From NCBI GenBank assembly GCA_002685955.1, contig NYYU01000028.1, positions 9,740-41,739 of the forward strand: a stretch of DNA of 32,000 nt, written 5' to 3'. This document shows positions 1 to 32,000 of the stretch, in pieces; the first letter of the stretch is position 1; every line of letters begins with the position of its first letter. A model generated the notes under the pieces. The model worked only from the letters and a program-made list of their open reading frames with translations, did not search any database and was not told the DNA's origin. Source of the DNA: Parcubacteria group bacterium. GTDB lineage: Bacteria; Patescibacteriota; Minisyncoccia; Portnoybacterales; UBA2143. The translations under genes were made by a program, and so were the position numbers.

Positions 1-549
1 TATAACCGAGGCAATTAAATCTTCCGGATTAGCTGCTAATTTAGCTTTATCCGGAATTTTTAAATCCTTAACATAAATATTATCATCAAAGGTTTTTAAA
101 CTAGAAATATCTACTTCAATTTCATGCGGTAAGTCTTGGGGCAAAGCCTCTATTTCAACCTGCTGGATACTCTTGATTAGGACTCCGCCCTCTGTTTCAA
201 CTGCTTCTGAGATTCCAACAAAATTCAAAGCTACTTCTACTTTAATTACTTCATCCATTTTAACCTGATAAAAATCAGCATGAATAAAATGATCACTGAC
301 CGGATCTATGGCTGTATCATGAATTAAAACAACTCTTTCTTTATCCTTGTCCCCTCCTTGTATCTTAAGCTTAATCAAAGTGCTCTCCCCGGCTACTTGA
401 TACACTTTTTCAAAATTATGCTCTTTAACTAAAAGAGGTATATTTTTAACTTTACGGCCATATAAAATAGCCGGGATAAAACCTTGTTTCCGGACTTGCT
501 TGTTTTGACGGCCTAACTCTTGCCGTAATTTAACTGATAACTCTAGCAT
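1..549 (-). CDS. rplY: 50S ribosomal protein L25 (long Ctc form), C-terminal end cut by window edge
   Basis: Not in the ORF track because it runs off the window. My translation of the minus strand from ATG 549..547 stays open to base 1 (183 codons): MLELSVKLRQELGRQNKQVRKQGFIPAILYGRKVKNIPLLVKEHNFEKVYQVAGESTLIKLKI... The G-x-IPA-x-x-YG N-terminus and length over 180 aa fit L25/Ctc. Confidence 0.8.
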   Translation of the reverse strand, partial: MLELSVKLRQELGRQNKQVRKQGFIPAILYGRKVKNIPLLVKEHNFEKVYQVAGESTLIKLKIQGGDKDKERVVLIHDTAIDPVSDHFIHADFYQVKMDEVIKVEVALNFVGISEAVETEGGVLIKSIQQVEIEALPQDLPHEIEVDISSLKTFDDNIYVKDLKIPDKAKLAANPEDLIASVI

Positions 550-555
550 GCTCTA

Positions 556-584
556 ATTCTAATCAAAAAAAAACCTCAGGTCAA
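556..584 (-). promoter_or_regulatory. sigma70-like promoter directly upstream of rplY (possible leaderless transcript)
   Basis: Minus strand reads TTGACC (584..579) - 17 nt - TAGAAT (561..556) - 6 nt - ATG (549). No Shine-Dalgarno between the -10 and the ATG. Confidence 0.4.
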
Positions 585-772
585 GATTTATCCACCTTAA
601 TAACATCAACTGGGCAAATTTCAACTGCTTCCTGGACACAATCATCATTTGCTCCTGAATCAGTTTTTTTAACCTCTGCCTTGTTTTCTTCATTCATCTC
701 AAAAAAGTCAGGGCAAATCGCCTGACAACTACCGCAACCAATACATGCTTCTTGATCAATTTTAATTTTCAT
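581..772 (-). CDS. small single-cluster [4Fe-4S] ferredoxin (63 aa)
   Basis: ORF 581..817. Start moved to ATG 772 (MKIKIDQEACIGCGSCQAICP...) because the track start is a TTG whose 15 extra codons overlap the fba 3' end. Has the CxxCxxC...CP motif plus a distal C and CP (EICPVDVI). Lies 4 nt after the fba stop. Confidence 0.8.
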   Translation of the reverse strand: MKIKIDQEACIGCGSCQAICPDFFEMNEENKAEVKKTDSGANDDCVQEAVEICPVDVIKVDKS

Positions 773-776
773 ATCA

Positions 777-1637
777 CTAACTATTATCACTGCCAAACAA
801 TTTAATTTTCTCCTCAACTACGGCTTGAACCGCTTTAACCACCGAGGGCATGAGCTTGTAAGGGGTAATTACTTGGGGATTATCTGCTAAGGACTTTTTT
901 AAGGATTGGGTATAAGCCAAGCGCAATTCAGTATTAATATTGACCTTAACTATGCCCAAGGCAATTGCCTTTTTAATATCCTGTTCAGGCGTGCCTGAAG
1001 CCCCGTGTAAAACTAAAAATGCCTTATTGCCTATTTGCTCATTAATTTTCTCTAAATGATCTAAAAAAAGATGGGGGTTTTCTAGATTCTGATCTTTATT
1101 CATCCCGTGGATATTACCGATAGCAATAGCTAAACTATCCACCTCAGTCTCCTTAATAAACTTATCAGCTTGGACCGGATCAGTCAAATCTTCTTGTTTT
1201 ACTTCTACTGCTTCGCGCAAAGATGAGCCGCCTCTTAAATAGCCGATTTCCCCTTCAACATTATTAATGCCTTTGGCCCGAGCTAAAACAACCACTTGTT
1301 TAGTTATGGCTAAATTTTCTTCAAAAGGCATTTTTGAACCATCAAAATGGACTGAATCATAACCAGCTTCAATCGCCTCTTTAATCACTTCTAATGATTT
1401 ACCATGATCTAAATGCAGAATTATATCAAGACCAGTTTCCTGACGCCAAATATCAACTAAAGCTTTGACTTGTTTCTTGCCAATGAAGTTACTTTCACCT
1501 TGAGAGGTAGAAATAATTATTGGGCTTTTCAGATTTTGAGCGGCCTGAACAATCGCTTTTAACTGCTCTAAATTAGAAGCATTAAAAGCGCCTATGGCAT
1601 AATTATTCTGTTTTGCTTTTTGAAAAATGTCTAACAT
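777..1637 (-). CDS. fba: class II fructose-1,6-bisphosphate aldolase
   Basis: 286 aa. Motifs: YAIGAFN near the N-terminus, zinc-ligand HLDHG, LHGASG. ATG at 1637. Confidence 0.9.
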   Translation of the reverse strand: MLDIFQKAKQNNYAIGAFNASNLEQLKAIVQAAQNLKSPIIISTSQGESNFIGKKQVKALVDIWRQETGLDIILHLDHGKSLEVIKEAIEAGYDSVHFDGSKMPFEENLAITKQVVVLARAKGINNVEGEIGYLRGGSSLREAVEVKQEDLTDPVQADKFIKETEVDSLAIAIGNIHGMNKDQNLENPHLFLDHLEKINEQIGNKAFLVLHGASGTPEQDIKKAIALGIVKVNINTELRLAYTQSLKKSLADNPQVITPYKLMPSVVKAVQAVVEEKIKLFGSDNS

Positions 1638-1665
1638 AGAATAAAAATTTCTAATCTCTAATATA

Positions 1666-1765
1666 GCGCGAAGAAAACAGATTTTTAAATCACAGGTGTG
1701 GGCGCGCGCCCGAGCGAAGCGAGGGCAGGGATAAGTGATTTGGAAAATCTTGTTTTCGGAACGCG
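1666..1765 (+). repeat. intergenic long-hairpin repeat, copy 1 (arms 1666..1693 and 1735..1765, GC-rich apex 1694..1735)
   Basis: Left arm gcgcgaagaaaacagatttttaaatcac pairs with right arm gtgatttggaaaatcttgttttcggaacgcg. The apex aggtgtgggcgcgcgcccgagcgaagcgagggcagggataag matches 22499..22540 at 41 of 42 nt. Lies between the orphan stop (1770) and the fba start (1637). Confidence 0.85.
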
Positions 1766-1769
1766 AAAA

Positions 1770-3035
1770 TTAAAGTGTGATGTATCCTTTATCTAAATTA
1801 TCCATTAATAATTTATCAATGGCCGGTTCGCCCAGATATTCAATAAAAATCTTGTTCCAAAGAGCTTCTGGCTGATGATAAAGCTGTCTTGATTCAAAAT
1901 CAGATCCCCTTAAAAAAGAAATGCCGTTATCAAGTAGATCAAAACTTACTAGAGCTTCTTGCTTTGTATTAGTTGGGAAATAATCGGCTACTACCCCTAA
2001 ATCCTGCCAAAAATCTAAGCCAGTCTTGGGAAAACGCTGGGCAAATTTCTGCATATCTAAAGCAGTTTTAGTATAATGCCAAGCCTCGGAGCTAACATGA
2101 GGCTCAGCTAACCGAGCATCGTTTGCGTCTTTTTTAGCCAGATAGCCAGGAACAATACGCCAGCTCATTTTCTTGCCATGGGGCAAAGGCGTCTCGGTCG
2201 TTTTTACTTTTAGGGCCTCAATCATTTTTTTAGCAAAATGAGCTTCTTGATTGTATTCTTTAAAAAGCTTAGCGTGCCAATTAACTTCATGGATATAATG
2301 GAGAGACATAAAAAATAGATAAAGAGTTTCGCCCGGATTCTGCTTAGCCAAAGGGATAACAAAAACAATCCCTAATTCTTTTAAATGACTCATATGATGG
2401 AGTTTCTTGCCTAAAAACTTCTTGCCAATACCGGCCCATTTTTCCGGCAGAACAATCATTTTAATCTTTCTCTCTTCAAAATCTTCTTTCCTTATATCCT
2501 GATAAGGCTTAAAAAAAACATTATTAAGCCATTGGCTATCTTCAACAAACCTTAAAGCGCAAAAAATCTCAAAAGTATCTTCTTTTTCCAGCATCTTGTC
2601 AATATCACTGCCATAGCCCAAAACGCTCATAATCTGCTGAGGCGGATTCAATTTTAATAATTGTTTAGCTTTGGATTTTTTAAGATAAAAACCGCGTGAA
2701 TCACCGGTTAATTCCTTAGTCACATTAAGCAAACTGCGACAGCCGGCCGGTGTGGAAAAATCCAGCTTAAAAAAATACTTAGCCAAAGCTCGATCGGTCT
2801 GGCTGGTTTTCTCAACTAAAGCTTCAAAAACATCTGGAGCTTTAATCTGATAAAAATCCTTATCTAATCCCAGGCCTAATTTCATTAAACTAACTCTAAC
2901 CTTGTGTTCATTTTCTCGAACAATTTTTTCAATAATCCCTTCCTTATTGCTAATCCGGTTCATTTTACTTTCTAAATTCAAAATCACCTTTTCTGACGTC
3001 CTTAATAATTGGGCTAATTTCTTAGTTGATTTCAT
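1770..3035 (-). CDS. hypothetical protein (about 421 aa), no recognisable family
   Basis: ORF 1770..3074. The track start is GTG 3074; ATG 3035 (MKSTKKLAQLL...) is preferred and overlaps the upstream kinase stop by 14 nt. No P-loop, Rossmann or TM features seen. His-rich patches: LHHMSH, HYIHEVNWH, EPHVSSEAWHY. Confidence 0.6.
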   Translation of the reverse strand: MKSTKKLAQLLRTSEKVILNLESKMNRISNKEGIIEKIVRENEHKVRVSLMKLGLGLDKDFYQIKAPDVFEALVEKTSQTDRALAKYFFKLDFSTPAGCRSLLNVTKELTGDSRGFYLKKSKAKQLLKLNPPQQIMSVLGYGSDIDKMLEKEDTFEIFCALRFVEDSQWLNNVFFKPYQDIRKEDFEERKIKMIVLPEKWAGIGKKFLGKKLHHMSHLKELGIVFVIPLAKQNPGETLYLFFMSLHYIHEVNWHAKLFKEYNQEAHFAKKMIEALKVKTTETPLPHGKKMSWRIVPGYLAKKDANDARLAEPHVSSEAWHYTKTALDMQKFAQRFPKTGLDFWQDLGVVADYFPTNTKQEALVSFDLLDNGISFLRGSDFESRQLYHQPEALWNKIFIEYLGEPAIDKLLMDNLDKGYITL

Positions 3036-4014
3036 TTTTTTTAACTTCCACTTTATCCCAAGACCCCCAATCACTTTTTTTTAAAAGTCCATTAACTGCC
3101 CCGATTTCCTGCGAAACAGCCGTAGCATTAGCCGTGCCTAATTGAATTGCATAAGAAATATCATCTTTCTCAATCAAGCCAGAGATAAAAGCAGCGCTAA
3201 AAGCATCGCCCGCTCCGGTTCGATCAACCAAGCCAGATTCCGGAATGCCGGCTGAATAGCGATCCTGGCCATCAGCCACAATTACCCCGGCTGGTCCTTT
3301 AGTCATAACGACAACTCCTTTAACCATATCGTCTAATTTTTTAAAAATCTCCTCTTCCTTTGACATGTCCAACCCAGCTAAAATGGCTGATTCTTCTTGA
3401 TTAAGAATAACCACATCTACTTGAAACAAAATATCTCTCAATTCTTCCAACCCCTCGGTTAATTGCGCATCACCCACCGGATTAATCGCTATTTTAATAT
3501 TATTCTTTTTAGCAAATTCTACTACTGGTTTTACAATCTTATGACTCTTACCAGACAACGAACCTAAATAGAGCCATTTAGCTTTAATTTTGTTAAATGG
3601 AATATCTTGTTCAACTATCTCGTGACAAGCGCCTGTTTTTTTTAAAATGGTCCGGCCAACTTCTGGCAGAGAGATAATAACAGAATAAGCCGTAGGCCAT
3701 TGCTCAACTTCTTGAAGCATTGCTAAATCAACCTGGTGCTTGGTCAATTCATCTTTAACCCCTTGACCAGCTGAGCCCTTGCCAATCAAACCCAAGTAAG
3801 CTGTTTTCAAATCCTGCCGGGCAAAAGTTACTGCGGTATTAGTTCCAGTACCGCCCATAGCGAAAACAACACTATCCATAAACATTTTTGAACCCAAAGG
3901 AGCACAAAGCCCTTTTTTGGTTATAAACTTCTCATCTTCAACCATTTGTAATTTCCGACTGCTCATAAAAACATCCTGAGTGGCTGAACCAAATGTTATC
4001 ACATCATATTTCAT
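3022..4014 (-). CDS. PfkB/ribokinase-family sugar or sugar-phosphate kinase
   Basis: 330 aa. N-terminal GGTGTNTAVTFA and C-terminal DRTGAGDAF match the PfkB family signatures. Substrate cannot be read from the sequence. Confidence 0.85.
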   Translation of the reverse strand: MKYDVITFGSATQDVFMSSRKLQMVEDEKFITKKGLCAPLGSKMFMDSVVFAMGGTGTNTAVTFARQDLKTAYLGLIGKGSAGQGVKDELTKHQVDLAMLQEVEQWPTAYSVIISLPEVGRTILKKTGACHEIVEQDIPFNKIKAKWLYLGSLSGKSHKIVKPVVEFAKKNNIKIAINPVGDAQLTEGLEELRDILFQVDVVILNQEESAILAGLDMSKEEEIFKKLDDMVKGVVVMTKGPAGVIVADGQDRYSAGIPESGLVDRTGAGDAFSAAFISGLIEKDDISYAIQLGTANATAVSQEIGAVNGLLKKSDWGSWDKVEVKKNEIN

Positions 4015-4039
4015 AAAATTTAAATAGAAAACGATCTAA

Positions 4040-4149
4040 GTTTTGTACTCCGAAAACTAAATTTTCTGAATCGCTTAGCCCTCCTCTCGCTTCGCTCGAG
4101 CAGCACGCCCACGCCTACGATTCAAAAATTTGTTTTCTTCGTACAAAAC
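4040..4149 (-). repeat. intergenic long-hairpin repeat, copy 2 (inverted orientation, more diverged)
   Basis: Arms gttttgtactccgaaaactaaattttctgaatcg (4040..4073) and cgattcaaaaatttgttttcttcgtacaaaac (4118..4149). The reverse complement of the apex reads aggcgtgggcgtgctgctcgagcgaagcgagaggagggctaag, alignable to copies 1 and 3. Confidence 0.8.
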
Positions 4150-4158
4150 TGGAAGCGA

Positions 4159-4224
4159 TCACTTTGAATTTTCCGAGACGCGTCGGAGCCCTTTAGGGTA
4201 AAGCGCGAGGAAAATTTAAAGTGA
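4159..4224. other. second long imperfect hairpin adjacent to repeat copy 2
   Basis: tcactttgaattttcc (4159..4174) pairs with ggaaaatttaaagtga (4209..4224), 16 bp including one G-T pair. An upper 4-bp stem cgcg/cgcg carries an apical ccctttaggg. Lies 9 nt from the transketolase stop. Confidence 0.6.
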
Positions 4225-4232
4225 GAGCTTAT

Positions 4233-5231
4233 TTATTTCCTTTTAATAACTTTTTTAATCGCTTGTTTGATATCTTCAGCCAGTAAGCCGTATTCTTTCA
4301 TTAATTCTTCTGGTTGGCCTGATTCGCCAAATCTGTCCTGAACAGCAATCATTTCCATCGGCACCTGCCTACCGGCAGGCAAGCTGGTTGCTAAAACTTC
4401 GGCCACGGCTGAACCAAGACCGCCCATAACCTGATGGTCCTCAGCCGTAACCACGGCGCCTGTTTTAGCCGCTTCAATAATTGTTTTTTCATCCATGGGT
4501 TTAATTGTGTGATTATTCACTACGGCCACAGAAATGTTTTCCTTGGCTAAATCATGAGCAGCTAATAAGGCCTCGTGAACAGTTGGCCCGCAGGCAATAA
4601 CTGATACGTCTTTACCTTGTTTAAAAACTTCTGCTTGGCCGATTTGAAAGGGTGTTTTGACTGTAGTAAAAATTGGCGTTGCTTCGCGGGCAAATCTTAA
4701 ATAAACCGGACCCTTTATTTCACCGGCTGCTATGGTTGCTTTTTTGGTCTCAATCATATCACAAGGCGCTAAAACGGTCATATTCGGCAAACAGCGGGTA
4801 ATAGCAATATCTTCCAAGGCCTGATGAGTAGCTCCATCGGGCCCAACTGAAACACCAGTATGAGCGCCGGTTAATTTAACATTAGCTTTAGAATAACAAA
4901 CATTAACCCTTAATTGGTCCCAATTACGCCCCGGGCAAAAAACTCCATAAGTTGAAACAAAAGGAACCTTGCCGGAAAAAGCCAAGCCTGCGGCAATACT
5001 GAGCATGTTCTGCTCTGCAATTCCAACCTGAATAAATCTATCTGGAAATTCTTTTTGAAACATAGCGCTGCGCGTTGAACCGGTTAAATCAGCGCACAAA
5101 ACAACCACATCTTCGCTTCTTTTGCCTAATTCAACCAAACCCTGACCATAGCCATTACGGGTTGGCTTTTGTTCTAATTTTTCTTTTTGATATACGTTTT
5201 TTTCTAAATCCATATTTTTCTCCTTACTCAT
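4233..5231 (-). CDS. tkt: transketolase, C-terminal (pyrimidine-binding/C-terminal domain) subunit
   Basis: 332 aa. GIAEQNM motif and typical Tkt central and C-terminal domains. Start ATG 5231 overlaps the stop of the N-terminal subunit by 8 nt (ATGAGTAA). Confidence 0.9.
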   Translation of the reverse strand: MSKEKNMDLEKNVYQKEKLEQKPTRNGYGQGLVELGKRSEDVVVLCADLTGSTRSAMFQKEFPDRFIQVGIAEQNMLSIAAGLAFSGKVPFVSTYGVFCPGRNWDQLRVNVCYSKANVKLTGAHTGVSVGPDGATHQALEDIAITRCLPNMTVLAPCDMIETKKATIAAGEIKGPVYLRFAREATPIFTTVKTPFQIGQAEVFKQGKDVSVIACGPTVHEALLAAHDLAKENISVAVVNNHTIKPMDEKTIIEAAKTGAVVTAEDHQVMGGLGSAVAEVLATSLPAGRQVPMEMIAVQDRFGESGQPEELMKEYGLLAEDIKQAIKKVIKRK

Positions 5232-6069
5232 GCTCCCCTTTAATTTTCCCGTCTAAAGTTCTTAAACAATCAAGCGCTTTCTGTCCCTCTTCAGCGCAAG
5301 GCGCTTTGCCGTGCCATTTAAAATCAAATTCCATAAAATCAACTCCTTTGCCCGGGATAGTATGAGCCAAAATAACTACAGGCTTTTCAAAAATGGCTTT
5401 GGCTTGATTACAAGCATCAATAATTTCTTGAATATTATGACCGTCAATATCAATTACATGCCAGCCAAAGGCCTCATATTTATCTCTTAATGGTTCTAAG
5501 GGCATAACATCTTCGGTAAAACCATCAATCTGAATATTATTCCTGTCCATAATATTAGTTAAATTATCCATTTTATTTTTACCGGCAAACATAATTGCTT
5601 CCCAGGTTTGCCCTTCATCATGTTCGCCGTCTGAACTAATCACATAAATTTGGTTTTTTTTCTTATCCATTTTAACTGCTAAAGCCATGCCAATTGCCTG
5701 CGATATGCCCTGGCCCAGAGGACCAGAAGAAGTTTCTATACCAGGCAAAGCAGCATTATGGGGATGGCCCTGTAAACGACTGCCTAGTTTTCTTAAGGTT
5801 TTTAATTCTTCAATTGGGAAATAACCAACTCGGGCCAATGTGGCATAGTGAACCGGACAGATATGACCATTAGAAAGAACGAGCCGATCTCTTTGTTCCC
5901 ATTTAGGGTTTTTGGGATCATGCTTAAGCACATCGCCAAAATACAAAGCGGTAAAAACATCAGCCATGCCTAAAGGCCCGGCTGAATGACCAGATTTAGC
6001 TTCAACTAACATTTCAATAATATCTTTTCTAATGATGTTAGCTTGTTCTTTTAATTTTTTAATTTCCAT
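5224..6069 (-). CDS. tkt: transketolase, N-terminal (thiamine-diphosphate-binding) subunit
   Basis: 281 aa. LSNGH and SSDGEHDEG (GDG-x-EG type TPP motif). Split two-gene transketolase arrangement. Confidence 0.9.
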   Translation of the reverse strand: MEIKKLKEQANIIRKDIIEMLVEAKSGHSAGPLGMADVFTALYFGDVLKHDPKNPKWEQRDRLVLSNGHICPVHYATLARVGYFPIEELKTLRKLGSRLQGHPHNAALPGIETSSGPLGQGISQAIGMALAVKMDKKKNQIYVISSDGEHDEGQTWEAIMFAGKNKMDNLTNIMDRNNIQIDGFTEDVMPLEPLRDKYEAFGWHVIDIDGHNIQEIIDACNQAKAIFEKPVVILAHTIPGKGVDFMEFDFKWHGKAPCAEEGQKALDCLRTLDGKIKGEHE

Positions 6070-6677
6070 ATTGTTTCTTTTATATTATTACTTTTAAAAA
6101 TGGCGCTGCCTACGGCTAAAATATTCGCTCCGGCCTCAACCACCTTAGGAGCTGTCCCCAAATTTACTCCGCCATCTACCTCAATATCAATTTCCTGATA
6201 CTTTTCACGTAACTGCCTAACTTTGTCTAAATTCTCTGGTAAAAACTCTTGCCCGCTCCAGCCCGGATTGACCGTCATAACCATAACTGAATCAAGTTGT
6301 TTAATAAAAAAATCAACTACTTCAATAGAAATTTCTGGATTAAGAGCTAAACCAACCCGTAAACCAGCTCCTTTAACCTTATTAATAATCTCTTGATGTT
6401 TTTCAGTTGAACTGTAATGGAAAATAATTCTGGCTACGCCCGAACTAATCCAATCATCAATAACTAATTCTGGATTTTTAATTAACAAATGAGCTTCTAA
6501 TTTTAATTTAGTTTTTAATTCTTTTAAATCAGCTGGATTGTTCCAAACAGAATTGTCAGCAAACTTACCGTCAATCGCATCAAACTGAACCCAATCAACA
6601 TAAGGCTCTACTTTTTTAATTTTTTCCTTTAATTCTTCAAAATCCTTAGCAATAATCGCTGGAATGACCTGAACCAT
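6051..6677 (-). CDS. rpe: ribulose-phosphate 3-epimerase
   Basis: ORF 6051..6752 trimmed to ATG 6677 (MVQVIPAIIAKDFEEL...), 2 nt after the rpiB stop. TIM-barrel Rpe-like motifs: DAIDGKF, MTVNPGWSGQ, VDGGV. Confidence 0.8.
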   Translation of the reverse strand: MVQVIPAIIAKDFEELKEKIKKVEPYVDWVQFDAIDGKFADNSVWNNPADLKELKTKLKLEAHLLIKNPELVIDDWISSGVARIIFHYSSTEKHQEIINKVKGAGLRVGLALNPEISIEVVDFFIKQLDSVMVMTVNPGWSGQEFLPENLDKVRQLREKYQEIDIEVDGGVNLGTAPKVVEAGANILAVGSAIFKSNNIKETIWKLKN

Positions 6678-6679
6678 AA

Positions 6680-7114
6680 TTATTCTAATTCTTTTATCTT
6701 GTTTAATCTCCTTAGATGTCTTTGTCCTCCAGTAAATTCTGTTTCTAACCAATTGCGGACAATCTTTTTAGCCGTTTCCACATCCAAAACCTTACCGGCT
6801 AAACAAAGGATATTAACATTATTATGCTCTTTGGACTGTAAAGCGGTGAATTCATCCCAAGCTACAGCCGCCCGCACCCCTTTAACCTTATTAGCCGCCA
6901 AACACATGCCTAAACCAGTAGCGCAAACCAAAATACCCTGATGCTCGGTTCCAGCCACCTTTTTAGCGACCGCAACCGCAAAATCAGGATAATCATCTTG
7001 CGAGTCCAACTCTTGATTACCTAAATCCTCATACTCATACCCTAATTCTTTAAGATATTTCTTAAGCTCTTCTTTTAAATGCCAACCAGCATGGTCAGCT
7101 CCTAAGTAAATCAT
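6680..7114 (-). CDS. rpiB: ribose-5-phosphate isomerase B
   Basis: 144 aa. MIYLGADHAGWHLKEELKKYL start and CATGLGMCLAANK are typical RpiB/LacAB. ATGA overlap with the gap stop. Confidence 0.9.
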   Translation of the reverse strand: MIYLGADHAGWHLKEELKKYLKELGYEYEDLGNQELDSQDDYPDFAVAVAKKVAGTEHQGILVCATGLGMCLAANKVKGVRAAVAWDEFTALQSKEHNNVNILCLAGKVLDVETAKKIVRNWLETEFTGGQRHLRRLNKIKELE

Positions 7115-8121
7115 AATTTTTTGCCGATAAATTGAGTCAATTCAGCCAAACGACAGGCATAAGCCCATTCATTATCATACCAAGCTAAAACTTTAACCAA
7201 GTTCTTGTTTTGAACCATAGTAGAAGTTAAATCAATAATAGCTGAAAAAGGGTTGTTACGATAATCAACCGAAACTAAACAGGCCTCTTCTACGTCCAAA
7301 ATCCCCTTTAATCTTCCTTTATTAGCTATTTCCTTAAAAACTTTATTAACTCCTTCTACATCAGTATCTTTTTTAACCTTAGTTACAAAATCTACAATTG
7401 AAACAATGGAGGTTGGTACCCGGATAGCCAAGCCGCTAATCTTCCCTTTAAGCTGAGGCAGAGTTTTTATGACCGCCACTGTAGCGCCGGTAGTTGTTGG
7501 CACCATAGATAAAGCGGCCGCCCGAGCCCGACGTAAGTCACGATGAGGCGCATCAAGCAAACGCTGGCCATTAGTATAACTATGAATCGTAGTCATTAAA
7601 CCAGATTCTATCTCAAATTGGTCATCTAAAATCTTAACCACCGGGGCTAAACAATTGGTTGTACAAGAAGCCATGGAAACCACCTTGTCTTTGGCTGAAT
7701 CATACTTATCCTCATTAACTCCCATAACTAAATGAGACACATCTTCGCTTTTAGAAGGAGCCGAAATAATCACTTTTTTAGCTCCAGCTTCCAGATGTTT
7801 TTGAGCGTCTTCCAGCTTAGCAAAACAGCCGGTACACTCTAAAACAATATCAATGCTCAATTTTTGCCAAGGAAGATTAGCTGGATCTTTTTCAGCCATA
7901 CATTTAAATTCTTGACCTTCAACCTTTAAACACTGATCGTTATGGCTAACCGATTTAGCATAAATTCCATAATTAGAATCGTATTTTAAAAGATGAGCCA
8001 ATGTCCTATTATCAGTCAAATCATTAATTGCCCCTATTTCTAAATCAGGATGTTTTTCTAAAATTCTTCGAAAAACAGACCGACCGATTCGACCAAAACC
8101 ATTAATAGCAATTTTAGTCAT
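7111..8121 (-). CDS. gap: type I glyceraldehyde-3-phosphate dehydrogenase
   Basis: 336 aa. INGFGRIGR NAD-binding start and active-site SCTTNCLAP. Confidence 0.95.
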   Translation of the reverse strand: MTKIAINGFGRIGRSVFRRILEKHPDLEIGAINDLTDNRTLAHLLKYDSNYGIYAKSVSHNDQCLKVEGQEFKCMAEKDPANLPWQKLSIDIVLECTGCFAKLEDAQKHLEAGAKKVIISAPSKSEDVSHLVMGVNEDKYDSAKDKVVSMASCTTNCLAPVVKILDDQFEIESGLMTTIHSYTNGQRLLDAPHRDLRRARAAALSMVPTTTGATVAVIKTLPQLKGKISGLAIRVPTSIVSIVDFVTKVKKDTDVEGVNKVFKEIANKGRLKGILDVEEACLVSVDYRNNPFSAIIDLTSTMVQNKNLVKVLAWYDNEWAYACRLAELTQFIGKKL

Positions 8122-8126
8122 GTATT

Positions 8127-8387
8127 TTACTCCTTAATTTCTAAAGCTTTATTAATTTTTTCTTTATCAAAACCAATAATGATTTCGCCATCTATTTCTG
8201 TAACCGGCACGCCCTGCTGGCCTGATTTTTTAATCATTTCTTCTGCCGCGGCCTGATTCTCACCCACATCTATTTTCTCATAATTAATCCCCTGATCGTC
8301 TAAATAGGCCTTAAGTGAAATACAGTAAGGACAGGCCTTGGTGCTAAATACTCGAACTTGAGACTGTTCTTTGTTTTGTTCTGTCAT
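8127..8387 (-). CDS. glutaredoxin-like / NrdH-like small redoxin
   Basis: 86 aa. CPYC active site at residues 19-22 in a thioredoxin-fold-length protein. ATGA overlap with the trxB-like stop. Confidence 0.8.
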   Translation of the reverse strand: MTEQNKEQSQVRVFSTKACPYCISLKAYLDDQGINYEKIDVGENQAAAEEMIKKSGQQGVPVTEIDGEIIIGFDKEKINKALEIKE

Positions 8388-9295
8388 AAATTTTTTAAAT
8401 AATCATAAACATTCAAAGCTGCTTTAGCTCCTTCGCCGGCCGCAATGATAATTTGCTTATGAGAAATATTACTAACATCTCCAGCTGCAAAAATGCGCTG
8501 ATCAGATGTTTTATTCTTACTATCAATTTTAATTTCCTCACCTTTATTTAATTCTACCATATTTTTAACAAAAGATGAATTAGCTAATGAACCGGTGGCT
8601 AAAAACACTCCCTGAATAACCAATTCCTTATTATTGCCCGGATTCCTGTATTGATAAACTAATCCGGTAACAAAGTGCTCTCCTTTAATTTCCAAGGTCT
8701 TAACATTAGTCATAATCTTAATTTTAGAAACCTGTTTAATCTTTTCCTGTAAAAATCCATCTGCTTTTAGTTCCGACATGTATTCTAAGATATATACTTT
8801 AGAAGCGTATTCAGCTAATTCCAAAGCGGTCGTTAACCCAGCATTGCCACCACCAATAATAGCTACTTGTTTATCTCTAAAAAGCGGCCCATCACAAGTG
8901 GCGCAAACACTAACTCCCTTGCCAATAAATTTATCCTCACCTTTAATCCCTAATTTTTTAGGCCTTCGTCCTGTAGCAACTATGATAGATTTTGTCTGGT
9001 AAGACCCTTTATCTGTAATCACTTCTAATTCTGACTTACTAATTTCTTTAACTTCCTTAACCGCCTCCTCTTGTTTTATCTCTAACTCATTTTTCTTTAA
9101 ATCTTCAACAAATTTATTCATCAAATCAAACCCGCTCATTTCTTTAATACCCGGGTAATTCTCTATTAAAGCAGCCTTGCTCATTTGTCCCGCCCAATCC
9201 TTAGTGATTAAAAGAACTTTTAATTTCTTACGAGCGGCATAAATGCCGGCGCTAACCGCAGCTGGTCCTCCCCCAATAATAATTAAATCGTACAT
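8384..9295 (-). CDS. trxB: low-Mr thioredoxin-reductase-like flavoprotein (non-canonical pyridine-nucleotide site)
   Basis: 303 aa. FAD GGGPAA, redox CATC (131-134), second dinucleotide fold GGGNAG. The HRRxxxR of NADPH-type TrxR is replaced by EYMSELK (nt 8765..8785). Confidence 0.8.
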   Translation of the reverse strand: MYDLIIIGGGPAAVSAGIYAARKKLKVLLITKDWAGQMSKAALIENYPGIKEMSGFDLMNKFVEDLKKNELEIKQEEAVKEVKEISKSELEVITDKGSYQTKSIIVATGRRPKKLGIKGEDKFIGKGVSVCATCDGPLFRDKQVAIIGGGNAGLTTALELAEYASKVYILEYMSELKADGFLQEKIKQVSKIKIMTNVKTLEIKGEHFVTGLVYQYRNPGNNKELVIQGVFLATGSLANSSFVKNMVELNKGEEIKIDSKNKTSDQRIFAAGDVSNISHKQIIIAAGEGAKAALNVYDYLKNL

Positions 9296-9302
9296 GATAT
9301 TT

Positions 9303-10067
9303 TTAGCTAAAATTAGCCAGTTGGATATTTTCTTGTGTATATTTCTTAAGATAAGCTACCTGCAGATTATCTAAAATCTCACAAGCAAAATTCCAGTGAA
9401 AAGAGACCCATTGACCAACTTGAGGATCATTAATAAACCCCTGATCATCTATTTGATATGAAATTTTGTGAGATACTTCTGATCCTAATTGTAATTGATC
9501 ATCCTTAAATATTAAAGGGCAATAAGATACTTCTAAATTTGATTGATTAACTTTTTCAATCTGGCCCCAGCTAATCCGACATAAATCCATACTGCTCAAA
9601 GCATACGCTAAATCAGCATCATTAAATTTTTTCCAAATACTCAAAACATGAAAACTATGATGAGGCTTAGCTCCCAAAGGAATCTTATCGGTAATTTGCC
9701 TAAAAAGCTTTAGATTGAATTTCTTTTTTAAGCGTAATCCGTCAACTAAATGATTATACAAGCCGGGCCGTTTAATATTTTCTAGAAAATAGCTGCCAAT
9801 CCAATAGGCCTCAACCACTTTTTCATCAAAAGGATCTCTAATCTGATTAGATTGAGCAATGAATTTAAGATATGGATACAAAGTCTGAAATTTCTCTAAA
9901 ATTAAATTAAGACCCTGATCAGTCTCTTGATTTTGGCAATAAGCAAAAAGATCTCTGTTTTTATCCGGTCCGCAGAAACTCAGCTTATTAGGCATAAAAG
10001 CATAACGAGCGCATTTAACCAGGCCTGAATTATCAAAGGCTGAAAATTGATTTTTTCTTAAAATCAT
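9303..10067 (-). CDS. conserved-looking hypothetical protein, 254 aa, Cys-containing N-terminus and HypC-like C-terminal motif
   Basis: ATG 10067 overlaps the EamA 3' end by 35 nt. N-terminal VKCARYAFMPNKLSFCGPD; C-terminal VGQWVSFHWNFACEIL. No family assigned. Confidence 0.6.
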   Translation of the reverse strand: MILRKNQFSAFDNSGLVKCARYAFMPNKLSFCGPDKNRDLFAYCQNQETDQGLNLILEKFQTLYPYLKFIAQSNQIRDPFDEKVVEAYWIGSYFLENIKRPGLYNHLVDGLRLKKKFNLKLFRQITDKIPLGAKPHHSFHVLSIWKKFNDADLAYALSSMDLCRISWGQIEKVNQSNLEVSYCPLIFKDDQLQLGSEVSHKISYQIDDQGFINDPQVGQWVSFHWNFACEILDNLQVAYLKKYTQENIQLANFS

Positions 10068-10947
10068 ATTTAGATAACCTTAAAGAATATAAGCAAATTA
10101 ATCCTACGGCTAAAATGATTAAACTCAGACCAACCGCCTGGCTGAAAACTAGACTGCCATTTAAAAACAAAACTGTTAAAAGAGTGGTAATCGGCGTGGA
10201 TAACAAAAGAATTACTGCGGCTACAGAAACCTTAACATATTTTAGACCAAGATACCAAGTTGTAACATAGCCAAAAAGAAAAACAGTCGTAATCATTACC
10301 CAGCCAAGCTGTGCTAGATTTAACGAACCAGCCAAATGAGCCTGGCCAGTCATTAACCAGAATAAAATAATGAAAAAAGAACCAAAACCCATCCGTCCCC
10401 AAATAACGATCCGGGCTGGTAAGGATTTTAATAAATATTTACTTAAAACATTCTCTGAAGCCCAGAGCAAAGTAGCGGATAAGATTAATAAATCGCCTAA
10501 ACCAAACTGGTGAGGCAGTATTTTTAATAATAGAATATTACCTAGTAATAAGAGGAGGCCAGCCATTAAAAATCCTCTGGTAATTTTTTCTTTCAAAAAA
10601 ATAGCTGCTAACACAGCTATAAAAATGAACATGGTCTTATGAATAAAAGCGGCCTGGACTCCACTGGTTAAAGTTAATCCTTTGAAAAAAAGAAGAAAAG
10701 GAATGGAACCGCCAATCAAGCCAACTCCGATCAACAACAACCATTGATTTTTCTTAAGCTTTTTTAAAATCTGCCAATCTTTCATCATCAACAACCAGCC
10801 AACAATTAACAAAGCAACAATAATATTTTTTAATCCGGTAAAAATATATGGATTGATGACTCCAACGCCAAATTTATTAATAAAAATAGAAAAACCTGAG
10901 ATGAAAGCAGTTGATAAAATTAATAACAAACCTTTGTTTTTATTCAT
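10033..10947 (-). CDS. EamA/DMT-family membrane transporter
   Basis: ORF 10033..11055 trimmed to ATG 10947 (MNKNKGLLLILSTAFISG...); the longer form would overlap hypC on the other strand. About 10 hydrophobic segments in two EamA-like halves. Confidence 0.75.
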   Translation of the reverse strand: MNKNKGLLLILSTAFISGFSIFINKFGVGVINPYIFTGLKNIIVALLIVGWLLMMKDWQILKKLKKNQWLLLIGVGLIGGSIPFLLFFKGLTLTSGVQAAFIHKTMFIFIAVLAAIFLKEKITRGFLMAGLLLLLGNILLLKILPHQFGLGDLLILSATLLWASENVLSKYLLKSLPARIVIWGRMGFGSFFIILFWLMTGQAHLAGSLNLAQLGWVMITTVFLFGYVTTWYLGLKYVKVSVAAVILLLSTPITTLLTVLFLNGSLVFSQAVGLSLIILAVGLICLYSLRLSKYDFKKKSIFSL

Positions 10948-10961
10948 AGATGTAATATAAT
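10934..10961 (+). promoter_or_regulatory. possible hypC promoter (TATAAT -10 close to the start codon)
   Basis: TATAAT at 10956..10961 with a weak -35 TTGTTT at 10934..10939 (16-nt spacer). The hypC ATG at 10970 is 8 nt downstream, and no SD is present. Confidence 0.3.
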
Positions 10962-10969
10962 AGATGTAT

Positions 10970-11206
10970 ATGTGCCTAGCAACTCCAAGTAAGGTAGTCA
11001 AAATTGAAAATGATTGGGCAGTTGTAGAATCCCTGCCTACCGGCAAGGCAGGCAATAATCATCAACATCGGGTCAATTTGGCCTTACTTAAAGATGTTAA
11101 AATCGGCGATTATTTATTAATCCACGACCAATTAGCTATTAACAAGGTGGCGGAAAATGAAGCAAAACAAATCCTCAAGCTAATTGAGGACCATCGCAAA
11201 CATTAA
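10970..11206 (+). CDS. hypC: hydrogenase maturation chaperone HypC/HupF family
   Basis: ORF 10964..11206. Start set to ATG 10970 so the protein begins MCLATPSKVVKIE (the essential N-terminal Cys of HypC). Has the C-terminal IGDYLLIHDQLAI motif. Only plus-strand gene in the window. Confidence 0.85.
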   Translation: MCLATPSKVVKIENDWAVVESLPTGKAGNNHQHRVNLALLKDVKIGDYLLIHDQLAINKVAENEAKQILKLIEDHRKH

Positions 11207-12408
11207 TGAACTGAACAAGTAATACAAGGGTCATAAGCCCTAACTAACATTGTTAAGAGCCGTTCCAATTCCTTTTGAGAACGGTTTTTTGTTTGGTTTA
11301 ACAAAGCTTGAGCGCTTTTTTCAATTGAAGTTAAATTCTGGACAGTGGGCGTAATAATATTAGCTTGTTTAATAATCCCCTTTTCGTCCAAATGAACTTC
11401 GTGGTAAAGACCGCCCCGGGGCGCTTCAATCGCGCCTATCCCCTCTAAAGACGGATTAGAACCTGGTTTAACTACTTTAACATCAAGCTCACTCTCTAAT
11501 AACTGCTCAATAATCTTTTGAGCTTTTTGGTGACAACCTAATATTTCAATTGCCTGGGCCAAGTTATTATGAAAAGGATTAGCAAAATCTAATTTATACT
11601 TTTTATCATAATCCCCATAAACAGCCAAACGAGCCAAAGGACCAACCAGCATCTCCTGCCCCTTATACCGGCCAAATTTAGCCGTAGAATAACTTTTAAT
11701 TTCTTCGCTAATATCTTGCTTGTAATTCCTAATTGATGATTCTTTTCTTCCTTTAATATTATTTGAAGAAACAGCCACAATGGAATCACCTTCTTGAACC
11801 ACTAATTGCAAATCAACCTTTAATTCCGGATAATCTAATCCGGCCGCCAAATCAAGTGTTTTTTGGGCGGCTGATTCTGATTTATTTAATTTATCTAATA
11901 ACTTTTTTAAAACCTTTTTACTGGGAACCTTATGAAATCCACCAATAGTTGAAGTAGTTGGATGGACATTGCGGCCAGCCACGATTTGAACAATCTCATC
12001 AGAAACTTCTTTTAGAGCCAAGGCGTTTTTAAATGCTGCTGGGTTTTTCTGAGCCAGTTCTGTGCCTCGATCAATGCCTAAATAATCCGGTAAAGATAAA
12101 AAGAAAAGATGTAAAGCATGACTCTGGATTGCCTGACCGGCTTGCATTAACTCGCGCAATAATACAGTAGTCTGATTTACTCTGATGTCTAAAGCTGCCT
12201 CTACGGCAGCCAAGGAAGTTAAATTATGAGCCGTAGGACAAACGCCGCAAATACGCGGAGTAATCCAATGCATTTCTTCAGCCGTCCGGCCAACTAACAA
12301 TCCCTCAAAAAGCCGCTCACCTTCAAAAACGTTGAGTTCAACCTCATTTTTTCCCCAATCAATATTCAAGCTCCCATGCCCTTCAATTTTAGCAATAAAT
12401 TCATTCAT
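11203..12408 (-). CDS. hydA: [NiFe] hydrogenase large (alpha) subunit, group 3b-like
   Basis: ORF 11203..12420 (TTG). ATG 12408 is preferred (MNEFIAKIEGHGSL...), 1 nt after the delta stop. N-terminal RICGVCPTAH and C-terminal DPCITCSVH nickel-ligand motifs. The protein ends at that His. Confidence 0.9.
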   Translation of the reverse strand: MNEFIAKIEGHGSLNIDWGKNEVELNVFEGERLFEGLLVGRTAEEMHWITPRICGVCPTAHNLTSLAAVEAALDIRVNQTTVLLRELMQAGQAIQSHALHLFFLSLPDYLGIDRGTELAQKNPAAFKNALALKEVSDEIVQIVAGRNVHPTTSTIGGFHKVPSKKVLKKLLDKLNKSESAAQKTLDLAAGLDYPELKVDLQLVVQEGDSIVAVSSNNIKGRKESSIRNYKQDISEEIKSYSTAKFGRYKGQEMLVGPLARLAVYGDYDKKYKLDFANPFHNNLAQAIEILGCHQKAQKIIEQLLESELDVKVVKPGSNPSLEGIGAIEAPRGGLYHEVHLDEKGIIKQANIITPTVQNLTSIEKSAQALLNQTKNRSQKELERLLTMLVRAYDPCITCSVH

Positions 12409-12409
12409 C

Positions 12410-13141
12410 TTATTTATCAAAAGCTCGACTTAAAAACATGGTGAAATATCTCTCAATTTCTTTTTTGTCAGTTAACCCTTGCAAAACTTCTACCAAGCCT
12501 TTAACATTTGCTTCTTGCCTTAAACCAAAACAGCCATAACAAGGCGAACCGCCTTTAATACAAATTGACCCACACCCGCCTTGAGTAATTGGCCCTAAAC
12601 AAGGCTGGCCATTAATAATCCGACAAGGATTATTAGCTTGCTTGCATTCAAAACAAACTGAATAACCGCGATAAGCTGGTGTTTTACCAGCTAATAACTC
12701 TTGAAAAATCCTAATTAATTCATTCTCATCAATCGGACAGCCATGAATTAAAAAGTCAACTTTAACATAGGCGCTTAAAGGCAGGGCATCAATCCCCCTC
12801 GGCTTATACTCCTCCCCATAAATCTTCTTATACCATTTAGCCCGCTCTTTTTTATCTAAAATAGCTGGAATACCGCCCAAAGTGGCGCAAGCCCCTAAAG
12901 CAATTAAAACTTTTGAATCCTGCCGCAGTTTCTTTAATAAATCTACTTCATGCTGAGTAATAGGCGTCCCCTCAATAATAGTAAGATCAAAAGGGCCGGG
13001 CTTATTATCCTCTTGGCCCAAACGCCAGTTAACAATATCAATCCTTTTTTCCAAGATTAAAAGCTTCTCTCTAATAGAAACGAGTTTTACTTCACACCCC
13101 TCACAATCAGTGAAGTCATAAATAGCTACTTTTGGTACCAT
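12410..13141 (-). CDS. hydD: [NiFe] hydrogenase small (delta) subunit, group 3b-like
   Basis: ORF 12410..13171 (TTG, reads into a repeat fragment) trimmed to ATG 13141 (MVPKVAIYDFTDCEGCEV...). Cys clusters for FeS binding: GACATLGG, CPIDENE, CxxCxxxNPC. Confidence 0.85.
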   Translation of the reverse strand: MVPKVAIYDFTDCEGCEVKLVSIREKLLILEKRIDIVNWRLGQEDNKPGPFDLTIIEGTPITQHEVDLLKKLRQDSKVLIALGACATLGGIPAILDKKERAKWYKKIYGEEYKPRGIDALPLSAYVKVDFLIHGCPIDENELIRIFQELLAGKTPAYRGYSVCFECKQANNPCRIINGQPCLGPITQGGCGSICIKGGSPCYGCFGLRQEANVKGLVEVLQGLTDKKEIERYFTMFLSRAFDK

Positions 13142-13157
13142 AAATTTATAAATTTTA

Positions 13158-13197
13158 GAGCGGAGCGACAAAAATTTAGTTTTCGGAACGCAAAATT
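13158..13197 (+). repeat. truncated copy (right arm only) of the long-hairpin repeat
   Basis: gagcggagcgacaaaaatttagttttcggaacgcaaaatt aligns with the right arms of the full copies (for example cagaaaatttagttttcggagtac in copy 2 and cttgttttcggaacgcgaaaat in copy 1). No matching left arm. Confidence 0.6.
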
Positions 13198-13205
13198 AAT
13201 ATATT

Positions 13206-14027
13206 CTAGCCCCAACTTTTATCTATTTGATCATAATAAAAGACCGGGCCATCTTGGCAAACATACTTATCACCCACCACACAATGCTGGCACTTGCCAA
13301 TACCGCACTGCATCTTTCTCTCCATGCTAACAAAAATACGACGGTCAGAGATGCCTAAAGGCCTTAAAATCTTTTCCAAGGCGTCTATCATCGGACCAGG
13401 CCCGCACATGGCGGCCACCGCATCAAGTGAATCAATTTTAATTTCATCAACTAATTCAGAAACCATGCCCACATAACCTGACCAATCCTTGGCTGGCTTA
13501 TCAACCGTCAAGAGAACTTTAATTTTATCTTCCCATTGTTTTAGCTTATCTTTGATTAAAAGATCAGCCGGCGTCCGAGCGCCATAGATTAAATAAACCC
13601 GGCCGAATCTATCTCGATGAGCATTGATATATTCTATCAAGGCAGCAATAGGCGGGATGCCGCAACCCCCGGTAACCATAACTAAATCCTTGCCACTAAT
13701 AAAATCAACTGGAAAGCCATTACCATAAGGGCCTCGCATAAAAATTTCATCGCCTGCTTTTAATTGGTGCAAAGCGCTGGTCAAGATACCTGTTTTTCTG
13801 ATTATTAAATCAATGTATGAGTCCTGATAAGGCGAAGAAGCTATGCCAAAAGGCGCTTCGCCGTAACCAAAATGGCTGGCCAAAACAAACTGACCGGGCA
13901 TAAAAACTGTCCCATCTTTGTTCTTGCTAAAATCACCGACCAAGCGAAAAAGCTTGACATCCCTAGAATGTTTTTCTATCTTATCAATCTTTATTTTAAA
14001 TGGCTGATAAATGTTTTTTGTAGTCAT
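13206..14027 (-). CDS. hydG: hydrogenase gamma subunit (FAD/NAD(P)-binding, [2Fe-2S]; PyrK/sulfide dehydrogenase-like)
   Basis: ORF 13206..14033 (TTG). ATG 14027 is preceded by AAGGAG at 7 nt spacing. FNR-like fold motifs PGQF and TGGCGIPP. C-terminal CGIGKCQHCVVGDKYVCQDGPVF cluster. Confidence 0.85.
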   Translation of the reverse strand: MTTKNIYQPFKIKIDKIEKHSRDVKLFRLVGDFSKNKDGTVFMPGQFVLASHFGYGEAPFGIASSPYQDSYIDLIIRKTGILTSALHQLKAGDEIFMRGPYGNGFPVDFISGKDLVMVTGGCGIPPIAALIEYINAHRDRFGRVYLIYGARTPADLLIKDKLKQWEDKIKVLLTVDKPAKDWSGYVGMVSELVDEIKIDSLDAVAAMCGPGPMIDALEKILRPLGISDRRIFVSMERKMQCGIGKCQHCVVGDKYVCQDGPVFYYDQIDKSWG

Positions 14028-14919
14028 CAACAATCTCCTTTAAAACTTCGCTAATCTTAATGCCGGCGGGACAATTCTCCCGACATCGGCCACAAGCAAC
14101 GCATTGTGATTTACCGTATTCATGATAAGCCCGAACAAACTTATGGTAAAACCAGTTATAGTACCTTTGTTTAATTGTTTTATGAAAATTATGCCCGCCT
14201 GCAACTTTAGAAAATTCCGGCAAAGTGCAAGCATCCCATTGCCGACAGCGACTGCATTCCTTATTATCCAAACTAACCTGATCTTCAATAGAAAAACAAT
14301 GGCATAAGGGACAAACATAAGTGCAAATTCCGCAACCTAAACATTGCTCACCTAATTTATCCCAAATCTTATGATTCAAAGACCATTTAACCGCCTCAGC
14401 CAACAATTCTGAATCAAGTAACATTCTTTTAAAAGGATTATCTGGCTGGGGATAATTTTTTATGCTTGGTTTATCTTTTTTATCAAAAAATTCATCTTTG
14501 ATGATCGCCTTGCCCTTATCAGTTAAAATTAAGGCCCGGTATTGCTGGTCAGTTATCTTTTCCAAAATAACATCTCCGCCCGGCGCTACCTCAATAGATT
14601 CATCAACTAGGCCGATAATAAGTGACTTATTTCTCTTCTGCCAATAAAAAAAATCTGAATAAGGTTTTTCCATAATTTCATCCAATTGAGTCATGGCTTC
14701 TAAATCAGCTAAACCAAGGCCAAAAACCAAAAATTCCTTTTTATACTCTGGACAAGAAAGCTTTTTGGTTTTCTTGTTAAAAACAAAAGTTTTTTGCTTA
14801 GGCGGCAAAAAATACTGTTTAGCCGGCAAGGCTTTCCCCCTAATATCAATTACCTTAAAATCTTTTTTCAAATCATCCAACCACTTGTCTATTTTCTTTT
14901 TTTCTATAACAAATTCCAT
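13996..14919 (-). CDS. hydB: hydrogenase beta subunit (2x[4Fe-4S]; AsrA-like)
   Basis: 307 aa. CLGCGICTYVCPLCHC and CVACGRCRENCP ferredoxin-type motifs. First gene of the operon; overlaps hydG by 32 nt. Confidence 0.85.
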   Translation of the reverse strand: MEFVIEKKKIDKWLDDLKKDFKVIDIRGKALPAKQYFLPPKQKTFVFNKKTKKLSCPEYKKEFLVFGLGLADLEAMTQLDEIMEKPYSDFFYWQKRNKSLIIGLVDESIEVAPGGDVILEKITDQQYRALILTDKGKAIIKDEFFDKKDKPSIKNYPQPDNPFKRMLLDSELLAEAVKWSLNHKIWDKLGEQCLGCGICTYVCPLCHCFSIEDQVSLDNKECSRCRQWDACTLPEFSKVAGGHNFHKTIKQRYYNWFYHKFVRAYHEYGKSQCVACGRCRENCPAGIKISEVLKEIVDDYKKHLSAI

Positions 14920-14926
14920 TAGATAT

Positions 14927-14935
14927 ATGATAACA
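14927..14935 (-). promoter_or_regulatory. extended -10 element (TGTTATCAT) 7 nt upstream of hydB ATG
   Basis: Minus strand reads TGtTATCAT (14935..14927), then atatcta, then ATG (14919). No SD and no convincing -35. Confidence 0.3.
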
Positions 14936-14942
14936 TAAATTT

Positions 14943-14994
14943 AAAAATTAAAAAATCCTGACTAAAATATGTTTATAAAAACTTTAGTCAGGAT
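14943..14994 (-). terminator. rho-independent terminator after the HNH-motif gene
   Basis: Perfect 12-bp stem atcctgactaaa (14955..14966) / tttagtcaggat (14983..14994) with a 16-nt loop. On the minus strand it is followed by TTTTTAATTTTT. Begins 1 nt after the stop at 14996. Confidence 0.75.
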
Positions 14995-14995
14995 C

Positions 14996-15514
14996 TTAAT
15001 TAAAAATTAAATTAAGTTTGGTAAAAAGATCCCAGCGGTTTATTTCAAGATACTGTTTTATCCGATCTATCCACCAACGTTCTACATCAAGTAATTGATA
15101 TCTGCCTTCTTTTATAGCCACTAGCCCAGCTGGTTTAAATTCTTCCTTCAGAACAAAAAATACATTTTGGCGGTCCTCTCCAAGAAATCCAGCTACTTTT
15201 CTAACTAAGAGTACTTCCTGTATAGAACCAAAGAATTCTAGATAAAATATCATCACAGCTGCTATTATATGAATTCTGTCATGACATCCACGACAACACA
15301 AATGAATTTTTCTTAAGTCATCGAATACTCTTCTTTTACCTTTAAAGTTCCAATGATGCTTAAACGCTTGTTCTGGGGATAAACAAGAAGAGCAAGTTGG
15401 AAAACAACATTTCCCACCTGATCCTATTACCATTAATGCCTTTCTTAAAGCAGGACTTAAGCCACAATTTGGTATTATCTTTTTAGCTGCCTCGTTAAAT
15501 CTTTCTCTGCCCAT
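14996..15514 (-). CDS. HNH-motif (beta-beta-alpha-Me zinc finger) protein with uncharacterised C-terminal half, 172 aa
   Basis: ORF 14996..15580 trimmed to ATG 15514, preceded by GGAGGGAG. Motif CSSC-x9-HH-x19-CCRGCHDRIH fits CxxC...HH...CxxCHxxxH of HNH nucleases, although the usual Asn is not obvious. Confidence 0.55.
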   Translation of the reverse strand: MGRERFNEAAKKIIPNCGLSPALRKALMVIGSGGKCCFPTCSSCLSPEQAFKHHWNFKGKRRVFDDLRKIHLCCRGCHDRIHIIAAVMIFYLEFFGSIQEVLLVRKVAGFLGEDRQNVFFVLKEEFKPAGLVAIKEGRYQLLDVERWWIDRIKQYLEINRWDLFTKLNLIFN

Positions 15515-15551
15515 TATCTCCCTCCTTGTTAAAAAACTAACCTCGTAAAAA

Positions 15552-16217
15552 TTACGGGGTTTGGTTAAGCGCATCTTCAATCGCCTGCTCGATAACCTCG
15601 TAGGGCTGATTACCTACAATTTTATGACCGTTAATAAAGAAAGTTGGCGTGCCACTAACTTGATCTTGAGTAGCCTGTTCAAACCAGGTCTTAACCTTAT
15701 TCTCATGCCTGGCTGAATCAAAACATTCATCAAATTGGTCCTGATCTAGGCCCAAAGTACCAGCGATGGCCTTGAGATCTTCAACTGACCCAAGCTCTCC
15801 AGCATGTTCAAAAAGATATTCATTCATTTCTGGAAAAGCCTCTTGTTCATCAGCGCAAAGCACATTTAAACCTAATTCTAAAGGAGAAACTAATCTAGAG
15901 ACTAATTTCACTTGGCCGGTTTTAATATATTTATCCATAATTAATGGAAGGGTTTCTTGATGGAATTTAGCGCAAAACCCGCAAAAATGACTTGAGTATT
16001 CTACCATAGTTACTGGCGCTTCTGGGTCACCGGTAATCAATTCTTCGGCTAAATTGACACTTGTATCTACTATGGGCGACTGTTCTTCAATATTATCTAC
16101 AATAGCCGCAGTTTGATCAGTTAATCCTTCTCCATATTCGCCAGCGTACCAAACAATTCCAGCTAAGATTAAAATAGCGATTAGACCTAAAATAATTGTC
16201 TTCTTATTTGACATCAT
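15552..16217 (-). CDS. membrane-anchored DsbA-family thiol:disulfide oxidoreductase
   Basis: ORF 15552..16250 (TTG). ATG 16217 or 16214 (MMSNKKTIILGLIAILILAGIVW) gives an N-terminal TM anchor. CGFC active site in a thioredoxin-fold domain. Confidence 0.8.
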   Translation of the reverse strand: MMSNKKTIILGLIAILILAGIVWYAGEYGEGLTDQTAAIVDNIEEQSPIVDTSVNLAEELITGDPEAPVTMVEYSSHFCGFCAKFHQETLPLIMDKYIKTGQVKLVSRLVSPLELGLNVLCADEQEAFPEMNEYLFEHAGELGSVEDLKAIAGTLGLDQDQFDECFDSARHENKVKTWFEQATQDQVSGTPTFFINGHKIVGNQPYEVIEQAIEDALNQTP

Positions 16218-16283
16218 ATATATCTTACTACTATTGATTAAATAATGCAATAAGAAAGCCAGGTTTATTATTAATACCCTGGC

Positions 16284-16769
16284 TTAATTGGAAATTATTT
16301 TCTCTAATTGGGTTAAAGAGCGATGGCCTTTGTAATAAATAATCTGACATTTCTCTTCTAAATACTTCTGGAGAAATCGAACAATTGTGAGCCGATCTTC
16401 CACATAAACATCAACATCCATTTGCCTAATTTTGGCTAATTTAAATCTCTTATGACTCTGACCATCAGGACAAAGATACAAACTATCAAAAGGAACACCT
16501 CCTTTTCTCAAACAGTTAGATACTTCATCTCGGCATTCCAGAAGATGTCCGGAAATAATCACAATTCTATTCTTTGCCTGTTTAATCTGATTAATTAAAG
16601 CAAGTATTTCTTCGTTAATCCTTATGCTCTGATAAAACTTATCCTTTAAAAAAGTTATTTCTCTCAATCTCCTAAATAAAGGATCTAAATTTAAATTCTT
16701 TAATGCTCCATAAAAAGGCATTGGAGAAACGAAAATCACGCCATCCAAATCAAATCCATATATTTTCAT
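16284..16769 (-). CDS. small HAD-superfamily hydrolase-like protein
   Basis: 161 aa. N-terminal FDLDGV (DxDxV/T motif I). Strong SD GAGGGGGTGA upstream. Substrate unknown. Confidence 0.6.
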   Translation of the reverse strand: MKIYGFDLDGVIFVSPMPFYGALKNLNLDPLFRRLREITFLKDKFYQSIRINEEILALINQIKQAKNRIVIISGHLLECRDEVSNCLRKGGVPFDSLYLCPDGQSHKRFKLAKIRQMDVDVYVEDRLTIVRFLQKYLEEKCQIIYYKGHRSLTQLEKIISN

Positions 16770-16812
16770 AATCTCACCCCCTCTTTAATTTGTTAAAAAA
16801 CTACTGATTAAA

Positions 16813-17652
16813 CTACACTAAAAACCCTTCTTTTTCAAGTATTTTCCTTTTTAATTGACTGCCATTGGCGAATCCGCCAATTTGGCCATCGGACCTAATG
16901 ACCCGATGGCAAGGAACATTTTTATCCCTATTCTTGTTTAAAATATTGCCCACTGCTCGAAAAGCTCTTAAATGACCAATCCCTTGGGCCACTTGCTTAT
17001 AGGTCATTACTTGGCCTTTAGGAATTTTGCTAACTAGATAATAGACCTTATCCTTAAAGGATAAATTATCAAAAACTGGCTGAAAACTCTTGCGATGAAT
17101 TTGACAAACCCCATATTTCTTCAATCTGGCCAAATGAAGCTTAGTGCCGTACCCCTTATGATGAGCAAATCCATATTGAGGATATTTTTTTCCTAACCGT
17201 TCCATTAATTTATCCCGATTTACTTTAGCAATAATGGAAGCTAAAGCTAAAACAAGAATTTTCTGATCACCTTTAACAACTGGTTTTTGTTCTACATTCA
17301 AATTAGGTATAGCTTGATTACCATCTAAAAACAGGAAGTCTGGTCGAGGATTTAATTTCTTAAAGCAGCGCCGCCAGGTCAAAAGAGTTGCCCGACCAAT
17401 ATTAACCCGATCAATTACCTGGGGCCAAACAAAACTAACCTTGAATTTAATCTTCGGCTCCTGTTTTATTATTTCAAAAATCTCTTGTCTTTGTTTAGCT
17501 AAAAGCTGTTTTGAATCTTTAATCTTCCCTTTAAAAAATTTAACCCGACTGTTATTAACAACCACAATGGCCGCAGTCACTGGTCCAGCCCAGGCTCCTC
17601 GGCCAACTTCATCAATCCCCGCCACTATTTGATAGCTTTTCTTAAAAGACAT
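16813..17652 (-). CDS. rnhB: fusion protein: RNase HII (res 1-197) + MGMT/Ogt-type alkyltransferase DNA-binding domain (res 198-279)
   Basis: N-terminal half has AGIDEVGRGAWAGPV, FLFLDG and KGD (RNase HII catalytic DEDD set). C-terminal 82 aa read IPKGQVMTYKQVA...RAVGNILNKN...VPCHRVIRSDGQIGGF, with the PCHR active-site Cys at nt 16909..16911. One uninterrupted frame. Confidence 0.85.
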   Translation of the reverse strand: MSFKKSYQIVAGIDEVGRGAWAGPVTAAIVVVNNSRVKFFKGKIKDSKQLLAKQRQEIFEIIKQEPKIKFKVSFVWPQVIDRVNIGRATLLTWRRCFKKLNPRPDFLFLDGNQAIPNLNVEQKPVVKGDQKILVLALASIIAKVNRDKLMERLGKKYPQYGFAHHKGYGTKLHLARLKKYGVCQIHRKSFQPVFDNLSFKDKVYYLVSKIPKGQVMTYKQVAQGIGHLRAFRAVGNILNKNRDKNVPCHRVIRSDGQIGGFANGSQLKRKILEKEGFLV

Positions 17653-17664
17653 AACTAGCCCAAA

Positions 17665-18624
17665 CTATTTAATCAAATTAGGCGGCGTTTCGCCCTCTAA
17701 AGCGGCAATCACATTATTAGCTGCTATCTGAGCCATCTTATTTCGAGTTCCTTTAGTAGCTGAGGCAATATGAGGGGTGATAATAACATTATCTAATTTA
17801 GCTAATCCCGGCATTAATTCCGGTTCTTTTTCAAAAACATCTAGAGCCGCTCCGGCAATCTTTTTATCTTTTAAAACTTCCACCAATGCTTTTTCATCAA
17901 TGATTGGCCCTCGAGAAGTATTGATTAAATAACTGGTTAGTTTGATTAATTTTAACCTTTCGGCATTGATTAAATGGCGCGTCTCATCAGTCAAAGCAGT
18001 ATGTAAGCTAATAAAGTCGGCTTCGGACAATAGTTGATCAAGTTCTCGATATTCTAATCCATGCTTTTCTTCTAACGCCTGATTACGCTTAATATCATAA
18101 TAAATTACTTTCATATTAAAGCCTTTTTTCATCCGCTCGGCCACCGCAAAACCAATCCGACCCAATCCAACAATGCCTAAAACTTTATCGACCAGATCGC
18201 CTCCTAAAAACAACTTTGGACCCCAAATTTGATACTGACCGGCTCGAGTATATTTGTCGGCCTCAACTACTCTTCGAGCAATGGATAACAAAAGAGTAAC
18301 CGTATGATCAGCTACGGTGTCAGTTAAAACGCCCGGCGTATTAGTCATCACAACCTTTCTTTCTTTGGCTGCTTCCAAATCCAGATTATTATACCCGACT
18401 GCATAATTAGCCACAATTTTTAATTGCTGACCAGCCGCATCCATAACTGAACCGTCAATCTTTTCAGTTAAAACGGACAAAATAGCATCAACCCCTTTAA
18501 CGCCGTCTAATAACTCTTGTTTAGATATTTTTCCTTCAGGGCCAACCGAAACATCATAACCCTTGTCTTTTAATAATTTGATTCCTATCTCCGGAATCTG
18601 GCGAGTAATAAATACTTTAGGCAT
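17665..18624 (-). CDS. D-isomer-specific 2-hydroxyacid dehydrogenase (glyoxylate/hydroxypyruvate reductase-like)
   Basis: 319 aa. GIVGLGRIGFAVA NAD fold. Catalytic Arg/Glu/His context: NTSRG, DVFEKEP, TPHIAS. Confidence 0.85.
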   Translation of the reverse strand: MPKVFITRQIPEIGIKLLKDKGYDVSVGPEGKISKQELLDGVKGVDAILSVLTEKIDGSVMDAAGQQLKIVANYAVGYNNLDLEAAKERKVVMTNTPGVLTDTVADHTVTLLLSIARRVVEADKYTRAGQYQIWGPKLFLGGDLVDKVLGIVGLGRIGFAVAERMKKGFNMKVIYYDIKRNQALEEKHGLEYRELDQLLSEADFISLHTALTDETRHLINAERLKLIKLTSYLINTSRGPIIDEKALVEVLKDKKIAGAALDVFEKEPELMPGLAKLDNVIITPHIASATKGTRNKMAQIAANNVIAALEGETPPNLIK

Positions 18625-18665
18625 AATATATTCCCTTTCTTAATTTATTCTACTACGTTCTCATG

Positions 18666-18698
18666 CCAAAAACAATATATCGTCATCCGATGACGATA
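18666..18698 (-). terminator. probable rho-independent terminator after the ABC exporter gene
   Basis: Perfect 9-bp stem tatcgtcat/atgacgata (18678..18698) with a 3-nt loop. On the minus strand it is followed by tattgTTTTTgg. Begins 2 nt after the stop. Confidence 0.55.
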
Positions 18699-18700
18699 AT

Positions 18701-20440
18701 TTATTTTATAATGGTTGACTGTAATTGATTGAGTTTTTTATAGACTCCGCCTTTGGAAATAAGTTCTTGGTGATCGCCCTCTTCTACTATCCTGCCTTTT
18801 TCTAAAACCAGAATTAAATCAGCTTTTTGAATAGTGCTTAACCGATGGGCAATGACAAAAGTAGTCCGGCCCTTAATTAATTGGGTTAAGGCCTCTTGAA
18901 CTAACTTTTCCGTAGCGCTATCCAGACTAGAAGTCGCCTCATCAAGAATAAGAATCTTAGGATTTCTTAAAACAGCTCGGGCAATAGCCACTCTTTGTTT
19001 CTGACCGGTAGAAAGCTTAATGCCCCGCTCGCCTACCAACTGCTCATATTTTTTATCAAACTTCTGGACAAATTCATGAACATGAGCCGCTTGAGCCGCT
19101 TTAATAATGTCCTGCTCAGTTGCTTTTTGTCGGCCATAACGAAGATTATTCTTAATGGTATCGTTAAAAAGAGTTACTTCTTGAGGCACAATAGCTATTT
19201 GTTTTCTTAATGATTCCAGATTAACTTCAGCAATATCCTGATTATCAATCAAAATCTTGCCCTGCTTAGGGATGTAGTAGCGGGAGATTAAATCAATTAA
19301 AGTCGTCTTACCGACTCCGCTTTCACCGACCAAGGCAACCATTTGGCCCGGCTTAACCTTAAAGTTGATATCTCTCAAAACATTCTTATTCCTTTGATAG
19401 CCAAAATTAATATTCTGAAATTCTACGGCGCCTTTAATATTTTTAAATTCCTTTTTATCTTTTTGATACGGCTCTGGTTCAATATTAAGAAGTCTCCCAG
19501 CTCTTTTAATGACTATCAACCCTGTTTTTACTCTTCTATAATGCATAGACAACATATAAAAGGGACCATATGCTAAATAGACATAACCGACAAACATCAC
19601 TAATTGACCAGGAGTAATTATCCCGTTTTTTAACATTATTACAGCCCATGCAAAAACAGAAACAAACCCCAAGTTAAGTATTGTCTGTTGCCAAGCACTA
19701 AGGCATCGCCACAAATCTCTTATCAACTTCTCTATAACACCGGCCTTATTATGAAACCCCTTATACATCTTCTTTCTCTCCACTTCTTCATTAGTAAATG
19801 ATTTTACTGTCTGAATATTAATAACCGAATCATAAAGATTACCATGTGCTCTTTCATATGCTTTGCTCATCTTCTTTTGTATCTTAATCATTGGCTTTGT
19901 TTTCCAAACTGTCACCAAAGAATAAAAAGCTAGAATAAATAACAATAAAAGCATTAAACGCCACTCAACAAAACCCATAACTATTAAAGAAACAATAACT
20001 GTTAAAAAATTAGGTCCGATATTAAAAACTACTTGATCTGTAATCATTTCTAAATTCCCGGCCCCGCGAGCAACCCGTTGAATCACTTCACCCATTTTTT
20101 TATTTTTATGAAAAGTCAAAGGCAAATCCAAAAGATGATTAGTTATTTTCAAAAGAAAATCATTATAAACATCAATAGTAATGTAAGCACTCTGATTCCC
20201 AAAAGAGCGATTAAGCCAATCTTTTAAAATAACTAACACCAACCATAAAACAAGAATACCACCGATTAACTGCAAGCTAGTTGATTTTAGAACCGCTACG
20301 TCAACCAAGCGACCGTAGATATATGGAATAACAGCGCTAATAAAAGAGCCCAGAAGGGCGATCAGGGCTATCCAATAAACTTTCTTTCTGTATTTGCTTA
20401 AATACTGCCAAATAACTTTTGAATCTTTAAATATTTTCAT
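18701..20440 (-). CDS. ABC exporter, fused permease/ATPase (MsbA/ABCB type)
   Basis: 579 aa. N-terminal 6-TM domain, Walker A GESGVGKTT, signature LSTGQKQR, Walker B ILILDEATS. Confidence 0.9.
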   Translation of the reverse strand: MKIFKDSKVIWQYLSKYRKKVYWIALIALLGSFISAVIPYIYGRLVDVAVLKSTSLQLIGGILVLWLVLVILKDWLNRSFGNQSAYITIDVYNDFLLKITNHLLDLPLTFHKNKKMGEVIQRVARGAGNLEMITDQVVFNIGPNFLTVIVSLIVMGFVEWRLMLLLLFILAFYSLVTVWKTKPMIKIQKKMSKAYERAHGNLYDSVINIQTVKSFTNEEVERKKMYKGFHNKAGVIEKLIRDLWRCLSAWQQTILNLGFVSVFAWAVIMLKNGIITPGQLVMFVGYVYLAYGPFYMLSMHYRRVKTGLIVIKRAGRLLNIEPEPYQKDKKEFKNIKGAVEFQNINFGYQRNKNVLRDINFKVKPGQMVALVGESGVGKTTLIDLISRYYIPKQGKILIDNQDIAEVNLESLRKQIAIVPQEVTLFNDTIKNNLRYGRQKATEQDIIKAAQAAHVHEFVQKFDKKYEQLVGERGIKLSTGQKQRVAIARAVLRNPKILILDEATSSLDSATEKLVQEALTQLIKGRTTFVIAHRLSTIQKADLILVLEKGRIVEEGDHQELISKGGVYKKLNQLQSTIIK

Positions 20441-20467
20441 TTATTTTATTATTCTACCATATTATTT

Positions 20468-20502
20468 ATAAAAAGAAACCCCGCGTTGTTAGTTACACGG
20501 GG
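20468..20502 (-). terminator. probable rho-independent terminator after the 76-aa gene
   Basis: Stem ccccgcg/cacgggg (20479..20502, one mismatch). On the minus strand it is followed by TTTCTTTTT. Confidence 0.55.
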
Positions 20503-20517
20503 CTAGAAACTTTTAGA

Positions 20518-20748
20518 TTAAAGACAAAATCTTCCCTTCACCGCTGTCATGGTCTGTTCGCATTCTGGGCACTTCCTTTCGTTATTCAAATTTCTTTCAT
20601 TCAATAACAACTTCTGCCTACTTTTATGTTTTTTGACATTAAGACAAAGCCATCTTGTCTTTTTGCTTATCTTCCCTGAATTATTCTGCGATTTTGGCTC
20701 ACTCGGTTCAATACCCTCATCATAATAACGATCAAAATACTCTACCAT
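20518..20748 (-). CDS. small basic hypothetical protein (76 aa) with CPEC motif
   Basis: AAGGAGG SD 5 nt before ATG 20748. Has its own promoter-like and terminator-like signals. Four Cys (C35, C60, C63, C75), a possible zinc ribbon. No family recognised. Confidence 0.5.
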   Translation of the reverse strand: MVEYFDRYYDEGIEPSEPKSQNNSGKISKKTRWLCLNVKKHKSRQKLLLNERNLNNERKCPECEQTMTAVKGRFCL

Positions 20749-20810
20749 GACATCCTCCTTTTCTTATTAAGAGTTAAAGAACTAAAAAACCAATCTATTA
20801 GCTGAGTTAG

Positions 20811-20838
20811 ATTATCATAATTTCCTCTTATTCGTCAA
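20811..20838 (-). promoter_or_regulatory. sigma70-like promoter for the 76-aa gene
   Basis: Minus strand reads TTGACG (20838..20833) - 16 nt - GATAAT (20816..20811), just downstream of the tgt stop. Confidence 0.45.
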
Positions 20839-20854
20839 ACAAAGATATCCCCAG

Positions 20855-21991
20855 CTATCCAATATTTTTATCTTCTTTAATATCTCTTCTAATTTTCTCC
20901 ATAAACCGAGAAATAAACCAAAGATTGTGGAAAGTGGCTAAACGCGCTCCAAGTATTTCTTTGGTTTTAAAAAGATGATGTAAGTAGGCTCGATTAAAAT
21001 TTTGGCAGGTATCACAAGAACAATTCTTGCTAATCGGCTTTTTATCTGTTTGATAAACAGATTTTAAAATACTAAACTTCCCTTGAGCTGTTAAAAAAGT
21101 GCCATGGCGGGCCAAACGAGTTGGCTGGACACAATCAAACAAATCAATTCCCCGTTTAACTGCCTCTTTAATATCATCTAAATAACCAATGCCTAATAAA
21201 TGACGCGGCTTATTTGAGGGCAAATAAGGAATGACCCAATCTAAAGCCTTTTTCATTTCTCCCTTACCAAATGAACCACCAATGCCAAAACCATCAAAAG
21301 GCAAGTCACCAATAAATTTAGCGCTAGCCTGTCTTAAATCCTTGAAAAGACCACCCTGAACAATACCAAAAAGAGCTTGTTTGTTCCTCTTTTTAGCTTT
21401 AAGACATCTTTGAGCCCATTGATGAGTCCGTTCCATGCTTTTTTGAGTATAATCATAATTAGCCAAAGGCGAAGTACATTCATCAAAGACAAAAATAATA
21501 TCAGCCCCTAAATCCTCCTGGATTTTAATTGAGCTTTCTGGAGTAAAACGATGATGAGAACCATCTAAGTGGGAAGTAAAAGTTACCCCAGCTTGATCAA
21601 TTCTAGCTAATTTAGCCTGTTGACCTACTTGTTCCTCTTGAATATTTTTATTTAAAATCTTACCTACTTTATCTTTTAATCCAAAACCCAGACTAAAAAC
21701 TTGAAAACCACCGCTATCAGTAATAATTGGCCCGGGCCAATTCATAAATTTATGAAGGTCGCCAAGTTTTTTAATAATTTTAGACCCAGGCTGAAGATAT
21801 AAATGGTAAGTATTGCTTAAAATCGCTTCAAAACCAATCTTTTTAATTTCTTCTGGACTTAGGCTTTTAATGGCTGCTTTAGTGGCCACGGGCAAAAAAG
21901 CTGGAGTATGAATATTGCCATGGGCAGTTTTAATTAGCCCTAATCGGGCTTTTGAATGTTTATGTTTTTTTAAGACTTTAAAAAATTCCAT
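20855..21991 (-). CDS. tgt: tRNA-guanine transglycosylase (queuine tRNA-ribosyltransferase)
   Basis: 378 aa. N-terminal ARLGLIKTAHGNIHTPAFLPVATKAAIK, DSGGFQ, and zinc site CSCDTC...H. Confidence 0.9.
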   Translation of the reverse strand: MEFFKVLKKHKHSKARLGLIKTAHGNIHTPAFLPVATKAAIKSLSPEEIKKIGFEAILSNTYHLYLQPGSKIIKKLGDLHKFMNWPGPIITDSGGFQVFSLGFGLKDKVGKILNKNIQEEQVGQQAKLARIDQAGVTFTSHLDGSHHRFTPESSIKIQEDLGADIIFVFDECTSPLANYDYTQKSMERTHQWAQRCLKAKKRNKQALFGIVQGGLFKDLRQASAKFIGDLPFDGFGIGGSFGKGEMKKALDWVIPYLPSNKPRHLLGIGYLDDIKEAVKRGIDLFDCVQPTRLARHGTFLTAQGKFSILKSVYQTDKKPISKNCSCDTCQNFNRAYLHHLFKTKEILGARLATFHNLWFISRFMEKIRRDIKEDKNIG

Positions 21992-21994
21992 AAT

Positions 21995-22450
21995 CTATTT
22001 TCTAAGATGATAACCAATAATACCAAAAGCGACTGAAATATTCAAAGATTCTTTACTGCCCAGCATCGGCAAATGAACAATCTCATCAGCTTTTTTTAAA
22101 ACGCTTTGACAAATACCTTTAATTTCATTACCGAGCACTAAAGCCAAGGGAAATTTAGGTTTAAATTTTCTATAATCCAAACTATGCTTAGTTTGCTCTA
22201 GAGCGATAATATTAACACCTTGCTTTTTTAATTTATCTATCACCCGCCAAACTTGCCCATAATGTTCCCAGGCAACATTATTCTCTGCGCCTAAAGCAGT
22301 TTTAGAAATTTTAGAATGAGGTGGCCTCCCGCAAATACCACATAAAAAAATCTTATCCACCACCAAAGCATCAGCTGTTCTGAAAATAGAGCCGATGTTT
22401 TCTAAACTGCGAATATTATCACAAATTATGTAAAAATTATGTTTTTTCAT
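21995..22450 (-). CDS. SpoU/TrmH-family RNA 2'-O-methyltransferase
   Basis: ORF 21995..22564 trimmed to ATG 22450 (MKKHNFYIICDNIRSLENIGSIFRTA...); the 38 upstream codons are a read-through of repeat copy 3. SPOUT motifs LVLGNEIKGI and IPMLG-type HLPMLGSKESLNISVA. Confidence 0.85.
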   Translation of the reverse strand: MKKHNFYIICDNIRSLENIGSIFRTADALVVDKIFLCGICGRPPHSKISKTALGAENNVAWEHYGQVWRVIDKLKKQGVNIIALEQTKHSLDYRKFKPKFPLALVLGNEIKGICQSVLKKADEIVHLPMLGSKESLNISVAFGIIGYHLRK

Positions 22451-22467
22451 CGTTTCGAAGTTTCGAA

Positions 22468-22573
22468 ATTTGTGCGAAGAAAACAGATTTTTAGATCGTA
22501 GGTGTGGACGCGCGCCCGAGCGAAGCGAGGGCAGGGATAAGCGATCTAAAAATTTTGTTTTCAAAGCACAAAT
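22468..22573 (+). repeat. intergenic long-hairpin repeat, copy 3
   Basis: Arms atttgtgcgaagaaaacagatttttagatcg and cgatctaaaaattttgttttcaaagcacaaat. Apex aggtgtggacgcgcgcccgagcgaagcgagggcagggataag. Lies 18 nt upstream of the SpoU start. Confidence 0.85.
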
Positions 22574-22581
22574 AGTAATCT

Positions 22582-22618
22582 AAAAAAATATGGCTGCCGA
22601 CTAAATTAGCCAGCAGCC
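22582..22618 (-). terminator. probable rho-independent terminator after the 118-aa gene
   Basis: Minus strand reads ggctgctggctaatttagtcggcagcc (6-7 bp GC stem) followed by atATTTTTTTa. Confidence 0.5.
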
Positions 22619-22626
22619 CCAGTTTT

Positions 22627-22983
22627 TCAATAATCCTTGCCCAGCATCTTACGATACCGGAGGTCGACCTTAACCGCGCCGACCAGTATTTTTTTGGTGA
22701 TCCAATCGGGTTTTTTAGCCTTTGGCGCCGAAAAAACCTGGAAAAACGGAGATTCTTTATTTATCTCCACTTTAGATCTTACCAAAGTATCAATGAAAAC
22801 CCAGGCAAAATAACAAGTTCGCTTTTTCCTTTCTTGCCCAGGCGGTAAACCCTCCAACCTTTCTTTAAAATCCCCATACAGTTTTATAAAAGAGGGTTGA
22901 GGCCGCATAGGATTATAATCTCCTGTGTTCACTGCCATCAACACCGCTTTCCGGAATTCGCCTTCCAGATTATGTCTTTCCAT
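22627..22983 (-). CDS. hypothetical protein (118 aa), monocistronic
   Basis: GGAGGA SD before ATG 22983. Consensus promoter upstream and terminator downstream. No recognisable motif. Confidence 0.6.
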   Translation of the reverse strand: MERHNLEGEFRKAVLMAVNTGDYNPMRPQPSFIKLYGDFKERLEGLPPGQERKKRTCYFAWVFIDTLVRSKVEINKESPFFQVFSAPKAKKPDWITKKILVGAVKVDLRYRKMLGKDY

Positions 22984-23020
22984 GTTATCCTCCTTTTTCT
23001 AGAGTTTCAAGCTTGTCTAT

Positions 23021-23049
23021 ATCATAACAAATAACTACTAGGTTGTCAA
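23021..23049 (-). promoter_or_regulatory. near-consensus sigma70 promoter for the 118-aa gene
   Basis: Minus strand reads TTGACA (23049..23044) - 17 nt - TATGAT (23026..23021), then about 30 nt of leader with AAGGAGGA before the ATG. Confidence 0.6.
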
Positions 23050-23051
23050 TA

Positions 23052-24077
23052 CTAGTTAAAGAGCGTTTTGGCCTCTGCCCAGATACTGTTATTACCTTGT
23101 TCTTTTTTCCAATACCACCACTCAACTCCCCATAAATAGGCCTCATCAAATCCAGTTTGTTCCGTATACTTAATTACTTCCTTAAACTGCTCTAAATCCA
23201 TTGACTTAGATTGTTCTTTCTTGTCTGTCTCATAAAGCATTTTGTGACTCCAGGGCTCAGCCTGCAATTCAATAATAATAACTTTTTCTATCCCGGTAAC
23301 CCATTTAGCGATTTGAGCTCGTTTATGATAAAAAACCGGTGGAATTGGATACTTAAAATGATCATTAATAATATCACTCCAAACAATCCGGTAAAGAGTA
23401 GTACCTAAGAGATCAGCCCGAACAGCTGGTTCTATCCAACTGCTTAATTCCCCACTGGCTGTTAAAAGAACCGGCCGGCCTTTAGAATCTAATTTCTGAA
23501 CTAAAGAAATTTCTTTATCTAAAAATTGTCTATCCAATTTGGGACATTCACCAAACCCGACCAAAAACGGCTCATTTTCAACTTGCCAGACCTTAACCGT
23601 ATTATTATTTTGATAACGATTAACTATTTGAGTTAATAATAGTAAGATCTTTTCCTGTTTTTCTGCCTCGCTTAGATTCTCAGCCCATTCAGGATAATGA
23701 CATTCAGGCCAACGAGGTAACTTCTGACCAACAGCTAAAATAACTTGAGCCCCTCGTTTGCCAGCCTCTTCAATCTGCCAATCTAAATCAGCAAAAGCAT
23801 ATTCTCCCTCAACCGGCTCCAGCTTTTGCCAATAAGCAACTAAGCGCAATTTTCTAGCGCCTAAATCATCCAGAATAGCTGAATAAGCCATGGGCCAATC
23901 AAGTTCCATTTGTTCAGCAAAGATCTGACTAAAAGTCACTCCATAACTAATTTCTGAAACTGGCTCTGCCTCGCCCGTAAATAGATAAATTAAAATCCCG
24001 GCCACACAAAGAATAACAATGAAAAGACTGAAGAAAATAATGCGGAAAATATATTTTATAATCGTGCCAATAATCAT
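23052..24077 (-). CDS. membrane-anchored clan GH-A glycoside hydrolase (GH35/42/5-like TIM barrel)
   Basis: ORF 23052..24101 (TTG). ATG 24077 is preceded by AGGAGGG. N-terminal TM segment. LRLVAYWQKLEPVEGEYAFADLDWQIEEA and acid/base WQVENEP, with a later ELQAEPW as candidate nucleophile. Confidence 0.7.
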   Translation of the reverse strand: MIIGTIIKYIFRIIFFSLFIVILCVAGILIYLFTGEAEPVSEISYGVTFSQIFAEQMELDWPMAYSAILDDLGARKLRLVAYWQKLEPVEGEYAFADLDWQIEEAGKRGAQVILAVGQKLPRWPECHYPEWAENLSEAEKQEKILLLLTQIVNRYQNNNTVKVWQVENEPFLVGFGECPKLDRQFLDKEISLVQKLDSKGRPVLLTASGELSSWIEPAVRADLLGTTLYRIVWSDIINDHFKYPIPPVFYHKRAQIAKWVTGIEKVIIIELQAEPWSHKMLYETDKKEQSKSMDLEQFKEVIKYTEQTGFDEAYLWGVEWWYWKKEQGNNSIWAEAKTLFN

Positions 24078-24101
24078 AACCCTCCTATATATATTATACA
24101 A

Positions 24102-25010
24102 TTAAAAGACCAAAAATCCCAGACCTAAACCAATTAACAAAATAGCGATGATTTTCTGGATAATAATTGTATCACTAATCTGCTCCTTAATAATCTGAGG
24201 AAATTTTCTAGAAAGAAACAAAGCAATAACTAAAAGAAAAACATATTGAATCCCCTGGAGAGCATTAACCAAAGCAACGCTGCCTAAATAAATAGCGTAG
24301 TTTAATAAGATAAAGGCTCCGGCTGATAAACTCTTACTGAAAATAACTAAACCACCTGTTTTAGCCTTAATTGATTTTGATACTTTGAAAATTTCTTGTC
24401 GACCACCAGGCCAGAAGATTAATAGAACAGCCCCTAAAATACCACCCATCCGGATCCAAACAAAACCACTGATAAAGGGCTGCTCCATAAAAACAAATTT
24501 AGTTAAAACATATGAACCGGCAAAAAACAAAGCGGCCAAAATAGCTAAGGGCAATCTTTTTATCAAAGGAACCTTCCCGCCTTTTAAGCAACTCTTCTTT
24601 CTAGGCCAGATCATAATAACGCCGCCCGAAACAAGCAAAAAGAAAGCGATTAACTGACTAACAGCCAGACGCTCTTCTAAGAAAAAGTAAGTTAAAACCA
24701 GAGTAAAAAGAGAAATTGCCCCGCCAATAATTGGAGCGATTCTAGAAACTTCACCAAATTGAACTGATTTATAAAAACAGAGAATGGCAAAAATAAATAA
24801 AATGCCGGTGATCAAACTGATGATAATTTGACTTACTGAAGGAATAACAAAACCAAAAGGAATTAATAACAAAGCAGCTCCTCCTAAAATCCCCACATAA
24901 AAGGCAAGCGCTCTTGGTCTGACCCGAGTATGAGAAAGAAGGAATTTATCAATGATAAAGACCAGAGCAAAAAGAAAATGAGCGCTAATAGCAATTAAAA
25001 GCCAGTTCAT
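24102..25010 (-). CDS. EamA-like/DMT-superfamily polytopic membrane protein
   Basis: 302 aa, about 10 hydrophobic segments in two similar halves. Its stop abuts the TTG alternative start (24101) of the track ORF for the glycoside hydrolase; the preferred GH start is ATG 24077, 24 nt downstream. Confidence 0.6.
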   Translation of the reverse strand: MNWLLIAISAHFLFALVFIIDKFLLSHTRVRPRALAFYVGILGGAALLLIPFGFVIPSVSQIIISLITGILFIFAILCFYKSVQFGEVSRIAPIIGGAISLFTLVLTYFFLEERLAVSQLIAFFLLVSGGVIMIWPRKKSCLKGGKVPLIKRLPLAILAALFFAGSYVLTKFVFMEQPFISGFVWIRMGGILGAVLLIFWPGGRQEIFKVSKSIKAKTGGLVIFSKSLSAGAFILLNYAIYLGSVALVNALQGIQYVFLLVIALFLSRKFPQIIKEQISDTIIIQKIIAILLIGLGLGFLVF

Positions 25011-25015
25011 AAATT

Positions 25016-25585
25016 TTAAATCTTTTCCTTAGGAAAAATAAAGATAAGAATAACTACCATCAAAGTTAAGACAGAAAACAAACCAATGATTGCTAGCCAT
25101 TCTTTAAATAAGGCTAAGTTTAAAGAAAATCTCAAATAAAGCAAAGCCGAAATTGCTAACGCATAATAATAACTAATAGGCATAAAAAGAAACCATTTTT
25201 TATGCCATCCGATATATTCTGACGTAAAACGCCAGACCCCATAATGAGGGTTTATGACAAACCATAAAAAATCCCAAGTAATACTAATTAGAAAAAAGAA
25301 AGACAAAGTACCTAATTCAGAGAACCAACTCCAGCCTTGGCCAGCAAAATAGGGATGGTGTAAAAAAATTAAAACAGAGCTAAAAACCAACAAATGATAA
25401 CCGGTCAATTCTTTACCTCCCATCATTTTTCGATAGATCTTAGCATACCATTTGTCAGGATTAGCTCTCCAGGTTGGCAATCTAGCTGCCCAGCCATGTT
25501 TGCCTTCTATTTGAATCTCAAAAGCAGCCAACCATAGACAGAAAAGAAAAAGATATAAAGTTTGAATAAATAAATCTAAATTCAT
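25016..25585 (-). CDS. hypothetical polytopic membrane protein (189 aa, Trp/aromatic-rich)
   Basis: Hydrophobic segments and conserved-looking IQIEGKHGWAARLPTWR. No family recognised. Confidence 0.55.
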   Translation of the reverse strand: MNLDLFIQTLYLFLFCLWLAAFEIQIEGKHGWAARLPTWRANPDKWYAKIYRKMMGGKELTGYHLLVFSSVLIFLHHPYFAGQGWSWFSELGTLSFFFLISITWDFLWFVINPHYGVWRFTSEYIGWHKKWFLFMPISYYYALAISALLYLRFSLNLALFKEWLAIIGLFSVLTLMVVILIFIFPKEKI

Positions 25586-25619
25586 AATTGTTCAACTACG
25601 ACAACCGTTATCGCGTTCT

Positions 25620-26015
25620 TTATCTTTTTACCGCGAAAACTATTAATTGATTTCCCAATGTCGGGGAAACAGTACCTAAAAATACAAATATTTCCCCGAT
25701 CACGGGAATTTTAGCAAGGACATCTAAAGGAATATAAGAAGATGTTGCCCTTAAAACTTCGAATCCCTCATCTTTAATCAAGCTCTTTAATTTTCTTCTA
25801 GTGTAAACGTGATTCGGATTAATATCCACCCCAAAACAATTAGCTCCTTTTTTGCTTAGTATATCACTCACGCCCCCTTTGCTAATGCCACAATCTAATA
25901 CATTCAGTTTACTAATATTGCCGAAATGTTTCTCAATATATTTAATAACTTTTTCAATTCTTGTTGGGTCAGGAACCTTATATTCCTTAAAGGTATTTTG
26001 TTTTTGATCTGCCAT
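25620..26015 (-). pseudogene. degenerate/internally shortened class I SAM-methyltransferase-like ORF (131 aa)
   Basis: ATG 26015 (the track start is TTG 26039). Motif I is degraded (VLDCGISKGG instead of VLDxGCGxG). After GANCFGVDINPNHV the sequence jumps directly to the C-terminal-type segment LKSLIKDEGFEVL. Too short for a full Rossmann MTase fold, but it may still be expressed. Confidence 0.4.
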
Positions 26016-26017
26016 AA

Positions 26018-26833
26018 CTATTTCTGGCACTGGGGACAAAAATGAGCGCTGCGGCTACCCAGTTTTATCCGCTTAATTTTTGCCTTACATTTAAAACAAG
26101 CTTTGTTTTTTCTTTGATAGACTTTTTGCAAGAATGAATAACTCCCTTTTCCCCCCTTAGTATCAACATAATCTTTATTAGAACTGCCGCGCTTTTTAAC
26201 AGCTAAGGTCAGAATTTCTTTGATTGCTTGATAGATTTTCCTAACCTCCCCTATTTCTAAATCATTAACCTTTCTTATTGGTAAAACCTTAGCCCTAAAT
26301 AGAATTTCATCAGCATAGATATTACCAATCCCGGCCACAAATTTTTGATCCATTAACAAGGGCTTAATTTTGCTTTTCTTTCTCTTATTCAGCAAACTTT
26401 TAAACAAATCAAAAGTAAATTCCTTATTCAATGGTTCCGGCCCAAAACTCTCTTTAATAAAGAAGCTATTCAAGTCTTTTTTGGCTACAACTTTAACAAA
26501 ACCAAACTGCCTTAAATCATTATGAACTAACCAATTCTTATCAGTAAAAGTATAAATTAAATGAGTATGCTTATTATTCTGACCATTAAATACTAATTGA
26601 CCAGTTAATTTCAAATGAACAACTAAGCTATATCCATTAGATAGTTCAATAATCAACAACTTAGCCCGCCTCTTAACATTTTTAATTACTGCTCCTTTTA
26701 CCAGTTTCTTAAATTGATTTAAAGGATACCTAACAAATTTAGGAAGATTTACCTCTACCTCTTTAATTTTCCTCCCCCTAATTCTATTGTTCAATTGTCT
26801 TTTAATTGTTTCAACCTCAGGAAGCTCAGGCAT
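26018..26833 (-). CDS. mutM: formamidopyrimidine-DNA glycosylase
   Basis: ORF 26018..26908 trimmed to ATG 26833 so the protein starts MPELPEVE (catalytic N-terminal Pro). C-terminal zinc finger CFKCKAKI...CPQCQK. Confidence 0.9.
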   Translation of the reverse strand: MPELPEVETIKRQLNNRIRGRKIKEVEVNLPKFVRYPLNQFKKLVKGAVIKNVKRRAKLLIIELSNGYSLVVHLKLTGQLVFNGQNNKHTHLIYTFTDKNWLVHNDLRQFGFVKVVAKKDLNSFFIKESFGPEPLNKEFTFDLFKSLLNKRKKSKIKPLLMDQKFVAGIGNIYADEILFRAKVLPIRKVNDLEIGEVRKIYQAIKEILTLAVKKRGSSNKDYVDTKGGKGSYSFLQKVYQRKNKACFKCKAKIKRIKLGSRSAHFCPQCQK

Positions 26834-26857
26834 GTTAATTTTATCTAAATTTTCAAT

Positions 26858-26973
26858 CCGCCTGAGGCGGAGGAGAAAATTTAGTGTTAAAATCTTGCAC
26901 CCGCCCAAATTTTCGCTTTGCGAAAAATTGTGGCGGGTAAGGTCTTGTTACTGAATTTTCAAAGAAAATTCAG
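26858..26973. other. three consecutive hairpins in the mreB-mutM gap
   Basis: ccgcc-tga-ggcgg (26858..26870). acccgcccaaattttcgc/gcgaaaaattgtggcgggt (26899..26938, one mismatch and one bulge). Perfect 10-bp ctgaattttc-aaa-gaaaattcag (26951..26973). Confidence 0.6.
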
Positions 26974-26983
26974 ACAAAGCCCC

Positions 26984-28039
26984 TTATATTCGAGGCGGTT
27001 CTTGATACTGAGTGCTAACTAAAACATCCTTTAAAGCGCTAACATCCTCTAAAATTATACCGGTGCCGCGCACCACCGCCGTCAAAGGATCTTCAACTGA
27101 TTTAACTGGCATTTCAGTTTGTTCAGAAATTAAGTCAACCAAACCGCGTAAAAGCCCGCCTCCGCCAACTAAGAAAATCCCCCGATGCATAATATCAGCC
27201 ACTAATTCAGGCGGAGTCTCTTCAATCGTTCCTTTGATGGCGCTAACTAAAACTTTAACTGAACGGCTTAAAGCTTTACGAATTTGACTATCATCAACTA
27301 TGATTTCTTTAGGCAAACCAGTAACAATATCGCGACCCCGCATAGCGGTTTCTAATTTATCTTCTAAAGGATAAGCTGACCCAACCGCTAATTTGATATC
27401 TTCAGCTGTTTTTTCGCCTAAAAGAAGATTAAACTCTTCTCGAGCGTAATTAATAATATCCTCGCTAAGCTTATCACCAGCTGTCCTTAAGCTCTTGCTG
27501 ACCACAATGCCGCCTAGAGAAATAACGGCTATTTCCGAGGTTCCTCCGCCGATATCAACAATCATATTACCAGCTGCTTCCTGAACTGGCAATCTTATCC
27601 CAATGGCCGCCGCCATAGGCTCTTCAATCAAATAAACTTCTCTAGCCCCAGCGTTTCTAGTAGCGTCTTCCACTGCTTTTTTTTCCACTTCAGTTACGCC
27701 AGATGGCACACCTACTACTACCCGGGGACGGGGTAAAATAGAGAAACTTTCTCGATGAACTTTATCAATAAAAAACTTAAGCATCTGTTCGGTTACTTCA
27801 AAATCAGAAACTACCCCGGCCACTAAAGGACGAGAAGCAATGATGTGCCCTGGGGTTCGACCAACCATTTTCTTTGCCTCCTGGCCAATAGATAAAATCT
27901 GGTTAGTCTTTTGATTAACCGCTACGACTGATGGCTCATTAATCACAATGCCCCTTCCTTTAACATAGACGAGCGTATTGGCCGTACCCAAATCTATACC
28001 AACATCTTTTGAAAAAAATCCAAATAACTTATTTAACAT
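26984..28039 (-). CDS. mreB: rod-shape-determining actin homologue MreB
   Basis: 351 aa. GIDLGTANTLVY, DIGGGTSE and other actin-fold phosphate/adenosine motifs. Confidence 0.95.
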   Translation of the reverse strand: MLNKLFGFFSKDVGIDLGTANTLVYVKGRGIVINEPSVVAVNQKTNQILSIGQEAKKMVGRTPGHIIASRPLVAGVVSDFEVTEQMLKFFIDKVHRESFSILPRPRVVVGVPSGVTEVEKKAVEDATRNAGAREVYLIEEPMAAAIGIRLPVQEAAGNMIVDIGGGTSEIAVISLGGIVVSKSLRTAGDKLSEDIINYAREEFNLLLGEKTAEDIKLAVGSAYPLEDKLETAMRGRDIVTGLPKEIIVDDSQIRKALSRSVKVLVSAIKGTIEETPPELVADIMHRGIFLVGGGGLLRGLVDLISEQTEMPVKSVEDPLTAVVRGTGIILEDVSALKDVLVSTQYQEPPRI

Positions 28040-29255
28040 GACTAATTACCTCGCTTAACTTAACAAGTTCTGTCTCTTGATTATCCCTCCTTTTCACTTC
28101 AATTGAATTTTGAGCTATGGTTTTATCGCTAATAACTAAACGATAAGGGATGCCGATTAAATCAGCTTCAGCAAATTTTTCCCCAGGCGCTTTATCACGG
28201 TCATCATAAAGAACCTCTATTCCATGCTCAACCATTTCTTGATAAAGCTTATCAGCTGCCTTTTTATCATTGATTAAATTAAGCAGATGAACCTTAAAAG
28301 GAGCTACGCCTTCGGGCCAGATAATTCCCTGCTCGTCATGCGAGGCCTCAACAATAGCCGCCATTAATCGACCTAAACCAATACCGTAGCAACCCATGAT
28401 AATTGGTTTTTCTTTGCCATCTTTGTCAGCAAAATTTGCTTTCATTGCTTGGCTATACTTATCGCCTAGATAGAAAATATGGCCTGCCTCAATGCCATGC
28501 TTTATCTTTAAATTCTTTTTACATTGAGGACAAGTTTTAACCTCGCCCGCTTTTTCAACATTGGCTCCATAGCCACAACTAGAACAATAAAGAATCTTAT
28601 CTTCGCCTGTTTCAGCAAAAAGAACGAATTCATGAGATAAATCACCGCCAATCGTTCCTGAATCTGCTTCAACCGCCACTACTTCTAATTGACAACGCTT
28701 AAATATTCTAAAATAGGCCTGTTTAACTTTTTTGTAAAACTCCATAGCATTTTTTTCTGAAGAATCAAAACTATATAAATCTTTCATAATGAATTCGCGA
28801 ACCCGCAAAAGACCGCCCGTCGCCCTCATTTCATTGCGAAATTTATTCTGAATATGATAAAGATAAAGCGGTAAATCCTGGTAAGAACTAACTCTTTTTC
28901 TAACTAAATCGGTGATTACCTCTTCATGGGTTGGCCCTAAGCCAAATTCCTTTTTATGACGATCCTTAACTACAAACAAAGGAGGATCAATTTTTGTCCA
29001 GCGATCAGTTTCTTGCCATAAGCTCTTAGGAATTAAGGTAGACATTAATAGCTCTTGACTGCCAATAGCATTCATTTCTTGCCTGATAATATCTTCAATT
29101 TTACTATGAACCCGCCAGCCTAAAGGCAAATAAGTATAAATGCCAGCCGCTAACTGATTAATGAAATCACCCCGAGTTAAATATTTATGGCTAATCGCTT
29201 CTGCTCCCTTAGGAGCATCTTTCAATGTTTTAATAAAAAGTTTTGATTGTTTCAT
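28029..29255 (-). CDS. proS: prolyl-tRNA synthetase, bacterial-type core lacking the INS editing domain
   Basis: 408 aa. Motif 2 FRNEMRATGGLLRVREF, motif 3 GCYGIGLGRL, and a C-terminal anticodon-binding domain. A CSSC-x14-CPQC segment (nt 28521..28586) sits between motifs 2 and 3, where the ~180-aa INS would be. Confidence 0.9.
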   Translation of the reverse strand: MKQSKLFIKTLKDAPKGAEAISHKYLTRGDFINQLAAGIYTYLPLGWRVHSKIEDIIRQEMNAIGSQELLMSTLIPKSLWQETDRWTKIDPPLFVVKDRHKKEFGLGPTHEEVITDLVRKRVSSYQDLPLYLYHIQNKFRNEMRATGGLLRVREFIMKDLYSFDSSEKNAMEFYKKVKQAYFRIFKRCQLEVVAVEADSGTIGGDLSHEFVLFAETGEDKILYCSSCGYGANVEKAGEVKTCPQCKKNLKIKHGIEAGHIFYLGDKYSQAMKANFADKDGKEKPIIMGCYGIGLGRLMAAIVEASHDEQGIIWPEGVAPFKVHLLNLINDKKAADKLYQEMVEHGIEVLYDDRDKAPGEKFAEADLIGIPYRLVISDKTIAQNSIEVKRRDNQETELVKLSEVISHVK

Positions 29256-29257
29256 AT

Positions 29258-30349
29258 TTAAAATACTCTAATAATATCCCGCCAAGTTACCACAATCATT
29301 AATATAATCAAAAGAACAAAACCAGTCATATTAGCATACCTTTCAAACTTCTGATTTAAGGGCGATCCTTTAACTTTTTCAATTGCTAAAAAAAGCAAAC
29401 GACCGCCATCTAAAGCCGGAATCGGCAAGACATTAATAATGGCTAGGTTGATATTTAAAATAACGGCTAATTGTAATACGTAGATAAAACCCAATTGGGC
29501 TGCCTGGCTAGTTAAATTAAAAATCCCAACCGGCCCGGCAATATCCACGCCCAATTTACCAGTGATTATTAAATTCCATAGAATCCCGCCTAGAGCAGTA
29601 ATGATAAACCAAGTCAGACTCAAAGCGCTAATAATTCCCTTAAATAGCGCCTGATACCAAGGATAAGAAACAATAGCTGTTCTAGCCAAGGCAATGCCTG
29701 AAAGCCCTTGGTCAGCTGGATATTCTGAACGTAAAACCAAATTCTTTTCCAAGGCCTGATCGCCTCTTTGAATAATAAAGATTATTTCTTCTCCTTTATA
29801 CCTGCCAATAAATTCCTGAGTCCCAACCACAGTTGCCACTTTTAATTCTTGGCCTCCGGCTCTTAATCCGGCGATGGTGTCGCCCACTTTAATCCCGGCC
29901 ATATCAGCTGGTGAATTAAGAGCAATCTGAGTAATCTGGACTCTAGGATCTTTTAAAATACCTGGCTCATTATCTTCAATTATATTAGGCGAACCAATCC
30001 AATAACCCAAGCTTAAAAGAAAAGCAGCTAGAATAAGGTTCATAGTTACTCCAGCTACAATAATTCTAGATCTAACTCCAATCGGCTTGCTATAAAAAGC
30101 GCGGTTTTTATTAAGATCATCTTTTTTTCCACCGTCTTCTCCATGAATTTTAACAAAACCGCCCAAAGGCAAAAGATTCAATGAATAAATTGTTTCCCCT
30201 TTTTTGATGCCAAAAATTCTAGGCGGGAAACCAAAACCAAATTCATCAATCCTAATATTAGCCCGTTTAGCCATAACAAAATGACCCAATTCATGGACAA
30301 AAACAATCAATCCGAATATTAAAATAAAAACAAGAATAGTTAAAAACAT
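29258..30349 (-). CDS. rseP: RIP site-2 metalloprotease RseP (M50 family, one PDZ domain)
   Basis: 363 aa. HELGHF zinc motif in TM1, a central PDZ-like segment, and C-terminal NLLPIPALDGG. Confidence 0.9.
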   Translation of the reverse strand: MFLTILVFILIFGLIVFVHELGHFVMAKRANIRIDEFGFGFPPRIFGIKKGETIYSLNLLPLGGFVKIHGEDGGKKDDLNKNRAFYSKPIGVRSRIIVAGVTMNLILAAFLLSLGYWIGSPNIIEDNEPGILKDPRVQITQIALNSPADMAGIKVGDTIAGLRAGGQELKVATVVGTQEFIGRYKGEEIIFIIQRGDQALEKNLVLRSEYPADQGLSGIALARTAIVSYPWYQALFKGIISALSLTWFIITALGGILWNLIITGKLGVDIAGPVGIFNLTSQAAQLGFIYVLQLAVILNINLAIINVLPIPALDGGRLLFLAIEKVKGSPLNQKFERYANMTGFVLLIILMIVVTWRDIIRVF

Positions 30350-30350
30350 A

Positions 30351-30908
30351 TTAAATAGTCATTATTTCTTCTTCTTTTTTCTGGCCGATTTCATCTATCT
30401 TTTTGTTATACTCATCAACTGTTTCCTGTAATTTATCTTTGGCTTTAAACTTATCGTCCTCGGTCATCTCTTTAGCTTGTTCCATATTCTGAATCTTTTC
30501 CCAGGCTTCACCCCTTTGGCGGCGAATACTAATCCGACACTCTTCTAATTTCTCATGAATAATCTTAGCCAATTCTTTACGCCTTTCTTCGCTTAAAGCA
30601 GGCACTTTTAACCGAATGAAATCTTCTTCCACCACTGGACTTAAGCCTAATTTTGACTGCCTAATGGCCCATTCAATATTCCTGATAACCGCCTTATCCC
30701 AAGGACGAACTATAATCATTCGAGGGTCTGATATCTGAATAGCCGCTAATTGTTTAAGCGGCATTTTTTGATCATAGACCTCTACTTCTAAATCCTCAAT
30801 TAAACTTGAAGTTGCCCGGCCGACCTGCAAACTAGCCAGTTCGGTTTTTAAATAATCAACAGTTTTATCAAGACTAGGCCTTGTTTTGTCAATCAATTCT
30901 TTATACAT
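30351..30908 (-). CDS. frr: ribosome recycling factor
   Basis: 185 aa, full-length RRF pattern (LKTELASLQVGRAT..., ...LSEERRKEL...). Confidence 0.95.
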   Translation of the reverse strand: MYKELIDKTRPSLDKTVDYLKTELASLQVGRATSSLIEDLEVEVYDQKMPLKQLAAIQISDPRMIIVRPWDKAVIRNIEWAIRQSKLGLSPVVEEDFIRLKVPALSEERRKELAKIIHEKLEECRISIRRQRGEAWEKIQNMEQAKEMTEDDKFKAKDKLQETVDEYNKKIDEIGQKKEEEIMTI

Positions 30909-30912
30909 AGAA

Positions 30913-31809
30913 TTAAAACTCTAAAACTAAAACTTCCAAAGCTAATTGAGCATTAATGCTCGGATTAGCTAAAAGCCAACTTGTTCTCCTAATGGCCTGA
31001 ATAATACTCTTTATTTTCCCTAATGAATAAGAATCTTTGTAATTGACTGCTACTGGACAAATAGCTCGATCAGCGCAGCCAACTGATAACAAAAGTAAAT
31101 CCCTAAACCAGAAAAGCCAATGTTCTAAAACCTGTTGAGCCAAAGGCAGATCTTTGGCTATTTTCTCAATATATTGATAACGTCGATTTAAATCAGCTTT
31201 TAGCAATTCTTCTAATTGATTAATGATTTTGGCTTGGTTTTTTAACAATTCTGGATTTTCTGAATATCTAACCGCTAAACCAGGCCGGCCATTGGCCAAA
31301 CGAACAATTCTTTTTAAATCTCTAACTTGACCCATTGATTCAAGACCCTTTTCAATTTCTTTTTCGTTAACTGATAAAAAATTAACCTGCTGACATCTTG
31401 AAATAATAGTTGACAATAAAGATTTTGGCTTTGAAGTAATTAAAATCAAAATCGCCTTACCAGTTGGCTCTTCCAATGTTTTTAAAAAGCAATTACTTGC
31501 TTGAGCAGTCATCTTGTCTGCTTGATCAATCAAAACAATCTTATACGGAGCTTGATACGGGAATAAGCTCATCTGATGCTGAATTTCTCTAATCTGCTTA
31601 ATACTAATAACTGATTCTGGCTCGGCTATATGGACATCTGGATGAACCGTTTTATCTAATTCTCCGCCAATTAGCATTTTAATAAACTCTAAAGCCACTG
31701 TTCTCTTGCCTAAGTAAGCCGAACCGGTGAAAAGATAAGCATGAGCCAAGCGATTATTTTTAATGCTTTTCTTAAAAAAATCTAAAATGCGCTGATGTCC
31801 AATAACCAT
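30913..31809 (-). CDS. holB: DNA polymerase III delta-prime subunit
   Basis: 298 aa. RLAHAYLFTG and GKRT degenerate P-loop; AAA+ clamp-loader fold length. Confidence 0.8.
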   Translation of the reverse strand: MVIGHQRILDFFKKSIKNNRLAHAYLFTGSAYLGKRTVALEFIKMLIGGELDKTVHPDVHIAEPESVISIKQIREIQHQMSLFPYQAPYKIVLIDQADKMTAQASNCFLKTLEEPTGKAILILITSKPKSLLSTIISRCQQVNFLSVNEKEIEKGLESMGQVRDLKRIVRLANGRPGLAVRYSENPELLKNQAKIINQLEELLKADLNRRYQYIEKIAKDLPLAQQVLEHWLFWFRDLLLLSVGCADRAICPVAVNYKDSYSLGKIKSIIQAIRRTSWLLANPSINAQLALEVLVLEF

Positions 31810-31811
31810 AC

Positions 31812-31875
31812 CCCCGTTAGAAATTATTTTTCTTAAATTATTAACATACCCCGTATACTGTAATTTCTAACGGGG
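31812..31875 (-). promoter_or_regulatory. structured 5' leader of holB: 15-bp perfect hairpin with an alternative pairing partner
   Basis: ccccgttagaaatta (31812..31826) pairs perfectly with taatttctaacgggg (31861..31875). A third ccccgt (31849..31854) inside the loop can pair alternatively with acgggg (31870..31875). The stem ends 2 nt from the holB ATG. Confidence 0.5.
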
Positions 31876-31889
31876 CGTAATTATTTAAA

Positions 31890-31918
31890 ACTATATCATA
31901 CTTTTCCATCTTCTACAA
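31890..31918 (-). promoter_or_regulatory. possible promoter of the holB-frr-rseP-proS string
   Basis: Minus strand reads TTGTAG (31918..31913) - 17 nt - TGaTATAGT extended -10 (hexamer 31895..31890). This predicts a ~74-nt leader containing the hairpin. Confidence 0.4.
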
Positions 31919-31933
31919 TATCAAAAAAGAGCC

Positions 31934-31999
31934 TCAACGACTCTTTTTACTTTGCTCTACCACTTCAATTACATATTCCTTCATGATTTTGTTTCCAGG
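31934..31999 (-). CDS. 3' end of an unidentified upstream gene (last 21 codons)
   Basis: Minus-strand frame is open from the window edge: ...PGNKIMKEYVIEVVEQSKKSR then TGA at 31936..31934. An A/T-flanked weak hairpin follows. Too short to identify. Confidence 0.3.
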   Translation of the reverse strand, partial: PGNKIMKEYVIEVVEQSKKSR

Positions 32000-32000
32000 G

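What the first reader, a model, noticed from the sequence alone, without database searches (positions are those of the whole stretch)
1666..1765. Family of ~105-nt intergenic long-hairpin repeats whose arms co-vary between copies
There are three full copies in 32 kb. 1666-1765 and 22468-22573 share one orientation and 4040-4149 is inverted; a right-arm-only fragment lies at 13158-13197. Each copy has ~28-31 nt imperfect inverted arms closing a ~42-nt GC-rich apex, in an otherwise AT-rich sequence. Where arms differ between copies, both halves change together and pairing is kept. Apex-proximal: aaatcac/gtgattt (copy 1), agatcg/cgatct (copy 3), gaatcg/cgattc (copy 2). Distal: gcgcg/cgcg, tgtgc/gcaca, tgtac/gtaca. 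That pattern is expected from selection on a folded RNA or hairpin DNA, not from passive decay of a dead insertion. All copies lie in short gaps between co-directional genes that otherwise look co-transcribed: orphan|fba, tktC|kinase, 118-aa orphan|SpoU, hydG|hydD. This resembles REP/BIME, RUP or Correia-type elements that affect mRNA processing and stability. No transposase is present in the window. The ORF track reads through the elements and produces false N-terminal extensions (21995..22564, 12410..13171).
Basis: partly seen in the sequence, partly recalled or inferred. Interest (0 to 1): 0.7.

Follow-up and report, generated by a model that had tools for sequence, protein, structure and literature searches.

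The report
Hairpin repeat family in Parcubacteria operons
A roughly 105-base repeat that folds into a long hairpin, with an almost unchanging GC-rich tip and a stem whose two halves change together, is scattered through the tightly packed operons of a group of Parcubacteria; it looks like an undescribed family of small, probably mobile, hairpin DNA, not a known RNA gene or regulator.

Summary
The window has three full copies (1667-1765 +, 22468-22573 +, 4039-4150 -), one dead remnant (13158-13197), and a distantly related second hairpin next to copy 2 (4153-4229). Public data added 12 more distinct copies, from one Parcubacteria MAG and several metagenomes. On 15 copies, 97.7% of stem cells pair and 19 of 32 pairs show compensatory changes. 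The ~42-nt apex is 94% identical between copies; the arms are 71%. No Rfam family, phage, plasmid or paper matched.

Relatives with the same operon have gaps of 1-19 nt at these sites, so the elements are insertions. Copies cluster by genome rather than by locus. I found no target-site duplication and no transposase.

All 14 variable wobble pairs lie on the G-rich strand, with no A·C. That strand is antisense to the flanking genes in 12 of 14 informative copies.

The best reading is a non-autonomous mobile hairpin element, similar in kind to REPIN, ERIC or RPE, that spreads through a single-stranded G-rich-strand intermediate. Any effect on operon mRNA would be secondary. The mobilising enzyme, and whether the intermediate is DNA or RNA, remain unknown.

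The parts
1667..1765 (+). Copy 1: full hairpin element in the hyp421|fba gap. The G-rich strand is on +, antisense to the genes. The apex loop is about 1694-1734.
   Evidence: 131.1 bits. The closest relative (73% aa identity) has only 8 nt between these genes.
4039..4150 (-). Copy 2: full element in the tktC|pfkB gap. The G-rich strand is on -, the same sense as the genes. Its apex (about 4075-4116) is the most divergent, with a CCC/GGG to CUC/GAG compensatory change.
   Evidence: (116.5 bits). Relatives have 1-16 nt in this gap. The syntenic contig L011 carries a copy in this gap in the opposite orientation.
22468..22573 (+). Copy 3: full element between an intrinsic terminator and the SpoU start codon (ATG at 22450-22448 on the - strand). 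The G-rich strand is antisense to the genes. The apex is about 22500-22540.
   Evidence: 135.9 bits. It is identical in 7 contigs of the same population.
13158..13197 (+). Decayed remnant in the gap between two group-3-type hydrogenase subunit genes. It holds an apex-core relic GAGCGGAGCGAC (13158-13169) and the right arm AAAAATTTAGTTTTCGGAACGC (13170-13193).
   Evidence: No significant fold.
4153..4229 (+). Second, distantly related hairpin directly abutting copy 2 and the tktC stop codon. It has the same base architecture (AAGC-GAU-stem ... stem-AGA-GCUU), a shorter apex (GCCC-UUUA-GGG-UAAAGCG), and a G·T wobble on the + strand.
   Evidence: -37.8 kcal/mol, z -6.8; 24.1 bits, E 0.0016. It is a single copy in all sequence held.

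Best explanation
This is an undescribed family of small non-autonomous mobile hairpin elements, of the same broad kind as REPIN, ERIC and RPE, that has colonised the very short intergenic spacers of Parcubacteria operons.

Anatomy on the G-rich strand:
- an outer stem of variable sequence, 2-10 bp;
- a conserved purine-purine internal loop (5'-GAA / 5'-GGA);
- an AT-rich co-varying stem of about 21 bp, closed by a conserved U·G;
- an almost invariant apex of about 42 nt. The apex contains the mini-hairpin CCC-GA-GC-GAA-GC-GA-GGG, which I read as tandem sheared G·A pairs plus a GNA triloop, flanked by GUAGGUGUGG and AGGGAUAAG.

Inferred mechanism: the element is copied through a single-stranded intermediate of the G-rich strand. 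A still unidentified protein recognises the folded hairpin and the sequence-specific apex. Only copies that keep both go on to leave descendants, and that would produce covariation across copies. I cannot tell whether the intermediate is ssDNA (as in HUH/Y1-type transposition) or RNA.

Insertions survive only in the few bases between a stop codon and the next start codon. They survive mostly with the weaker C-rich hairpin in the mRNA. There the element is at most a secondary modulator, for example a long double-stranded stem that RNase III could cut, or a hairpin that keeps the stop and start codons close together.

Shown here: repeat family, fold, covariation, strand asymmetry, orientation bias, derived insertion state, patchy distribution.
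Inferred: mobility mechanism, nature of the intermediate, effects on mRNA.
For: Family and structure:
- 15 distinct copies score 70.8-135.9 bits with the covariance model R1.
- 97.7% of cells pair, 19 of 32 pairs have compensatory changes, and both controls are far lower.
- Arms are 71% identical between copies and the apex 94%.

Strand:
- 37 G·T cells against 0 A·C on the G-rich strand. A naive arm-against-arm alignment gives the same picture inside the stems.
- The G-rich strand MFE is lower in all 15 copies.
- The internal loop and apex mismatches are purine-purine on this strand only.

Insertion state:
- The orthologous operon rpiB-rpe-tktN-tktC-pfkB-hyp-fba in relatives has gaps of 1-19 nt at the filled sites.
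- There are no R1 full-length hits in 130 kb of those relatives.

Mobility-like population structure:
- Copies cluster by source metagenome, not by locus. L009, L011, L021a and L021b group together, and window copy 2 is not closest to the L011 copy in the same gap.
- The same gap is filled in opposite orientations in two genomes.
- Copy 2 and the second hairpin are adjacent, and a decayed remnant exists.
- Contigs end inside the element, as expected for a repeat that breaks assemblies (L007, L024, L044).

Orientation and flanks:
- Orientation is 12 antisense to 2 sense, two-sided binomial about 0.013.
- The flanks share no promoter or terminator.

Precedent: compensatory changes are known in mobile REPINs (PMC3116915).
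Against: - No mobilising enzyme was found. No transposase domain occurs in the window, and there is no IS200/RAYT-like hit in about 400 kb held (using a query recalled from memory).
- No target-site duplication, no empty/filled polymorphism within a population (copy 3 is fixed in 7 contigs), and no near-identical copies that would show recent movement. Window copies are about 78-79% identical in the arms.
- The conservation pattern, with a conserved apex and variable ends, is the reverse of classical MITEs and REPINs and looks more like a structured RNA.
- If genes run with replication, the G-rich strand lies on the leading-strand template. IS200/IS605-type elements show the opposite arrangement (from my own knowledge of Ton-Hoang et al. 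2010).
- The sample is small (15 copies), and the copies are related, so the wobble and orientation counts are not fully independent.
Confidence: 0.55

Rival explanations
1. Host cis-acting RNA element. The hairpin is kept because, inside the polycistronic mRNA, it acts as an RNase III processing site, stabiliser, attenuator or Rho-loading site, or as a device that keeps stop and start codons adjacent for translational coupling. This is essentially the first reader's view.
For: - All copies fill the whole space between a stop codon and the next start codon. The element is 0-20 nt from the stop and 8-30 nt from the start.
- Downstream genes lack a Shine-Dalgarno site, although the genome uses GGAGG elsewhere.
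- The same operon junctions carry unrelated long hairpins in other Parcubacteria: L011 9760-9925 and 13387-13447, L035 6373-6512 and 8968-9055, and the L032 and L037 rpiB|rpe gaps.
- Copy 3 is fixed in the population.
- Both strands fold significantly.
Against: - The strand present in the mRNA is the C-rich one in 12 of 14 copies. On that strand the 37 wobble cells become A·C mismatches and the purine loops become pyrimidine mismatches. Pairing falls from 97.7% to 89.9% of cells (derived).
- Two copies are in the opposite orientation.
- A function needing only a stem does not explain an apex conserved at 94%.
- Relatives manage without any spacer.
- No U-tract follows either strand's hairpin, and the terminator scan finds nothing at the elements.
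Confidence: 0.2
2. Multi-copy small non-coding RNA gene. The G-rich strand is transcribed on its own and acts as a structured RNA with a protein-binding three-way-junction apex.
For: - The pattern is typical of RNA families: an invariant apex, co-varying stems, and G·U tolerated on one strand only.
- A variable-length hairpin is inserted at one junction in L008 2688-2855.
- In that copy, A replaces G at all three sheared positions (GAGCGAAGCGAG to CAAGCAAAGCAAG). This would be an isosteric change in RNA motifs (my own inference).
Against: - No conserved promoter lies upstream and no terminator downstream of the G-rich strand in 15 copies. The flanks are simply the ends of the neighbouring genes.
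- The copies lie within 8-30 nt of start codons on the other strand.
- No Rfam match even at E up to 10, apart from generic miRNA hairpins.
- Distribution among close relatives is patchy.
Confidence: 0.12
3. There is no selection on structure. The two arms stay complementary because quasi-palindromes correct themselves by intrastrand template switching, so the 'covariation' is a repair by-product in dead insertions.
For: Templated correction of quasi-palindromes is a known mutational process (from my own knowledge). The syntenic contig L011 holds a perfect 28-nt-arm palindrome at 13387-13447.
Against: - Self-correction would erase mismatches. Yet the GAA/GGA internal loop, the closing U·G and bulges persist in nearly all copies.
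- It predicts equal numbers of G·T and A·C intermediates; 14 against 0 are seen.
- It does not explain the conserved apex.
Confidence: 0.05

Closest known systems
REPINs / REP-BIME elements mobilised by RAYT (Y1/HUH) transposases
   Same: Intergenic elements of about 100 nt that fold into a long hairpin in ssDNA or RNA. They have no coding capacity, and compensatory changes between arms are common (PMC3116915). No target duplication. They persist and are vertically inherited rather than appearing as recent bursts.
   Different: A REPIN is two inverted REP units with invariant ends and a variable spacer. Here the ends vary and the centre is invariant. The arms are not themselves palindromes, no RAYT was found, and there is no sequence similarity.
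ERIC/IRU (enterobacteria) and Correia/NEMIS (Neisseria) elements
   Same: Imperfect palindromes of 100-150 bp inserted between co-transcribed genes in either orientation. They fold in the mRNA and can be cut by RNase III or alter transcript stability (from my own knowledge of De Gregorio et al.).
   Different: Correia elements have conserved 26-bp terminal inverted repeats and a TA duplication. Neither was seen here. There is no sequence similarity, and the strand asymmetry points away from the mRNA strand.
Rickettsia palindromic elements (RPE)
   Same: Hairpin-forming repeats of 100-150 bp spreading inside a small, AT-rich, reduced genome of a host-dependent bacterium, with no linked transposase (from my own knowledge of Ogata et al. 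2000).
   Different: RPEs often insert in frame inside genes. The copies here lie between genes; one copy (L004) may overlap a gene end. The sequences are unrelated.
GC clusters of yeast mitochondrial DNA
   Same: GC-rich, palindromic, apparently mobile modules in an AT-rich genome (from my own knowledge). A related GC-rich module (GCCCGAGGCGAGCGAAGCGAGCCGAGGGCTAAG) occurs without the AT-rich stem in other contigs (L005, L015-L017).
   Different: In the family studied here the AT-rich arms are homologous between copies, so they belong to the element.
Integron attC sites
   Same: Imperfect hairpins between co-directional genes in which only one strand folds and is recognised, and structure matters more than sequence.
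   Different: No R''/R' core sites (RYYYAAC / GTTRRRY). The flanking genes are a conserved core operon rather than cassettes. No integrase. The apex is conserved rather than variable.

Membership tests
Any Rfam 15 RNA family | Match to a curated covariance model at or near the gathering score | tested here: not met
   No hits at gathering threshold in the whole window. At E up to 10 the elements match only generic miRNA-precursor hairpins, far below gathering.
REP / REPIN | Two inverted REP units with highly conserved ends, each a short imperfect palindrome, separated by a less conserved spacer | tested here: not met
   Conservation is the reverse: apex 94%, arms 71%. The arms are not self-palindromic. 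A GTAG lies at the stem/apex junction in 13 of 15 copies, but copy 1 has ACAG and L008b has ATAC.
REP / REPIN | A RAYT (Y1 transposase) gene in the same genome | not testable with these tools
   Only fragments of the genomes are held. None was found in the window (Pfam) or in about 400 kb of loci (tblastn with an IS200 TnpA sequence recalled from memory, best E 1.4).
Classical MITE (DDE transposon derivative, e.g. Correia) | Target-site duplication flanking the element | tested here: not met
   Flanks next to the conserved ends are inverted complements (extra stem), not direct repeats. Comparing the empty site (L040) with the filled site (window) shows no duplicated target. Divergence limits how much this comparison can show.
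Classical MITE (DDE transposon derivative, e.g. Correia) | Conserved terminal inverted repeats shared with a parent IS | tested here: inconclusive
   The imperfect 11-nt ends GCGAAGAAAAC / GTTTTCGGAGC are common but variable. Similar GCTCGGAAA...TTTCCGAGC ends occur on other hairpins (L035, L037). No arms flanking a long insert were found in the loci held (344 kb).
Intrinsic (Rho-independent) terminator | GC-rich stem immediately followed by a U-tract on the transcribed strand | tested here: not met
   The terminator scan finds none at the three elements. The stem is AT-rich and no T-run follows it on either strand. True terminators of this genome look different (22592-22618).
Integron attC site | R''/L''-L'/R' organisation with GTTRRRY core, location at cassette boundaries, integrase nearby | tested here: not met
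   No GTTRRRY or RYYYAAC at the ends. The neighbours are a conserved pentose-phosphate/glycolysis operon found without the element in relatives. No integrase domain.
Structured single-stranded nucleic acid (generic) | Statistically supported covariation on one strand | tested here: met
   19 of 32 pairs have double changes, 0 of 500 shuffles reach the observed values, and slid controls give 2-5. Wobble is confined to the G-rich strand. Caveats: the alignment was fitted to the model, the sample is 15 related sequences, and R-scape was not available.
Independently transcribed sRNA gene | Own promoter and terminator, discrete transcript | tested here: inconclusive
   No shared promoter or terminator motif in the flanks of 15 copies. 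No transcript data were available.

The most novel reading that the evidence does not exclude
The G-rich strand may be a genuinely functional structured nucleic acid: an RNA or ssDNA with a conserved three-way-junction apex built from sheared G·A pairs and a GNA triloop, bound by a dedicated and still unknown Parcubacteria protein. In that reading the family is either a new type of self-propagating replicator that moves without a classical transposase, or a new multi-copy regulatory RNA placed antisense at operon junctions of CPR bacteria.
Probability: 0.2. Interest if true: 0.8.

Novelty: new variant of a known kind. Interest (0 to 1): 0.52.

Why it matters
Parcubacteria and other CPR bacteria have genomes of about 1 Mb or less that are thought to be streamlined. 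Here, core sugar-metabolism operons whose genes normally touch or overlap are split by at least three or four different families of long hairpins.

The family studied offers a clean case of strong covariation, an invariant apex and strand-specific wobble. On that basis one can ask how hairpin repeats persist and move without a visible transposase, and what they do to polycistronic expression in organisms that cannot yet be grown alone.

There are also two practical consequences. The elements break metagenome assemblies, and they create false N-terminal ORF extensions.

Tried and rejected
- Rfam at gathering and at permissive thresholds gave nothing meaningful. There are no tRNA or tmRNA genes.
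- A viral-contig pattern scan gave 0 hits. blastn against phages and plasmids gave nothing.
- A protein-database search with the peptide read through copy 3 found no candidates, so gene callers do not translate the element. An earlier attempt failed because the query was too short.
- Literature searches by topic and by literal sequence found nothing relevant.
- I looked for a parent IS, meaning arms separated by a long insert, and for solitary arms. Only the 13158-13197 remnant turned up.
- tblastn for an IS200/RAYT-type transposase found nothing.
- I searched for a promoter or terminator travelling with the element. Only chance-level consensus matches appeared, for example TTTAAA-18-TATATT partly inside copy 1.
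- Terminator reading rejected: no U-tract.
- attC reading rejected: no core sites, and the neighbours are core genes.
- Self-correcting palindrome reading rejected: conserved mismatches and one-sided wobble.
- Folding with DNA parameters does not separate the strands, so it cannot decide between DNA and RNA.
- A possible G-quadruplex in the apex and a resemblance of the UAGG/UAAG junction to a tetraloop receptor were considered but could not be tested. I make no claim for either.

Full report
**1. What is there**

The three copies are at the reported places. Copies 1 (1667-1765) and 3 (22468-22573) are direct repeats, and copy 2 (4039-4150) is inverted. The 20-nt apex core CGAGCGAAGCGAGRGVAGGG occurs 3 times against 0 in shuffles.

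Each copy folds into one long hairpin. As RNA, the G-rich strand gives -37.1, -45.4 and -44.8 kcal/mol (z -4.1, -8.1, -6.3). The complementary strand gives -30.1, -34.4 and -31.2.

All ORFs of 100 aa or more lie on the - strand. Copies 1 and 3 therefore have their G-rich strand antisense to the genes, and copy 2 has it in the sense direction.

- class-II aldolase;
- a conserved 421-aa hypothetical protein, not an orphan: 783 homologues passed E 1e-5;
- pfkB kinase;
- split transketolase;
- SpoU methylase and TGT;
- hydrogenase subunits.

The remnant at 13158-13197 keeps the right arm and a 10/12 relic of the apex core, but it no longer folds.

A second hairpin at 4153-4229 abuts copy 2. It has the same base architecture and a shorter apex, and it scores weakly with the family model (24.1 bits, E 0.0016).

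**2. The family outside the window**

One exact-pattern scan of GTDB species genomes found one true copy, in a Candidatus Parcubacteria MAG (L001). One scan of metagenome contigs found true copies in L004, L008 (two copies), L009, L010 (identical to L012), L011, L013, L014, L018 and L021 (two copies). It also recovered L007, which is the window itself.

The other hits share only the GAGCGAAGCGAG motif. The window organism is a marine 'Parcubacteria group bacterium' MAG found in Tara Oceans assemblies.

No hits came from viral contigs, phage records or plasmids.

**3. Structure and covariation**

An alignment of 13 copies gave an RNAalifold consensus of 32 pairs, 15 of them with compensatory changes. 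A covariance model (R1) recovered 15 distinct copies at 70.8-135.9 bits.

On the model alignment:
- 97.7% of cells form standard pairs;
- 19 of 32 pairs have changes on both sides;
- no shuffle out of 500 reaches any observed measure;
- sliding the partners by 1-3 columns drops pairing to 32-53% and double changes to 2-5.

The alignment is fitted to the model, which inflates pairing somewhat. The effect is nevertheless large, and it is visible by eye. For example, L014 keeps the apex while its arms read AAAAATGCAAAT/ATTTGCATTTTT instead of GAAAACAAAT/ATTTGTTTTC.

The arms are 71% identical on average and the apex 94%.

Within the apex, the mini-hairpin CCC-GA-GC-GAA-GC-GA-GGG is supported by two co-varying pairs (CG to UA, GC to AU). 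The rest of the apex is too invariant to test.

A conserved purine-purine internal loop (5'-GAA against 5'-GGA) sits near the base. One copy (L008 2688-2855) carries an extra 48-nt GC-rich hairpin in the apex. In that copy A replaces G at all three G·A/GAA positions.

**4. Which strand**

On the G-rich strand the paired columns hold 37 G·T cells and no A·C or C·A cells. Fourteen of the G·T cells lie outside two conserved U·G positions. A naive arm-against-arm alignment shows the same inside the stems.

The G-rich strand folds better in all 15 copies. Its internal-loop and apex mismatches are purine-purine, which can stack. On the other strand they are pyrimidine-pyrimidine.

Deamination bias on the exposed sense strand would predict the opposite asymmetry (my reasoning). 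The simplest reading is selection on the folded G-rich strand. Folding with DNA parameters does not distinguish the strands, so DNA against RNA stays open.

GCGAAGC is, to my knowledge, a classic unusually stable DNA mini-hairpin, and C-GA-G is the favoured context for tandem sheared G·A pairs. This is a lead towards ssDNA, not a test.

**5. Orientation and position**

Among 14 copies with clear co-directional neighbours, the G-rich strand is antisense to the genes in 12 and sense in 2 (window copy 2 and L009). The two-sided binomial probability is about 0.013.

The copies fill the whole spacer. One end is 0-20 nt from the upstream stop codon and the other is 8-30 nt from the downstream start codon.

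No promoter or terminator motif is shared by the flanks. The genome has ordinary intrinsic terminators and GGAGG ribosome-binding sites elsewhere. One such terminator lies between the 118-aa gene and copy 3.

**6. Insertions, not ancestral spacers**

The operon rpiB-rpe-tktN-tktC-pfkB-hyp-fba is conserved in many Parcubacteria. In relatives at 64-73% protein identity:
- the tktC|pfkB gap is 1-16 nt;
- the hyp|fba gap is 2-19 nt, and 8 nt in the closest relative, L040.

In the window these gaps are 218 and 132 nt and consist of the elements. The 130 kb of relatives hold no full copy, and L040/L041 hold none either.

A more distant syntenic contig (L011, about 70% nucleotide identity) does carry a copy in the tktC|pfkB gap. 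It is in the opposite orientation and belongs to a different subgroup. In the hyp|fba gap L011 carries an unrelated perfect palindrome.

Copies group by source metagenome rather than by locus. Copy 3 is identical in 7 population contigs. Several contigs end inside an element.

No target-site duplication can be seen.

**7. Mobiliser**

No transposase, integrase or reverse-transcriptase domain occurs in the window. No IS200/RAYT-like sequence occurs in about 400 kb of held loci (the query was recalled from memory, so this is weak evidence).

**8. Interpretation**

The data fit a non-autonomous mobile hairpin element whose propagating form is the folded G-rich strand. The apex would be the sequence-specific recognition part and the stem a purely structural requirement. 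Selection among copies for continued propagation is enough to explain covariation, and the same is reported for REPINs (PMC3116915).

The orientation bias may come from the insertion mechanism. It may instead arise because the stronger G-rich hairpin, which also carries Shine-Dalgarno-like AGGUG and GAGGG runs, is less tolerated in an mRNA. Effects on the operon transcript are plausible but secondary.

I give this reading 0.55. The rivals are:
- host cis-RNA function, 0.2;
- an independent ncRNA gene, 0.12;
- palindrome self-correction, 0.05.

**9. Comparison with known systems**

It works like REPIN/BIME, ERIC, Correia and RPE elements, but it fails the tested defining features of each. Conservation is centred on the apex rather than the ends. 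There is no TSD, no shared sequence and no RAYT. It is also not an attC site, not a terminator and not an Rfam family.

I found no description of it in the literature. I therefore rate it a new variant within the known class of bacterial hairpin repeats.

**10. Limits**

- The analysis rests on fifteen related copies and a model-fitted alignment.
- There is no complete genome, no transcript data and no replication-direction information.
- R-scape was not available.
- The collection scans used an exact pattern. Divergent copies were missed, so the family's true spread is unknown.

Noticed in passing
window 4153-4229 (+): A second long hairpin lies directly between copy 2 and the tktC stop codon. 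Its arms are CACTTTGAATTTTCC/GGAAAATTTAAAGTG and its apex is GCCC-TTTA-GGG-TAAAGCG. It is a weak relative of the family (24.1 bits) and a single copy in all sequence held.
   Followed up: partly
window 22583-22618 (-): A canonical intrinsic terminator (12-bp GC-rich stem plus a U7 run) lies right after the 118-aa gene and just upstream of copy 3. SpoU-TGT would therefore need a promoter inside or beyond the element, or read-through. None was identified.
   Followed up: partly
window 26899-26981: Two adjacent strong hairpins lie in the fpg|mreB gap: ACCCGCC...GGCGGGT with a CGC-AAA-GCG tip, and CTGAATTTTC...GAAAATTCAG. Together they give -41 kcal/mol, z -7. They are identical in population contigs and are not family members.
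   Followed up: partly
L011 9760-9840 and 13387-13447; L011 9840-9925: The syntenic Parcubacteria contig carries another hairpin-repeat family with conserved arms (AAGGACAGTCCTTAAAAT...) and different apexes, in the tktN|tktC and hyp|fba gaps. It also carries a third long hairpin whose arms resemble those of the family studied (…TTTAAGAATCGTC…) but whose apex is different.
   Followed up: partly
L035 6373-6512 and 8968-9055; L037 5560-5715; L032 740-990: Relatives that lack the family carry other long or nested hairpins at the same operon junctions (rpiB|rpe, tktC|pfkB). One has a CCGAGCAAAGCGAGG tip and GCTCGGAAA...TTTCCGAGC ends. Another has GTCATTGCGAG...CTCGCAATGAC ends. The same gaps appear to have been colonised repeatedly.
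   Followed up: partly
L008 2688-2855: A 168-nt variant copy with an extra 48-nt GC-rich hairpin inserted in the apex. It has A in place of G at all three sheared positions (CAAGCAAAGCAAG instead of GAGCGAAGCGAG).
   Followed up: partly
L005 6734-6897 (also L015, L016, L017): A GC-rich module, GCCCGAGGCGAGCGAAGCGAGCCGAGGGCTAAG, related to the apex mini-hairpin, sits without the AT-rich stem. It lies inside what looks like the 5' end of a signal-peptide gene, and a 12-nt direct repeat (ATTTTAATTCTT) lies on either side of the segment.
   Followed up: no
L007 position 1 (= window 4090); L024 end; L044 start: Public contigs of this organism end inside copies 2 and 3, as expected for a repeat that breaks short-read assemblies.
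   Followed up: yes
L011 10918-10945: A 12-nt tandem duplication (AGCTATTGCTCA twice) lies at the outer end of the L011 copy, next to the tktC stop codon.
   Followed up: no
window 20441-20854 (-): The largest gap in the window holds a small gene with a GGAGG ribosome-binding site and a CxxC motif (…KCPECEQT…). Public annotation calls it at 76 aa. A canonical terminator follows it.
   Followed up: no
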